Assembly (NCBI GenBank): GCA_040437565.1
Contig: JBDOQK010000020.1
Coordinates: forward strand, 372,001 to 436,000
Reading direction: 5' to 3'
Length of the DNA: 64,000 nucleotides
DNA from: Albugo candida
Lineage: Eukaryota
In this document: positions 1 through 64,000 of the stretch, piece by piece
Position numbering within the stretch: position 1 is the stretch's first letter
Layout of the letters: each line of letters begins with the position of its first letter
The notes under the pieces: model-generated
Told to the model about the DNA's origin: nothing
Seen by the model: the letters and a program-made list of their open reading frames with translations, nothing else
Databases searched by the model: none
Program-made: the position numbers and the translations under genes

Positions 1-2
1 GT

Positions 3-878
3 TTGGTTCTAGAAGAACAAATTGAGCAGCGTCGGCAGCAACGAGAGGAGCTGAATGCTCGAACGCAGCATGAGGGCCGGGAACTCGTGGCTCAAATGAA
101 ACGACAACAGGAAGAACAACGTGAGAAGGAATTATCACGGCGACAACACGCTTTGGAAACGTCACATGAGATACGAAAATTCAATGCGCAATCGAAGCAG
201 TACAAAGAGGAGCTTAAACGAAGACAAAAGGAGGAAGACGATAAAATAGAACGATATCAACGAGAAAAAGATGAGGAAGTAAAAGAACGAGAAATGCAGG
301 AGGCGAAAAAACGGCATGAAGCTGAAGTCAGAATTGCACGATTACGCGCAAATCAGGAGAAAATGGCGAACGAAAAATCTGAAATGGACGAACTCCGCGC
401 AAAACGCGCGGCCGAAGCCCGCGAACGTCAAGCTCGCGATCTGGAGCTTCACCTGGCAAAGAAGACACGTGAAGATATGGCAGAATTGCAAAAAGCGAGA
501 GAACTGCAAGCTTTACATTCACAAGGTGCCCGGGTGCAAGAAGCGATCCTCCAACAGCAGGAATATCAGTCTATCATGACGCAAGTCGAAGCTGATAAAG
601 CACGAGTTAAACGAGAGAAAGAAGAGACCAAAATCAGTAGAATTGAGCACCGCAGAGCGCTACAACAACAAATCGAAGAAAAAGATCGGAATCAGAAAGA
701 TGCTTTCCAAACGAAACAAATTGAAGGTCAAACATTAAAGGATGAGTATGCTAAAGAGCTGGCTAAATTAGAAAGACTGAGGCTAGAACAAGTCGAACAA
801 CTCGAACGTTCAGGTGTCAATCCTCTGTACCTAGTTGAAATGAAAGCCTTGGACATTGCCCGAGCTAGGAATCGATAG
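3..878 (+). CDS. Long coiled-coil protein, likely cilia/flagella-associated protein 45 (CFAP45/CCDC19-like), 5' truncated by window edge
   Basis: E/K/R/Q-rich trichohyalin-like helix. 'MDELRAKRAAEARERQAR' and the C-terminal 'LERSGVNPLYLVEM' resemble the CFAP45 C-terminus as recalled. Confidence 0.6.
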   Translation: MVLEEQIEQRRQQREELNARTQHEGRELVAQMKRQQEEQREKELSRRQHALETSHEIRKFNAQSKQYKEELKRRQKEEDDKIERYQREKDEEVKEREMQEAKKRHEAEVRIARLRANQEKMANEKSEMDELRAKRAAEARERQARDLELHLAKKTREDMAELQKARELQALHSQGARVQEAILQQQEYQSIMTQVEADKARVKREKEETKISRIEHRRALQQQIEEKDRNQKDAFQTKQIEGQTLKDEYAKELAKLERLRLEQVEQLERSGVNPLYLVEMKALDIARARNR

Positions 879-1099
879 GATAGCCTAGCGCCAAGTTATA
901 ATAATCGTGGATGAATTCGTAGGCGATCATAAAGTTAGAGCTCGAGGAAAGACGATCGATCTCTTCAGTTTGTGCCAATCAGACTCCATCGACATCACAC
1001 CCACAAATTACCTGATACTTATTCGCGAGATTCCATTTTTGCCTCAGAATCCGCTTTGTGCTCAACTACGCTCAAATTGCACTAAACACTTTACTTTTG

Positions 1100-4000
1100 A
1101 TGAGTGCTGTAACACAAGCTGATTCACCGTCACATACTACAAAGGTAGGAACCTCGCAACAAACCGACTCGAACGCCTCTTCGGTAGGGAGTGGGGCCTT
1201 CATGACACCATTGGATGACGAAACTCAGTCAATATCATTCACTGTAAGTACTTCTGCAAAACCGACATCGCTTCGGTCTTCAGAGGATGATTCTTCACGT
1301 ACTTCTACTGCAAGTGAGTTGCTGTCTCTTAAATGTGAAGAGGAGGATCAGAGAGATAATGGATCGAAATCATTAAGCGCCAGATACTCCTCTCAGCATG
1401 TGGAAGACCTAAGCAGAACATTAGGAGTCGATGTCAGTTTTGGCCTTTCCCGCAGTGATGTCACTGAACGACAACAGCGATATGGTAGCAATCAATTGGA
1501 GTCTGAAGAAGAAGAATCGATATATAAGAAGTTCCTGGGTCAGTTCAAAGACCCTCTTATCTTATTACTTATGGCGTCAGGAGTCGTCAGTATCATCATG
1601 GGACACCTCGACGATGCTATATCCATAGGAGTTGCAATAGCAATTGTGGTTACAGTGGCATTTGTGCAGGAATACCGTTCGGAAAAAACTCTTGAGGCTT
1701 TGAAGGAGCTAGTGCCTCCTCGATGTCAAGTACTTCGTGACGGGGCTTCATGTGAAACCTTTGCTAAAGAGCTGGTTCCAGGCGATATAATTCTTATCAA
1801 TGTTGGAGATCGTGTTCCGGCTGACGCAAGGCTTCTTGAAGCTATTGATTTGGAAGTCGATGAATCCAATCTGACGGGCGAAACACTTCCAGTTTGCAAA
1901 CACACAAAACGAATTGAGAACGCTGAAACCTATCCCATCGCAGAACGAAAGAATATCGTTTACATGGGCACACTTGTTCGAGCGGGCCGTGGACGCGCTG
2001 TGGTGTATGGAATTGGTCACAAAACAGAGTTTGGTCTCGTTTTTGATGCCATGCACAGTGTAGAGGACCGCAAAACGCCTTTGCAGCTAAGTATGGATCA
2101 ACTGGGAAAACATTTGTCAATGTTCTCGCTCGGAATAATCACCGTTATTTGTTTGATTGGAATTATTCAAGGTAAAGGGCTATTGACAATGCTGCAGATT
2201 GGAGTCAGTCTCGCAGTTGCAGCAATTCCTGAGGGCTTACCAATCTGTGTCACTGTCACACTGGCTTTCGGAGTCATGAAAATGGCTAAACAAAACGCCA
2301 TTGTGAAGAAACTTCCGGCAGTTGAAGCTTTGGGTTGCATCAGTGTCATTTGTGTCGATAAGACAGGAACCATCACAACAAATCAGATGGAAGTAATCGA
2401 ATTATTTGTACCTTTCGAAAGCGTTCGTGCTCAAGTCACAGGTATCGGGAAAGCGGTTGTGACGCAAGAGAGCAGTCGAAAGACAGGGAAGGTGCTGGCA
2501 CATGATGACTATCTCGATAGTCAAGGTCGAGTTCTTCTACGCGGAGAACCAGTCACCGAACGAACACATCCTCACATTTACAACTGTCTTTTGGTGGGTG
2601 CTCTGTGTAACAATTCGAGTATTACGAACGGCAAAGTGATCGGACAAGCTACTGAGGGTGCTGTTCTAATGTGTGCGCTCAAAGTCGGAATCTCTCAAAG
2701 TATATTAAAACAGCACAACAGAGTCAGCGAAGTGCCGTTCAGTTCAGAAAAAAAGTGGATGGCTGTATGTTGTGATTATAATGGATCACGTCGATGGTAT
2801 ATGAAAGGAATGATGGAAGCAATTTTGTCTCGTTGTGATAAGATTGAAGATAATTGTGGACGATGGAAACAAATGACCCCCAACGATCGAGAACGAATAC
2901 AAAATGAAGGTTGCGCCATGGCCTCAAAAGGGGCGCGTGTCTTGGCATTCTCGTACGGGGAATCTTCTGATCATGCAATGGTCTTTGCTGGATTTGTTGG
3001 CATTGTCGATCCGCCGCGTGTCGAAGTTGCAAAATCAATCACTCAACTTGCAAATAGCGGCGTGAAAACGATCATGCTGACTGGAGATTCAAAAGAGACG
3101 GCTACCGCTATAGCCACTCAGGTGGGAATTTTGCGTCTGAGTGAGAATGAAGATGATGAATGTACGAAACAAGGAATGGAGTCCAAAAACTGCTCAGATC
3201 TCGTCCTTTCCGGTGATCAGCTTGAAGCAATGGACATGATGGAGTTGGAGCAATGTATCTTGAGAACTTGCGTATTCTATCGTACATCTCCCCATCACAA
3301 ATTGAAAATAGTTCGTGCTTTCCAGGAGGCAGGGATCCAAGTTGCAATGACCGGAGATGGTGTTAATGACGCACCTGCGCTGAAAGCCGCTGATATCGGA
3401 GTAGCAATGGGTACGAGTGGGACAGATGTTTCAAAAGAGGCGTCAGATGTGATTCTTTTAGATGACAATTTTCACACCATCCTATACGCGATGGAAGAAG
3501 GAAAGTCCATCTATCACAACATCCGACATTTTTTGCGATTCCAGTTGAGTACGAGCATTGCAGCACTTTGTCTGATTGCCATCACTACCTTGTTCAATCT
3601 TCCGTCGCCGTTAAATGCGATGCAAATACTTTGGATCAACATCATAATGGATGGGCCTCCTGCTCAAAGTCTTGGAGTCGAACCGGTAGATCCAGATGTC
3701 ATGAAGNNNNNNNNNNNNNNNNNNNNNNNNNNNNNNNNNNNNNNNNNNNNNNNNNNNNNNNNNNNNNNNNNNNNNNNNNNNNNNNNNNNNNNNNNNNNNN
3801 NNNNNNGATAGTCAAGGTCGAGTTCTTCTACGCGGAGAACCAGTCACCGAACGAACACATCCTCACATTTACAACTGTCTTTTGGTGGGTGCTCTGTGTA
3901 ACAATTCGAGTATTACGAACGGCAAAGTGATCGGACAAGCTACTGAGGGTGCTGTTCTAATGTGTGCGCTCAAAGTCGGAATCTCTCAAAGTATATTAAA

Positions 4001-5516
4001 ACAGCACAACAGAGTCAGCGAAGTGCCGTTCAGTTCAGAAAAAAAGTGGATGGCTGTATGTTGTGATTATAATGGATCACGTCGATGGTATATGAAAGGA
4101 ATGATGGAAGCAATTTTGTCTCGTTGTGATAAGATTGAAGATAATTGTGGACGATGGAAACAAATGACCCCCAACGATCGAGAACGAATACAAAATGAAG
4201 GTTGCGCCATGGCCTCAAAAGGGGCGCGTGTCTTGGCATTCTCGTACGGGGAATCTTCTGATCATGCAATGGTCTTTGCTGGATTTGTTGGCATTGTCGA
4301 TCCGCCGCGTGTCGAAGTTGCAAAATCAATCACTCAACTTGCAAATAGCGGCGTGAAAACGATCATGCTGACTGGAGATTCAAAAGAGACGGCTACCGCT
4401 ATAGCCACTCAGGTGGGAATTTTGCGTCTGAGTGAGAATGAAGATGATGAATGTACGAAACAAGGAATGGAGTCCAAAAACTGCTCAGATCTCGTCCTTT
4501 CCGGTGATCAGCTTGAAGCAATGGACATGATGGAGTTGGAGCAATGTATCTTGAGAACTTGCGTATTCTATCGTACATCTCCCCATCACAAATTGAAAAT
4601 AGTTCGTGCTTTCCAGGAGGCAGGGATCCAAGTTGCAATGACCGGAGATGGTGTTAATGACGCACCTGCGCTGAAAGCCGCTGATATCGGAGTAGCAATG
4701 GGTACGAGTGGGACAGATGTTTCAAAAGAGGCGTCAGATGTGATTCTTTTAGATGACAATTTTCACACCATCCTATACGCGATGGAAGAAGGAAAGTCCA
4801 TCTATCACAACATCCGACATTTTTTGCGATTCCAGTTGAGTACGAGCATTGCAGCACTTTGTCTGATTGCCATCACTACCTTGTTCAATCTTCCGTCGCC
4901 GTTAAATGCGATGCAAATACTTTGGATCAACATCATAATGGATGGGCCTCCTGCTCAAAGTCTTGGAGTCGAACCGGTAGATCCAGATGTCATGAAGGAA
5001 GGGCCACGACTTCATGACGCTCATATTATCACCAAATCAATGATTCGACGGATCTTGACATCAGCAATCATCATCGTTGCCGGAACTATCTACGTTTTCT
5101 ACAAGGAATTGACTGTCGATGGAATTGTCAGCAAACGTGATCGCACCATGAGCTTTACAACATTTGTATTATTCGATATGTTCAATGCTCTCGCTTGTCG
5201 TTCCGACACAAAATCAATATTGCAGATTGGTATCACCTCCAATACCGCCTTTGTGTACGCAGTGGGATTCTCTTTGGTAGGCCAATTGCTGGTGATCTAT
5301 TGTCCTCCATTGCAAGCCATTTTCCAGACAGAGTCGCTCAGCTTCCTCGACCTATTATACGTCTTCTGCATTGCTTCGACAGTGTTGCTGGTGGATGAAG
5401 GCCGAAAGTACTGGCAGCGAAGAATGAAGCATCATGCTTCAATGCACTCGGCAATTTCCGCTGGAGTCAACAAGAAACGACGCTCATGGCAGGGAAAAGC
5501 ATATGAGACTATCTGA
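1100..5516 (+). CDS. PMR1: P-type IIA Ca2+/Mn2+-transporting ATPase (PMR1/SPCA1-like); single gene split by gap 3707-3806
   Basis: LTGET, IPEGLP, DKTGT, MLTGD, TGDGVNDAPALK and QILWINIIMDGPPAQSLGVEP motifs. Removing the 1291-nt gap plus overlap gives 3126 nt, a 1041-aa ORF from ATG 1100 (start uncertain). Confidence 0.95.
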
Positions 5517-5702
5517 TAACAGCTCTATTGTGAACCTTGTGTAAAGATAATAAAAGTTTATGCCAAAACGTTCGGCTCTGTATCCTACGGCTAGTAACAA
5601 CATCTTTGGTTGCACGAGTAGAATGCCAGGACATGTAAATAGCTTTCCAAATATATCTCGAGACTGAGACGTCTGAAATTCTACTTCATTGTTCAATACC
5701 TT

Positions 5703-6812
5703 ATGTCGCGCGTGTGTGGTCACCAAGGATTTCAATCGTTTGCTTCTCAAGTATGTGTCACTGCAAAACCTGGAAATGATGTATCGAAAGGTGCTCAAAA
5801 GTACTCCGAAATAGGCACCACGATCATGTTGTCACCAAGTCATAATCGATTGGGAAAACACAACTACGAGTCACTTGCATCGCGAGATTTCACACGCAGT
5901 AACGGTCTGTCTAACCCACACAACAATGCAAGGACGCAGGATTTTTCTCAAAATAAGCCATTTATTGCAAGAACCACACATCAGGTAGATTATACCAATA
6001 GTGTGATGAAATACGACTGCTATACAAGCGTTAGTATCGATGACTGGAAAGTAATATTTGAACGTGTGTCTGAGTCTTGCGGACGACTCCCGTATAAAAG
6101 TGGCAGTGTTTTGCGCGTCGTCAAAGAAGGTCTTTCATCCAAGTATTTCTGTAACGAAGCAAGTTTACCAGCGGACTCTACACTAATAAGACACATTGCA
6201 GAGCTATACCAAGACTTTTTCACTCGTCATCCAAATCTCATTCAGCAAAGCGAAATATCGTGGGAAGCTTTTTCAGAGGCCACAAAACACATCAACGGTA
6301 CGTTTTAGTTTGTGATGGGTAAGAAGTTTTAATCTCACGTTCAATGCATAGAATTCTTGAAGCATGACGGCAAGCAACAGGCACGAAAAGAAGGCTTCCC
6401 GCAAACAGCATTGTCTTCTGCCGCGAGCTCGAGTAGTTATCAGCTCGATTATGGAAAATATGGAGAGAAGCCATCTGAGCGTCCTTACACAAGACGGCGT
6501 GGGATGGATTCTACAACAAATGATTTGAATTCTGGAACTCCCAAATCTACATATCATATCCCGGGCTACGGAGGTTTCATGCCTCACGGTACCCGCAATC
6601 ACACAGCGATGGCACATGCAGAGGCCGAACAGTCTCGAACATCTGTCGAGTCATCACGTATATGTTGCAAAGAGAACCTACCAGGCTACACAGGTCATCA
6701 ACCGACCGATAGTAGCAATTACAGAGGAGTCTCACTCGCTGGCAGTGACCAAAATACCACTAACGGTTACTATTACCGTGCTCATTTTCCAATTGAGGGT
6801 GGCTCCGATTAA
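5703..6812 (+). CDS. Putative ciliary microtubule inner protein with PYG-type repeats (FAM166/CIMIP2-like); intron 6298-6351
   Basis: A 54-nt GT..AG intron joins the two ORFs in frame (..HINE|FLKHDGK..). Motifs HIPGYGGFMP and LPGYTGHQP. Confidence 0.6.
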
Positions 6813-6827
6813 CTTAATTCACCGGGA

Positions 6828-7999
6828 ATGTTATCACGTGAGATGGACGACGTGCACTTGTCAGACTGTGAACAATCGATTGAATCGTTAGGACAGGGAA
6901 CACCTTTGTTAAAACACTGTGTTATGAATCCGTTTTTGATATTTGATGTTTCGGCATGTGTGGGTACAAATGACCCTAACATGGCATTATCCACTATCAA
7001 GTCTATGGTGATGTCGGGTGCCCATTTCCCATCGGATCTCTTCTATGAAGAAATGATCGAGAAAATGCAAAGTTTAGGCAATTTCTCATTCGAACATGCT
7101 GTCTCACTTCAAAACCTTCTGACACGTTGTTACGAAAAGACAGTGGAATCGTCAGGTCGGAACTTTACTATTCCCCATCAGTGGGATCGCATTATCATCG
7201 TCCTCGAAAGCTTATGTGAGAGACCGATTGATGAGCTCTGGCGGCGCAACTTACTTGTAATACAGTTCTACGTATCTTGTCTCTGGACAGACTACCTTCA
7301 ACACAAACGATTGATCCGTCAAAACATATCAGATCATACACCTCAGATACTTGCACTTGTTCAAAAGAATGCTTACCCGAACGGTCGGGAAATAGATTGT
7401 CGGTCTTCTCAGTTTTCATCGGGGGAACTGAAAAATAGCTGCAATAATAATGTGATTCTTTTGACAATTGATTTGATCGTTGGTTTTTGGCAACGTGTGT
7501 ATGATAACAAGGATACCACGGGCTTTTTCCAGTTGGAAAAAGAGGAAGCTTGTTATTCGGCTGTACGACTTCTGGAAATGCTTTATTCCTGCACGGTCGA
7601 GATCGACAGTACGATACAACACGTAGTAGCATGTTTAGAGAAACTTGGGTCAGCTGCAAAAATAACGTTGATGAATTCGATTCAATCACCCGATCTAAAA
7701 TGCGGTCTAGCGACAACACTAATTGGATTGAACACTTCCGCTCGTCACAAGGTAAGAATTTCTAGCTGCGATATGAGTTTTCTCAAAGGCTATATGTTGC
7801 TTCGTAGAATGTAGAGTGGCTCGACTCTAACGCTATAGGTCGAATGCACCAGATTGACGGCAACGGGGAAGAACAACATGGCAATACAACGCACATAGAT
7901 CGGTACTCGTGGTCTCATCTCGATACTTACATGAACATGCCACCACGTACAGCTTTCGGGAAGCTTCTCAGCGTGATTATTGAGAATCAGCAACTATAG
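6828..7999 (+). CDS. Helical hypothetical protein, possible Nse5/SIMC1-like; intron 7752-7807
   Basis: 328-aa ORF. Phase-0 intron GTAAGA..TTCGTAG continues into an open exon ending at TAG 7997-7999. Confidence 0.55.
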
Positions 8000-10220
8000 C
8001 TGCTGTTCGCGATGTCTATCGATTGTATCTACCATTTTTGTAATTAGGTCGATCGGATGAAGCGATGGGTACCTTGATCAATTAAACGAAGAGCACGAGT
8101 CTTGGCAATGCAAGACACACACAAATTTTTTGTCGATAGAACTGGAAGAATCAACGCATCAATAAAATACATAAGATATTTTACTGTCAATATAGGGATG
8201 GCAGTTCTCTTGCATTCAATTTTAACGTGGTCGGAACTACTATATTCAGTAATTGACTCAAACAGCTACACTCACCTTTGTAGCCCATTTGGAGTTCTCG
8301 TAGTCACCAATCCATTCTTCAATCAGAGACGCTGCTGATTTCACTATTGAAGGCTTTTCATGAGGCATGTAACCCTGAGTTATGTGGGTCTCTGACGGCG
8401 ATGCATAAAGGACATGAGTTTGATCTAGTCATCATCATTGTGATTTTATTCACTCAGTGCAGCTAACTTAGTGGCTACTAGCATCTTTACGATATTAAAG
8501 CCGTTTATCGAGCTGACCCCGGAGGATGTAGCAACATAATGACCGCACTTTCCTGCCACGTTGACAGTTCTAGAGTGAATTGATGCCTCACCTTGACGAA
8601 ACTCTGCAAATTCACTGATAACGGCCAGCGAGACACTCCATTCCTTTGTCCATAGCACATCAGCGCGTGCAAGCGATGAACGAATGCGATGTGAAATAAA
8701 GTATTTTTGAGCCTACATCTCGCATTTCCATCACAAACGATAACAATGCCCGATAGTGACCATGCAAGCAGCACAATTTGTGCTAGAAACTACCGATAGC
8801 ATGCTGACGTATTAAAGTATGGTGAACCGTACCTTGATTGTAGATAAAAGCATGCCTAGTGAGACCGCGCTCTTCGTATTTTGACATACATTAGCCGAAA
8901 AGCTTCAAAGACGCTTCCCAATCAAGTTTTAATTGTCGGTCTGACTCGTCTATCTTAAGCTTATATACAGAGACCAAGATGACTACACGACATTTACGAA
9001 GACTTTGCCAGCAACTGCTCGACTTGTACTCCAATTTTTCGGTAACTGAAGAAGTCACGGAAGGGATGGATCAACTTCCGATCCACTCATTCGTGTGGAC
9101 GTGTTTCTCTGTAGAAGCGCTACATCATAATATAAAAAGAGTCATTGGGATGTGTCGAGAGATCACTCAGCTCCATCCTTACTTCAGCTTCATGTCAACC
9201 ATGCTTCATACAAGAGTTTTTTTTTGTAATCAAATTGGATGGCTGTTTGCAAAGTGATTTGACTCCAATGTGACTGATTTGTTGTGTCTCGCAAATAATA
9301 GGTAGCACAACAATGCATTGGAGCTAGCAATTGAATTCTTTCGTCAAAATCGCAAGCTTTTCATCGAAATTCTGAGATGGAGCATCCATCACCATCCATT
9401 CCAATGTGCTAGCAGCACTGCGCGATCTGCGTCGTCGCTAGCGGGCCACATTATTCGACAACTCATTGGGTCAGAAAACGAGACGTAGAGAGAATAATAC
9501 TGTGCCAATCGTCGACATCGTATTCCTTCACTTTGTGCCGGCTACAAGTACTCCTCGTGAATACTCGGGATTCTGAGATCCCTACAGAAGTGCGACCACA
9601 GATGAGAATGCAATTCAGCTTAGCTGAAGCGGAATACATAGCAATGCACAATCAAGCAACTCAATTGATCTGACATCCCTTTAACGAGTAATTATAATCC
9701 TGACGGATCCTACACTCCTCTCCTGTACTATGAACCTCGGAAGAATTGTCATCAATCAACGGGACCACGTTTAGCAGATACTTAACACGTGATGCAATCA
9801 ATCCGGCATGAATAAAAGGAGACCGTAAGGAGACTAGAAAAGATAACGTATATGAGTCACCAATGTCGAAGAGAAAGAAATGGTCGCAGCAGCAATCACA
9901 ACGCGTTGTAATCAACACGAATGATGGTGTTTGAAGTGAAGTGGAACATAGCCCATCATCATCTGACATCATTTTCTACGGAATTTTCAGCCGTCCTTTA
10001 TCACGAAATCTAACAGAAAATTCATATGTGCCCCATCTGATGTTGAAGGGTAAGTGCTATGCTTTGGCAGCGCAACAGATATTCATTCCATTATTTGATG
10101 TACCACTTCCACTTGTACTTTATCGCGCTACCAGCTAAGTGATTGGTTTTCTAGATTGTATCTTTATTTTTGTTGCAATCATCACGAACGACTAGAAACG
10201 CACAACCAACAATTTGATCG

Positions 10221-10943
10221 ATGTCCGCACCGTCAAAGAAGCGAAGCAGAGCACCAATTATTCAACTCTTTATCCTTCTGGCATTCTTAGATGGTAGCTT
10301 AGCCAGATTCGCGGAGGGTTTAGACTCGGTCCGACAAGACAAACAAATACAAAGCGGAATCGTCGATGTGGTTATAAGAAAAGTTGCTTCTCGATCAAGA
10401 AGTATCGACAGACTACGAAACGAAATTCGCTTGCCTACTAACACCGTCAACAGCAATAAAGCGAGTGAGATATATGAGCAAGAAAGGACAAGACCAGATG
10501 ATGAAGGGAGGAAAGCCAGTAGCAACACGACTACACAAAGCACTATCGATTTCCGAGGAAAGACTACTAGCTTGAGAGCCCGATACGTGCCGTCCTTCAA
10601 ACGTCTCACCTTTAACGAGCGGACCTTGACAAAGAAGGATGATTTTGAGGCATTCGATTCCTCCTCAGATCATATATCAGCAACGCCAGCTTCTTCATCA
10701 CGAAGCGAAGTAAAAACGGTCAAAGGAATTCTCAAAAGAAGTGCCAGTATAGCATTGAGTGATACTGATTCGAGACTTGAGAATTCCCCGCATCTGATAC
10801 AGCGACCGAAGGTTCAATTCGAGGGAGACCCAATTATCAAATTTTACAGCATGAATGAAATTCCCGACAGTAAGCGACAAAGTCAATTCAAGAGATGCTA
10901 TCATCGCGTCAAAAACCTTATCCGTGATATTTTCAAACTCTGA
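10221..10943 (+). CDS. Putative secreted effector with PP1-docking motifs
   Basis: Intronless 240-aa ORF in a gene-sparse stretch. Hydrophobic IIQLFILLAFLDGSLA signal-like segment; GILK, KVQF and KRLTF motifs. Confidence 0.65.
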   Translation: MSAPSKKRSRAPIIQLFILLAFLDGSLARFAEGLDSVRQDKQIQSGIVDVVIRKVASRSRSIDRLRNEIRLPTNTVNSNKASEIYEQERTRPDDEGRKASSNTTTQSTIDFRGKTTSLRARYVPSFKRLTFNERTLTKKDDFEAFDSSSDHISATPASSSRSEVKTVKGILKRSASIALSDTDSRLENSPHLIQRPKVQFEGDPIIKFYSMNEIPDSKRQSQFKRCYHRVKNLIRDIFKL

Positions 10944-12660
10944 TAGGACGTATCCACGAGCTTTAAAGATGTGCGACTAAACTTGCTGTTCAAGCGCAAA
11001 TGAAGCTGAAATCGATATTCGGAACAAGGCAGATAATTCGACCATAAGTTACAAAATTGTCCAAAATGTGCTCTGCTATTTCGTTCTATCATGCCTATCG
11101 CTCTACAAAAAAAACAGTGACGTGCCAACATGCTCAAAGAAGCGAGCGTCGTCTTTTTGACATCAGACATAACTACATTTAGCTGAGAATCCTCCATAAG
11201 GATGGCATAATCATTTAGAAGACGCGTAGTATATAACCGGAATCATTTGTACACTGTGAACCAGTGATTGTGTGACGGCGCTACTATGTCGTGCCGATCG
11301 GAAATAGATACAGATATAGTGATTTATCCTTTTGCACGCCCGGATTTGCCTAGTACACATGACGGTAGTATTTACTCAAGTACTGAGATCGTATTCTTAG
11401 ACCGCATAGTATGTGTATTCAGGAGTAAAATTAGCTGAAATGATCATAAATCGTCTTGTGATTTGATGCCTTTCCAGTGTGATCGCTTTTCCTTTGACAT
11501 CTGATGTGCATATACTTCCGACACTAGCATGTTTTGAGCTTAGCCTATAGAAGCTGGGCTTTAGGAGGATTCGAGTAAATTCACTTGACGATATCGACGC
11601 AACGAGATGGTCAATTTGGTCTTAGATGGCATGCTACAAAGCCCAGCGGTGATAGCAGTTATCAAAAAGCCCTTAAGCTGACCTGCACAATAGTCCTTCT
11701 GGGGATAGAAGGATCTATCTATCGCTGTCAAGTGCTTGAAAGCGATTGCTCTGTACAAACGATTACAAATCTGATTATTGAATCAAGTAGTAAGGCTGAA
11801 AGCGAGCCATTTCCATTTAGATTAGTAGAGCATGTTTTGTTGCGACCGAAGGTGCATATTGGCTCGATTGAGGAATAAACGGGAAGCGTATCGAATACAT
11901 ATGAAAGTGCAGTCCAAAGTAGCGTAAAACTGGTCCTAGAATGAATTGAAGCATGTATGCTCCTACTCTCCACGAGATGTCTGATGACATCAGTACAAAC
12001 GCATTACAACTACCATACAGACATCGAATGCAGTGATTAGAGCCGATTGTTACGATACTTGAATAAGGCTTGCTAATGTACTTGTACGTATGCAATTCTC
12101 AAACAGTCATCCGACTTGGTACAAGATTCGTTCGATAAAATGGCTTGTGGAGCAGCTGACCATCATTGTTTCACGCATTGCAATTAATTCTTACTCACTT
12201 CGAAAAATACGCAACTTATAGGAGCTTCTGCGTCACCAAGAATAGCCTGCTTCTCGGTATTTGATCAAGGCTCTGTTTTCTGCGATGTCACCAGGATAGC
12301 AGTGCACTTGCTCCCCAAACAGTGAATCAAGACTACGTTCTAGATAGAGGACACGTTTTCCAAGTTCCTTGCTCCTGTCGCGTGTACCTTGCAACAATTC
12401 TTCGTGTCACATAGCTCGAAAGCTTGTTGAATACGGGCGATCGATTTTGTTATGTATGCGGAATCACTGGGGTTCGAATGAGATTGAGCCAGTTGCTCAA
12501 GAAGGCGGGATTTCCCGATCCTTGTTAATTGTAATGTAATTCCTCTTTGTCACTTGTTCATCATCTCGTGAATGTCTGTGAAGTCGGGTCATCATCCGCA
12601 TTGTACCTTACACAGCAAGCGATCATCTCGAAATCGTAATAATTGTAGATCCATGATGAC

Positions 12661-14475
12661 TCACACTTTATGCAACAAAGCCTCGATTTGACAGATCTCC
12701 TCGTCTAGGTCAGCTAATTTCTGGTCTGTCTCTGAGTACTGATATTTGCACAGCACGATGGCTTGCTCACACTCCTCGATCGTTTTTATGTCCTTTATTG
12801 GAATTTTTGGTTTCTCGACACCTAAGATTTCTTTCTTCTTGGACAGAACCGTTTCTTTGTATGGTGCCGCTTCTTTATCACTGTACGATAGAGATGTGTC
12901 ATGTTTTGATTGCATCAGATCCCTTTTCTGTTCAGCACACTGTAATTTCATTTCACGCTCTGCGATTTTCTGTTTCATGGCTTGAATGGCGGCATTGATA
13001 GTCGTGGCTTGATCAATCGGATTGGAAGTTGTGGTCGTTTTCAATGATGGCGGGTCGGATCGCTCCGATGAGATTTGCGAATTTTGTGTGCTTTGCAAGT
13101 CCTTTTGTGATAGGTGAATGATCACAGTTTGTGAGTGTGCCGTAAGAGGACGTAATTTTTTGTCATTGCCAGACTCTTCCTGCTGTTTCGTGATTTTAGA
13201 TAATACCGGGTTTTCTGGAGTTTTTGTTTTCGTGGCTGATGCTGTCGCTTTTTCTGCATCTTCCAGGCTCGCCTTTTCCGTTCCTTTCTGGTCAGCCTCT
13301 TGACCATCAGCAGTAATCGGTAGGCTAGCTTCCTGACTCGGTACGGGGGGTTTTACGCTTGAAATATTTGGTGATTCCACTACGGTATTTGCGACTTTCA
13401 GATCATTTTTTTCCTTTCTCTTAGTACGTAAAGCCGCATCTCTTAGTTTCTCGATATCAACTTCATTCGTAATTGGTCTGGTTTGAGTTCTCTTTAGCGA
13501 GGAAGGAGTCGATTGTTTTCTTGTGCGTACCCTTTTACCTAGTATTGGGTGGTGCAAATGCATTCTTGGTACATTTCGTGGATGATTGACATGGTTCATA
13601 CTACCATTAATGAAAGGCCCATGTGCGAAAGGTGCTATGTGACTCAAAGGGGTGTCCAAAACGGTCGAAAATGGGATGCTACCAAGTACTCCGGGATCAC
13701 AGTCGTAATTTGGCCTTCGACCGAATAAAGGTCGTGGTACTGGCCTGTTTAGACATTGCAGATTATTGGTCGGTACAAACGGTCTCATTGTACTGGGTCG
13801 TGGATTCCAGTGACGCCTGGGCGCAGTGTTCGGTACATGTAAAAGGCCACGAGGCACGGGCATGTAGCGATGCGGATTTGATTCTGGATGTTGATCTCTT
13901 TTTTGTACTTCATCTTTTCCTTCTGTTGTAGTATTGGCTACTATATTCCCGGATGCCTCTTTCGCGCATTCAACTGTGAGTCGTACCTTCTGTGCTTCCG
14001 GGATCTCCCCGTCCTCCAAGTCGTCATTACTTGATTTTTTTAATACTTTGATAGCAGAGTCACTAAATCCATTTTCGTGATCCAATGAGCAATTCATCGA
14101 TTCTTGCTCCTGCTCGGTACATTTCGTATCACCTAAACTCCTCGAGGCCTCATTTAGCGGTTTATCTTCTTCCGAGAAGATTTGATTCGGTAAAGCTTCA
14201 TCCTTTTCCGAGCCGCTTTCGTCCATTATTGGCTCCTTCTTACCGAGAAAATCAAAAGGTCTCAATTCGCCACTTTTGCTCTTTCCGTTCATGTATTGCG
14301 CTGTGTATTCCGAATCCGAAGTGTCATCGCCGCTGACAATATCGATTACCTCTTTCATTCTTTTATTTTCATCCTCAGAATCAGATCCAGTAAGATCGAT
14401 AAGGGACGTAGAAGCTCCCTCCGGCTTACCCACTTTCAAAATCGATGAGATTGGGAGCATAGCGTACATGTACAA
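12661..14475 (-). CDS. Low-complexity nuclear protein with SIM-like and LEDGEI motifs and C-terminal coiled coil; 3' end probably spliced further
   Basis: 604-aa ORF with SLIDLTGSDSEDE, EVIDIVSGDD and DDLEDGEIPE. A GTGAGT donor-like site overlaps the apparent stop. Confidence 0.65.
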   Translation of the reverse strand: MYMYAMLPISSILKVGKPEGASTSLIDLTGSDSEDENKRMKEVIDIVSGDDTSDSEYTAQYMNGKSKSGELRPFDFLGKKEPIMDESGSEKDEALPNQIFSEEDKPLNEASRSLGDTKCTEQEQESMNCSLDHENGFSDSAIKVLKKSSNDDLEDGEIPEAQKVRLTVECAKEASGNIVANTTTEGKDEVQKRDQHPESNPHRYMPVPRGLLHVPNTAPRRHWNPRPSTMRPFVPTNNLQCLNRPVPRPLFGRRPNYDCDPGVLGSIPFSTVLDTPLSHIAPFAHGPFINGSMNHVNHPRNVPRMHLHHPILGKRVRTRKQSTPSSLKRTQTRPITNEVDIEKLRDAALRTKRKEKNDLKVANTVVESPNISSVKPPVPSQEASLPITADGQEADQKGTEKASLEDAEKATASATKTKTPENPVLSKITKQQEESGNDKKLRPLTAHSQTVIIHLSQKDLQSTQNSQISSERSDPPSLKTTTTSNPIDQATTINAAIQAMKQKIAEREMKLQCAEQKRDLMQSKHDTSLSYSDKEAAPYKETVLSKKKEILGVEKPKIPIKDIKTIEECEQAIVLCKYQYSETDQKLADLDEEICQIEALLHKV

Positions 14476-14626
14476 TTGCTCGATCCAAGGAGCTCCTAAG
14501 AGAAGCGTGGTTCCGCTGAATTACTACTTTAATGATACTATCCGCTAAAATAGGATCTGTGGTGGCGGTATTTACTGGTATCCGTCAAGTGGTATCGGTG
14601 ACGAAGGACTAAAAGAAGCCGGTTTA

Positions 14627-15712
14627 ATGACACAGGAATATGCGCCTGTGCCAAACTGCTGCGCCCTCGCAGGGAAAATGGACACACAGAAGCAAGAAAT
14701 CAAAGATACTCCTCAATCAAATAGTGAAACGTTATCCCACTCTCATTCTTCCCATTCTATACCAGTCATTGAGTCTAATTCAACTGAAACGGATCAGGTC
14801 TTGGTTGAAGCAACTGACTCCAGACGTTCCATCTATCGAAAGCTACTATTTCTTACTGGTTTGATAGCATCCTTTTTATTAATGTCTTTGATCATATCCT
14901 GCGTCATTCAAACACAATCGTTCCATCGCCTTGTCGGCATTCTTCGGGTGAGTAAACTTGCCGTCCTTCCGATACTTGATGATACTGACGCAACGAATCT
15001 TACCCAGAAGCACCAATTCGCGGGATCCATCATTTACGTGTGTACATTCACGATCCTAATTGTCATTTGGTCTGTACCTTGATCTTATCCGCTGGTATCA
15101 TTCGTTTTTATCTTTTCCTGCGTCAGTTTCCCTTCCACGATGTTGGAGCTCCTAGCCGGGTATATATTTGACGTGAAGCTTGGTCTACCACTTGCAATGC
15201 TTGGAAAAATGTGTGGCTGTGTAGCCTCATTTTGTATAGGACGATACTTTTGCCAGAAACGTGTACGAAGATACATGGAGAACGGTCACCCATTCTTTCT
15301 CTCTCTTGAAGCACTTCTACAACAGCGCGAATGCTTAATCGTATTCCTCACTCGAATCGCATTCTTCCCTATCGCGATAAAAAACTACGGTCTCAGTGTT
15401 TTGAATGTATCGTGGATCATTTTCTTTGTGGCTGCACTTTTGACGGGAATCCCGTATTCGATTTTGTGGGTTTATAGTGGACACATGGCTCAGCATCTGA
15501 CAAGTTTGTTTGCTCCTTTAGCCAACAAAAGCGAACACCATAGTTCCGAATGGAAGTGGCATTTCGCATTGGGACTTGTCGGTTTTACCAGTTCCATTGT
15601 ACTGTTAGCGCTTGTCGGAGTTTCAACGAGACGGTACATTGTAAAGTTATCGCAGCAGCTCCAAGATGAAGCAAGAAATGAATGCTGCGATAAAAAGATG
15701 GAACCTTTATAG
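14627..15712 (+). CDS. VTT-domain / SNARE-associated Golgi protein (Tvp38/TMEM64/DedA family); introns 14948-15007 and 15070-15126
   Basis: Motifs 'ELLAGYIF..G..LAMLGKMCG...F.IGRY' and 'FLTRIAFFPIAIKNYGLS'. GT-AG introns restore the frame. Confidence 0.85.
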
Positions 15713-16000
15713 ATATTACANNNNNNNNNNNNNNNNNNNNNNNNNNNNNNNNNNNNNNNNNNNNNNNNNNNNNNNNNNNNNNNNNNNNNNNNNNNNNNNN
15801 NNNNNNNNNNNNNNNNNNNNGATATTACATTTAGGGTATAAGATACGAATAATAAGTACAATATTGGCCACGTGAAATGGTGAACGCAACAGCAACCGGA
15901 TTGGTTCAAATTTCTTATCTAGGATCGCAACGTATAGGAAGCGTTTTGTGTTACACCAACCCATTTTTACATTGAAAGAGAGGCACACAGAGCAAACAAC

Positions 16001-18780
16001 ATGGCGCGTGAGGAATGGGTTGACGTGCAGAAAATCACATTCACTCGGGTTCGCTATACGGTTACCATAATTCACGCTAGCGCCTAAACTTGTCCTTTTT
16101 TGTAGTGGGCCAATACATATCTCTCGAGGAAAAGACTCGAAATTGAAGACCTGTACGTTGACTTGAGCGATGGTACACGTCTACTTGCGCTGCTGCAAAT
16201 TATCTGTCGAGAAAAAGTTTGTCGGGTACGCGCGCGAATCGAAGTGTGTGGTCATATCCATAGTCATCTTACTCTGTTGTGTAGAAATACAACCGGAAGC
16301 CCCGTATGAGAATTCAGAAAATGGAGAATTTGAATTTTGCCTTTGCATTTATGCACAAAAAAAACATGAATTTGACCAATATAGGATCCACTGATATATT
16401 GGATGGGAATCAGAAACTGATTCTGGGATTATTATGGATTCTGATCAAAACTTTCCAAGTTGCTGAAATTGATGTGGAAGGAGTATCAGGAAAGGATGGG
16501 CTTCTTCTATGGGTAAACAGGTCTCTGGCAGATTACCCTACTGTCAAAGTTAGGAATTTCTCTGATTCCTGGGCAAACGGCATAGCGTTTTGCGCTTTGA
16601 TTCATCGATTTTACCCTAATTTGATTGATTTCGATCAATTACAAGCTGTGAATGCAATTGAAAATGTCCGATTAGCATTTGAGATTGCAGAGACCAAATT
16701 CAAAATTCCTCAATTACTTGATCCCCATGACGTTGCGGGGATAGTCAAGCCAGATGAGAAGAGTATCATGACGTACGTTTCGTTATTGTTCAAAGAATTC
16801 GCTTCTGGACAACAAAAACGAAAAGCAGTAGTTTCAATCGCCAAAGCTGTCAATATTGCTCAAAGACATCAAGAGCTGGCGAAAGAATATGAAACATTAG
16901 CACCAAACTTGGAGAAATGGCTGACCACACAGAATGAAAAGTTTGAGAAATTACTGGAAGAGTCAGCTTTGATTTCAAATTTGCAAGAAGTCAGACAAGC
17001 TTCAGCTCAACTTTCAGACTACAAGAAAAACGAAAAGCCATCTCAAGAGGCAGCATATGTTGCTGTAGAAGGCTGTGCTGGCCGTTGGCTCTCAAGCTGC
17101 CGAAACAATGGTCGAACTCTACCTATGCTAGTCCCACCTATCGAGAACCTTCAAGTACTGAAAGCCAAATTAGAGGACTTGGAGACTACCTACGTCTCGA
17201 ATTTACAAAAGTATTCGGAAACATTTCAGCGGACCGAAATATTTCTGGCCAGAGTGGTGACAGAGCTTGAAAAAATTGAGGTTTGGTCTAGAGAGCTGGC
17301 TACAAGCAAGGCTTTCGAAAAGGGCTCGAATGAAATATCTACGTCTACTGAAGCAGAAGAAAGATTGGAAAGTATCAATTTTATCAAGCAAGTCGAATTG
17401 CCACGATACAGACTCATGATCAATGACGTGTTAGAGCAATCTAGCAGTCTCGCCACGGACCATGCAGAATCAGTGACCGTTTTGGAGCGGATTGATGCGA
17501 TGAAAGTATTTCTCGAAAGCGTCGATCACAAGATCGAAGACATTCATGCAGATTATGTCAACAAATTGAAAAAGCAAATTGAGCTGGATGGAGTCGTGAA
17601 AGACTGCAAGCTTTTGATGCGAAATCTGAAGTACACTATTGAAGGGCTAGATGAAGAAATTGAGGCTGTAGCCAAACTGAAAGACACTTCAAAAAATGGT
17701 GTAGAAACAGCGAGTCATTACTTCAATGACATCTTGCTACCGAAAATTGATCTTGAAATAGTGGCCGAATATGACAAGCTCAAACAGAAAAAGCAGATAC
17801 TGGACGAAGCACTACGTTTTAGTGATTCCCAACTGATCGAAAAAGTCCATCTCCGCATCGAAAAGCTTCAAGAACACTGTACCGAAACAAAGCTCTTTTT
17901 CGAACGAGAGCTAGCTGGTGCAGCAACACGCGATGAGCTGTGTCATGAATTCGCAACACTGGCCTCATCTATCAAAGAACGTTGCGCCAAAAGCACACAA
18001 GCTATCAACACTGTCATGGGCACAGTGGCTGAGCAGTTTACGTCTATGAAAGATTTGATGGAGTCTTTATTTCCTTCTTCAGATAGTGGTGTTTTACTAG
18101 TGCCAAGCCTGGACGGCGAGACCGATCCCACCAATACAGTCGCAGATGTAGCTCAGGAGAATGTACAACCACCGCCATCTCTCGTTCATGAAATGGAATC
18201 ATTGGAAAAGGTGAATGAACAATTGGAGCAGTTGCATGTGTTCACCAATCCGTTCACCGTCGAAACTATACATGAACTTCGCGCCCAATACAATTCCGTA
18301 GAAAGCGCAGTTCGTGACAAGGTGAAATCCCTGGAAAAAGAGCTCGCATTGTGTCAACTGGGCAATCTAACCCCCCAACAGCTGACAGAAATCAAAGAAG
18401 TATTTGATCATTTTGACATCGATCGAGATCGAAAGCTTGAGCGAGATGAATTTATTATGGCCTGCAAAGGTCTCGGTTTGGCTTTGAGCGAGGAAGAATG
18501 TCACGATGCATTCGACAAAATGGATGAAGCAGGTAACGAGGAGATCACCTTTAGTGCATTTTCAGAATTCGGTGCCGAGCAACTACAAAGCGGTAGTTCG
18601 ATGGAAGATGTCAAGACCGCCTTTGATATTTTGACGACACAAAACTTGACCACTTCGAAATTAGAGGAACACTTTGAGCCAAACATTGTGGAATTCTTGC
18701 GTTCCCATCTAGATCAGCTTGGCCACGATGGAAACACGCTTGATTACGACAAATTTGCCGCTTTCATGTTTGAAATGTAG
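16001..18780 (+). CDS. Alpha-actinin-like protein (2 CH domains, spectrin-type rod, EF-hands); introns 16049-16105 and 16226-16284
   Basis: Spliced N-terminus reads EWVDVQKITFTR|WANTYL..DLSDGTRLLALLQII..|KYNRKPRMRIQKMEN. Also DGNQKLILGLLW, PDEKSIMTYVS and EF-hand FDHFDIDRDRKLERDEF. 887 aa. Confidence 0.93.
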
Positions 18781-18903
18781 TCGTTTTGAATGAGATAGAT
18801 CGCNNNNNNNNNNNNNNNNNNNNNNNNNNNNNNNNNNNNNNNNNNNNNNNNNNNNNNNNNNNNNNNNNNNNNNNNNNNNNNNNNNNNNNNNNNNNNNNNN
18901 NNN

Positions 18904-19805
18904 GAACGAGAGCTAGCTGGTGCAGCAACACGCGATGAGCTGTGTCATGAATTCGCAACACTGGCCTCATCTATCAAAGAACGTTGCGCCAAAAGCACAC
19001 AAGCTATCAACACTGTCATGGGCACAGTGGCTGAGCAGTTTACGTCTATGAAAGATTTGATGGAGTCTTTATTTCCTTCTTCAGATAGTGGTGTTTTACT
19101 AGTGCCAAGCCTGGACGGCGAGACCGATCCCACCAATACAGTCGCAGATGTAGCTCAGGAGAATGTACAACCACCGCCATCTCTCGTTCATGAAATGGAA
19201 TCATTGGAAAAGGTGAATGAACAATTGGAGCAGTTGCATGTGTTCACCAATCCGTTCACCGTCGAAACTATACATGAACTTCGCGCCCAATACAATTCCG
19301 TAGAAAGCGCAGTTCGTGACAAGGTGAAATCCCTGGAAAAAGAGCTCGCATTGTGTCAACTGGGCAATCTAACCCCCCAACAGCTGACAGAAATCAAAGA
19401 AGTATTTGATCATTTTGACATCGATCGAGATCGAAAGCTTGAGCGAGATGAATTTATTATGGCCTGCAAAGGTCTCGGTTTGGCTTTGAGCGAGGAAGAA
19501 TGTCACGATGCATTCGACAAAATGGATGAAGCAGGTAACGAGGAGATCACCTTTAGTGCATTTTCAGAATTCGGTGCCGAGCAACTACAAAGCGGTAGTT
19601 CGATGGAAGATGTCAAGACCGCCTTTGATATTTTGACGACACAAAACTTGACCACTTCGAAATTAGAGGAACACTTTGAGCCAAACATTGTGGAATTCTT
19701 GCGTTCCCATCTAGATCAGCTTGGCCACGATGGAAACACGCTTGATTACGACAAATTTGCCGCTTTCATGTTTGAAATGTAGTCGTTTTGAATGAGATAG
19801 ATCGC
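18904..19805 (+). repeat. Copy of 17902-18803 (alpha-actinin 3' end) after gap; assembly overlap
   Basis: Apparently identical sequence at offset 1002, abutting the 100-N gap 18804-18903. Confidence 0.9.
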
Positions 19806-19882
19806 ATTATGCCAACCATTTACGCGATAGGTACAAAGAAAGCCTCAAGCAATGTATTGGATTCTACGATCAAAAAACCTGT

Positions 19883-22800
19883 CTACGCGTCAGCCCACCC
19901 TTCCGCATTGTGTAAGCGCACATCTGCGTCCATATTCGGAGAGTTTTGTATCGCGTACAGGAGCTTGGACCTCAGAATCTCTTTCGAAGTGTATGCCGGC
20001 AAACTGAGAGAGAAGAAACAAGTCTGTGCGTGTGGGAGGTACTTGTCCGGATCTTCCTGCGAACTTTGACCATGCGCTGTTTGTATCTTGAAATTCATCG
20101 GGAAATCCTTTGCCGAGTTTGGCATTCGGCTTCGCGCCCACACAAACCGCAAAAACGAAGTTCGCTCTTCGTTTGTCATTTCCGTCAATACTTCCCAGAA
20201 ATGCTTCACATGCGGCATTGACTCTTCCACACCTGTATCGTACTCTGTGCATTGACGCAACAATTCGACATCGACCTCCCTACGACCACAGATCAAAGTT
20301 TCCAATTCTCGGGATGTGAACAAAGCCGCTGCTTCCATCGGAAGCACAGTCGCGAGGCCATTCCGCAACGCTGCGAGTTGCTGAGCGCTTTCTGTGAGCC
20401 GCGCTTGCTCGACAAGATGCACATACGTCAGTCGATTTTCATACGTGACTGGAACTTTCTCTCCACCTGGGCATAAGGGTACCTCGTTCCCGTCACTCAG
20501 CGGTGTGGAAAACGTCAGGTGCTCGAGTGTTTCTTTCGCATCTTGGCTCGGGCATTCTTCCACATACATCAAATTGTTTGTAGCGACCACATCGACGCTT
20601 TCCAAATGCGGTCGACCTATTTCGAGACCTGCAATTGGACGCCAGACTAGCGATGGTAGATTCAGTCCCATCTGGAGACCATGTCGTACAGCAGTGCCGA
20701 TAAGCTTGCCGAGAAAACGGTACAATTCGAGTGCCATCGGTGCATTTGATTGCAGCGAAATACCACACGAAGGATTGAGTAAAAATTTATCCTGATTGCT
20801 TCCAGTGCCACTACGCCGATTCGGGCAAGGAATAAGTAATGGAAGAAGCCCTTGTTCCCCCTTTGACAGCTCAACGTTATCCAACTGCAGCTCATCCACG
20901 ACTTGCTCAAAGACAGCACGGTACGGTCCACCATAATCATTAACTCCTTCGCCAAGGAATTTCACCTTAAAAGCTCGACGTTGACCACCATGACCTTTAC
21001 CACAATACGCTCGACGGAACGAACTATCGGTCCAAGTCCGCATTTCCCGATACAGCTGTCCAAACACGGATCGACGTAGACGATCATCTGGTTGCGCAAG
21101 TAGACTCAGCTTGGACGGCTGTGCTTGTATTCTGTTGATTCGGATGACTCTTATCTCACGCGGATCTTCGTATTCATCCGACGGTAATGGTGTCGGTGTC
21201 GTAGTAGCCCGCAATAAAGACTCCCAGAACGATCGTTTTGTGCTTGTGAAAATGAGCTGCCGTAATGATCGGAGTTTCAGACTCGCCGAAGGATACTGCC
21301 ACGAGGAATAATGACTGCCCGATCGACTTGTCTTCGACTCGGATGACTTGATCAATTCAATTGTTGCATTCGATGTCTCTGTCGGTTGTATGCAAATCAA
21401 AGACAACACGCGTAAGATCTTGCTGTTGAGAACACGTAACACCGCACAGCGTGCACGAAGCTCGGGACCCGATAGAGAATTTAATAGCGAGGATGAGAAG
21501 CTGTTCATAAATGATTGCGTGCGAGGTCGTGTGATCACTTCCAAGTTTTCTTTCTCGATATTCTGCTCCTCGGGAGACGACACGTCCGCTATTTTCAAAT
21601 TTGCGATATCCAATCCCATTGTACCGCAGAATTCATTCAGTCGTTCTACGAGCTGCATGTCACTTTGTGCCGTGTGCTTTGCGGTTGCCAATTCCATAAA
21701 TGTCGAAAATGAAGTGCTTGCAAGCGCTTCCTCTCGTGTGCGACCGGTAAACGACTCGGATCCCGACCCATCGATATGATCAAAGTCGATTTCTTCTGGA
21801 TCTTTACCTCCTCGCTTGACCAGAATCAGCTCCATGAGTTCCATTGTCGAAAAGTACCAAGCCCAAGAGCGTCCTTCTTCGGCGCCTTCATTTCCTTGCG
21901 TCTCTGTACGATACCATATATGCCCACGATGAACACCAAGGATGATCGCTTCTTCCGGTTGATCTAGTTCACGTCCACCCTTGGAGCAGATTCGAACGCG
22001 ATCTCCCGCTAGGAACGGTGCATGTAGCCCAGCTTTCTTGCACACTTGGATGCATGTGGATGGATATGTGTCAAAGTCCACAATGACGCCACGCGGTCGT
22101 ACAGGGTACCGTTCCCATCGATTCTCACACCAGCGTTTCCAGAGCGTCCAACTTTCACGCAATACGTTCTCCGAAAGTGTGATTCGAGGACACTCGACCA
22201 TTGAATTCATTGACAGAAACCACGCGTGCAATTGCGCGTCGACATCGATTGCATCCAAAAGAAGATGTTTGGGTGGAATTCCAGGCAGCGCGATCCATTT
22301 TCCATTCAAACAAACACGATCTCCACCTTTTCGCATTCCGATACAAGGATACAGCGTTTTCGTATTTCGATCGCCTTTGATATTCTCAAAAGCGACTCCC
22401 AAATCGGTGACAATATGCTCCCCGTACTTGATGCCATCCATGAAGAAAGATAGCTTTCCTTGTTCCATATCGAGTCGTACGCCGATAGTATCGCCAGCAT
22501 TAAAGTGATCTCCGTAAATGCGTTCCGTACTGTTGTGGTAAGAAGCTCGAAAATTCACAAAACCCCATCCATTCCACCTATTCAGTCGACTCGATAGCGC
22601 GTTGTGTGACCCTGGAGGTCCTGGTTTCTCACACACTCCGAGAAAAACGCTTCCAAACTCGGCTTGATCCACGCGAACTTCCCAGTAGTAGACTCCCGTC
22701 GCAAAACCCACAGTGCCTAGCGCCAAGTTTCTCGTATCGCCATTCATACACGTGACACTCATCCCGTCTTCCGATATACTGAGCGTAGGAAAATGATGAT

Positions 22801-25800
22801 GCGGATCCATTTTGAACAAGTGTTGATTTGAAATGCGAATTTCGCCTCGATTCTCCACAATCACATCTTTCTTCAATGCAGGGTACGAGAACATTCCAGC
22901 CAGGTTTTCACCCGTACCATTCTCCTCCACCTTAAGATTGTATTTCGTTCCAGGCTGCCATTTCTCCGTACCAAAGCGTAATTGCCAGCCCATATCGGTA
23001 CTTCCACGCAGTAGTTGTAACTCCTGCAGACAAAGAGATCCATCTTTACACCTCCATCCAACCACGCTAGAAGCAGCATTATAATCTGGCCATTCCATCA
23101 CTCCACTCACTTTTCTACGATCGCTTCCATCGACTCCATCTNNNNNNNNNNNNNNNNNNNNNNNNNNNNNNNNNNNNNNNNNNNNNNNNNNNNNNNNNNN
23201 NNNNNNNNNNNNNNNNNNNNNNNNNNNNNNNNNNNNNNNNNCGTCCACCCTTGGAGCAGATTCGAACGCGATCTCCCGCTAGGAACGGTGCATGTAGCCC
23301 AGCTTTCTTGCACACTTGGATGCATGTGGATGGATATGTGTCAAAGTCCACAATGACGCCACGCGGTCGTACAGGGTACCGTTCCCATCGATTCTCACAC
23401 CAGCGTTTCCAGAGCGTCCAACTTTCACGCAATACGTTCTCCGAAAGTGTGATTCGAGGACACTCGACCATTGAATTCATTGACAGAAACCACGCGTGCA
23501 ATTGCGCGTCGACATCGATTGCATCCAAAAGAAGATGTTTGGGTGGAATTCCAGGCAGCGCGATCCATTTTCCATTCAAACAAACACGATCTCCACCTTT
23601 TCGCATTCCGATACAAGGATACAGCGTTTTCGTATTTCGATCGCCTTTGATATTCTCAAAAGCGACTCCCAAATCGGTGACAATATGCTCCCCGTACTTG
23701 ATGCCATCCATGAAGAAAGATAGCTTTCCTTGTTCCATATCGAGTCGTACGCCGATAGTATCGCCAGCATTAAAGTGATCTCCGTAAATGCGTTCCGTAC
23801 TGTTGTGGTAAGAAGCTCGAAAATTCACAAAACCCCATCCATTCCACCTATTCAGTCGACTCGATAGCGCGTTGTGTGACCCTGGAGGTCCTGGTTTCTC
23901 ACACACTCCGAGAAAAACGCTTCCAAACTCGGCTTGATCCACGCGAACTTCCCAGTAGTAGACTCCCGTCGCAAAACCCACAGTGCCTAGCGCCAAGTTT
24001 CTCGTATCGCCATTCATACACGTGACACTCATCCCGTCTTCCGATATACTGAGCGTAGGAAAATGATGATGCGGATCCATTTTGAACAAGTGTTGATTTG
24101 AAATGCGAATTTCGCCTCGATTCTCCACAATCACATCTTTCTTCAATGCAGGGTACGAGAACATTCCAGCCAGGTTTTCACCCGTACCATTCTCCTCCAC
24201 CTTAAGATTGTATTTCGTTCCAGGCTGCCATTTCTCCGTACCAAAGCGTAATTGCCAGCCCATATCGGTACTTCCACGCAGTAGTTGTAACTCCTGCAGA
24301 CAAAGAGATCCATCTTTACACCTCCATCCAACCACGCTAGAAGCAGCATTATAATCTGGCCATTCCATCACTCCACTCACTTTTCTACGATCGCTTCCAT
24401 CGACTCCATCTTGCTCTGTGAGATGGAGTAACACACCCAAATGCAATTCCGCTCCGAATGTGCCGTCATCGTCGTACTTTGGCTTTAGTACCGGATACTT
24501 CTTCACAATGTTCCCTTCATCATCGACCTCGACGTGCGTCAGATCGTAATTTCCATCAGATCCCCATCGATATGTGTAGACAGCATCACTTGGCCAGCGA
24601 ACTGACATCCCTTCGCCATCAACGCCACTCCATGGAGAAATACCTTCCACAATACCAATGCTGCCTTCCCCGCCATCTTGATCTCGCCATTTCCAGTCTG
24701 GTCCTCGAATGACACGCGAGCCAACTTTCAATTCCGCAATTTGATCATTTTGCGGGCTGTTATTCAGTCGATATTGTGTGATCGTACCACTCCAAATCTC
24801 AGCATAATGATCGGATAAGACGCCTCGTTCAAAGCCATAAGGCCATGTCGCGCTCTCATTTCCACGGATTCCTTCTTTCGCTGCTTCAATTCGTATACAT
24901 TCTTCTTCGGATAGATCTTGTACATCGATAGGAAGTTCAGTTTCAGGGAATACATATTTGAAATGCTCTGTTTGCTTCGGTTGCTGCAGCTCTTTCAACG
25001 CAACTTGTCGTCTGACTGTAAGCCTCGTATTCGCTGCTGCTGCGATCGCTGCTGCTGCACTTACAACATCGCTATCCTCCGCGACCATATTCGCGATTGC
25101 CGAAAGGGTGATACCGGGAACATCTTCAGAATCGCTGTTATCAATCTCCATGCTGGTGTTTCCTCGATGATCTGATTCCACGTGTGTTTGGTCATTCTCC
25201 GCTTTGTCGACGCCAGAGTTTTCCGAAGGGCTCATGTCAGTCGATGGATCGTTCTCAGGCTGCGTGATACTCTCTTCTTCTGCCCGTTTCACATTCTCAT
25301 ACTCTTCCAAATCCCCGGAATACAAATCTCTTTTCAACGCCTTACATGACGCCAAAACGGCTTCCAAATCCGTGTAAAAGTACTTGAGCATACAGCTTCC
25401 CACAGCAGTGATTCCCAATGCGATTGTCGATACGAGCTCCACTAAACTTTGGAGATATTTCGAGCACACTGGAAAGTTGGAGTACTCCTTCTGCAGTCGT
25501 TCTTCCGTAAGAATGACAAGTCTTTTCACTGGAAGATCTTCAAGCACCTTTGTAAGGATATCTTTCGATCCAGCGTCTTGCTCCACATAAACGGTAGAGA
25601 GCAAATCTTGCAGTATCCCCGCAATGATCGCCATGCCGCGTTGTTTGACGCACATACTCGGAGACCGTAGAGACACTACCCAAGACGACAGCAAACGTCG
25701 TCGGACACTGTCATTCTTGCAAGCGGGTTCGTCTGTAAACGTCGATGAAATCCTCTCCATCATCAATTTCGTCAGCCATTCTGCCAGAAAGATATTGGGA

Positions 25801-28800
25801 TGGTTCAAAATCTCTTTGTCGGACCACGGAGCTCCGCTTTCTGAGGAGATCTGCAGCAGACATGCGCTTATAGCACTATCGGATGAATCCCATGGCACAC
25901 GTGAGTACTGACGCTCTGCAACTCGACGTACTTCCGACTGAATTGTCGTCAGAAACACTTCCATAAGCGATTGAGTCGATGTATTCCCTTCACAATCGGA
26001 ACGGGAATCCAGCTGCAGTGCAGAACGCATCGAACACGCCAATAGACTCAGTAATTGTCGTCCAGAAGCACCACCAGTCGACAGCAATAAGCCGATATCA
26101 ACATCTTCCGATATTCCCGATGGACTCACTGGAGAAGCAATCGCACTTTGTCCCGTCGATCCAGCAACGAGTTTGACAAATTCCAGCAGTAAGGATGCTT
26201 CACTGACACTTTTACTCGCTTGATCGGGCTTTACAAGCGAAGATAAAGTGAATGGTCCGACGTGAGATGTTGGCCACTTGGCCAGAAGCGTCAGAACCGT
26301 TCTTCGAGCATGTAAGATCGCCAGTGAGCGACTAATTAGCAATAGCTCCATATAGATACGATCATCTGAAATCGACTTGAGTTCGGCAAGAACGTCGGAT
26401 TTGATGCTTCCAGCTGCTGCACTGGATCGCGTATGTCCAGCAGACCCTCGTAACATTGTCGGCATATGTGAATCACGATTGAAATACCGACCTTCACTGA
26501 AGTAATTCTCATCTCCAATCGCTTCTTCCAACGCATCTTCCCTCAGTCCAATGACACCAAAGCCTTTGATTGTTTCAATTGGCACATGAAGCTCATGCAC
26601 ATACGTCGTCAATGCTTCTAACATCGGTTTAAAGCCCGGTGGTGGAGGATATTTGAATGGTTTGCTCCCGAGATTGAATTGAAGTCGCTCGCGACGATTA
26701 AAGCTCGCACACGGATACAGCCCACCGATGAAATCAATCGAACGAAATGCGACTCCCATGTTTACCGATCGCATCTTCCCATTCAGAGTGAATATAATAG
26801 CACCGGAATCAGCATCCACACCACATCCGACGACATCTCCTTGGTTCCATTTTGAGCCCCACGGAGAAGATTGCCCGTGCCACTTTTGCTGTCTCCAGCC
26901 GTCATACGCCCACGAATGTGGTCCGTCTCCAACGCCATCTCCACGATCTGCTGCTCCACAGAATGCAGTATCAGCCCATCCAATCTGAATACATCCGTTC
27001 GTGTGAAGAACTGCTTCATAATACCATCGACCTGACGACACCATACAGTCCGGAGCTCCAACGCTGGCAAATCCTCCACCGACCAATCCTTCGACCATCA
27101 GGGTGCTTTCATTGATCGATGCTTGCCCACTAACGAGTCGTAACGGATTGGGACCCAAAGAAAAAGTACACTTGTCCTCTGTTTCGACTTGATCGTTACT
27201 TCCTTGTGTCTTTGAGATCTCCTCACGACGATCTTCAGCTTCCAATATCTCTCCATTCGATAGAATCCACGTCAACGCTGCGTCCACATTATTCCGATTC
27301 GCGGCCAGAGCTTTCTTGCACCAATGTGCAGGAAATCCCATCTCTGACAATTGTTCCAATAAAGGAACCACATCTTTATCGTCTCGTCGATGGAGTAAGT
27401 CGCTTTCACCGCCTTCTTTGGTCGCTTTGTACTGAGCCAAAAGTCGTTCCATGTCACTGCTATGCTCAAAGCAGAAATTAATCGCAGCCTCCACGTTGTT
27501 TGCACACTTGGCCAATGCGATCTCACACCACTCTTTCGGGAAGCCCATCTCCATCATCTGTTGCACCAATGGAACGGNNNNNNNNNNNNNNNNNNNNNNN
27601 NNNNNNNNNNNNNNNNNNNNNNNNNNNNNNNNNNNNNNNNNNNNNNNNNNNNNNNNNNNNNNNNNNNNNNNNNNNNNGACGCAGCGTTGACGTGGATTCT
27701 ATCGAATGGAGAGATATTGGAAGCTGAAGATCGTCGTGAGGAGATCTTCAGCTTCCAATATCTCTCCATTCGATAGAATCCACGTCAACGCTGCGTCCAC
27801 ATTATTCCGATTCGCGGCCAGAGCTTTCTTGCACCAATGTGCAGGAAATCCCATCTCTGACAATTGTTCCAATAAAGGAACCACATCTTTATCGTCTCGT
27901 CGATGGAGTAAGTCGCTTTCACCGCCTTCTTTGGTCGCTTTGTACTGAGCCAAAAGTCGTTCCATGTCACTGCTATGCTCAAAGCAGAAATTAATCGCAG
28001 CCTCCACGTTGTTTGCACACTTGGCCAATGCGATCTCACACCACTCTTTCGGGAAGCCCATCTCCATCATCTGTTGCACCAATGGAACGGGAGCAATGTT
28101 GCCAGACTCGAGTTCTTCTGGTTCTGTGGATGCTTTCTCATTCTTACACTTGTTCGCCGTTCGGATCTTGATCCATCGAGACCACAGGTACAGCCAGCTT
28201 TCCTCCAATGTCACCAAATCAGCAAGACCTCCCGTTGGTGTCTCAAGATTCGAGATCGTAAACAGTTTTTCCAAACCGCTTACTCCAACGCCGTTGACAA
28301 ACACCGCAGCACATTTCTTATTGTTGAGAAAATTCGCCATACTTCGAGTTCCTTGCTGACACAGAAGCATGCGATTCAGCTGATATTCACGCTCCATCTC
28401 TGCGCCAATATCGGTACTATCGATCGTTCGTGCTTTTCTATCGCTATCCTTTGCATGTTTATCCGTCACACACGTTCGTGCTACCGGAGACGCACTCTCC
28501 GACTCGACTTCTGATTCTGCTTCATCTAATCCAGCACTCGCCATTTCGCTGTCAATTGCAGACGGTGTGGCAGACCCATCATTCGACATGTCATCGTCGT
28601 CATTATCTTCGGTGAGATCGATATTTCTTCCAAAATCGCTTTGTTTCACTTCTGCAACGCTTCTCATTATCTCTTCCGCATAGAATTTGAATTTATGAAC
28701 AAGTAATTCCTCCAGCACATTCGTTGTGATCTCATCGATATTCAGATCGATTTCCGGGACACAAACGAGATCATCGACTGCGACGCGTATCGGGCGAGAC

Positions 28801-31800
28801 TATGAAAAAGACAAGTGAGGCTCAAGCTGTTAAAGGAACATGCGTCTTACCGAAAACGTATTCCCCGACGTATCCGACTCTGTCGACCGAATGGACCCCA
28901 CAACGATCTGTGCAGTAGCTTTATCCGCTTCGTACTCCACGATCGTTCCTTTCACACCGCGTAATGCAGACTCGTGGATAGATGAGCCTCCGCGTGGGAT
29001 GATTTTTACTGTTGCACCGACTTGCATGGGAACGATGTATCCTTCCAGGACCGAGAGTGCACNNNNNNNNNNNNNNNNNNNNNNNNNNNNNNNNNNNNNN
29101 NNNNNNNNNNNNNNNNNNNNNNNNNNNNNNNNNNNNNNNNNNNNNNNNNNNNNNNNNNNNNNAGCAATGTTGCCAGACTCGAGTTCTTCTGGTTCTGTGG
29201 ATGCTTTCTCATTCTTACACTTGTTCGCCGTTCGGATCTTGATCCATCGAGACCACAGGTACAGCCAGCTTTCCTCCAATGTCACCAAATCAGCAAGACC
29301 TCCCGTTGGTGTCTCAAGATTCGAGATCGTAAACAGTTTTTCCAAACCGCTTACTCCAACGCCGTTGACAAACACCGCAGCACATTTCTTATTGTTGAGA
29401 AAATTCGCCATACTTCGAGTTCCTTGCTGACACAGAAGCATGCGATTCAGCTGATATTCACGCTCCATCTCTGCGCCAATATCGGTACTATCGATCGTTC
29501 GTGCTTTTCTATCGCTATCCTTTGCATGTTTATCCGTCACACACGTTCGTGCTACCGGAGACGCACTCTCCGACTCGACTTCTGATTCTGCTTCATCTAA
29601 TCCAGCACTCGCCATTTCGCTGTCAATTGCAGACGGTGTGGCAGACCCATCATTCGACATGTCATCGTCGTCATTATCTTCGGTGAGATCGATATTTCTT
29701 CCAAAATCGCTTTGTTTCACTTCTGCAACGCTTCTCATTATCTCTTCCGCATAGAATTTGAATTTATGAACAAGTAATTCCTCCAGCACATTCGTTGTGA
29801 TCTCATCGATATTCAGATCGATTTCCGGGACACAAACGAGATCATCGACTGCGACGCGTATCGGGCGAGACTATGAAAAAGACAAGTGAGGCTCAAGCTG
29901 TTAAAGGAACATGCGTCTTACCGAAAACGTATTCCCCGACGTATCCGACTCTGTCGACCGAATGGACCCCACAACGATCTGTGCAGTAGCTTTATCCGCT
30001 TCGTACTCCACGATCGTTCCTTTCACACCGCGTAATGCAGACTCGTGGATAGATGAGCCTCCGCGTGGGATGATTTTTACTGTTGCACCGACTTGCATGG
30101 GAACGATGTATCCTTCCAGGACCGAGAGTGCACAAAGTGCTTTACGATACGATTGCTCGGACGTGTGCCATTCCAATCGAGTTGGGAGTTCCAAGCCTGC
30201 AGTGTCTTCCATTTCCACGTCCGAGTCCGCGTTTCGGGAACCACGAGCTCGAGACACATCGACTTTGATATTGTCGATCTTTGGTGAAGCGTGTACGCCC
30301 TGAAGAGCGTTTAAAACCGCGCGATTCATATGAGGTGCCCATTTCGATGAGTCGTATAACGACTTGAGCAACAAAATGACTTCGGTGCCCAATGTATCGT
30401 GGAATTCGTGGCTGATCGAGAGTCTGGTTTGCTCGCTGCCAGAGACTGGCTGTAGCATTCCTTCCGCCATACTCGGCGGAATCAGCGAAGCCACCACATC
30501 GAAAAAGTAAGCCAGCAACATTGCGACATTCTCTGAGGTTTCATTGGCACAATCGACTTCTTCATCGCTGTCAAAATCCAAAATGTCTCCTTCCACGGCG
30601 ATAGGATACGTTTGAAATGTGATCACGGAAGGATCCAGCGTCGGCAATAAACGTCGAAGTAGTTTAAGGATTCTTCTTCGAATGTTTGTGGACTGTAAGC
30701 TCACAAGAGATAGAAGCAGCTTGAGCCAACGCGATGCCGACAAATGCGAACGACACACGGGAGAGCCACTGACAGAGTACAAAAGCGAGCAGATTTGGTA
30801 GCAATACTCCAGCGATTCGGACTTTATAGACACTTGTTTCCCAAGTTTCACTGCTGGACTCGAGTCGTAAAGCGTGAAAAAAGTGGAATCTTCATCGTGA
30901 GCGATTGCACGCACCACATTCTTCAGCTCAGTAAACAGCATATTGAACACTGATTTGCCCAACGTCTCTGGCCCTGAAGGCTTGCGAACGAGTGGAATAG
31001 AGCCTAGACCTTGTGCGTTGAGACCAGCTGGAGGTAATGTTGGGTGCGTGTCACCTGCTTGTGCGACTTGAGCGGCAAGCAGATGAACAACCTTGAGTCC
31101 AGCCTGTACAACTTTCTTTCGTGCTTCCAATACAAGCGTTCGCGCATCGATTCTTTCAGGCTTTTCAATCGCAGAGACATTATCAGCTGTTCGTGCTTCA
31201 TCTAGAACCGTTTGAAGAACACGAAAAATGCCGACTCGAGATAGAAATGCATGATCTTCAGGTCGAACAATGGTCCCCCACGCTTGTAAGATGACAAGCT
31301 GTAAGTCTGTGTCTTTGGCCCAAGTAGCTCTCGAGAGATTCGCACACAGAGATCCGTATAATGCTTCAAATGAATCTTGCATATCCTGCATCAGACGTCT
31401 TCCACAACCTCCTAAATCGTGGCCGTAGTATGCGGCCGGAACATGCTGTGATCCATTTTGATGCAAATGCATTGTTGTTTCGCCTGTAAAGCTCAGCAAA
31501 TCTCCGCCCGCATGGAGTCCAGTGGTATGTCGAAGCAATGGAGACAGCCAATGTATCGCACACGATTGTACAGCCGATGATAAGACTTCAGAACACGTAC
31601 TTCCAGCCGCTCTTTTCATGTCGCCCAAGAAGAATCGCATGGATCCAAAACCGATGATGCGGAAGAATGCTTTTGTCGCTTTCATCAACAACCTCGTCTG
31701 AAGGTGTGAGACACGTATGCGAGCTTCTACGAAACGGGACACTTGCATCAATGTCTCGGAACATATGCGTTCTGCAGCGTCAAACGCAGAGACTGGAATA

Positions 31801-34800
31801 ATTGCATTTGCTCCATTTCCTTCTTCGAGGTACATCGATACGGTCGTAGCTGCTGCAAGCGCACGATCACTTGGTTGTATTTCCAGCAGAAATTGGGCTT
31901 TGCGGATGATACGCTCTGCAACAGCGGCATACGTCGATCCTAAAGCATTTTTGGATCGAATTCCCCATTCTGTTACCCGCTGTGCCGCTCGCCAAATGTG
32001 CATCAGGTTTTCTTGAGGTCGTGTTTCGCTGTCAATAAAATCGGTACATCGTGCTTCTGCGACGCGTTTGACAATCGGAAGGAAACCACTGTGCCATATC
32101 ATCGCCGCACATACTGTTCGTCGAGCGACTTTGAACGACTCGCCTCCGATTCTCGTTATCGGTGATTCTCCAACATGACGAGATACCCAGCGATCAATGT
32201 TGGCGGCGATTCCGTTCGCTGTGATAAACTGTTGTAAGAACGGATCTTTGATGATGTGCATCTCGTTTGGGCCTTCGTGGTGCTTGATAAAGCTTGGACA
32301 TACTGCTTCAAGCCACATCGTGCTCATTTGATTCAAAGGCGAGGTTGCTGGGAAGCCTTTATTGCTTTTGGTGAAGCTTCCAAGCTGCATTACGAGACGA
32401 TTGAGATGCGTTTTGATCACACTGTCTGCAAGACCTCCACTAAAAAGGCTGCTCTTGGTCCATTCTTCATATTCATCGACATGATTCGCTTGGTCGGCAT
32501 TTGGCTTTGCCATTGTCGTTTCTGGGGAATCATCGTCGCGATCTTCCAATTCAGTCGCCACCTCCGTCAGAATATCATCGTTCACGGACAATTGCATCAA
32601 TTCATGGCTCATACGCCCAAATAAATTCGATACGATCATCTCGAGGACCACGAGCTTGTTCAGATCTTTTTCTGATGAAGGTTTCTCATCGTCAGACCCA
32701 ACTTTTCCGCCCACAATGCTGCCACACGTTTGACCTTTCGCGTCCTCATAGCTTCCATGAAACGCTTTTCCATCCGTTCGTAGCCTTCCTTCGACAAAAC
32801 AGGTCCCACTTTGCCTCCACGTCTCAATAAAGCAAACTTTTGTGCCACGTACAGCTCCATTCAACGTCACGGAAGCAAATGAGCCATTACCTCGTCCAGC
32901 TATGATCCCACGGTCCGACTGAGTCAGCGTCAAGTGATACTGCTGTGCTGGAATACTTCCTGTAGCCATGCTCTTCAGCTCCCATTCACCCTCGACATTC
33001 AACGGCAATTGTGAGTCCAAAGAGCTTTGTGTATCAAATGATTCACGAGCGATACGGATGACTGCTTCCAGGCTCTGGATACAGCAAATTGTCCATGGAA
33101 TCATTTGCAGAGCGATTGTGGCAGATAGCCCATGATATGTCCTTACAAGCGTGAGCGACGCTGTCAATGGCGCCAACAGAGATCCCAATAACGGGTTCTT
33201 CATCACGTTTTCGATCTCTTCTTTTTTTCCAGCTCCCCGCATGACAGAATTCATCACAATACAGCAAGACTCCATCAACAGAGACGTGTGATGCACAAAA
33301 GGAGCCAAGACAGCTGGAACAGATACTGAATTCGGTAGATTCAATAGCGAGCTCTCGGCATCCGACTTGATGTGAATGGATTGCACCGGTAAAATCGTCA
33401 CTTGGTCATCTCTTTGATACAAACCAATCGACGGATACAGAGTTCCGTGCTGCGTCAATCCATCAAACGCTATTCCCCAGTCGGAATCATCCAAACCAAA
33501 TGAGAGAGCACCGCTGTCCGTATTCAATCGTACTCGGACCGTACTTCCAGTGCTATAACCATCACCGTAATCGCCACGTACTTTGCTCCGATTATGCCAC
33601 AATGCTCTCGTTCCGATCAATCCCCACCCTTGTCGATCTCCTCCAACATACGTAGCCACAGACGCGTCCCGCGTGCAAACGCCGAGGAATATATGACCCT
33701 TTTCACATCGATCCAAACGTACCGCCCACTCGTGGATTCCCGTGTTGGGTGCACAACCTGTGGTTGCCATCACCATTCCCCATTGCTTGGCTGTGTACTG
33801 CTTGGCTATTCGATTGTTCTTGGACAAGGTCATGGTCTCTGCGCACCGTGATGGATCAAATTCCAATGGTGAAGCTTCGTCTCCTCTTGAGCGAGACAGA
33901 CGATCGATAAGAAGATCTTGCAAAGCTCTCAGGAACAAAACTCTGGCATTTAGAGTCCACATATCTTCCTTCTTTCGTTTCTCGAGAATCGGGATAAGAG
34001 GAGCATGCAAAAGCTCATAATCGTCCTTGAAGGAGAAACTCGGCCACGAATCGGAATTGATGCTATTTCGAAGAAGATCTACCAATGCAGGCAGCGACTT
34101 AATGCATTCCAACGCGTCGGCTTCCTTCTGTTTGAGGTGACTATAAGTGTGCTCATAGGCCATCGCCAAAAGTTCGTTGCTTCTTGCATCGTTTCCAGGA
34201 TGAATGGACACACCAGAGCCTTCCAAGTACCCACTTGGAGCATACTTTAGCATGAGATCATACAGACTGCGAGAAGATACTTCTCCGGCCACAAGTGCCT
34301 TCCTGACTGCCTCGGGACTCCAATGGAGAGATTGCTTACTTCCCTGTCTTGCCAAAACGGTCTGCACGATTGTATCGTCTATGAATTCGTCTTGATCGAC
34401 TTCACTTGCACCGTTTCCTTCCAAAATATCAGGACACTGAGGGACGAACATCTGAGCCAGATCTGGGAGCGATAAACGTGCACATAGAATATCGACTTGA
34501 TGAAATCGAGTCAAGTGCTCAGGCCGCGGTGCTCCACATTTCACTAACTCTATGCATTCACTCAGTGCACCACATACAGCTCGATACGTTTCTGATTGAC
34601 TTTTGTAAAAGTAGCCAATCGACCTCGCCCACGTCGATAACGCTGCTTCCCCGATGCGTTTCCAGTAATAGTACGCTGCTTTATCAACGTTTTCAGTCGA
34701 GCATTCCGATTCGGGTATGAAAATGAGTGAGTGGAGTACGTCTTCTTGATCCAAAGCACAGTCTGATCGTGTCTGTTCCATCAAATCAACGACGTGTCGA

Positions 34801-37800
34801 TGCATATTGTCCACGAGATGGTTTGAATTGTTTTTATTCCCTGTTGCAGCATCGACGCAGCTCGTGCTTTGACCAAGTCCGACTGAAGCAGGTGACAAGC
34901 CAACAACGTCAATGTGGAAAAGGTTGCATTCCAGTACTCTCAGTACGATCAAATGACCACAGGACTGAAATAATCTCCATTTTGCCGCTTTGTAATGCTT
35001 TTTTTCATGCATAAACGCCACCTGGAGATCATCCAGAATTGAATTGATTAGCATGAACACCATCGGATGAGGCTGTATGAAGTTTTCATTCGTGAGTGAC
35101 CCTTTTCTTGCCGCTTCCAAGTAGCTGACACAGCGATCATTGATTTTTGCAAGGAGTGTCATTGCGGTAGTAAGTCCATCCGTGTGACTTGAAGCAGATA
35201 GTGAGAACGGTCCAAGAGCCAGAAATTCGGAGGAACTGAATGCTGCTGGTCTTACAGGCTGCTTCGTTGGACTTTGGTGATTGATCCCATCTTGTGGTTC
35301 CAAAGCCTCTCCCATATCGGGCTGTTCTTTTAACGCAATTTCAGGAGATAAGGACAGAGCGATCGCTCGTGCCATAAGTGCATCTTCATCGGCTATCTCC
35401 TCGTCGTTGGTTTCGTGACTCGTGGAATCGTGAGCGTGCAATCGATCTTCATGTTCTTTTTCCTCCGAAATTTGACAATCGTGTTCGCTGATTTCTACAA
35501 CTGCTATATCGTCTCTCCTCTCTTCTTCGAAAAATCCTTCGTCACTTCTATGAGACGATGCAGGCAGTAAATGCAATTTCTTCTCGTTTTTATCGAGTAG
35601 CTCGCTTTTCTCCGATAAAGTGCAAAGTAATTTTCCTTCGGGAGCTTTNNNNNNNNNNNNNNNNNNNNNNNNNNNNNNNNNNNNNNNNNNNNNNNNNNNN
35701 NNNNNNNNNNNNNNNNNNNNNNNNNNNNNNNNNNNNNNNNNNNNNNNNTTGAGGTGACTATAAGTGTGCTCATAGGCCATCGCCAAAAGTTCGTTGCTTC
35801 TTGCATCGTTTCCAGGATGAATGGACACACCAGAGCCTTCCAAGTACCCACTTGGAGCATACTTTAGCATGAGATCATACAGACTGCGAGAAGATACTTC
35901 TCCGGCCACAAGTGCCTTCCTGACTGCCTCGGGACTCCAATGGAGAGATTGCTTACTTCCCTGTCTTGCCAAAACGGTCTGCACGATTGTATCGTCTATG
36001 AATTCGTCTTGATCGACTTCACTTGCACCGTTTCCTTCCAAAATATCAGGACACTGAGGGACGAACATCTGAGCCAGATCTGGGAGCGATAAACGTGCAC
36101 ATAGAATATCGACTTGATGAAATCGAGTCAAGTGCTCAGGCCGCGGTGCTCCACATTTCACTAACTCTATGCATTCACTCAGTGCACCACATACAGCTCG
36201 ATACGTTTCTGATTGACTTTTGTAAAAGTAGCCAATCGACCTCGCCCACGTCGATAACGCTGCTTCCCCGATGCGTTTCCAGTAATAGTACGCTGCTTTA
36301 TCAACGTTTTCAGTCGAGCATTCCGATTCGGGTATGAAAATGAGTGAGTGGAGTACGTCTTCTTGATCCAAAGCACAGTCTGATCGTGTCTGTTCCATCA
36401 AATCAACGACGTGTCGATGCATATTGTCCACGAGATGGTTTGAATTGTTTTTATTCCCTGTTGCAGCATCGACGCAGCTCGTGCTTTGACCAAGTCCGAC
36501 TGAAGCAGGTGACAAGCCAACAACGTCAATGTGGAAAAGGTTGCATTCCAGTACTCTCAGTACGATCAAATGACCACAGGACTGAAATAATCTCCATTTT
36601 GCCGCTTTGTAATGCTTTTTTTCATGCATAAACGCCACCTGGAGATCATCCAGAATTGAATTGATTAGCATGAACACCATCGGATGAGGCTGTATGAAGT
36701 TTTCATTCGTGAGTGACCCTTTTCTTGCCGCTTCCAAGTAGCTGACACAGCGATCATTGATTTTTGCAAGGAGTGTCATTGCGGTAGTAAGTCCATCCGT
36801 GTGACTTGAAGCAGATAGTGAGAACGGTCCAAGAGCCAGAAATTCGGAGGAACTGAATGCTGCTGGTCTTACAGGCTGCTTCGTTGGACTTTGGTGATTG
36901 ATCCCATCTTGTGGTTCCAAAGCCTCTCCCATATCGGGCTGTTCTTTTAACGCAATTTCAGGAGATAAGGACAGAGCGATCGCTCGTGCCATAAGTGCAT
37001 CTTCATCGGCTATCTCCTCGTCGTTGGTTTCGTGACTCGTGGAATCGTGAGCGTGCAATCGATCTTCATGTTCTTTTTCCTCCGAAATTTGACAATCGTG
37101 TTCGCTGATTTCTACAACTGCTATATCGTCTCTCCTCTCTTCTTCGAAAAATCCTTCGTCACTTCTATGAGACGATGCAGGCAGTAAATGCAATTTCTTC
37201 TCGTTTTTATCGAGTAGCTCGCTTTTCTCCGATAAAGTGCAAAGTAATTTTCCTTCGGGAGCTTTTCCACCCTTCAGAACACGCAAGTGAGATGCAATTG
37301 GTAGCGTATTTCCGTCTTTAATGTGATCTGTCTGACGTGTGAACCACAAAACCATTTTTGTAGCCAGTAAAAGAGCTTGCAGAGATTCATCCTGTATGGC
37401 TTTTGCCACAAATTTTGCAACATCCATCCGAAGTTCCTCTGTTGATAAAGGCTCAGCAGCAAAGTCGGGAGTTAGCATCGGATTGGATGGAACAGAAGTC
37501 GGGTTTCCCAAATTACTTGACGACGACGACGAGGATGCAAAGTTGTTGGGCTTTTCTTTTCGTTCTCGATCTTTTCGTTTTTTCTTGCGGCGTTTGTCAC
37601 TTCGAGAATCCACTCCAGTGATTAATGGGTGACATTGAATCGCACCGAAAAGAGCTGGGTCACTTTCACGCAGCTCACTGAGTAGGCCATTGAACACACG
37701 ATCATCCAGACGCTCATGTAAAAGTTTCATATGCAATCGAAGTGCTTCCTCTTCCGGGCTCAAACATGTCGAATCGTTTTCCGCGATGCTGTACTTTGAA

Positions 37801-38419
37801 TGTTCGGTATCGTCAGGAGGGTCATCACCAGTCTCATTTCCCAGTTCTTCATCACGCTCGCTTTCCATCTCCTTGTCACGCGATGATTCTCTGATATTTC
37901 TACGGAGTTCGCGGGCGTGACGACTTTGGCTATTATTTCCCAATGCAAATTCGATATCGGACTTGGCCTCCATGAAAAAGCGAGCTAGTTCCTCGACTCT
38001 TTGTTTCCTCGCAGCATCCACATGAACTCTCTCCAAATCCTGTCGATGATTTACACCCTTGTTATTGGTAATGCCGATACTTGAAGCTCCGCTGTGCGAT
38101 TTGAGCAAATTCGAATGATCCAAACTCGGCTTCTCCAGCTCACGCTGCAGCCTGACGGGTTCCGCTCTTCCACCGCTTGTTATATGCGTAAATGAGTCCA
38201 GTGTGATCATATGATGCCTATCGTTGCAAATTGAAGCCAATTCGCTCTACGAAATGGAAGTAAATAAACATATAGAAAAAGTGTTTGAAGAATCTGACGA
38301 ACCATAAGACGCGCATAACGATTGTCCATATTTCCTTTGGATTGGATGTCCTGGATCTCATGCAAAACGCTCGCCTGTCGGGTTAGACGAACTTGATTTA
38401 GTCCCGATGTGCTGGACAT
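19883..38419 (-). CDS. Giant HECT E3 ubiquitin ligase (UIM, three SPRY, two UBA, MIB/HERC2, HECT); introns 38247-38302 and 29871-29921; interrupted by four gaps with overlaps
   Basis: HECT motifs FLGEGVNDYGGPYR and LPHAQTCFFSLSLPAY (catalytic Cys). MIB-HERC2 VGSRVIRGPDWKWRDQDGG; UBA MEMGFP and LSEMGFP; SPRY GRWYYE, GIHEWAV and GVYYWEV. Removing overlaps (1270+513+1071+1617 nt) and two introns leaves 13959 nt = 4653 codons in frame. Confidence 0.92.
27678..27797. repeat. Perfect 55-bp inverted repeat (fold-back) at contig start; likely chimeric artefact
   Basis: Arms 27678-27732 and 27743-27797 with a 10-nt loop. Absent from the other copy of this sequence near 27230. Confidence 0.85.
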
Positions 38420-40036
38420 TGAGGATAATGCGATTGCGTGTCCACTACTAGTAACTTAGATGTAAGTCTCGCTATTACGAAGCGTAGTTGTGCAAGGGAA
38501 TGACAAACCGTATTGATTTGGCAGCAAATTGTTGGTCGGATATGGATTCTTCTCCCTTCTTTTTTCGGAATATCCTCCNNNNNNNNNNNNNNNNNNNNNN
38601 NNNNNNNNNNNNNNNNNNNNNNNNNNNNNNNNNNNNNNNNNNNNNNNNNNNNNNNNNNNNNNNNNNNNNNNNNNNNNNTCCCTTCTTTTTTCGGAATATC
38701 CTCCCGAATGCACCTTTGTTACTCGCTTAGGTACGGAGATATTTGATCAATTGTATGCAATGTTGACGCGCTGGAAACGATTGTTCACTCGAGTTTCGAA
38801 ATATAAGCTGACTTTGTGACTAGACAGATACGTGAGAGGGCACATTTGTGTCAGAATAGTGCTGAGTATGATGCATCTACTGAATTGAAAAAAACGCTTT
38901 AAGTAGTGCGTCAGTAACGTATCCGTTCGTCGATGCATACCTGTTTGATTATGCACGCTGCGGTGAAGAAAAGCAGCAGTCATAGAAAATTGAAACGGAC
39001 ACAAAGAGAGCATTAAAGACAACAAGGTTTTGGTATCAAAAGGTGGCAATTGAAGTCTAAGACGAGAATTTTACTTTTATTTCGCTCATTTTGGACCACC
39101 AAATCCTTTCATACCTCTGCTGATTATATAAATCCAATTTTTAGTTTCTTGCTCAAAATAGCGTAGCGGAACAGTGTCTTTCAAAATCTGCGATGAAGCT
39201 ATCATATGGCATGATTGGCCTGACTCAGCTATTACCAATTAAGTCCACGTTCAAAGTGCTTTGCAAACGTCATACGACCATCAAACATGAAAACAATACG
39301 TTCTTTAAACTCTATCTTCATGCAAGAGCCTATAAAATCTCCTACATCACCAAATCGTTCCTGAACCCGACATGCTTGGCGCTCTCTGATCACTCTGACG
39401 CTAAAGAACCATCCAGGTAGATGCCAGGAGTAGAAAATTGTAGCAGCTATTCGCGAAAATGTCTGCCGGCGCAACAAGTCTATTCATAAAACTGATGGGC
39501 GCTACTCTCATTTTATATACAGTCGATATACGACACTGTGACTCATCTAACAGCCAATGAATTTACATTATTGCGCTGTATACAGCGCACAGAAGAATGA
39601 TGTGTAGTGAGTAATACTCGTCACACTCTATGCATCTTCTGAGTGTAAAAGCGCAGCGTCAGAATATGGAATTTTTACAGCGGGTGTTGTGTCATAAAGA
39701 CCAACGAATGAGCTATTCTGTTTCTCCAATGTAAGTAGGCTGTATAGAATTAGGACAGCCCGAGTAAGCAGTGGGTAGTGCACGATCACTCGAACCCTGC
39801 GAGTGAAGTCGAACACAGTGGACCAACGATAGTATATTGTTCATTACACTGTAGTTTGTCTCAGCTATAGACTCATCAGTAGGTGTGAGTAGGGATCATA
39901 CCTGCAAAAACAGTAATGGTGAAATTGAGTAGCTGGCATGCAACGAGGCGAATACGAGCGAATGTTGACAGAAGCTCATTATCCAATTTGAACACTACGA
40001 ATCAGCCAAACACAATTCAAAACACTACAAAATAGG

Positions 40037-40804
40037 ATGTTGGATCGAAACACGAAACTGAGTTTAAGTGCCGCAAGTTTTTTCTTTGCATGTGCAAGTC
40101 AAAGCGTAAGTGGAAATATTCAGATGAATGGCCTCACACAGCAATCATTCCTCCGCTCTCGCCAGCTTGATGCTATTGGTGAGGATGGTGGTATACAAAT
40201 AGGCTTCACACCTGACAGCAGCCTGATGGTATACATCCCTTCACGTTTTATTATAAACGCATTGAATCAACAGCAGACTACTACAGAAGGGACTACAGAG
40301 GGAAACACTCAAGAAACTACTGTTGCAACTAATGGCGCTGGTCCTAATCAAGAAAGCCTGTATGAAAATCAAAATACTCAAGGTGGTGGTCAAGGTGGTG
40401 GTGAAAATGGTGAAGGCGGAGGTCAAGGTGGGAGTCAAGGGAATAACAATTATCTGCCTGAAAAAACAGAAAACACTGAAGGTGGTGCACCAGTATCGCT
40501 TCTAACTACACAAGATACTACTACTACTGGAAAACAAACTACTGCTAATGGTGGAACTCCATCAGGCAGTGTGAACGGCTTTGATAACACTGGACTATTA
40601 AAAGAGGGAAAAGTAAATAGCCAACTGTCTACTCTGCCTCCGGACAGCGATAAGACTACCGCACCAGTTACCGAGGGTCCTCCTGAAAACAATACTGGGG
40701 GGTCCACATCGCCTACTGGGAGTCCTTCCACATCGCCTACTGGGAGTCCTTCCACATCGCCTACTGCGGGTCCTAACTCATCCTCCGGGGACGAGAATCA
40801 ATGA
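40037..40804 (+). CDS. Putative secreted Thr/Gly/Ser-rich (mucin-like) protein
   Basis: Signal-like LSLSAASFFFACASQSVSG, then FLRSRQL, then low-complexity G/Q/T tracts. Intronless. Confidence 0.7.
   Translation: MLDRNTKLSLSAASFFFACASQSVSGNIQMNGLTQQSFLRSRQLDAIGEDGGIQIGFTPDSSLMVYIPSRFIINALNQQQTTTEGTTEGNTQETTVATNGAGPNQESLYENQNTQGGGQGGGENGEGGGQGGSQGNNNYLPEKTENTEGGAPVSLLTTQDTTTTGKQTTANGGTPSGSVNGFDNTGLLKEGKVNSQLSTLPPDSDKTTAPVTEGPPENNTGGSTSPTGSPSTSPTGSPSTSPTAGPNSSSGDENQ
40701..40766 (+). repeat. 24-nt coding tandem repeat (STSPTGSP, ~2.7 copies)
   Basis: tccacatcgcctactgggagtcct repeated. Confidence 0.85.
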
Positions 40805-41033
40805 AGAGGGACTGATCATCTCCCACAGGATATATACCACAAATCTTTGCACTGCAAAAGGTGGAAACTATCAGAAACCTGCAAACAAACGTCTCATTGC
40901 TCTTTTTCTTTATAATACATTTNNNNNNNNNNNNNNNNNNNNNNNNNNNNNNNNNNNNNNNNNNNNNNNNNNNNNNNNNNNNNNNNNNNNNNNNNNNNNN
41001 NNNNNNNNNNNNNNNNNNNNNNATATCGAGACC

Positions 41034-41537
41034 TTGCGAGAGATCTTAGGACTCATACATCAGCTCTTTAGTGAGATCAAAGGATTGAACACAAGGGCTC
41101 CACTACAGCTCAGTTCAATTTTGTTCTCTCACGACAACAGCGCATCACAATGGGCTTCGGTCGATTCAATACCGTGCCCAACGCAGGATGCGTCAAATCC
41201 TTCAGTTATAACTGAAAAGGATGACACCATGGAAATCAACAGCACACAGGAATATATTGGTGACGTACAGGACTCTACTCTACTGGATACCAAGACGGCA
41301 TCGAACTCGAAACTCTATCATTCGTGTTTTCCGGAAGATAACTTGGATTCGTACTCCAGAATCACTTCATTAAATGCTCAGTACATCAAACTTAGTGAAA
41401 AATTGCTCAAACAAATTCGACGGGGCGGGAACGAAATGCGGGAAGATACAGCAAACACTGATCAGGCCTCATTGGACAATCGCAATAGTGTGGAAACACT
41501 TCGCTGTCAACGTGATCGACTTCGCAAGGTTACTTAG
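41034..41537 (+). CDS. Hypothetical protein fragment following gap (5' missing; may splice further 3')
   Basis: 167-codon open frame directly after gap 40923-41022 with a coiled-coil-like end. No family recognised. Confidence 0.4.
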   Translation: MREILGLIHQLFSEIKGLNTRAPLQLSSILFSHDNSASQWASVDSIPCPTQDASNPSVITEKDDTMEINSTQEYIGDVQDSTLLDTKTASNSKLYHSCFPEDNLDSYSRITSLNAQYIKLSEKLLKQIRRGGNEMREDTANTDQASLDNRNSVETLRCQRDRLRKVT

Positions 41538-41887
41538 CAACCTCCATGCTCGTTTTTGAAGCTGATTGATGATTTTTGTATGCTGGATAGGAAGTATATG
41601 ATCGCAATTTGGTGTTGAAAAATCTTATTGTTCGGCTGAGACGTTTTGAGCGATCCCTGCTGATTGTTGATTCATTATCAATGGGTCAAAATGCTGGCGT
41701 CATGGAGCGTGTCTGAGTCATCTGAACGCAATCGTGTATCCTTGAAGAAGTGTGTTCCGGTAGAATCCCTCTGAAATTGGCACAGAAAACGCTAATACAT
41801 CACCGCCGTAGTTTCCGCACTCTAAATGACACCTTGAATATATTTGGTCTTCCAATTTACATATACCAATCTGAGAGGCCATCTTGA

Positions 41888-44284
41888 CTACTGTTTTGCA
41901 GAATCACGATCGTCTGGGATTCCCGTGCAAGTATTTGGTGTGTCTAGCCCCGTTACGTATTCTGTTTCAGAATCACCAGCTTGTTGTTGCGGAGTCTCCA
42001 CGCTGCATTTATTGCTAGAAAAGATCGAGTTTGCACCCATGAGCCTCCCAAAGCCTCTTCTGGAAACAGCTGGATTGTCGAGGCTAGCAGTCGCGATATT
42101 GTTCTGTGGTGAGACCACCTGCGAAGAAGCATTCGTCCGTATGCTAGATTCAAATCTATTTTCGCTTGATCTTGTACCTATAACTTCTAATTCATCATCC
42201 ACTTCTGCCTCAATCAGCTCCTCATCAATCTTCTGGCTGGCTGAAACATCAGAATAATGAGCCATTCCTGCATCCCCGCTTTTGTCGATTTTGGTGTCAG
42301 CAGTACGCTTCCGAAATGGGCCAACATTGCCACACCATCGCCATCTTGCCTTCTGTATTTCAAAAATTATATAGCAGATAATGTGAATGAAAGCGTCAAT
42401 TTGGCAGAGCAGCCATTTATATCGACTCAGATTGGATGTACACTTACCGATATCTCTCTTTCTCGTGCCAGCTTCAGCTTTCGCTTGCGTACAATGTAGT
42501 CATACGTTGTGAGATGTCTAAAAGCTACGCACAAAACGATGAGCGTGAGAAGCTGAACAAGGTGGCTCCTTACCAAGCATCAAATGGAAGCATGTTAGTT
42601 GACATATCAGGAACCATAGCGGCAATAAAATTCCAATCAAAATTCCATGGACGATTTTGGTGGCGTGTAAAGGAAAGCGGTAAGAAGAACATGACGATTC
42701 CATATCACGACTCACGGAGCATCCAAAAGCTTTTCCTGCTACAGAAGAATTTCAACATGATTGTTCTAGTATCAGTAACCGACTCGTGTGCGAAATCACC
42801 TCGTCTTTGGATCAATTGTGGCTCGGCAAAGGCTTTATACAAAACATAGATTGATAAGGAAAGCTGTATACTGAGAATAAAAGACGTTCCGAGAATTGCA
42901 ATACTGAATGAAAAATAGTTTTTTTGACCAATGCAATTATTGAGCCATTTGCAATGATGATCGAATACTTGGATGCACTTATCGCACAGACGACAATGAC
43001 GGCTACCATCTTGACTACCATTAGGCGATATTTGTCAAAACATCTATGACTTGTGCATCACAAATCACGTACACATAGTGCATACAGACATTGCAGTAAA
43101 CTTGATTCTCGTTCGTGGGCTGAGGAGTAGACATTTGCTGCAAAAAAGTATCAAACTGTGCGTTCATTTCGACTAAATGTACAAGAAAAATGCATGATAC
43201 CGATGGGCGCAAAATCGAATTGTCCGCNNNNNNNNNNNNNNNNNNNNNNNNNNNNNNNNNNNNNNNNNNNNNNNNNNNNNNNNNNNNNNNNNNNNNNNNN
43301 NNNNNNNNNNNNNNNNNNNNNNNNNNNGCACAAAACGATGAGCGTGAGAAGCTGAACAAGGTGGCTCCTTACCAAGCATCAAATGGAAGCATGTTAGTTG
43401 ACATATCAGGAACCATAGCGGCAATAAAATTCCAATCAAAATTCCATGGACGATTTTGGTGGCGTGTAAAGGAAAGCGGTAAGAAGAACATGACGATTCC
43501 ATATCACGACTCACGGAGCATCCAAAAGCTTTTCCTGCTACAGAAGAATTTCAACATGATTGTTCTAGTATCAGTAACCGACTCGTGTGCGAAATCACCT
43601 CGTCTTTGGATCAATTGTGGCTCGGCAAAGGCTTTATACAAAACATAGATTGATAAGGAAAGCTGTATACTGAGAATAAAAGACGTTCCGAGAATTGCAA
43701 TACTGAATGAAAAATAGTTTTTTTGACCAATGCAATTATTGAGCCATTTGCAATGATGATCGAATACTTGGATGCACTTATCGCACAGACGACAATGACG
43801 GCTACCATCTTGACTACCATTAGGCGATATTTGTCAAAACATCTATGACTTGTGCATCACAAATCACGTACACATAGTGCATACAGACATTGCAGTAAAC
43901 TTGATTCTCGTTCGTGGGCTGAGGAGTAGACATTTGCTGCAAAAAAGTATCAAACTGTGCGTTCATTTCGACTAAATGTACAAGAAAAATGCATGATACC
44001 GATGGGCGCAAAATCGAATTGTCCGCAGGGTCGATCGATGTGCAATGATATACCGACAGCACGATTCCAAGCGCCACGATGCCGTATATCTGTTGAATAC
44101 GAGCATTCTCAAACCTCGAGTCCATGTCAATTGAGTGTGAACTTACGGCACTGAATATAATACTCGTTTTGATATGCAAAAAAGGTGTGATGAAAGCATA
44201 AAAGCTTATCAATATGACCGGAAACACGATCCAAGTTGCGAATTGTAATTTGTGCATAGGAGCTTGCCATCCATTCGTTCGCAT
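41888..44284 (-). CDS. DHHC palmitoyltransferase (ZDHHC1/11-like), multi-exon; 42529-43227 duplicated at 43328-44026 across gap
   Basis: [10 protein letters not shown]-terminus, TM helices and IDPAD. YCNVC is followed by a spliced exon [30 protein letters not shown] (~43710-43805, minus strand). 3' end approximate. Confidence 0.9.
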
Positions 44285-46565
44285 TCTGAGGGACTATGCC
44301 TCTCACCAGACCTTTTTGCAGTAGAATATCGCTATCAATTGTAGGGAGTATCGACTTTGTTATCACGTATTGCGCTTAGTTATGAGTTTTGCAGGATACT
44401 GAACGTCGAATCGAGAAACGATCGATTCAATTTACAACCAATCAGAGGTTCATTCTCGAATAGATCAAAACATTACTTTGAAGCAAAATTGTCTCAAGTC
44501 AGAAATAAACATCGCAATTATCTCAGCTGTGTCGACAGAAATTGAGTAGATAAAGACTGCAAGTTATTCCGTTGAATGGAGCCATTCATCAATGTGCGTT
44601 GGCCGTACTGAGATAAGGGGACGTAGAGGGACTTTTGAATCGGACAAACAATCACCGAAATGAGCGTTGGGTTCATTCACTGTGGCAATTGTACAACGAC
44701 TGGAATTACTTCAAAATATCTAAGTGTATTAGATAAAGTCACGAAATATGATGGATGCATATCACAAAGGCTGAATTCTGATTTTATAATCAACATAATC
44801 ACTGAGCAGCAACGCTTGACTTAGTACTGGCGATGATATGCGAAATTGAAAACTGAGCACTGGAATGGTTGGGGACATCAGATCAAGTAGCTCCAATCGG
44901 GCCCAGTGGTGAGACAAAGTCTCTTTTTTGCAAGTACCTGTACGATATATCTTTTATATACTGAAAGAGGAGTTTATATCGTCTTGTATTCATGGAATTA
45001 TCTGCGATTACAGCACAAATTGTGGTTTCGAGAGGCAAGTAGATCACGAAAGTGCCAGGTTTTTCGAAAGTGTTTGCAGATCTGTGCGTACAAATGTCAT
45101 GCCTTCTTTTCGACTGGAAGAAAAAGATTCGCCGAACGTTAGTACGTGGGATGCGAGCAGATTAAGGTTGTATATCAGTGCTAATGATATCTATGACGTG
45201 AATCAAAGGGTCAGAGAAGTAGGGTTTGTATGTACATCAACGAAACATCGGACATGCACTGCGTTTTTTACAAGAGAGATATTATGCAACATGACAAAAT
45301 GACGAATGATTTTAATCAGAACGCTCTCGTTAACTAACGATACTGCATCGACAGCTTGTACAAGTCATCGATCGGCCAAAGCTGAGTAAGTGGAGCGATA
45401 TATGAAGAGCGAGCGTGCTATACGGAAGCATTGCAGGGCTATATAGATGAAGTCGCGCTACATTTCGTCAAAAGGGGTCAACTTGTTGATTTGTTCCCCA
45501 AGCCAACCTCTACCACTCATTTTCGATGAAGTATATGCAAGTCTTGATGGATTTCTCCTCTATCAATTCGACTCGATCAATAAACAGAATGTGGTTATCG
45601 CACTGACTGTGTACATCACATTGATCAATGATGCTCCATGTACTTCTTCGGAATAACCAAATAAGATGACATTACTGTACAGCCACAGCCAAGAGTGCCA
45701 TCAACATCAAAGGGTGTGACACAAGCGGAAGCTGAAACTGGGGTGGTGACTCTGTTTACTACAAACGAGCTGCTTGGTGTACTATTTGGTGCCGGCTACA
45801 GGTCCGACGGCAAGGCCACCCAATTGCTACATGTAGTCTTCCGTCAGTAGAAGAAAACACCGAATGTTTTGCTGTCGTCAGAAACTTCTCTCAAGAGCGT
45901 ATACAATAGTGCTCCAAGTGTCAAAAACTCAAGTGGTATCGATCACATCGATACATCTGAAGCACGCATCTGCATGCAACAATGCGTTGCAAGTCTGGCT
46001 GAGGAGGTAATCAATAACGAGTCATCCAGAGCTTGCTAGCTTGTAGGGGAGCAGTCAACTACTGGATTTTGATCACCTGAACAGTAACGTCGTTACAATC
46101 CGACCATGTGACGGATGTCATCTCGTGTAACCCACGTTCTCTTCTTTGCCAAATCCTCTCAGATTAAAATGCGATGCCGAATAGACCTCACCTTCTATAT
46201 ATCAAACCTAATCGAGCAATAGCTCAATCTGCATGTGGGTTCTACCTCGGACAGCGACAATTACTTTTCCCCCATTTCTGTATGCCACGCGCGCGGTCGC
46301 TATGAACAGTTAAAGCAATCGATAACAGTAGAATCTTAGACGGACTTTTGTATCAGAAAGGAAGAGAATTTAGTTTATTATCTCGATTATGAATTTGGTG
46401 AACGGTAGTCACTACAAAGCTAAATACTGTCATGAAATCATTTCAATGGTCCACCGTGTGATCGCGTTCGAAGTATCGTCACATTCGACCGGATTTTGTA
46501 GGATTGTTCACATCGTCTGATCCATTCCGTTGTAAAGGTATTTAATCTGACTACAACAACGTCAA

Positions 46566-47276
46566 ATGGGAGCATCGATTACAATCATGAACGATACTGG
46601 AAAAGACTGGCGCTGTCTTTTATCTCCTGACCATAAAGCCTTGGGAATTGCCAGTGTGGTTTCTCTAATCATCTCAATTGTCTCAACGATTGTATACACT
46701 GGAGCGATCATCTATCCGTGGATTGAAGCCATGTCAGCTGCAGGAAGAGCAAAGTGGATAGGAGTATCTGTTGGCACGTGGCGAGGTTTCACTACCGCCA
46801 TGTTACCGTTCGCTAATACGGCAGCAGGTATTGGTGCTGTTTCCACGTTCTCTGTCTGTGTAGCACGAGCAATAAATGAATTACTGGATACGCGCGGATA
46901 TGTCATTATTCCTGCAGGTGGCTACCATCGATTTGATCCCATGGGGCCATGGCTTTGGCAACAGGGAACTTGTGTAAATGTTTCGGCAACAAATGCCACC
47001 AATGTTCACACAGAAACAATTTGCATGCGACCAATTTTCAGCGGATCCATCTTTCATCACGAACGGAGATATGGAATTCAGTCATGGATAGACAAAAAAG
47101 GAACGGTTGGGAGTGATTACAGAGCTTTCTCAAACAGCAGTACAGGAACCCCACAAACGCAACAAAATAGTTTGATTCCACGGTTCAAGTCCGCCTCTGC
47201 ATCATTCACCAAAATCGATGAGCCGCCCAGCGTTTTATCTAATCGCGACGATGCTCTTTTCGACAGGATTAGATAG
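46566..47276 (+). CDS. Hypothetical protein with internal hydrophobic Gly/Ala-rich segments
   Basis: Intronless 236-aa ORF starting MGASITIMNDT, with two or three hydrophobic helices and a WLWQQGTC..MRPIFSG block. Confidence 0.75.
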   Translation: MGASITIMNDTGKDWRCLLSPDHKALGIASVVSLIISIVSTIVYTGAIIYPWIEAMSAAGRAKWIGVSVGTWRGFTTAMLPFANTAAGIGAVSTFSVCVARAINELLDTRGYVIIPAGGYHRFDPMGPWLWQQGTCVNVSATNATNVHTETICMRPIFSGSIFHHERRYGIQSWIDKKGTVGSDYRAFSNSSTGTPQTQQNSLIPRFKSASASFTKIDEPPSVLSNRDDALFDRIR

Positions 47277-47517
47277 TGAGGATTCCTGCCGCTCTTTGCG
47301 ATCTAAAATCATTATAATATTGAAATTAATCCTCGAGTTCACAGCCTTCACATTATGCATGAAATGGTACGCTGCCCAGAGTTGTTTTATGATTCCGATT
47401 GGTAGTTCAGGCTTTATTGGCTGCGTGCATCCTGATCACTTCTCCAACATTATTATTGTTGGGCACTTGTAAGTAATACACATCTTCCGATTCACTATAG
47501 TGTCTGCGTGTACATAC

Positions 47518-49127
47518 TCATTTAGCTGACGGCAAGTGTTCTTTGTCCCCACACTCGGCAAGCCACTCTTTGCAAAGTATAAAGATGTAACCCTCAATTG
47601 CATGCAAGCTTTCTTTACGAAGTAAGACTGGCTCCTGCGTAACGATTCGGAACCCTGTCTGCCGCGAGAGCTGTGTGATGTACGCAATTGAATGCTGAAA
47701 TCGTCCGGAAGTCGCAAGTTTGACCCCATCAGTTCCAACTGAAAGAACTTCAATGGAGAAAATAAGCCATCCACCATTCTCAAGCGCGTTATGACATAAT
47801 GCGAAAGTTTCTTCCAATACGCCTACATAGATCCATACATCTGCAGCGACGATGAGCTGCAATCCGTTTGGGATCTGTTTCTGTAAATACGGAACAAGAC
47901 TGGTTTCTTGAGAAAGCCAGCATCAATCAAGTGCGTCTTCACTTGAAAAAGATACACAATACCTTGCAAATCATCGTAGACACCTGTAGCCCGAGCTTTC
48001 CAAATCATTTTTGAAGATAGGTCGACCTACAAAAGATACTTTAATCAACATCCAGGCACCCAATTTCCATAAAGCATACCCCGATAAGTCTAGATGCAAA
48101 CCTTCTAAGGAGCTTTCCACACAAACCAGTACCACAACCAACATCCAAAATGCAGAGTTTTTGCGAAGCTACCTTTGGCTCATGTTTCAACAAAACATCC
48201 ACAAGCAACCATGGTACTCGATATTCAAGATGATTGACTAATTTATCATCAAAAGTATCGGCCAAATGGTCAAAGACATTCTGAACGTATTCAGGGGAGG
48301 CAGTTTTCGCAGTATTTGTCAATGATGCAAGCCAGTGCGCAGCATGTACGTGATGTGGACACTCCTGAACGATGTTCTCGTAAGCACGAATAACCGCTTG
48401 TGGTTCAAGTGAGTGACAGATTGACTTCAACACATTGTGCGCCACACTATCCTCATCGTCCATTTTGATGACACGCATCATGTAAGGGATTGAAAAGTAA
48501 TGCTCGTCCAAATTCTGTAAAGTAACACCAAAATTGAAGCTGATCTGCGAAGACATTTTCCAGCGAAAGAAAAGATGTGAAAATGATTGTGCTGCCTCCA
48601 AATAGCAGCCATCTCCAAACAGTTTGTTTGCATTGCTTATCTTCTGTTTCATTTCTTCATCATTTTCTTGCACTCGGTCAATACAGTGGATTGACTCTAA
48701 AATATGAAGAATCCTGCGGGACTCCAAGTGTTCTCGATCAACCATTCGTCCGACTTGATCGAAAATACAAATATGCGGAAGCACTGTGATACGAAAGTCC
48801 TTACAGAGTGTACGAAAAGCGCTGTTCAGAAACGAGATAAGACTCATGATTAGAAATGTTGACTTCTATTTGCAGATACCGAGCACTCAATCGAATCGAG
48901 CTATTTTTCTTTTCTCCGAGTATCCGCAAAAAAGGATCATCGATATGCAAAGTTGAAACTCCAGAAGCATGCTCAACGACGATGCGATAGAGCTGAAGGG
49001 ATATGTTTCTCCTGTTTGATTCCTCAATCTGATCGTCCACCTTGAGCATTATCTCATTGATAATTTCTGGAGAGATCCATTGAGCTGTCCATAAACACAC
49101 ATTAAAATGTGTATCGCGAGAATCCAT
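47518..49127 (-). CDS. TPR-containing class I SAM-dependent methyltransferase (COG4976-like), multi-exon
   Basis: TPR-like helices, YVQNVFDHLADTFDDKLVNHLEYRVP, motif I ILDVGCGTGLCG, ADVWIYVG, GGWLIFSIE and SGRFQHS. Confidence 0.85.
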
Positions 49128-49184
49128 ATTCGTCGTACTTTAAGATCGCATCTACTGATGTACTTATTGTCATCCGTCAAAAGC

Positions 49185-50148
49185 ATGCACTCGATTTTTC
49201 GTCGAGTGCTCTCACCAGCAATACCACAGCTGAGGCAATTCTGTACGTAACACGCATATCGTACGACATCTGCCGAAGTTGACGTTGACACTGTAGCGAA
49301 CAAGATCTATCCTTCTTTTACAGTTTACGAACCTGAAGCAGTGTTTCAGGTCGGACGTAAGACATCCATTCACTAGCTGTTATACTCAACCTGTTCATTT
49401 AGGTGTCTCCTATCCAGCCAGAATACGTTCAGCAATCAAACTATTTGAAGACGAAACGAGTGGTATGATAGTGAGACCGAAGAGTACACTTTAGCTAATC
49501 CTACAATCTATCTATGAAGGGCTCATTACTCTTGTCTTGGGCAAAACAACGCGATGGAAGCTACGATTACACAAAAAAATTGGTACTTTTGGCTTTAATT
49601 GATGCACTTGGAGATCCATCCCAATTTGCATTTTAGTACTTTGCACTTACGCCATCAGAAATCGGACTTGTTCTAGAAGTCCTGGATTCCAAAATTGGCG
49701 AAATAACTATCACGCATACTCCGAATCGAAATGATCAAACTGTTCAAACAACTGAGAGAATACTGAGAGTCTTTTCTCCACAATCTTCGAATAGCTCAAC
49801 TTCTCGTACAAAGTTTGAACTAGCCGGTGATTTTGATGCTACAACTACGCTCAGCACGGGCGAGACACGAGTTTTAAAGGTTTCGTGTATGGTAGTGAGA
49901 TTAAAAAGAGGATTCTGACGGAGTGTACTTGTTAGGAATTGCTCACATACTGTTTACCAAGATTGTATGGCTTTCATTCCGTACTGGAGGGCCCCTTGTA
50001 CGTACATTGTTGATCTCTTCGTACTTTGTGAGTCAAAATTCCGTGTCCTAGAAACATCGGAACGAGTTCTCCCCAATCCAATCAAAGTGGCAACCAGAAT
50101 CGACCGAGGAGTTCTCAGACATCTCAAGCTGGTGAATGGCCTTTTTAA
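49185..50148 (+). CDS. Whirly-like ssDNA-binding protein with probable mitochondrial presequence; 7 exons (49185-49242, 49297-49349, 49403-49462, 49520-49582, 49637-49879, 49936-49997, 50052-50148), 211 aa
   Basis: Six GT-AG introns of 53-57 nt give a continuous frame: MHSIFRRVLSPAIPQLRQFSNKIYPSFTVYEPEAVFQVSPIQPEY..KTKRVGSLLLSWAKQRDGSYDYTKKLYFALTPSEIGLVLE..STGETRVLKELLTYCLPRLYGF..AGEWPF. Confidence 0.8.
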
Positions 50149-50295
50149 GAGCAAGATGGAAGAGTTTGAGTCTAGCAAAAAAGAATATATCAACTTCACC
50201 AAAAAGGCGTGCAAGGCCCTTATCTAAAGCTTGATCTCCGACAATCTAGAGTCTGATGATTGGCCTGAACATGACTCATTGACTACTAATGACTT

Positions 50296-51409
50296 TTAAA
50301 ACGTGATTTGTGCTCCATAGCCAAATTTGAAATCACTTTTGGCTGGAAACGCTTCTGCGGCCAGTGTAAGTAGAAAGTTGGGTAAAACATGCGTTTCCAC
50401 ACTGGATGCAACGCGACCGGTCTGATCCAATGACATTGAGAGCCGGGAAGCGCCTATTTCGAATTGACCTCCCATTGTGGCATGCGATTCTCCACTATGA
50501 TGATTGTAGGTCAACTCGGAACCATATTTCATTCGGTGACCTTGGATCTTACGCAGATATTGCAGCTGTAAAGTTCCTCCAGCTCCGGCGGTGCCAGCCG
50601 CAACCCAGTCATCCGCCGTATATCGTGCACAATACGCTGCTACAACTTTAACGTGTTCCCCGTGGAAGTAAGCTTCCCCTCCTAGAGCCAAACGTTTCGT
50701 CAGACTTTGGAAATATGACACTCCATATAGAGGTCCATTCGCTATTTTCATATTACAGCAAAAGTCTCGACCCATGTAGTCTAGATCAGCGAGTACTTGG
50801 CTCTCACCACCTCCTCCTTCGGAGCGTGAAGAATTAGATGAGTCGGGCTTGAGTTGCCCCTTTACTCTTAGCTTCCAATTCGATGAAAGGCGTTGATTCC
50901 AACGAGCATCCAGGAATCCATCTGGTGTGATTTTGCTCATCAAAAATGTCGAAGGATCCATTGGGTCCTCTGCGACCACGTTCGCACCAAATTGATATAG
51001 ACCTCCTGGGATCATTGACGTTCCGAGTAATATGGAATGCGAAGTGGAGAACTTTTGCCCCAATATTCGTGTGAACTCGAATCGAAATCCATCGAAAACG
51101 TCCACACTCACTGGTCCTTTCAGCTCATTAAGAGCATTTTCATAAAGTCCAGGATTCGGTAACTGATCACGTTCCTTTTCTATTGACTCCACCTGCTCAA
51201 CGAGCACCGGAAGGTTGTCCAAAGAATGAGAAGCTTCGCCAAAATCCTAGTAGAAAAACATCAAATTTGCGCAAAAAGATTTCTCACGAGAAATTCTTCA
51301 AGCATACATTATTGGTTGAGCTTATAGCCAGCACTGGAAAGCGTTTTGAACTATACGGTTTCGATTGAGTTTCGTGCGAAGCAGCCGCTTTGCTCGAGAT
51401 CGCACCCAT
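50296..51409 (-). CDS. TOM40: Mitochondrial import receptor subunit TOM40; intron 51247-51307
   Basis: LPNPGLYE, FDGFRFEF..FSTSHS, YQFGAN, SYFQSLTKRLALGGE and C-terminal FKFGYG. A phase-0 intron links an MGAISSK exon. Confidence 0.9.
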
Positions 51410-51649
51410 TCTTGGATAGCTAATGGGTGACCACAACCAGGAATTGATACGGTATAACGATATCAACAAATTCCTAACCGGTATGGCAAGAAACGAAATA
51501 TTTCTTAATACATGTCTATTTTTGCGATTTCCTAATAGCAGTGGATGGCAAATATCGCAACATCAAGAAACAATGTATTGTAAGACAACGAACTTGGGCA
51601 TTCACCAAAGCAATATAAAGTCGCATGTATTGATTCTGCAGTTCGTCTT

Positions 51650-53701
51650 CTATTCTGTTGCGTCGTCTAAAAAGTATATAGAACACGTAGAGCTTCGGCA
51701 AGTTGTTTGCAAAGGGTGCGATCGCCTCTTTTTGACCGAAGGAGTATACACTTTCGAATCATGTTGTCGTGCTTTCCCTTGAACCATGCTTTTCGGATAA
51801 AGACTTGAACAAATAGTTTTCTTGTAGGACCCTGTCGTCGTATAATACAAGAACAAGCACGCCGCCACCAGCAAAAGCGCACTCAGTCGTAATCCAATCG
51901 GTAAGCCATCCCCGACCTGCGCATAAAAGAAATCGGTTTCAAATTGACTATCAGCATTCAGCCTTCGGAATTCGAAAAATATACACGCTCCAATAATCCA
52001 TGCGTCATCTAAAAGCTTCAAATGATCTGTATAATTCATGATCGGTGTCATCGAGTTCTCTGCGATACTCGGAAGTGTCGTGGTCATTTGACCAGCATGG
52101 TATTGAAGGGAAATTCGGTTACTTCCGATCGGTGCATAGAAATGTCTTTCTTCTTCGTCGATCAGACTGAATTGCTTGATGATCACCGCCAGGAAAGACA
52201 TGTCCATGCAAATGAACTCGATCTCATCTTCAAGTATGGGGTTCGACGCATTATCAGTTCGTAACACGTGGGCGTATAGCGACAATGGAAGACTACACGC
52301 TGCTTCGACGATCTTGTCGAGATTGCTACTACTTGGAGCGAAATATTGCTTTCGAAAAGTTTGAAGGACTTTTATTTGTGCTTTATGCTGAACCAAGTTT
52401 AGCCCTCCATTCGTATTGTTTTCCAGCTTCTGCAACAGCTCGATGCTTTCTTGCAATTTCTTGAGTACCTGCATCGCTCGAAACATACTTCCAACAATGA
52501 GCACATCGGCTTTTGGTATCGGTTGCTGTGTGAAATCGAGCCAGCAAAGCTCTGTTCGGCAGTCTCGCTTGTGTTTTGCAAATACGTTCTCTAATGCTTC
52601 CATGCATTCTTTTCCTTTTCCCGTACCTATCAATGTCCAATTTTGACCATTGATGAAAGCGTGAAAATCTTCTCCTTGTAGCCAGCAAGAAGCTTCAACT
52701 TCCCTCAGAACGTCGCCTTGGATCGGACTGGATGGATACTCAGCATCTTGTGATGCCACTTTGATCGAATTTTCGACCAGGATATTTTTGAGGTTTGCTC
52801 GGCCAAAATAAGGAAACTCTCGCACTTCATAATCGTTCGGATCATGTATTCTTACATTTTGTAATTCATCGTCGATTGCGTTGCCATTATGCCTTGGCTT
52901 TAAAAATGCAATTTGAAGCAAAGTTTCTTGCATGTCTACCATCCCATAATAGCTCACTTCATTGACGGGCAGAAGTGTCAGCATCTCCAAACGATGATGT
53001 AGCACATTCAATCCAATCAAATAAAAATACGCTTTCATTTTTGTTGGGAGTATTTGAAAGTCATCGCGAGAAAAACGATAAAATCCTTGCTTTTGATCCA
53101 CCCGACTATGCCTGTATAACACCGTCTGCAAATTGATAACTTGTTCCGACTCGAAAGCATCTCGATCATTTTCGAGTGCAATATAACGCACTCGAAAAAA
53201 ATCAAGCGCAAGATTATGAGCCGGAAGATCATCTTTCGGGGTTTTCTTTTTAAAATTCCTAATTTTGATAAAATCGGCTATTGTCGAAATTCCATCCTTG
53301 ATGGATTCGTGCATCGACTCCACAGAGTTGGTCATGTGTGTTTTGGATGGAAATAAGCGATAATCGAAATGACGACCACTTTTGTCAAAAAACAAAGAAT
53401 TATTTTGGTGTACGATCAAGTCAGAGCGCTCTTCTTCCTTGTTTTCTGCATTGCTAAGGGTAAACAAGGCAAAACCAGCCTTGTGTGGGGACATCGTGAC
53501 GATAATGTGACAGCCAGGCAATGAATCCTCTCCCGAACCTTTATTTGTGAAGAAATGCAACCAAAGTTGTAGCAAGCCGATGAAATCACGAAAGCTCATT
53601 TGGTTTGGATTCACAACTATAGAATCAAACTTAACTACCAATAGAGTAGAACCAGAGTAGCTTCTGATATGACACGCAGCGATAAACTTTATAATAAACA
53701 A
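51650..53701 (-). CDS. Degenerate GDA1/CD39 (apyrase/NTPDase) family protein with C-terminal TM helix
   Basis: GTGKGKECMEAL..C..WLDFTQQP, FICMDMSFL and WIIGA (ACR5-like). ACR4-equivalent YGMVDMQETLLQIAF. C-terminal hydrophobic LSALLLVAACLFLYY. Confidence 0.65.
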   Translation of the reverse strand: MFIIKFIAACHIRSYSGSTLLVVKFDSIVVNPNQMSFRDFIGLLQLWLHFFTNKGSGEDSLPGCHIIVTMSPHKAGFALFTLSNAENKEEERSDLIVHQNNSLFFDKSGRHFDYRLFPSKTHMTNSVESMHESIKDGISTIADFIKIRNFKKKTPKDDLPAHNLALDFFRVRYIALENDRDAFESEQVINLQTVLYRHSRVDQKQGFYRFSRDDFQILPTKMKAYFYLIGLNVLHHRLEMLTLLPVNEVSYYGMVDMQETLLQIAFLKPRHNGNAIDDELQNVRIHDPNDYEVREFPYFGRANLKNILVENSIKVASQDAEYPSSPIQGDVLREVEASCWLQGEDFHAFINGQNWTLIGTGKGKECMEALENVFAKHKRDCRTELCWLDFTQQPIPKADVLIVGSMFRAMQVLKKLQESIELLQKLENNTNGGLNLVQHKAQIKVLQTFRKQYFAPSSSNLDKIVEAACSLPLSLYAHVLRTDNASNPILEDEIEFICMDMSFLAVIIKQFSLIDEEERHFYAPIGSNRISLQYHAGQMTTTLPSIAENSMTPIMNYTDHLKLLDDAWIIGACIFFEFRRLNADSQFETDFFYAQVGDGLPIGLRLSALLLVAACLFLYYTTTGSYKKTICSSLYPKSMVQGKARQHDSKVYTPSVKKRRSHPLQTTCRSSTCSIYFLDDATE

Positions 53702-53736
53702 TTACGCAGTAAATTCAAGCACATCCTAACACACGT

Positions 53737-54708
53737 TTACTTATGAATCAAGCCACAACGTGATTCTAATATAGAGCGAAATACCTCTACTACCGCTTTT
53801 GAAAAAGAGACCGCGAAAATCAAGTTATCTGTCTCGATTCGCACAAGATTCGGCGCGATTACAATTGCCAACTGATCGATCCCCATAAAGTTTTTTTCCC
53901 TATTGTTAGCAACTATCACGAGAAGATCGACCAGCCATAACAAAATCTCACACTCAGTAGAGCTCAATATTGCTTTGATATGACCCGTTAAATCCTTGAC
54001 CTCGTCGTTCTTGATCTGAAACATGAGCTTCTCCATCTCGCCCGGTTCGATCTCGTGCAAAATCGGCACAGTTAGTTCTCGAAACCATACTTTCAGCAAA
54101 TCCGCCAAAACTCGAACATCATGGGATGCACCGGAGAATATACCCCGATTGATTTCATCAATCGCTCGATCTCGCTCTTCTTTGTTGGGAGATTCACGAA
54201 AGATGTGAGGAACGTCGAAGCCTTTCTTGTACAGGAAGTGATGTTTCAGCATCACCAATATAGCTGGTATTCGATCATTATACCCGTTCACAACTATCCT
54301 AGGAACCTGACAAAAATGCAGCTGAAAATGCTGGTTCACGACGTAGAGAGGATCTATGTTGCTCTCTACAGACGAGCATGATGAAGGTGCCATGCGAGAA
54401 AACACAGATGCGAAACACTTTTCTGAGAGCGAGTTGCGATGTTGACTAAATGGCGTGTCGCGTTCGGTACGAGTTCTTTTGATACTTTGATGTGAGCCTT
54501 TGTGATGATTCTCTGTTGTCATAGAAATTGCATACGCATTTGAATCAGGCGATAATGAAGTCGCGCTGATGGCCATCAAGTAATTGACAAATGTCTCTGT
54601 CAATCCTTCAAATCTTGCTTCCCCAAAATTGTAATGTATATGTATGTCATGCCGAAAAGCATACGGTCCGCTGATCTCATGGATGTGAGGATGAGTAGGT
54701 GTGGTCAT
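53737..54708 (-). CDS. RhoGAP with N-terminal CRIB motif
   Basis: CRIB EISGPYAFRHDIH. GAP motifs IFRESP (Arg finger), LADLLKVWFRELTVPIL and NFMGIDQLAIVIAPNL. Confidence 0.88.
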   Translation of the reverse strand: MTTPTHPHIHEISGPYAFRHDIHIHYNFGEARFEGLTETFVNYLMAISATSLSPDSNAYAISMTTENHHKGSHQSIKRTRTERDTPFSQHRNSLSEKCFASVFSRMAPSSCSSVESNIDPLYVVNQHFQLHFCQVPRIVVNGYNDRIPAILVMLKHHFLYKKGFDVPHIFRESPNKEERDRAIDEINRGIFSGASHDVRVLADLLKVWFRELTVPILHEIEPGEMEKLMFQIKNDEVKDLTGHIKAILSSTECEILLWLVDLLVIVANNREKNFMGIDQLAIVIAPNLVRIETDNLIFAVSFSKAVVEVFRSILESRCGLIHK

Positions 54709-55082
54709 CAATGTAAGTATGTGGCCTGAGAAGTAAAGCTCCCTGATTCAAGAATTTGCGATGCACAAAAGTCAAGAACTCGATGCCGTAACGGCCTTGT
54801 GGATTTATAAATAACTAGTCATGGCTCGAAAACGAACATTGATCACAGCGAGCAGATCTTCATGCGATGGTGGTCGATGCTCCACCATGTGATATTTAGT
54901 CTAATACAGGCTTTTAGCACTAGTGGAGAGGAAATGCATGGCTTGCTTGAAAAATATCAAAATACGGTCACACTTGGATCACCGGTCACATTTGATTACT
55001 AAGCTCGAAAAATTTTATTAAGCTAGAAAAAGAACTAGCGGAAGCAGAGAAGCAATGAAGTGTCGTTCCAATACAGTTATCT

Positions 55083-55919
55083 TCATGCAAAAGATGGAGG
55101 TTCCAGTGACGACTTTGTTGGGATGAGATTCGAAGGTGACAAAGGCATACCCGGTTGATAAAAAACTGGAGGGGTGACGGGATTGGGGGCTTGTAGGTAA
55201 GGTGTTGGTCCTGGTGCGGGGCCAGATGATCCTGTCTGATCTGTTGTATGGCTACCTGTTACCGGAGATGGGGGATACTGAGGACTACCTGATGTAATAG
55301 GCGTTGGTGAGGTAGGGCTACCATTGGGTAGAGCTGGATTCCCCGATGGACTTGGAGGTGGGAGATACTGAGGACTACCCAGTGTAGAAAACGTTGGTGA
55401 GGTAGGGCTGCCATTGGGCAGAGCTGGAGTCGCGGGTGGACCTGGCGTCGCGGGTGGACCTGGAGGTGCCTGGGGTTGACCTGGAGGTGCCGCGGGCGGA
55501 GCCGAAGCTGGCTCGGTAAATATTGAGGTAGTATTCGCTTGTGTAGTATTGCCAGCCTCAGGTGCTTTCAATCCAGAAACGACTTTGTTTATTTGGTAGC
55601 CACCAACAGCAAGCGTTACAGCTCCCATCCCAAGGGCCACGTTTCTCCCGAGTTTTGAATTGCTTTTCTTGTACCTCCGAAGAAATCCTTTTGGGTCGTT
55701 TGTTTTGATACTCAGACTTTCACCTTTCAATTCGTAAGTATCGCCCTTCCCATCTTCCCTATGTCCTTCTTCGAATCCCTTCTTTTCTAACTTTTTCGTA
55801 ATTTTCTCGACGGAGTACTCTTTCGGCGTTCTTCGGAAAATGTTTCTCACGCTAAGAGCGTGAAGGATTGACAGATATGAGACGAACGCAAACACGAAAA
55901 GCGATGTTTTTTTATGCAT
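55083..55919 (-). CDS. Putative secreted/membrane-anchored Pro-rich protein
   Basis: From ATG 55919: signal-like MHKKTSLFVFAFVSYLSILHALS, a Lys-rich domain, hydrophobic VALGMGAVTLAVGG, then a Pro-rich tail with a duplicated ALPNGSPTSPT..GSPQY unit. Confidence 0.7.
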   Translation of the reverse strand: MHKKTSLFVFAFVSYLSILHALSVRNIFRRTPKEYSVEKITKKLEKKGFEEGHREDGKGDTYELKGESLSIKTNDPKGFLRRYKKSNSKLGRNVALGMGAVTLAVGGYQINKVVSGLKAPEAGNTTQANTTSIFTEPASAPPAAPPGQPQAPPGPPATPGPPATPALPNGSPTSPTFSTLGSPQYLPPPSPSGNPALPNGSPTSPTPITSGSPQYPPSPVTGSHTTDQTGSSGPAPGPTPYLQAPNPVTPPVFYQPGMPLSPSNLIPTKSSLEPPSFA

Positions 55920-56518
55920 GTGAGTTGAAGATTGCTGGAAGGGAGTAAAATGAATTCTGCGAACGGAATGAAGACAAGACGTTGCGTCATTGTACCCGAT
56001 TGCCACCTCACAAAGACATGCTGTCGTAGCCTACATGTCCACGTGTCTAAACAACTGTGATATATCGAGATTCGTGGACTGAAAAATCAAAGTGGGGTTG
56101 GAATGTCACACGATACCATGATGCTGAGGCCCCAGTATAGTCGTGACACCAAAGGATTCTTCAATTGGGAAGCTCAGCATATTGTGGATGAGCTACAACC
56201 GCGTGGGGATAGAGGGCAATGCAGAGTCCTACACTGATATTGCATGGTGGCACACGAGCGATATTACACGTCACTAAGGTCATGCATTTTGACGAAGCGG
56301 ATCTCGATTCTGCAGTTAGTTTTATCTAGTGTTCGATCTGACGAGTCACAGCCACAATAGACAGCATGTGTGCTCCATTTTTTCCGCAATAGATTTCGGG
56401 AAGCACACGAGACGGTTGCTTATAACGTAAGCAAAGCAGACGCTGACTATTAGTCAGTCATATCGATGGCTGGGTGCGATATTGTTAAGGACACGTGATA
56501 CTGCATCCCAAACGATCT

Positions 56519-57830
56519 TCATTGACTTGATTCCCAGTTATATAGTCGAGTAATGATCTGGCTGATGGACGGCCGTGAGGACGGATCGTGTGTCAGGATA
56601 TCGCTACATTAATGTTTTCGATGAATAATGAGCAAGGATCACTCACAAGCAGTTATACCGAATAAAATCATAAAACTTGGCCGAGTATATAGCCTTTGAC
56701 GGGAATTTGATTGGTGCAAGTACTGATAATGAGGAGCATTCGATGATTCGGACCTTGCCCGTGCTAGTAAAAGAGCATTCCGCTGGAGAATAACCGAAAG
56801 CCATGGCATACAGCACACATCCTAGTGACCATACTGAATATCCAAGACTATCAGACCACACGCTTTCATCTCGAGGGTTTTATGCCTTACCATCTGTCTT
56901 TGTCGTAATGTGTTCTTTGGTTGGAACGTGATATAGCTCTAAGTGATACGATATTTGTGACTAGTTGGGAGCCGGTCTGATCCGCGAAGTACCTGGTGCA
57001 CGATACGGCATTGACGTCATCTGTGAAGCTTTTTCCTGTAATAGCAGCGCCTCTTTTTGTGACGGTATGTAAACATCCCCTTCTGTCACCGAACCGAGGT
57101 CTGTCAGAATCAGCTCTCCCGTCTCGGAGATCATAATATTTTCTGGCTGGACAGATTCTGTTGAAGGCTCCAAAGTACAAAGCGGCGATAATGACATGAT
57201 CGAACCTTTATATCCCGATGAGCCAAAGCGGGCGTGTGCTTATGAAACTCGGCAATGGCTTGACATAACTCGAGAAAGCGATCCAGGATCCATCGCTCGG
57301 ATAAAGATATATTTTGCCTGCATCGTGAATGTTTATAAGAGCCTCAAAAAAGAGAGAACATACTGAGGCCTTACTCAAGAGAAATGTCGATTTTATCTCG
57401 CAGTGTTCCTTCCTATAAGAGAAATGTTTATCGAAGAACCTGTAATGAAGGCCCTGAGATGAAAGTATTACCTGCATATACGGGAATAATAAGTAGAATT
57501 CATGGCAAAGGGATCCCGCTGTGACTTCAGCATGATCAACCAATGGCATGATGTTGGAATGTTTGAAGACATTGTGAAGCTGCACCTCATGTTTTGCCAT
57601 TCGCCTTTGCTCCTCTGATTGACAAATGATCTTCTTGAGCGCAAATACCTGACCAGATGTCGTGTCTTCCGCCTTGTAGACGAATGAAGTAGCACCTTGG
57701 GCTACCTCGCTTTTGATGCAGACACTATAAGTTGACATTTCAGAGTATGTCTGTCAAGATAGGGTAGCGCTGCAAACGACCTTCGACCACTTTGCATTTG
57801 TATGCAGCTACTTAAGCTAAAGCAGTGCAT
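56519..57830 (-). CDS. NAK-family Ser/Thr kinase (STK16/Env7-like), multi-exon
   Basis: VAQGATSFVY, FALKKIIC, HSNIMPL, LLFPYM, PENIMI..LTDLGS, SMPYRAP and VWSLGCVLYAMAFGYSP across exons. Cys-containing N-terminus. Ends inferred. Confidence 0.85.
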
Positions 57831-58723
57831 CGTTCGCCTTATTGCAAGAAGTGGAAGAAATTTGATTGCCGCACACACACTTCTGACGGTACTGATCTCA
57901 TGTAGATTGTGTGAACGATTTTTTGAATCATTCGCTGACGAAAGAAATCGGGTAAACTGCTCGTCATCATCCATTTTTGTCCGCTACCTTTGAGAAGTGA
58001 TAACACATTGTGCGTTCAATGGGACAAGAAAATGACGAATCAATAATCGTTAGCTACAGGAATACAGGCTAGAGAGCTGAATGACCACAAACTATGCGCG
58101 CGGTCTATCAGTGACGCCTCATATCAATAATCACTTAGAGTCTTAGTGCGCTTCTCGTGCTCAACAATACTTCACAATCGCACGCAATCCGAGAATACGA
58201 GCTATTACTGAGTGCTATAAATCCGCAAGTGTAGCGGTACACATTTATACGTATGCACGTGGTGGATGTGATGCTTGACCTCGTCATAGAGCAAAAAAAA
58301 ATCGGCTTGTAAAATGCACCATGTATGCCTTGTATTAATGTGAATATGACTCTAAGGACTGCCTAAGGAAATGAACGTAGTCTGAGCATACGACACGGTA
58401 CCGATAACCTTCTATTCATTGCACATTTGCTCATTCCATTCAGTCAAAGTTTCTGAGCGCTTAAACGCGATTGAAAATGCCCGAGCATTCTCGAACATAA
58501 ATCAAACAAAGATCTTCAATACTCGTCCGGGGTAGTGTCTGCTATCAAACGTATTGCCATGGCAATAACTCTTACAAAAAGGCAGTGAACGCACTCAAAT
58601 AGGTGGCAATTCAGCAGAAAGGAAACAATTTAATGTATTCGTTTCCGGTATAGAATCAGATCTGAGACGTATATTTTTGACCAGTCATGTGCACTAATGC
58701 TGTCGCTTTGAGACGATAACCAA

Positions 58724-61700
58724 ATGTCTGCCCTTCCGCTTGAAAAAATGGGTTTATTGAATCAGTCAGAAACAGACGTATCCAATAATGCACACCATCA
58801 CCAAAATGCATCAGATAAAGCAACAGGAAGAAAGGTTGCCTCAGAAGACATATACGATCACGAAATATCCGAGCCGGAAACTCCTTTCCACCGGATCATC
58901 GACGCACAACCACAGACAATGTTACACGGTCAAACAAAGCCATTACCACCTTATTTACTGGGAAGTGGATACGTTTCGAATTCCTATTTCGTCTGCAGAC
59001 TTCGATATCTTATGTACTGCATGGCATTCATTGATTGTGTCGGAATTGCTGCGTTTTGGTTCACAGATAGTATCAACGATGGTGGCCTTTATGTTGAGGA
59101 TGCGAGATCATCTATGTCGTTCCGAAAAGCGAGATGCGTCGCACGAGGAGGCTGTAGTGATAGCTGTGAGACCATTGTGGTATATGGCTCTTTAATATAT
59201 CACATGCTTCCTCTGGTCGTTCTTATCGGCCTTCCTGCCTCCGGATGGAGATGTTTTGAGCCTTTTGAAAGGACAGAATTCTCACCTGTTGATTCTAGAC
59301 AATATTTGCAAAATGAGCAAAGTCGACGCCACGCTGAAAATCACGAGAGCATCGAAGCGGTTCCAAGCGATCAATCAACGCGGATTTATACTTCTCTAAA
59401 TTCAGTATCTGATTCTCCTATGCAAGTAAATCAGAGAAGTGGAGGTAAAAAGCAGAATTCAACCAAGCTCAGACGGACAGCATTTCTCCAGATATGTGAG
59501 CTGAGTGCCGTTCTTGTGCTTTGGATCAACTTTCTAATTATGCTATATTATATTTATGGACTGTTTCATGGAGATTCTTTAAATTGCGGGTATGTGCAGG
59601 TACAGCTATACGTCGATCTGGCGGTCATCCCTTTCGTACTCCATTTCGTGGAGCTTTGTTATTTTTTTCGATACCGAGAACACATCAAAATGCAACTTGG
59701 AGCTTTCCATGAAGAAGATCAAACTGGAGGACTAAAGTCTGCTTTCGTGAAGACATTTCACCGTCGGCATCTTTTCAAGTCCAAAACCACTTCATTTGCT
59801 CGCAACATCCGGAAAGCTTTATTCAAAGCTGCAGAATTGGAGAATCTCAGGGATTTGTCTTACACGCTTGTGAGTGCGCAAGAGCGCTTAGGACGTGACT
59901 TTGCCGCTCGGATGTATTCCAACCCCAAAATGCGACTACGTTTCTTTTCAAAATCAAAAAAGAATCCACTTCACGCAGCGGCAGCCAACGGAAATGTGCA
60001 GATGATAGACGTCCTGATCCATGCGGGATTTGGCGTAAATTCGCTCGATAAAGTAGCCAGAATGCGATTGAGCACAGGCGATGTATTTCTATACTTTGCA
60101 AAGTTTTTCATATCAGACCCCGTGCCTAGCGACACAGCAACTTCGATTTATAAGACCACGTTAGTGACTCCGTTACATTGTGCCGTCTATATGAATCAAA
60201 TCGAAGCGGTCAAGGCGCTAATTGCTCATGGAGCCGACGTCAACAAATGCGCAAAATCTTCAAACGCAAATCATGTGGTGCCACCTCTATTTATCGCAGA
60301 AAACACCATGATTGTGCGGCTACTACTCGAAGCGGGGGCAAATCATTTGCTAGTGCCTGATCCTGGCCACCAAAATACATTGACAGCTCTACAGCTGGCT
60401 TATCTAAGTGACAACATTCCAGTAGCACGGGAGCTGGAAAAATGGGGAGGTGATGTTGCTTTGACTCCTCTTCATGCGGCTGCAGGCGCTAATCATGACG
60501 CAGCAGTCCGCAAGCTACTGAAGAAAAAAGCAGATCCAAACAGTTTGGGAGAGTTTGGGTACGAAGGTCTCCATCGACGAACACCTTTGCATTGGGCAGC
60601 TGTTAAGAACGCTTCATCAAGTCTGCTAGAGCTCCTATTGTGTGGTGGTAATCCAAACTTTCAGGACCGTTTGGGACGAACTCCTCTGCATTGGGCTGCT
60701 AGCTTAGGCTCAACGGAATGCGTATTACTGCTTTTACAAAATGGTGCGGATTGTCGGATTCGAGATGCTTCCACGATGACTCCGATGCTCTGTGCCGGTC
60801 GTGCTCGTTTGGGAACCGATGTGCTATTCAATCATCTCATCAAGTATGGCGCAGATGTCAATGACTGTACCTTGACTGGCGATACCGCTCTTCACTTGGC
60901 GGTCAAAGAAGAACGGTTGGGGACAGCTCTATCGCTGATAGCTTGTGGTGCTGATATGCACAAGGTGAACCAGTATGGCTTCCGTCCGCTCGATAATACG
61001 ACTTCGACAAAATTTCAATTTGAGATGAAACGCGCTTCCGGGTACCGCGATATCTTGATCACAGCAACACCGACTCACGTGGAATTTGCAACGAAATTGA
61101 AAGATAGCTTGGAACGTATGAACATAACCGCTTGGCGACTGGATTACGTCGAGCTGGAAAAAATTGAGGATACTTCCTGGCGGGAAAGAGTAGTTCGCGA
61201 TATTGCTAGTACATCTATCATCATCGCTGTAATCACACAAGACTTCACGTTATCGGAATGCTGTTTACGAGAATTAGCGACTGCGAAAGAAGTGGGTACT
61301 CCAGTGATGGCAGTTTCCACTGAAAATGCTCGTATTGGTGACGAGCTTCAGGTTTATCTTTACACACGACAAGTGGTACCATTCGAGAGTGCAATCGTTG
61401 CTTCTACTCAATCTGATGCGCCTACAGCCTATGACCACCTATCTGAGCAAGATCGATCAGATGTAAAACCTATCTCATACCTTTACGACGAAGCGAAATA
61501 TGAAGCCCAGTTTCGACTGCTACTGGATGGTGTGCGGGATGAAATCGAGAAACAACGAAAAGGTCAGATCCAAAAGCAGTTGTCACAAAACCAAACAGCC
61601 ATGTTTGAGACAGCAGTACGTGGCCAGACAATGTTTGAGTCTCTTGTGGGATCACATATCTCGTTTATATCAAATAAAGAAGTCACCGCGGGCTCAGGAG

Positions 61701-62200
61701 CAGAGGATCCGAATTCGGAGAGTACGTCTAAAGTATCTGGTGAGCCTCATCGATCGAATCCAGCGGAAAGGAAATATGTTTTCATCGCTCATGGGGACTG
61801 CCATCGAGCATTCGTACGCAATTTATATGAGCGATTATCAAGCTGCGGGTACGCTGTAGTCGTGGATGGCGGTAGTTTCAATGAATTGCCTGAGGCTTCT
61901 AATATGAAAGAACGTATTCAGGCAGGGAAAAATGCAATTCTCGGTTGTTCTGCGTGTATCGTCGTCGTATCGGAACGAACCGCTAAAAATGAGCTCGTCA
62001 GTGATCAACTTGCATTTGCAGAAGATAAACAACGTCCGATATTCCCTATACTGCTGAACGACGTGAAACTGGATACTTCTGTGATTTCTCTACTCAGCTA
62101 CAGACCTTTGTATCATTTCACAACGAATGTGGGCTTCACTGCGTCATTGCATCAGCTTATGACACGGATGCGAGAGATTTTGCCTCTTGAAGGCATGTAA
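58724..62200 (+). CDS. Multi-pass membrane protein with ankyrin repeats and two C-terminal TIR domains
   Basis: Intronless, 1158 aa, four hydrophobic segments. Ankyrin motifs NPLHAAA, TPLHCAV, TPLHAAA, TPLHWAA (x2) and TALHLAV. TIR_2-like blocks start near 61046 and 61772. Confidence 0.9.
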   Translation: MSALPLEKMGLLNQSETDVSNNAHHHQNASDKATGRKVASEDIYDHEISEPETPFHRIIDAQPQTMLHGQTKPLPPYLLGSGYVSNSYFVCRLRYLMYCMAFIDCVGIAAFWFTDSINDGGLYVEDARSSMSFRKARCVARGGCSDSCETIVVYGSLIYHMLPLVVLIGLPASGWRCFEPFERTEFSPVDSRQYLQNEQSRRHAENHESIEAVPSDQSTRIYTSLNSVSDSPMQVNQRSGGKKQNSTKLRRTAFLQICELSAVLVLWINFLIMLYYIYGLFHGDSLNCGYVQVQLYVDLAVIPFVLHFVELCYFFRYREHIKMQLGAFHEEDQTGGLKSAFVKTFHRRHLFKSKTTSFARNIRKALFKAAELENLRDLSYTLVSAQERLGRDFAARMYSNPKMRLRFFSKSKKNPLHAAAANGNVQMIDVLIHAGFGVNSLDKVARMRLSTGDVFLYFAKFFISDPVPSDTATSIYKTTLVTPLHCAVYMNQIEAVKALIAHGADVNKCAKSSNANHVVPPLFIAENTMIVRLLLEAGANHLLVPDPGHQNTLTALQLAYLSDNIPVARELEKWGGDVALTPLHAAAGANHDAAVRKLLKKKADPNSLGEFGYEGLHRRTPLHWAAVKNASSSLLELLLCGGNPNFQDRLGRTPLHWAASLGSTECVLLLLQNGADCRIRDASTMTPMLCAGRARLGTDVLFNHLIKYGADVNDCTLTGDTALHLAVKEERLGTALSLIACGADMHKVNQYGFRPLDNTTSTKFQFEMKRASGYRDILITATPTHVEFATKLKDSLERMNITAWRLDYVELEKIEDTSWRERVVRDIASTSIIIAVITQDFTLSECCLRELATAKEVGTPVMAVSTENARIGDELQVYLYTRQVVPFESAIVASTQSDAPTAYDHLSEQDRSDVKPISYLYDEAKYEAQFRLLLDGVRDEIEKQRKGQIQKQLSQNQTAMFETAVRGQTMFESLVGSHISFISNKEVTAGSGAEDPNSESTSKVSGEPHRSNPAERKYVFIAHGDCHRAFVRNLYERLSSCGYAVVVDGGSFNELPEASNMKERIQAGKNAILGCSACIVVVSERTAKNELVSDQLAFAEDKQRPIFPILLNDVKLDTSVISLLSYRPLYHFTTNVGFTASLHQLMTRMREILPLEGM

Positions 62201-62811
62201 TATATTCCAGCAATTACATCAAGTAATCAAGCGAAAGATATAATTACGAAATTGATATAGGACGATATCATTTATTAGGATGAGATCGAGAGGCAGCATT
62301 TCGTATAGTATATGCAATGTCTGATCTAATCCGCCGACTCAATACGCGGGTCGAATGCATAGAGGCGGCGCGCTGCTATATTATATATTCCTTTTGATTG
62401 GGTCCTTTGATATGTACAAACAGTACATGATACGAAACATCCACAAGTTAAATACGTTCTTTTGTCGAATCAAGTCGCTACTACTCGCCTTTCGCCTACA
62501 TAACAAATCACAGTGCTGACTGTAGCCGGTGTATAAAGTCGGAATACGTCAGGAGGAGTAAAACGCTCTCAAAAGCTTCCACAAAAGTCAGATCGTGCCA
62601 ATGCAGCATTCGTGCTAGAGTGAAACTGGTAGGAGAATTCTTCTCGTAGAAGCGCTGATTCGTGCGAACCATGTGTTTACATTGTTTCCATGGCGGAGCT
62701 GCCGGTCCGTGTCGTGACAATTTGAAAAATATTCAATCTCTGCACATAGTAACATTCATAAAAACACCAAGATCAAAGTAGTTTTCACGGTAAAAGACTT
62801 GCGTTTCTACC

Positions 62812-64000
62812 ATGCATCCACAGAACTTTGAGCAAATGTCGATTGTAAGTCCTTGTTCGGAAGATTTGGAAACTCTAAATGTAAATTTTACCCCAAGTAA
62901 GTCACCCGACTCCATCTTCATCAAATTGTCTACCTCGGAAAGCGTCGATGGAGGAGCCTTACGTGCCGGTGGGGCACTGGATTTGAAATCACGTGCAATG
63001 TTCGGATTATTGTGTCAATATGCGGCGGTCGGATTGGTGTATGGCACTCTACCTCAACTGATCTTACCATTTCTGACGTATTACCTCAACACAGAGGGAA
63101 TCATCACTGCTGCCGCTGCGGCGCTTATGGACGTCCCGTGGGCATTTAAGGCTTTTTTTGGGATGCTATCGGATAATGTGCCGATCAGAGGCTACCGTAG
63201 AAGACCGTATATGATAGTCGGCTGGGTAGTGTCAGCATCTGCATTGTTCATCGCTGGGTCTCTTCGCATGCCAGAGCCGTATTTTCCGAATCCTGCCTGG
63301 CGCGATATCAAGCCCTCCGATTACACTCCTGAGATCACTTCCAGACTAAATTATGATGCTCAACATTCTGGGGGCACTTACGTTCTACTGATGACTCTAG
63401 CGATCCTCGGCTGTTTAGTAGCTGATTGTGCCGCGGATGGTGCGGTGGTTGAGTATGCTCAGCGCGAACCTCTTGCTGTCCGTGGAAGAACACAGACAGC
63501 TGTGTACATAACACGAACACTGGCGATGGCAATTTCTCAAGTAATAATTGGATTTGGGCTGAACACACCAGATTATGGTGGAACTTTCAGCTTTGGACTC
63601 TCAGTTTCAACTATCATGTATTTGCTGGCATTCACATGCATCATAACTATCCCAATCACGTGGGCATTTATTGTGGAAGAGAAACATCAAAGCATGTATT
63701 TCAGTCTTTACATTATGGAGTTGTGGGAGAATATTCAATCTCCAGCGTTTTACAACGTGGTCGGCTTCAGTTTTTTTTATGGAATCTTCGGCTCTGTCGG
63801 CTATGTTGCATTTGATACGATGACAAGTTACTGGGTCGGCGCCACGAGCTTCAGCATTAGTCTCACAATTATTCTGGGCTACGTGATATTCGCTGGAACA
63901 CTTTACGTCACGGGCAAATATGGGCTTAACTGGGATTGGAGATTTATGATTGCGATCACAAATATTGTTTCTATTGGAATGGATGCTGTATGTACAATGT
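62812..64000 (+). CDS. Folate-biopterin transporter (FBT/BT1, MFS), 3' truncated by window edge
   Basis: Open frame from ATG 62812: GGALRAGGA..GLLCQYAAVG..PWAFKAFFGMLSDNVPIRGYRRRPYMIVGW..ADCAADGAVVEYAQREP..RGRTQ. Not in the ORF track because it has no stop within the window. Confidence 0.9.
   Translation, partial: MHPQNFEQMSIVSPCSEDLETLNVNFTPSKSPDSIFIKLSTSESVDGGALRAGGALDLKSRAMFGLLCQYAAVGLVYGTLPQLILPFLTYYLNTEGIITAAAAALMDVPWAFKAFFGMLSDNVPIRGYRRRPYMIVGWVVSASALFIAGSLRMPEPYFPNPAWRDIKPSDYTPEITSRLNYDAQHSGGTYVLLMTLAILGCLVADCAADGAVVEYAQREPLAVRGRTQTAVYITRTLAMAISQVIIGFGLNTPDYGGTFSFGLSVSTIMYLLAFTCIITIPITWAFIVEEKHQSMYFSLYIMELWENIQSPAFYNVVGFSFFYGIFGSVGYVAFDTMTSYWVGATSFSISLTIILGYVIFAGTLYVTGKYGLNWDWRFMIAITNIVSIGMDAVCTM

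Follow-up and report, generated by a model that had tools for sequence, protein, structure and literature searches.

The way in which plant Whirly proteins hold single-stranded DNA (ssDNA) has been described (PMC7549692), and reviews term the family 'plant-specific' or 'unique to plants' (PMC9070903, PMC6963530). According to one model, Whirlies were gained in the early green lineage (PMC4166229). In the KGKAAL motif of the plant proteins, the second lysine is described as necessary for the formation of 24-mers (PMC3245945), and the Whirly-like proteins of green algae and of the liverwort Marchantia are described as also being without this motif (PMC9070903). Plant Whirlies end in a disordered acidic/aromatic stretch, according to a review in which that stretch is already likened to the tail of SSB, a bacterial protein that binds ssDNA (PMC6963530). 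In potato WHY1, the C-terminal residues Glu271 and Trp272 are stated to contact Lys188 and to damp DNA binding (PMC9070903).

Here we describe a gene of the oomycete Albugo candida that lies in a window of 64,000 nucleotides (contig JBDOQK010000020.1, positions 372,001 to 436,000 of the forward strand; all coordinates below are those of the window). The reading that we prefer, and that we consider likely, is of a nuclear gene for a mitochondrial, tetrameric, ssDNA-binding Whirly protein of 211 or 220 residues with an acidic/aromatic tail.

A spliced and transcribed Whirly-family gene

The gene occupies 49185..50148 of the + strand. Its seven exons are separated by six introns, each 53-57 nt long and bounded by GT..AG (Table 1), which is the arrangement that a sequence-only reading had proposed. 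Our splice model reproduces that frame, in which the exons sum to 636 nt and encode 211 aa plus a stop codon. Because no single + strand open frame here exceeds 93 aa, the gene was missed by the list of open reading frames, and the earlier reading had called it hidden. In fact it is not hidden, since a public protein of Albugo candida (P0001, 220 aa) matches the spliced frame without a difference over its residues 10-220, and the public annotation already has exactly the same splicing. The public model differs in starting 27 nt upstream, at ATG 49158, which places nine residues before the Met of ATG 49185. Translation may begin at ATG 49185 (211 aa) or at ATG 49158 (220 aa). Position -3 is an A at the former and a C at the latter, and the 5' ends of the spliced contigs (49171, 49178 and 49195) all fall short of 49158, contig ends being a weak hint only.

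Evidence for splicing comes from assembled contigs rather than reads, from runs whose kind was guessed ('RNA?'); runs X1 and X2 belong to one study and X5 to a second. All six joints are present in the X1 and X2 contigs. The X5 contigs contain joints 1, 2, 3 and 5, and their loose ends fit joints 4 and 6. In X10, a DNA-like run, the stretch is unspliced within one 41,276-nt contig that has none of the six joints. Joint 4 is reported in X1 and X2 as 49582>49639 with 'TT' between, and an X5 loose end fits the same junction; we read this as the canonical 49582/49637 junction plus one substitution at 49638. Two studies thus supply runs whose spliced contigs contain the proposed junctions, and the Albugo candida Whirly gene is real, spliced and transcribed.

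The neighboring gene encodes TOM40 and lies tail-to-tail with the Whirly gene, as had been claimed, the two stop codons being 147 nt apart. The spliced X1 and X2 contigs continue through this convergent gene.

Table 1. Features of the Whirly gene and its convergent neighbor, in window coordinates
Feature	Position	Strand	Description
possible 5' extension of exon 1	49158..49184	+	public model starts at ATG 49158, +9 residues
exon 1	49185..49242	+	start codon; N-terminal extension that is basic, has no acidic residue and ends R-Q-F/S, slash marking the possible cut (putative mitochondrial presequence); joint 49242>49297 in X1, X2, X5
intron 1	49243..49296	+	54 nt, GT..AG
exon 2	49297..49349	+	first Whirly-domain strands; YEPEAVF where plants have YKGKAAL
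intron 2	49350..49402	+	53 nt, GT..AG; joint listed as 49347>49401, cut +2
exon 3	49403..49462	+	Whirly domain; oomycete-invariant Y-L-K-T-K-R stretch
intron 3	49463..49519	+	57 nt, GT..AG; cut +1
exon 4	49520..49582	+	Whirly domain
intron 4	49583..49636	+	54 nt, GT..AG; X1/X2 join 49582 to 49639 with 'TT' replacing bases 49637-49638
exon 5	49637..49879	+	81 codons; helix 1 and second beta-sheet of Whirly domain; 100% identity to P0001
intron 5	49880..49935	+	56 nt, GT..AG; cut +2
exon 6	49936..49997	+	C-terminal helix-loop-helix, predicted tetramer interface
intron 6	49998..50051	+	54 nt, GT..AG
exon 7	50052..50148	+	disordered Ser/Asn/Gln/Gly-rich linker, terminal G-E-W-P-F, stop TAA 50146-50148
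last large exon of convergent TOM40 gene	50296..51246	-	Porin_3 2.5e-36; 9/9 PDB matches TOM40

Domain, motif and tail across oomycetes

The public protein passes the Pfam Whirly profile PF08536, scoring 39.5 bits where the gathering cut-off is 23 (E 6e-10), the match aligning residues 38-134 with positions 1-97 of the 136 in the profile. Whirly is the sole Pfam family that the full protein matches at E up to 1; the single exons match nothing in Pfam at E up to 10, and the full public protein alone passes. A profile built from 15 oomycete sequences matches 6/6 plant Whirly chains in the PDB and nothing else. The best of these matches is to p24 (1l3a; 5.9e-16, profile positions 15-183 on chain residues 23-195), and those to StWHY2 (3n1h; 1.3e-15) and AtWHY2 (4kop; 7.5e-14) extend across the whole domain. 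HMMER alignments to the same three proteins reproduce the conserved blocks that the sequence-only reading had matched to plant Whirlies. By Pfam threshold, profile match, predicted fold and predicted tetramer, the Albugo candida protein is a member of the Whirly family. The family is a known one, and within it this uncharacterised protein is ordinary.

Orthologues are widespread among oomycetes. We found them in Albugo, Phytophthora, Peronospora, Pythium, Lagenidium, Saprolegnia, Achlya and others, with PF08536 in 14/14 near-length matches and in 29 of the 34 profile matches, these matches being throughout oomycete or unnamed proteins, and some are already named 'whirly' ('whirly isoform 1') in public records. 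In seven of 40 public models the sequence continues into 'V...' directly after the R-V-L-K/R position, as expected from read-through of a GT donor, and the position of intron 5 appears from these sequences to be conserved in other oomycetes. Whirly in oomycetes seems to have had no earlier study: among the matches listed, whose titles and abstract openings were covered, the literature on oomycetes, Phytophthora mitochondria and protists contained no study of an oomycete's own Whirly, and a search for PITG_13252 found no paper.

One difference from the higher-plant proteins is at the KGKAAL motif. The HMMER alignment places plant YKGKAAL over Albugo YEPEAVF, which confirms the acidic replacement that had been noticed by eye. 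This loss is not peculiar to Albugo, as judged from the aligned orthologues, all of which share it: the lysines of the motif are absent in 27/27 oomycete sequences. Albugo has Glu in both places and other oomycetes mostly have Gly and Asp, the position of the second lysine being occupied by D in 21 sequences, E in two, Q in two, S in one and G in one. Because the oomycete, green algal and Marchantia proteins all lack the motif, KGKAAL marks a higher-plant subgroup and not the family.

The C-terminal tail is conserved where it can be compared. A Gly/Ser/Asn linker with a [DE]WPF end is found in 24 of 40 stored models, the other 16 being fragments or models that read through an intron. Within these 24 intact C-termini, W, P and F are each invariant, preceded by D in 13 cases and by E in 11. 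In 19 of the 20 sequences where its length could be measured, the linker spans 29-38 residues; its composition is 25% Gly, 18% Ser and 13% Asn. In the Albugo protein the tail contains two K/R in 32 residues, and residues 189-220 have a pLDDT below 50 and are disordered in the AF2 model. The disordered linker ending in GEWPF that the sequence-only reading described is thus present in the Albugo protein, and its tip is kept in oomycetes. That reading had further likened the tail to that of bacterial SSB. [quoted passage not shown] Since [DE]-W is shared with plant Whirlies, we favor descent of the tail within the family.

The bacterial tip consists of acidic residues, a hydrophobic residue and a Pro-Phe end (DDDIPF). 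A bacterial-type SSB identity for the whole protein was considered and rejected, as Whirly is its only Pfam match at E up to 1 and no SSB or OB-fold entry appears among the listed fold matches. The oomycete alignment also has a basic residue that is kept before the sixth strand, for which we do not claim equivalence to potato Lys188.

Assembly, location and competing explanations

The AF2 model, a prediction and not a solved structure, has a pLDDT of 73-94 in every 10-residue block over residues 31-180, and its strands and helices follow the order expected for Whirly. With this model as query, plant Whirlies occupy ranks 1-14 among the Foldseek matches listed (E about 1e-11, TM by target 0.67-0.77), and after them come T. 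brucei MRP1/2 (3e-4) and PUR-alpha. Identity in the structural alignments to plant Whirlies is low, at 16-24%.

The Albugo Whirly is predicted to form a homotetramer through its C-terminal helices. Four copies of residues 30-220 gave a tetramer prediction score of 0.91 against 0.02 for the best of three controls, although the job used four copies and the calibration two, and the score may reflect the model's memory of solved plant tetramers. In the calibration on microbial proteins, the mark was reached by 21/30 solved one-chain pairs and 0/23 single chains; the corresponding values for eukaryotes were 17/29 and 0/30, with only 1/7 among those that have no older solved relative. Contacts agree to at least 79% between tetramer runs, and the partner pLDDT is at least 79. 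The predicted interface consists of residues 93-101 and 160-187, which are helices, and no confident contact is named in the tetramer model beyond residue 194.

The N-terminus was said to be Arg-rich and acid-free, and the first 28 residues of the 220-aa form do contain four K/R and no D/E, resembling a mitochondrial presequence. Across orthologues the extension is 18-31 residues long and variable in sequence, with its character kept. Among 27 orthologue models with an extension, eight are without an acidic residue and in 15 more the last residue before the domain is the sole acidic one; four have long acidic extensions that are probably mis-annotations. Most extensions have 3-4 K/R, and basic residues are absent from two of the 27, P0021 and P0032, which are both from Nothophytophthora. 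The end of the extension reads R-x-F/S in Albugo, Saprolegnia and Achlya, which is the 'R-3' pattern of the matrix peptidase. From this composition and cleavage pattern, the Albugo Whirly is probably sent to mitochondria.

These features suggest the following model. The short basic extension would direct the protein to mitochondria and would probably be cut near R-Q-F/S, leaving about 190 residues. The remainder is predicted to fold into two four-stranded antiparallel sheets with a helix-loop-helix and to assemble through the helices into a homotetramer, which, by analogy with plant WHY2, would hold ssDNA along the sheet edges without sequence preference. Stretches of mitochondrial DNA bound in this way could be shielded during replication, recombination and break repair. 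With neither KGKAAL lysine in place, tetramers would not be expected to pack into plant-type 24-mers in the lysine-dependent way, nor to coat long ssDNA cooperatively in the form found for potato WHY2. The tail, a flexible linker of about 30 residues with the invariant [DE]-W-P-F, may fold onto the DNA-binding surface and damp binding, may recruit partners, or both.

A Whirly-family protein could also act elsewhere or on another nucleic acid. If the extension were no import signal, the protein could be nuclear, like Tetrahymena TIF1 or the nuclear pool of plant WHY1, and bind ssDNA at origins, telomeres or promoters. TIF1, by description a distant Whirly homologue, is stated to act in nuclear rDNA replication and the S-phase checkpoint (PMC2377264), and plant WHY1 is stated to have been first found as a nuclear factor (PMC10909546). 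We regard this location as improbable, because the extension is short (18-31 residues), basic and, the boundary Glu set aside, acid-free in 23/27 models, because it keeps its character despite a variable sequence, as presequences do, and because neither domain nor tail has an evident basic cluster of the nuclear-signal kind. A mitochondrial protein of the same fold might instead bind or anneal RNA, nearer to MRP1/MRP2 or to the RNA roles of plant WHY1. MRP1/2 are indeed the next Foldseek matches after the plant Whirlies (2gia 3e-4, 2gid 4.4e-4), plant Whirlies are described as also binding RNA (PMC9070903), and an Atlas cluster that is commonest in Euglenozoa mixes Whirly (62% of members) with MRP (25%), its score of 0.89 serving as a lead only. 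However, plant Whirlies are much closer (E about 1e-11 versus 3e-4; TM by target 0.67-0.77 versus 0.62-0.68), and MRP1/2 form heterotetramers, whereas the public protein matches contain one Albugo candida family protein, which is predicted to self-assemble; an RNA role is thus quite improbable in our estimate.

The parasitism of plants by Albugo, together with the reviews that term Whirlies plant-specific (PMC9070903, PMC6963530), could suggest a recent transfer from a plant host, with the protein retained to imitate host Whirly, perhaps as an effector on host organelles. Orthologues are nevertheless found outside the plant parasites, in Saprolegnia, Achlya, Thraustotheca, Lagenidium and Pythium insidiosum, and it is on this distribution that we reject the mimic. 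Identity to plant proteins of only 16-24%, intron positions that seem common to oomycetes, and the existence of Whirly clusters in which diatoms and euglenozoans are the commonest taxa also speak against transfer, as does an N-terminus that is basic and hydroxylated and shows no hydrophobic secretion signal by inspection. Transfer of this kind is accordingly a very remote prospect.

The mitochondrial ssDNA-binding Whirly that we prefer could be taken one step further. Whirly, and not an OB-fold SSB, might be the main mitochondrial ssDNA coat in oomycetes, with the [DE]-W-P-F tip as an SSB-style switch that when docked keeps the tetramer off DNA and when released recruits replication or recombination enzymes. 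We think this bolder proposal unlikely to be right as it stands. If it were true, then together with the diatom and euglenozoan clusters Whirly would be no invention of plants, but either an ancient organelle-DNA protein of eukaryotes or something that stramenopiles received from green algae.

Comparison with plant Whirlies and other known systems

A conserved, expressed, intron-bearing orthologue in all sampled oomycete orders shows that the Whirly family also serves a plastid-less lineage. Oomycete Whirlies offer a natural test in which core features (fold, tetramer and tail) can be told from plant additions (24-mer assembly). In practical terms the gene is of modest value: its annotation already exists, it belongs to a known family, and the evidence demonstrates no new mechanism.

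Among described proteins, plant mitochondrial WHY2 (StWHY2, 3n1h; AtWHY2, 4kop) shares with the Albugo protein the Pfam family, the predicted fold (TM by target 0.75-0.77), the predicted homotetramer through C-terminal helices, an N-terminal extension that in Albugo is putatively of organelle type, and, at the C-terminus, a disordered stretch in which an acidic residue stands beside Trp. Unlike WHY2, the Albugo protein lacks the KGKAAL lysines, is shorter (211-220 aa) and bears a W-P-F tip with a free carboxylate on a Gly/Ser/Asn linker; unlike the hosts of WHY2, Albugo has no plastid. Potato p24/PBF-2 (StWHY1, 1l3a) is the best sequence match to the oomycete profile among solved structures, and its C-terminal Glu-Trp is described as touching the domain and lowering ssDNA binding (PMC9070903). 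StWHY1, which is found in plastid and nucleus, has a poly-Gln, transactivation-like N-terminal part that is visible in the alignment, whereas Albugo has neither that region nor a plastid.

Outside plants, Tetrahymena TIF1 resembles the Albugo protein in that distant homology to Whirlies, and binding to origin DNA in single-stranded form, are described for it (PMC2377264), but it acts in the nucleus, unlike the role proposed here, and is likened by description only. The mitochondrial MRP1/MRP2 of T. brucei (2gia, 2gid, 2gje) are described as tetrameric with a Whirly-like fold, as predicted for Albugo, and a review reports for them no sequence homology to plant Whirlies (PMC7549692). They differ from the Albugo prediction in forming a heterotetramer on RNA backbones, and their structural match is weaker, with Foldseek E values of 3e-4 to 5e-3. 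The tip of bacterial SSB, a functional analogue only, shares with the Albugo tail a disordered Gly-rich linker, an acidic then a hydrophobic residue, and Pro-Phe-COOH. However, the DNA-binding domain in Albugo is predicted to have a Whirly fold and not an OB fold, and its tip carries one acidic residue rather than a run.

Gene structure and splicing

In window 49185-50148 on the + strand, the longest single open frame encodes at most 93 aa. Joining seven segments (table) gives a frame of 636 nt, or 211 codons plus TAA, with six introns that are all GT..AG (54, 53, 57, 54, 56 and 54 nt in order). We aligned contigs from four public runs to window 49000-50400, a caveat being that the run kinds were guessed ('RNA?'), none being recorded as RNA, and that contigs cannot reveal starts, ends or levels. 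All six joints are found in one contig each of X1 (1875 nt) and X2 (1898 nt), runs of the same study. Contigs of X5, from a second study, contain joints 1, 2, 3 and 5, and their loose-end letters fit joints 4 and 6; in X10 the stretch is unspliced within one 41,276-nt contig (0/6 joints). Five joints are the model junctions, allowing for the aligner's stated 'cut +1/+2' ambiguity. Joint 4 appears in X1 and X2 as 49582>49639 with 'TT' in between, which we read as the model junction of 49582 to 49637 with one base changed at 49638, turning Tyr into Phe; at that column of alignment A1 most other oomycetes have Phe. The contigs of two studies thus show both the gene structure and its spliced form, confirming the seven-exon frame first proposed from sequence.

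Coordinates of the Whirly gene and its neighbours in the window
Feature	Position	Strand	Basis
Whirly exon 1	49185-49242	+	spliced frame
Whirly exon 2	49297-49349	+	spliced frame
Whirly exon 3	49403-49462	+	spliced frame
Whirly exon 4	49520-49582	+	spliced frame
Whirly exon 5	49637-49879	+	spliced frame
Whirly exon 6	49936-49997	+	spliced frame
Whirly exon 7	50052-50148	+	spliced frame
TOM40 (convergent)	50296-51246	-	Porin_3 2.5e-36; 9/9 PDB matches TOM40
Divergent upstream gene	48041-49127	-	likely ATG near 49127

The gene had also been called hidden, but the public annotation already has exactly this splicing pattern. An exon 5 query matched a public Albugo candida protein of 220 aa, an 'unnamed protein product', with 100% identity; the 211-aa frame is its residues 10-220, and the same exons started from ATG 49158 reproduce it exactly. 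Spliced contigs begin at 49171, 49178 and 49195, and none extends to 49158, which is a weak hint only. The -3 position is A for ATG 49185 and C for ATG 49158, and TCATCC, which we take to resemble the oomycete initiator element, lies at 49170-49175, just where two of these contigs begin (49171, 49178). We lean toward ATG 49185 without claiming it; if transcription does start at TCATCC, the public model begins nine codons too early.

Positions 49637-49638 read 'TT' in the spliced X1 and X2 contigs versus 'TA' in the window, X5 and X10, which would turn the first codon of exon 5 from Tyr to Phe and is either a strain difference or an RNA-level one. At 49573-49579 the window has 7 A and the X5 loose end at junction 4 has 8; taken literally the eighth would shift the frame, but the contig has low depth (9.4) and a homopolymer error is the probable cause. 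The window also has ten scaffold gaps of exactly 100 N each, all within 3707-43327 and none near the gene.

The tail-to-tail TOM40 neighbour was borne out by its Porin_3 and PDB matches. The two stop codons are 147 nt apart (50149-50295), and single spliced contigs of X1 and X2 extend across both genes, whose convergent transcripts may overlap at their 3' ends; the pairing of TOM40 with a second, probably mitochondrial gene is possibly chance. The first Met of the TOM40 frame is residue 78 and an acceptor-like ...CTACTAG precedes the frame (51247-51260, - strand), so the gene should have one or more exons further upstream. On the other side, the likely ATG of the divergent gene and the Whirly start candidates are separated by only some 30-58 nt, and the contigs of these two genes do not overlap, stopping at 49150 and 49171. 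Its ORF 48041-48865 contains L-D-V-G-C-G-T-G, presumably SAM-methyltransferase motif I; a Pfam search of this ORF gave no match at E up to 0.01.

Family membership, fold and predicted tetramer

The 220-aa protein matches Pfam Whirly (PF08536) at 39.5 bits against a cut-off of 23 (E 6e-10). A profile built from alignment A1 (15 oomycete sequences) matched six distinct PDB sequences across the whole domain, all plant Whirlies: p24/PBF-2 (5.9e-16), AtWHY2 (1.3e-15), StWHY2 (7.5e-14 and 1.2e-13), AtWHY1 (1.6e-10) and AtWHY3 (2.1e-10). These alignments recovered the blocks that the sequence-only reading had matched to plant Whirlies from recall, and membership in the family is shown at the level of profiles.

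In the AF2 model (mean pLDDT 71.4, pTM 0.63), roughly residues 30-188 are ordered, pLDDT falls below 50 at residues 1-29 and 189-220, and strands and helices come in the order expected for a Whirly. Plant Whirly structures fill ranks 1-14 of the Foldseek matches listed (E 7.8e-12 to 2.1e-10; TM by target 0.67-0.77); T. brucei MRP1/2 (3e-4) and then PUR-alpha (about 2e-3) come next. Four copies of residues 30-220 scored 0.91 as a tetramer versus 0.02 in the best of three controls, with contact agreement of at least 79%, partner pLDDT of at least 79, and a predicted interface at residues 93-101 and 160-187, which are helices, as in plant tetramers. In calibration, which used two copies where our job used four, the mark was reached by 21/30 microbial one-chain pairs and 0/23 solved single chains, and by 17/29 and 0/30 eukaryotic ones, with only 1/7 among those without an older solved relative. 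Because plant Whirly tetramers are already solved, the pass may reflect memory; the score shows likeness to plant tetramers, not binding. Fold and tetramer are predictions of the models.

Oomycete relatives and the N-terminus

All 14 proteins from a near-length search carry PF08536, and the source records of three of them (Phytophthora cinnamomi, Plasmopara halstedii and Globisporangium splendens) use the name 'whirly isoform 1'. A profile search returned 34 proteins, 29 with PF08536, from Peronosporales, Pythiales, Lagenidium, Albugo and Saprolegniales (Saprolegnia, Achlya, Thraustotheca); all named matches are oomycetes (6/34 unnamed), and the search was word-indexed, so the absence of plant matches carries no information. 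Of 40 stored public models, seven run on into 'V...' directly after R-V-L-K/R, and in several others the model starts or is interrupted where Albugo has introns 4 and 6. Such sequence comparisons suggest that the intron positions are common to oomycetes and that the gene descended vertically within them; a host-derived mimic is very unlikely. As leads only, the commonest taxa of ESM Atlas Whirly clusters include Oomycota (0.92), Bacillariophyta (0.90), Streptophyta (0.90) and Euglenozoa (0.89). The origin may be old eukaryotic, endosymbiotic or by transfer.

Across the family, the 3' exons are systematically mis-annotated. P0006, P0015-P0019, P0021, P0027, P0036 and P0038 are among many faulty public models, truncated or reading through introns after R-V-L-K/R or L-E-G-P-L, with the [DE]WPF end lost.

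The first 28 residues of the Albugo protein have four K/R and no D/E; the sequence-only reading had called this end Arg-rich and acid-free. Among 27 orthologue models with an extension, acidic residues are absent in 8, limited to a boundary Glu in 15 and more numerous in 4, which are either long models whose starts are probably mis-annotated or the two Nothophytophthora models. An extension usually carries 3-4 K/R, but those of the two Nothophytophthora models carry none. R-Q-F|S in Albugo and R-A-F|S-T in Saprolegnia and Achlya fit what we take to be the matrix-peptidase/Icp55 'R-3' pattern.

We propose that the protein would be imported into mitochondria and cleaved, and that it would there protect single strands of mtDNA. 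By analogy with StWHY2, which binds ssDNA along sheet edges independently of sequence (excerpt of PMC7549692), it may bind in the same manner. Rival readings are a nuclear TIF1-like role (PMC2377264) and an RNA-directed role like that of MRP, whose structures follow the plant Whirlies in the fold search.

Departures from and likeness to plant Whirlies

Plant Y-K-G-K-A-A-L pairs with Albugo Y-E-P-E-A-V-F in the profile alignment, so the acidic replacement claimed earlier holds. Both lysine positions lack Lys in all 27 oomycete sequences, the second being D in 21, E in 2, Q in 2, S in 1 and G in 1. In potato WHY2 this second lysine, K67, is required for 24-mers and cooperative binding to long ssDNA and dispensable for the tetramer and short ssDNA (PMC3245945); KGKAAL is also absent from green algal and liverwort Whirly-like proteins (passages of PMC9070903). 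The plant-type lysine-dependent 24-mer would be absent here.

The Whirly family and the gene annotation are already known; the Albugo candida member itself is uncharacterised. No paper about a Whirly belonging to an oomycete turned up in the literature library that we queried, and PMC9070903, PMC6963530, PMC2377264, PMC4166229 and PMC4827209 describe Whirlies as specific to plants or as gained in the green lineage.

An end of [DE]-W-P-F is present in 24/40 stored models, the other 16 being fragments or models running into introns; W, P and F are each invariant (24/24), preceded by D in 13 and E in 11. The linker is 29-38 residues long in 19 of 20 measurable cases (61 in one), is 25% Gly, 18% Ser and 13% Asn, and is poorly conserved in sequence. 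The tetramer model has no confident contact past residue 194. The tail may damp DNA binding, recruit partners, or both.

The sequence-only reading compared this end with the bacterial SSB tip; the EWPF end and linker stand, and a Whirly family motif is a simpler reading than the SSB one. PMC9070903 and PMC6963530 describe a disordered acidic/aromatic C-terminus as a known trait of Whirlies, so the oomycete [DE]-W is most simply that motif, and the terminal Pro-Phe-COOH with its Gly/Ser/Asn linker most simply the oomycete form of it. In potato WHY1, according to extracts of PMC9070903, Glu271 and Trp272 contact Lys188 of the domain, mutating Trp272 increases ssDNA binding, and these residues are said to be conserved across all Whirlies; it is this acidic-Trp end of plant Whirlies that the oomycete [DE]-W appears to match.

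Follow-up and report, generated by a model that had tools for sequence, protein, structure and literature searches.

What kind of protein combines four transmembrane (TM) helices, an ankyrin region and two TIR domains, and is either TIR of the catalytic type? The question is raised by a locus of Albugo candida that lies within the window, here the 64,000 nucleotides from position 372,001 to 436,000 of contig JBDOQK010000020.1 (GCA_040437565.1, forward strand). TIR domains are ancient NAD+-processing immune and cell-death enzymes of bacteria, plants and animals, and serious pathogens of crops and fish are found among the oomycetes; to our knowledge, nothing is known of the function of any oomycete TIR protein.

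Gene, architecture and membrane part

The locus (58724–62200, plus strand) is a single unbroken and intronless frame that starts at an ATG and encodes 1158 amino acids followed by a stop. One unspliced contig of run X1 spans 58709–64000 and holds the whole frame without a joint. The same run, like X4, includes contigs in which the neighbouring gene is spliced, at 8 joints with CT..AC ends. The protein has more than 100 full-length homologs, which cover 94–100% of its length at identities of 100% (Logan only), 83% (Albugo laibachii) and 38–47% (other oomycetes). The length of the frame and the number of these homologs rule out a chance origin of the architecture. The family is oomycete-wide and universal in the sampled oomycetes, with at least three conserved paralogs, and its members from the Peronosporales, Pythiales, Albuginales and Saprolegniales are collinear over their full length, TM motifs included. 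In a tree built with FastTree only, the Albugo candida protein falls into paralog clade A with local support of 95–100. The 4TM-ankyrin-TIR-TIR layout proposed in a sequence-only reading of the locus is borne out by the hydrophobic helices, the Ank profiles, two TIR_2 matches and the TIR folds of the model (Table 1), and the positions it had given for E850 and Q1095 are exact.

Table 1 Features of the Albugo candida locus, in window coordinates and residues of the translation
Feature	Residues	Positions	Strand	Evidence
Complete ORF, 4TM - ankyrin - TIR1 - helix - TIR2	1-1158	58724..62200	+	reading frame, homologs, unspliced contig
N-terminal hydrophilic region, predicted cytoplasmic	1-84	58724..58975	+	hydrophobic segment absent
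TM helix 1	88-113	58985..59062	+	Kyte-Doolittle peak 93-114; AlphaFold helix, pLDDT >90
Cys-rich string (CVARGGCSDSC), first outward loop	138-148	59135..59167	+	position in translation
TM helix 2	146-172	59159..59239	+	Kyte-Doolittle, AlphaFold
Long variable cytoplasmic loop, partly disordered	173-252	59240..59479	+	pLDDT <50 at aa 214-242
TM helix 3	253-282	59480..59569	+	alignment, AlphaFold
TM helix 4	291-324	59594..59695	+	alignment, AlphaFold
Ankyrin region, about 9-10 repeats	about 400-765	59921..61018	+	Pfam, motif count
TIR1, including conserved C-terminal beta extension	770-925	61031..61498	+	TIR_2, TIR fold
TIR1 BB-loop region	807-819	61142..61180	+	alignment; model secondary structure (between strand B and helix B)
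TIR1 helix-C motif C846-C-L-R-E850 (E850 at 61271-61273)	846-850	61259..61273	+	family alignment; consensus W-C-L-K-E (WxxxE)
Long linker helix	about 923-966	61490..61621	+	AlphaFold model
Low-confidence variable linker	971-1013	61634..61762	+	pLDDT 33-40
TIR2, non-catalytic-type TIR (Q1095 at 62006-62008)	1014-1150	61763..62173	+	TIR_2, hhalign

The N-terminal region is poorly conserved: it has 2 family-conserved columns only and is 65.9% identical to its counterpart in the A. laibachii ortholog, where the ankyrin region reaches 90%. The four hydrophobic segments and the Cys-rich loop of the sequence-only reading were recovered, the segments as Kyte-Doolittle peaks at about aa 93–114, 151–169, 257–275 and 293–315 and as the four AlphaFold helices of Table 1. 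The Cys-rich string includes C148 (59165–59167), which is invariant across 67 aligned family sequences, and C288 (59585–59587), in the short outward loop immediately before TM helix 4, is also invariant. TM helix 2 is followed by the conserved motif LGLPASGxRxFEPF. The cytoplasmic loop between TM helices 2 and 3 shares 57% identity with the A. laibachii ortholog, and its final 15 residues include 6 K/R and no D/E. Within TM helix 3 the family alignment displays an invariant E259 (59498–59500) next to a near-invariant C258, and TM helix 4 continues into the conserved juxtamembrane motif YF.R.REH.KMQLGAF. All 28 conserved TM positions are kept by the Albugo candida copy. Both termini of the protein are predicted to be cytoplasmic, and the predicted outward loops comprise about 36 and 14 residues, with no ectodomain. 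Because these loops are so short, the initial designation of the protein as a receptor is unsupported. Identity with a Toll-like or IL-1 receptor, proteins that carry an LRR or Ig ectodomain, one TM helix and one C-terminal TIR, was rejected on the absence of LRR and Ig profiles, the four TM helices and the same outward loops. The four-helix model gave 0 matches at E ≤ 1e-3 in a Foldseek search of the PDB, no relative of the bundle was found in the PDB (Foldseek), Pfam or the ESM Atlas, and the TM domain was never met in any other architecture.

The ankyrin region is matched by Pfam Ank in 6 stretches (E 3.6e-41), the models Ank, Ank_2, Ank_3, Ank_4 and Ank_5 spanning E 4e-41 to 4e-19. Seven strict TPLH-type motifs are spaced by about 33 residues and, counted with degenerate units, give the repeat number of Table 1, in keeping with the estimate of about nine made from the letters. 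Family-conserved ankyrin positions are kept at 107 of 115 sites. What had been described as a coiled linker between the TIR domains is, in the AlphaFold model, one long helix followed by about 43 low-confidence residues; the helix keeps 12/12 family-conserved positions, and the low-confidence segment is 65% identical to that of the A. laibachii ortholog.

Residues at the catalytic position of TIR1 and TIR2

Both domains are genuine TIRs, as had been proposed. Scored separately against Pfam TIR_2 (PF13676, gathering cut-off 28 bits), the TIR1 piece reached 32.4 bits (E 1.5e-7) and the TIR2 piece 38.6 bits (E 1.7e-9), each above the cut-off. The AlphaFold model (pLDDT 81.5) displays TIR folds of the flavodoxin-like alpha/beta type. 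Foldseek aligned this model with 85 PDB entries at E ≤ 1e-3, topped by the SARM1 TIR, TIR-STING, SPARTA, AbTir, MyD88, RPP1 and RUN1, with target-normalised TM-scores of 0.64–0.75 for single-TIR targets in an output that does not assign individual matches to TIR1 or TIR2. A sequence-level PDB search with the Albugo candida protein alone gave no match.

In the TIR1 profile, SEWCLKEL of helix C is aligned to the S.WC..EL of Cat1 (E 4e-5), RPS4, AT1G72930 and 7xoz; the Glu of this motif in Cat1, RPS4 and AT1G72930 is the catalytic one. The survey of the Glu/Gln pattern suggested by the sequence-only reading was run across the oomycete homologs, and of the 106 rows in the E850 column, 4 are gapped and the other 102 all contain E (102/102). 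The Glu claimed for the catalytic position of TIR1 is supported by alignment and conservation. Position 846 is W in 97/102 rows, C in the Albugo candida copy and P in A. laibachii. At strand-A position 780 the family carries a Ser (DVMISY) that is aligned to the Ser of AT1G72930 DVFLSF and corresponds to the DVF.S motif of NAD+-cleaving TIRs, and the Albugo candida copy carries T780. In the segment assigned as the BB loop from the secondary structure of the model, the family sequence DLMDPSGIGGGSVW (DPSGIGGG) is altered in the Albugo candida copy by G813K, G815E and G816D and the Gly run is gone. The importance of this loop is reportedly illustrated by SARM1 G601P.

The canonical family TIR1 has the strand-A Ser, a Gly-rich BB loop and a helix-C WxxxE with the invariant Glu, and in its residues bears the hallmarks of NAD+-cleaving TIR enzymes, a class whose NAD+ turnover is activated by oligomerisation. 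According to the accessible parts of the literature, NADase activity requires the WxxxE Glu, AbTir requires the Trp to form cADPR isomers, a Ser close to the Glu is required for TIR activity (SNC1 S26, SARM1 S567), and a flexible BB loop matters for active-site opening and TIR–TIR contact. The TIR1 of homolog P0010 matches PADLOC ThsB models at E 8e-8, and canonical members also pass Pfam ThsB_TIR; no PADLOC TIR match was obtained for the Albugo candida protein, which keeps 49 of the 73 family-conserved TIR1 positions. The presence of the Glu alone is not proof of catalysis, and the loss of W846, the loss of the BB-loop Gly run and S780T argue, as far as residues can tell, against normal TIR1 activity in this copy. 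The label of a catalytic TIR therefore suits the family better than the Albugo candida copy, whose TIR1 retains the Glu but has lost the Trp and the Gly-rich BB loop and diverges at conserved positions.

TIR2 displays the opposite residue at the same site. TIR1 and TIR2 were aligned by hhalign with a probability of 96.8 (E 2e-10), with E850 opposite Q1095, and the TIR2 profile placed this Gln on the catalytic Glu of AT1G72930 and Cat1, in matches that are marginal (E 0.007–0.05). The column is Q in 94/100 rows and E in none, the six non-Q rows all belonging to a single subclade of 7 rows within a distant group. The Gln that had been read at the catalytic position of TIR2 is upheld by these alignments. 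The Trp is also absent, the family signature is DQLAFAEDK and the strongly conserved surface reads DQLAFAEDKG.PI.P; the Albugo candida copy keeps 27 of 30 conserved TIR2 positions. By its residues, TIR2 is a natural pseudo-enzyme in which the E-to-Q change is fixed across the family, and the E/Q split is, on this alignment, ancient and fixed before the peronosporalean-saprolegnian split. TIR2 may act as the scaffold or inhibitor proposed at the outset. In the accessible part of a recent preprint, the E-to-Q change in the TLR4 TIR abolished cADPR production (bioRxiv 10.64898/2026.04.20.719644).

Reciprocal divergence of two Albugo paralogs

The sister Albugo paralog (P0024) keeps 63/73 conserved positions in TIR1, 4/12 in the linker and 18/30 in TIR2. 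Its pattern is the reverse of that of the Albugo candida copy: TIR1 is kept and the linker and TIR2 are degraded. Fisher tests of this pattern gave p=0.0014 and p=0.00013. Compared with the Pythium ortholog, the TIR1 core of the Albugo candida copy is 48% identical and that of the sister 78%. The two copies appear to stem from a lineage-specific duplication, of which the Albugo candida copy is the half that is partly degenerate. The TIR1 of this copy is 76–80% identical between the two Albugo species and is therefore constrained, with no free decay; this constraint could reflect a new function, beyond the explanation proposed below.

Candidate roles and comparison with known systems

Architecture, folds, residue patterns, conservation, reciprocal divergence and transcription are established for this protein or its family; the NAD+ chemistry, the role of TIR2, the heteromer and the biological process are what we infer. 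Our preferred reading, held at slightly better than even confidence, is a membrane ankyrin protein with a catalytic TIR1 and a regulatory TIR2 in the family, of which the Albugo candida copy would be a partly degenerate member with mainly a TIR2 or scaffold role. The four-helix bundle, the ankyrin solenoid and the two TIRs joined by the long helix would form one membrane-anchored unit, in which the ankyrin region and the linker helix would gather molecules at the membrane. TIR1 would convert NAD+ to ADPR or a cADPR-type signal, and TIR2 would be its non-catalytic partner or regulator in a hard-wired asymmetric TIR pair. The Albugo candida copy would mainly provide the TIR2, scaffold or regulatory function, because its TM part, linker and TIR2 are intact and its TIR1 is degraded, with the sister showing the reverse. 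Its TIR1 may be weak or altered in activity (hydrolase rather than cyclase), and it may act jointly with the sister copy, a possible pairing suggested by the complementary divergence pattern. No report of enzyme activity was found in the literature for any identifiable family member. A bolder form of the preferred reading, which we consider quite unlikely, would be a self-contained membrane signalling machine in which the E-TIR/Q-TIR pair makes an NAD+-derived nucleotide, the four-helix bundle (with its buried Glu-Cys and a probable outward C148–C288 disulfide) serves as the effector, either a gated conductance or a membrane-perturbing module, and the two Albugo copies split the TIR roles as an obligate heteromer. 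If true, one polypeptide would unite functions that are spread over separate proteins in bacteria (TIR plus TM effectors) and in plants (TIR to EDS1 to helper-NLR channel).

Both TIRs might instead be interaction modules, as in TLR and MyD88, that build a signalling complex at the membrane without NAD+ chemistry. MyD88 and TLR TIRs turn up in both the structural and the profile searches, the TIR2 residues are non-catalytic family-wide, and the Albugo candida TIR1, lacking the Trp and the BB-loop Gly, is conserved in two Albugo species as a binding surface would be. We regard a pure adaptor as fairly unlikely, however, since the family conserves Glu and Trp at the counts given above together with the strand-A Ser and the Gly-rich BB loop, as is typical of enzymatic TIRs, and its canonical members pass the Pfam and PADLOC ThsB models. 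The membrane part invites another thought, that the bundle oligomerises to a pore gated by the ankyrin and TIR parts as a cytoplasmic apparatus. The invariant Glu beside a near-invariant Cys inside TM helix 3, the full retention of TM positions even in a divergent copy, the restriction of the TM domain to this architecture and homolog names such as "TRP Ca2+ channel (TRP-CC) family" would all suit an ion channel. This reading is very unlikely in view of the missing Pfam channel or TRP domain (at E ≤ 1 with the full-length protein and at E ≤ 10 with its N-terminal 409 aa), the empty Foldseek search of the TM model and a layout unlike that of TRP channels.

TRP cation channels have six TM helices with a pore loop, and their ankyrin repeats are N-terminal to the TM part. 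The TRP names of the homologs most likely stem from the ankyrin repeats, and identity with a TRP cation channel was rejected on the four helices, the ankyrin region C-terminal to them, the absence of a channel profile in Pfam and the absence of a Foldseek match. Delivery into the plant as an effector that manipulates host NAD+ or TIR immunity is extremely unlikely. It would agree with the label "RxLR effector candidate" of the Hyaloperonospora homolog P0042 and with the use of TIR or NADase effectors by bacterial pathogens, as described in the accessible part of PMC9963460, but the N-terminus is hydrophilic, has no signal-peptide-like segment and is followed by four internal TM helices, and family members occur in Pythium oligandrum, P. 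insidiosum, Saprolegnia, Aphanomyces and Achlya, which between them comprise saprotrophs, mycoparasites and animal pathogens. Conservation beyond plant pathogens therefore indicates a cell-autonomous role.

The family joins a membrane bundle with no relative found in the PDB (Foldseek), Pfam or the ESM Atlas, an enzymatic-type TIR and a fixed pseudo-TIR, and offers a natural experiment on the control of a catalytic TIR by a non-catalytic one. In this experiment the two Albugo copies, one degraded in TIR1 and the other in TIR2, already separate the two roles genetically. Should NAD+-derived membrane signalling be confirmed, the family would be a stramenopile branch of TIR signalling and could expose an endogenous cell-death or stress pathway.

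The claim that no protein of this architecture has been characterised holds in that no characterisation of a 4TM-ankyrin-TIR-TIR protein was found in the literature; it needs the qualification that oomycete ankyrin repeat-TIR proteins were noticed, and named as uncharacterised, by Lapin et al. 2022 (Plant Cell, PMC9153377). The protein agrees with that class in having ankyrin repeats followed by a TIR, an order common to oomycetes, whereas the 4TM bundle, the second TIR, the E/Q split and the paralog structure go unmentioned in the accessible part of that article (PMC9153377). A Phytophthora nicotianae TIR showed Glu-dependent cADPR formation in E. coli (bioRxiv 10.64898/2026.04.20.719644); in the accessible text its architecture is undisclosed and the word "ankyrin" is absent. 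SARM1, the top Foldseek match (7qg0, 6o0u), shares the TIR fold and, with the family TIR1, also the DV.ISY strand-A motif with its Ser and the helix-C Glu. SARM1 is an ARM-SAM-SAM-TIR NADase, and in both proteins a repeat domain is N-terminal to the TIR; here, in contrast, the repeats are ankyrin, with no ARM or SAM, the protein is integral with four TM helices, and there are two TIRs, one with E-to-Q. SARM1 is membrane-associated at mitochondria.

Canonical members share WxxxE with ThsB, AbTir and Cat1 and pass the ThsB models, Cat1 being the best PDB profile match; the Albugo candida protein differs from these in lacking the PADLOC match and the Trp, in being eukaryotic and in its TM and ankyrin parts. 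We know of no partner effector gene for the oomycete protein, nor of any report of a fixed E/Q split in the tandem TIRs of mollusc Toll receptors or Dictyostelium TirE. As far as the accessible parts of the sources extend, the mollusc receptors likewise carry tandem C-terminal TIRs but have an LRR ectodomain and a single TM helix (PMC4929906), and TirE has two diverged tandem TIRs with RCC1 repeats (bioRxiv 10.64898/2026.04.30.722052). The best residue-level alignment of helix C, over S.WC..EL, is with plant TIRs (RPS4, AT1G72930, RPP1, RUN1, L6); unlike plant TNLs, the Albugo protein has no NB-ARC or LRR and is membrane-embedded. In the RPP1 and ROQ1 tetramers, one active site is in use per asymmetric TIR pair. 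These pairs are a model for an E-TIR plus Q-TIR pair, the asymmetry of which would here be hard-wired in a single polypeptide.

Gene context, domain architecture and membrane topology

A single open frame runs from ATG to stop over 1158 codons, and the other frames across 58724–62200 are only short (119–135 aa). The four hydrophobic segments proposed in the sequence-only reading are recovered by Kyte-Doolittle analysis. The roughly nine ankyrin repeats become ~9–10 when counted from TPLH-type motifs, with seven strict motifs at ~33-residue spacing plus degenerate units. The Cys-rich string occupies residues 138–148, and the codons of E850 and Q1095, the Glu at the catalytic position of TIR1 and the Gln at the equivalent position of TIR2, had been placed exactly. 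In the whole protein the ankyrin families of Pfam match with E-values of 4e-41 to 4e-19 and TIR_2 matches two stretches; when the pieces are scanned separately TIR1 scores 32.4 bits and TIR2 38.6 bits, both above the TIR_2 cut-off of 28 bits. The N-terminal 409 residues have no meaningful match in Pfam, the best being Synaptobrevin at E 0.21. The feature is confirmed, and its description was accurate.

Coordinates of the TIR-tandem gene (copy 1), its product and neighbouring features
Feature	Window position	Residues	Strand	Remark
Copy 1 ORF	58724-62200	1-1158	plus	ORF scan
E850 codon	61271-61273	850	plus	TIR1
Q1095 codon	62006-62008	1095	plus	TIR2
Hydrophobic segments		~93-114, 151-169, 257-275, 293-315		Kyte-Doolittle
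Long helices		88-113, 146-172, 253-282, 291-324		predicted structure, aa 70-400
Linker helix		~923-966		predicted structure, aa 760-1158
Low-confidence stretch		~971-1013		predicted structure, aa 760-1158
Differences in X10 contig	58836, 61761, 61778, 61875, 61895	V38A, P1013L, V1019I, S1051N, A1058S		all non-synonymous
Protein kinase gene	55000-58007		minus	Pkinase match, ORF piece 57208-57738
Kinase-gene introns (at least 8, 54-60 nt)	56603/56659, 56833/56891, 56938/56993, 57146/57206, 57316/57374, 57411/57471, 57724/57781		minus	GT-AG; + strand-type joint 56904/56965
BT1 (folate-biopterin transporter) family gene	62812-64000, past window end		plus	Pfam BT1 E 3.9e-13
Recurring segment	63235-63311			joint in X1 and X10 contigs
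Composition outlier	55000-55499			GC 0.53, GC skew +0.37; surroundings ~0.44 and ~0
Deletion in X10	55457			21 nt, relative to window

None of the sequencing runs is on record as RNA. Contigs of the runs X1 and X4 show eight joints of 54–60 nt with CT..AC ends in the minus-strand neighbour gene; these correspond to spliced GT-AG introns, and X1 and X4 would therefore contain RNA-derived sequence. One X1 contig, starting at 58709 (15 nt upstream of the ATG), spans the entire ORF with no joint and continues into the next gene. As this run also holds spliced contigs, the copy 1 gene is very probably transcribed and intronless. The contigs yield neither transcript ends nor levels, and uncovered parts, such as 58010–58310 in X1, X4 and X5, carry no evidential weight. 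The piece of the kinase gene reaches 29.8 bits against a Pkinase cut-off of 31.7, since only a piece of the gene was scanned. The TIR gene, a 611-nt spacer and the BT1 gene are covered by a single X1 contig. A joint in X1 and X10 contigs at 63235–63311 goes back 766 letters with 1469 between; this segment thus recurs ~1.5 kb beyond the window end, reflecting either a local repeat or a duplication.

The model of residues 70–400 (pLDDT 81.9, pTM 0.72) displays four long helices and a disordered loop. Foldseek returned 0 PDB matches for it at E<=1e-3, and the best ESM Atlas scores for the TM region were 0.81–0.85, none reaching the 0.9 below which a score is a lead at most. Six Lys/Arg and zero acidic residues precede TM3, the TM3-TM4 loop contains no Lys/Arg and YREHIK follows TM4. 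TIR domains require cytosolic NAD+. This requirement, together with the charge pattern around TM3 and TM4, argues for an N-in/C-in topology, in which the outward loops would measure only ~36 and 14 residues. In the family alignment the invariant C148 and C288 lie one in each of these two loops, while TM3 contains the invariant E259 and the near-invariant C258. The earlier designation of the protein as a receptor is not supported by this anatomy, as an ectodomain is absent.

The catalytic position in TIR1 and TIR2

The E/Q pattern read in this one protein is reproduced across the oomycete homologs. In the 106-row alignment the E850 column holds Glu in 102 of the 102 rows with a residue, four truncated rows being gapped, and the column four residues before it holds Trp in 97/102. 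The Q1095 column holds Gln in 94 of 100 rows and Glu in none; the others are Ser in three and Leu, Thr and Arg in one each, and these six rows all fall in a single subclade (7 rows) of the distant group. Profile-profile comparison of TIR1 with TIR2 (probability 96.8, E 2e-10) positions E850 opposite Q1095. Profiles were needed because single-sequence phmmer searches of PDB sequences with the TIR region, TIR1 or TIR2 gave 0 matches even at E<=10. The TIR1 profile, made from the copy 1 protein and ten homologs, matched 52 PDB sequences at E<=1; most of these are TIR domains, the best being Cat1 (4e-5), RPS4 (4e-4) and AT1G72930 (7e-4), and SEWCLKEL is aligned to S.WC..EL. The TIR2 profile matched 16 sequences with marginal E-values, the best being AT1G72930 (0.007) and Cat1 (0.01); at these marginal values its Gln sits on the Glu of S.WC..EL and a Leu on the Trp.

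In published studies, the helix-C WxxxE Glu is described as required for NADase activity of most bacterial TIRs. Published work also reports that the WxxxE Trp of AbTir (W204) is needed for 2'cADPR and strongly conserved among cADPR-producing TIRs, that an E-to-Q change abolishes cADPR production by the TLR4 TIR, and that activity depends on a Ser located close to this Glu (S26 in SNC1, S567 in SARM1). The family TIR1, with RDVMISY, DPSGIGGG and SEWCLKEL, has the Ser, Trp and Glu features all present. The family TIR2 is without the Trp and Glu and displays its own near-invariant signature, DQLAFAEDKG.PI.P.

The AlphaFold model of residues 760–1158 (76-sequence alignment, pLDDT 81.5) contains two domains of alpha/beta type, the first (TIR1) followed by a conserved beta extension, as well as one long helix and a stretch of low confidence. 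Foldseek returned 85 PDB matches at E<=1e-3, headed by the SARM1 TIR, TIR-STING, SPARTA TIR-APAZ, AbTir, MyD88, RPP1 and RUN1. A two-chain prediction of TIR1 (residues 770–925) with TIR2 (residues 1012–1158) gave no answer (score 0.00, no controls), and binding is neither favoured nor disfavoured by it.

Degraded TIR1 in copy 1, and comparison with the sister paralog

Family-conserved columns were defined as at least 95% conserved in 83–84 core rows, with the compared rows excluded. Copy 1 and its sister A. candida paralog P0024 (copy 2) both keep 28/28 TM and 107/115 ankyrin positions. Copy 1 keeps 49/73 positions in TIR1, 12/12 in the linker and 27/30 in TIR2, against 63/73, 4/12 and 18/30 in P0024 (Fisher, TIR1 vs linker plus TIR2, p=0.0014 for copy 1 and p=0.00013 for copy 2). 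The TIR1 losses of copy 1 include W846C, G813K, G815E, G816D, S780T, Y781A and H783P. Identity to the Pythium oligandrum ortholog is 48% for copy 1 and 78% for the sister in the TIR1 core, and 49% and 39%, respectively, in TIR2. In the canonical homolog from P. nicotianae, TIR1 is matched by PADLOC ThsB models (E 8e-8); PADLOC gave no TIR match for the copy 1 protein. Copy 1 is a TIR1-degraded paralog. Between the two Albugo species, identity amounts to 80% in its TIR1 core, next to 90% for the ankyrin region and 88% for TIR2, and TIR1 is not in free decay. The two TIR roles look as if they were subfunctionalised after an Albugo-specific duplication. Four of the five X10 differences are grouped at the linker-TIR2 boundary, in numbers too small for a test.

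Family distribution and candidate roles

The homolog search covered 5.8 billion clusters, scored 8000 candidates and gave 398 matches at E<=0.001, the best 120 of which were listed. Rows 1–105 are collinear homologs, full-length or partial, and those with a named source are all oomycete (Albugo, Pythium, Globisporangium, Phytophthora, Nothophytophthora, Peronospora, Hyaloperonospora, Plasmopara, Bremia, Peronosclerospora, Aphanomyces, Saprolegnia and Achlya); from row 106 onward the rows are ankyrin proteins alone, from animals and other sources. Among the matches listed the closest named one is from Albugo laibachii (83% identity) and the 100%-identity match comes from Logan data only. The FastTree phylogeny of 106 rows, with local support only and long branches flagged, among them the one where the two Albugo pairs meet, resolves three peronosporalean paralog clades of ~1100, ~1250 and ~1550 aa (29, 24 and 30 rows), together with two saprolegnian clades and a distant 13-row group. 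Copy 1 groups with A. laibachii C73 inside the 1100-aa clade, adjoined by the pair of P0024 and A. laibachii C4. Near-neighbour locus tags from different paralog clades occur in several genomes (Poli38472_010456/010465/010467, P0031/P0098/P0061; PINS_up005281/005289, P0034/P0062; P43SY_007728/007732, P0070/P0071; CCR75_001080/001092, P0051/P0053), which points to a single gene cluster for the 1250-aa, 1550-aa and distant paralogs.

Shorter relatives were sought by shared 5-residue words: TIR1 of copy 1 gave none at E<=0.01, and TIR1 of the canonical homolog P0010 gave 41, the named ones all oomycete and mostly partial models, with no stand-alone relative outside oomycetes. Exhaustive phmmer of the TM domain (residues 70–345) against 1.84 billion representatives found 34 proteins at E<=0.001. 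Twenty-eight of these were not among the earlier homologs: Ank and/or TIR_2 is present in 11, and the other 17 are short (138–473 aa), match no Pfam family and may be fragments; none displays a different architecture. One 2513-aa match with LRR_6 and EF-hand added downstream is probably a merged gene model. The long models P0015, P0070, P0103, P0129 and P0131 bear additional, unrelated domains (MULE or ZSWIM transposase, RWP-RK, a UDPGT fragment, LRR_6 plus EF-hand), one resembling a doubled copy. Annotation merging or transposon insertion is a more probable origin for them than genuine fusion.

The preferred reading is a membrane-anchored, ankyrin-scaffolded TIR tandem, in which TIR1 would be the NAD+-processing domain and TIR2 its fixed non-catalytic partner; copy 1 would have shifted towards providing the TIR2 or scaffold function. 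The main rival is a pure adaptor role. Homologs are named 'TIR domain-containing protein', 'ankyrin-like', 'TRP Ca2+ channel family' and once 'RxLR effector candidate'; the TRP-channel and RxLR-effector labels were weighed and rejected. The 4TM bundle may act as a channel, although this lacks support, and an effector role is unlikely.

Full-text literature searches turned up no characterisation of the 4TM-ankyrin-TIR-TIR architecture, in agreement with the sequence-only reading. Oomycete proteins that combine ankyrin repeats with a TIR were already pointed out as uncharacterised by Lapin et al. 2022 (Plant Cell, PMC9153377). Hurieva et al. 2026 (bioRxiv 10.64898/2026.04.20.719644) describe a cADPR-producing TIR from P. 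nicotianae; the word 'ankyrin' is absent from the text of that preprint, the identity of the TIR being in its Figure 3A and Table S4, and that supplement may be directly relevant to the question of whether catalysis at the family level has already been shown. The protein belongs to a conserved, uncharacterised oomycete family, which adds a new variant in architecture to the TIR signalling proteins.
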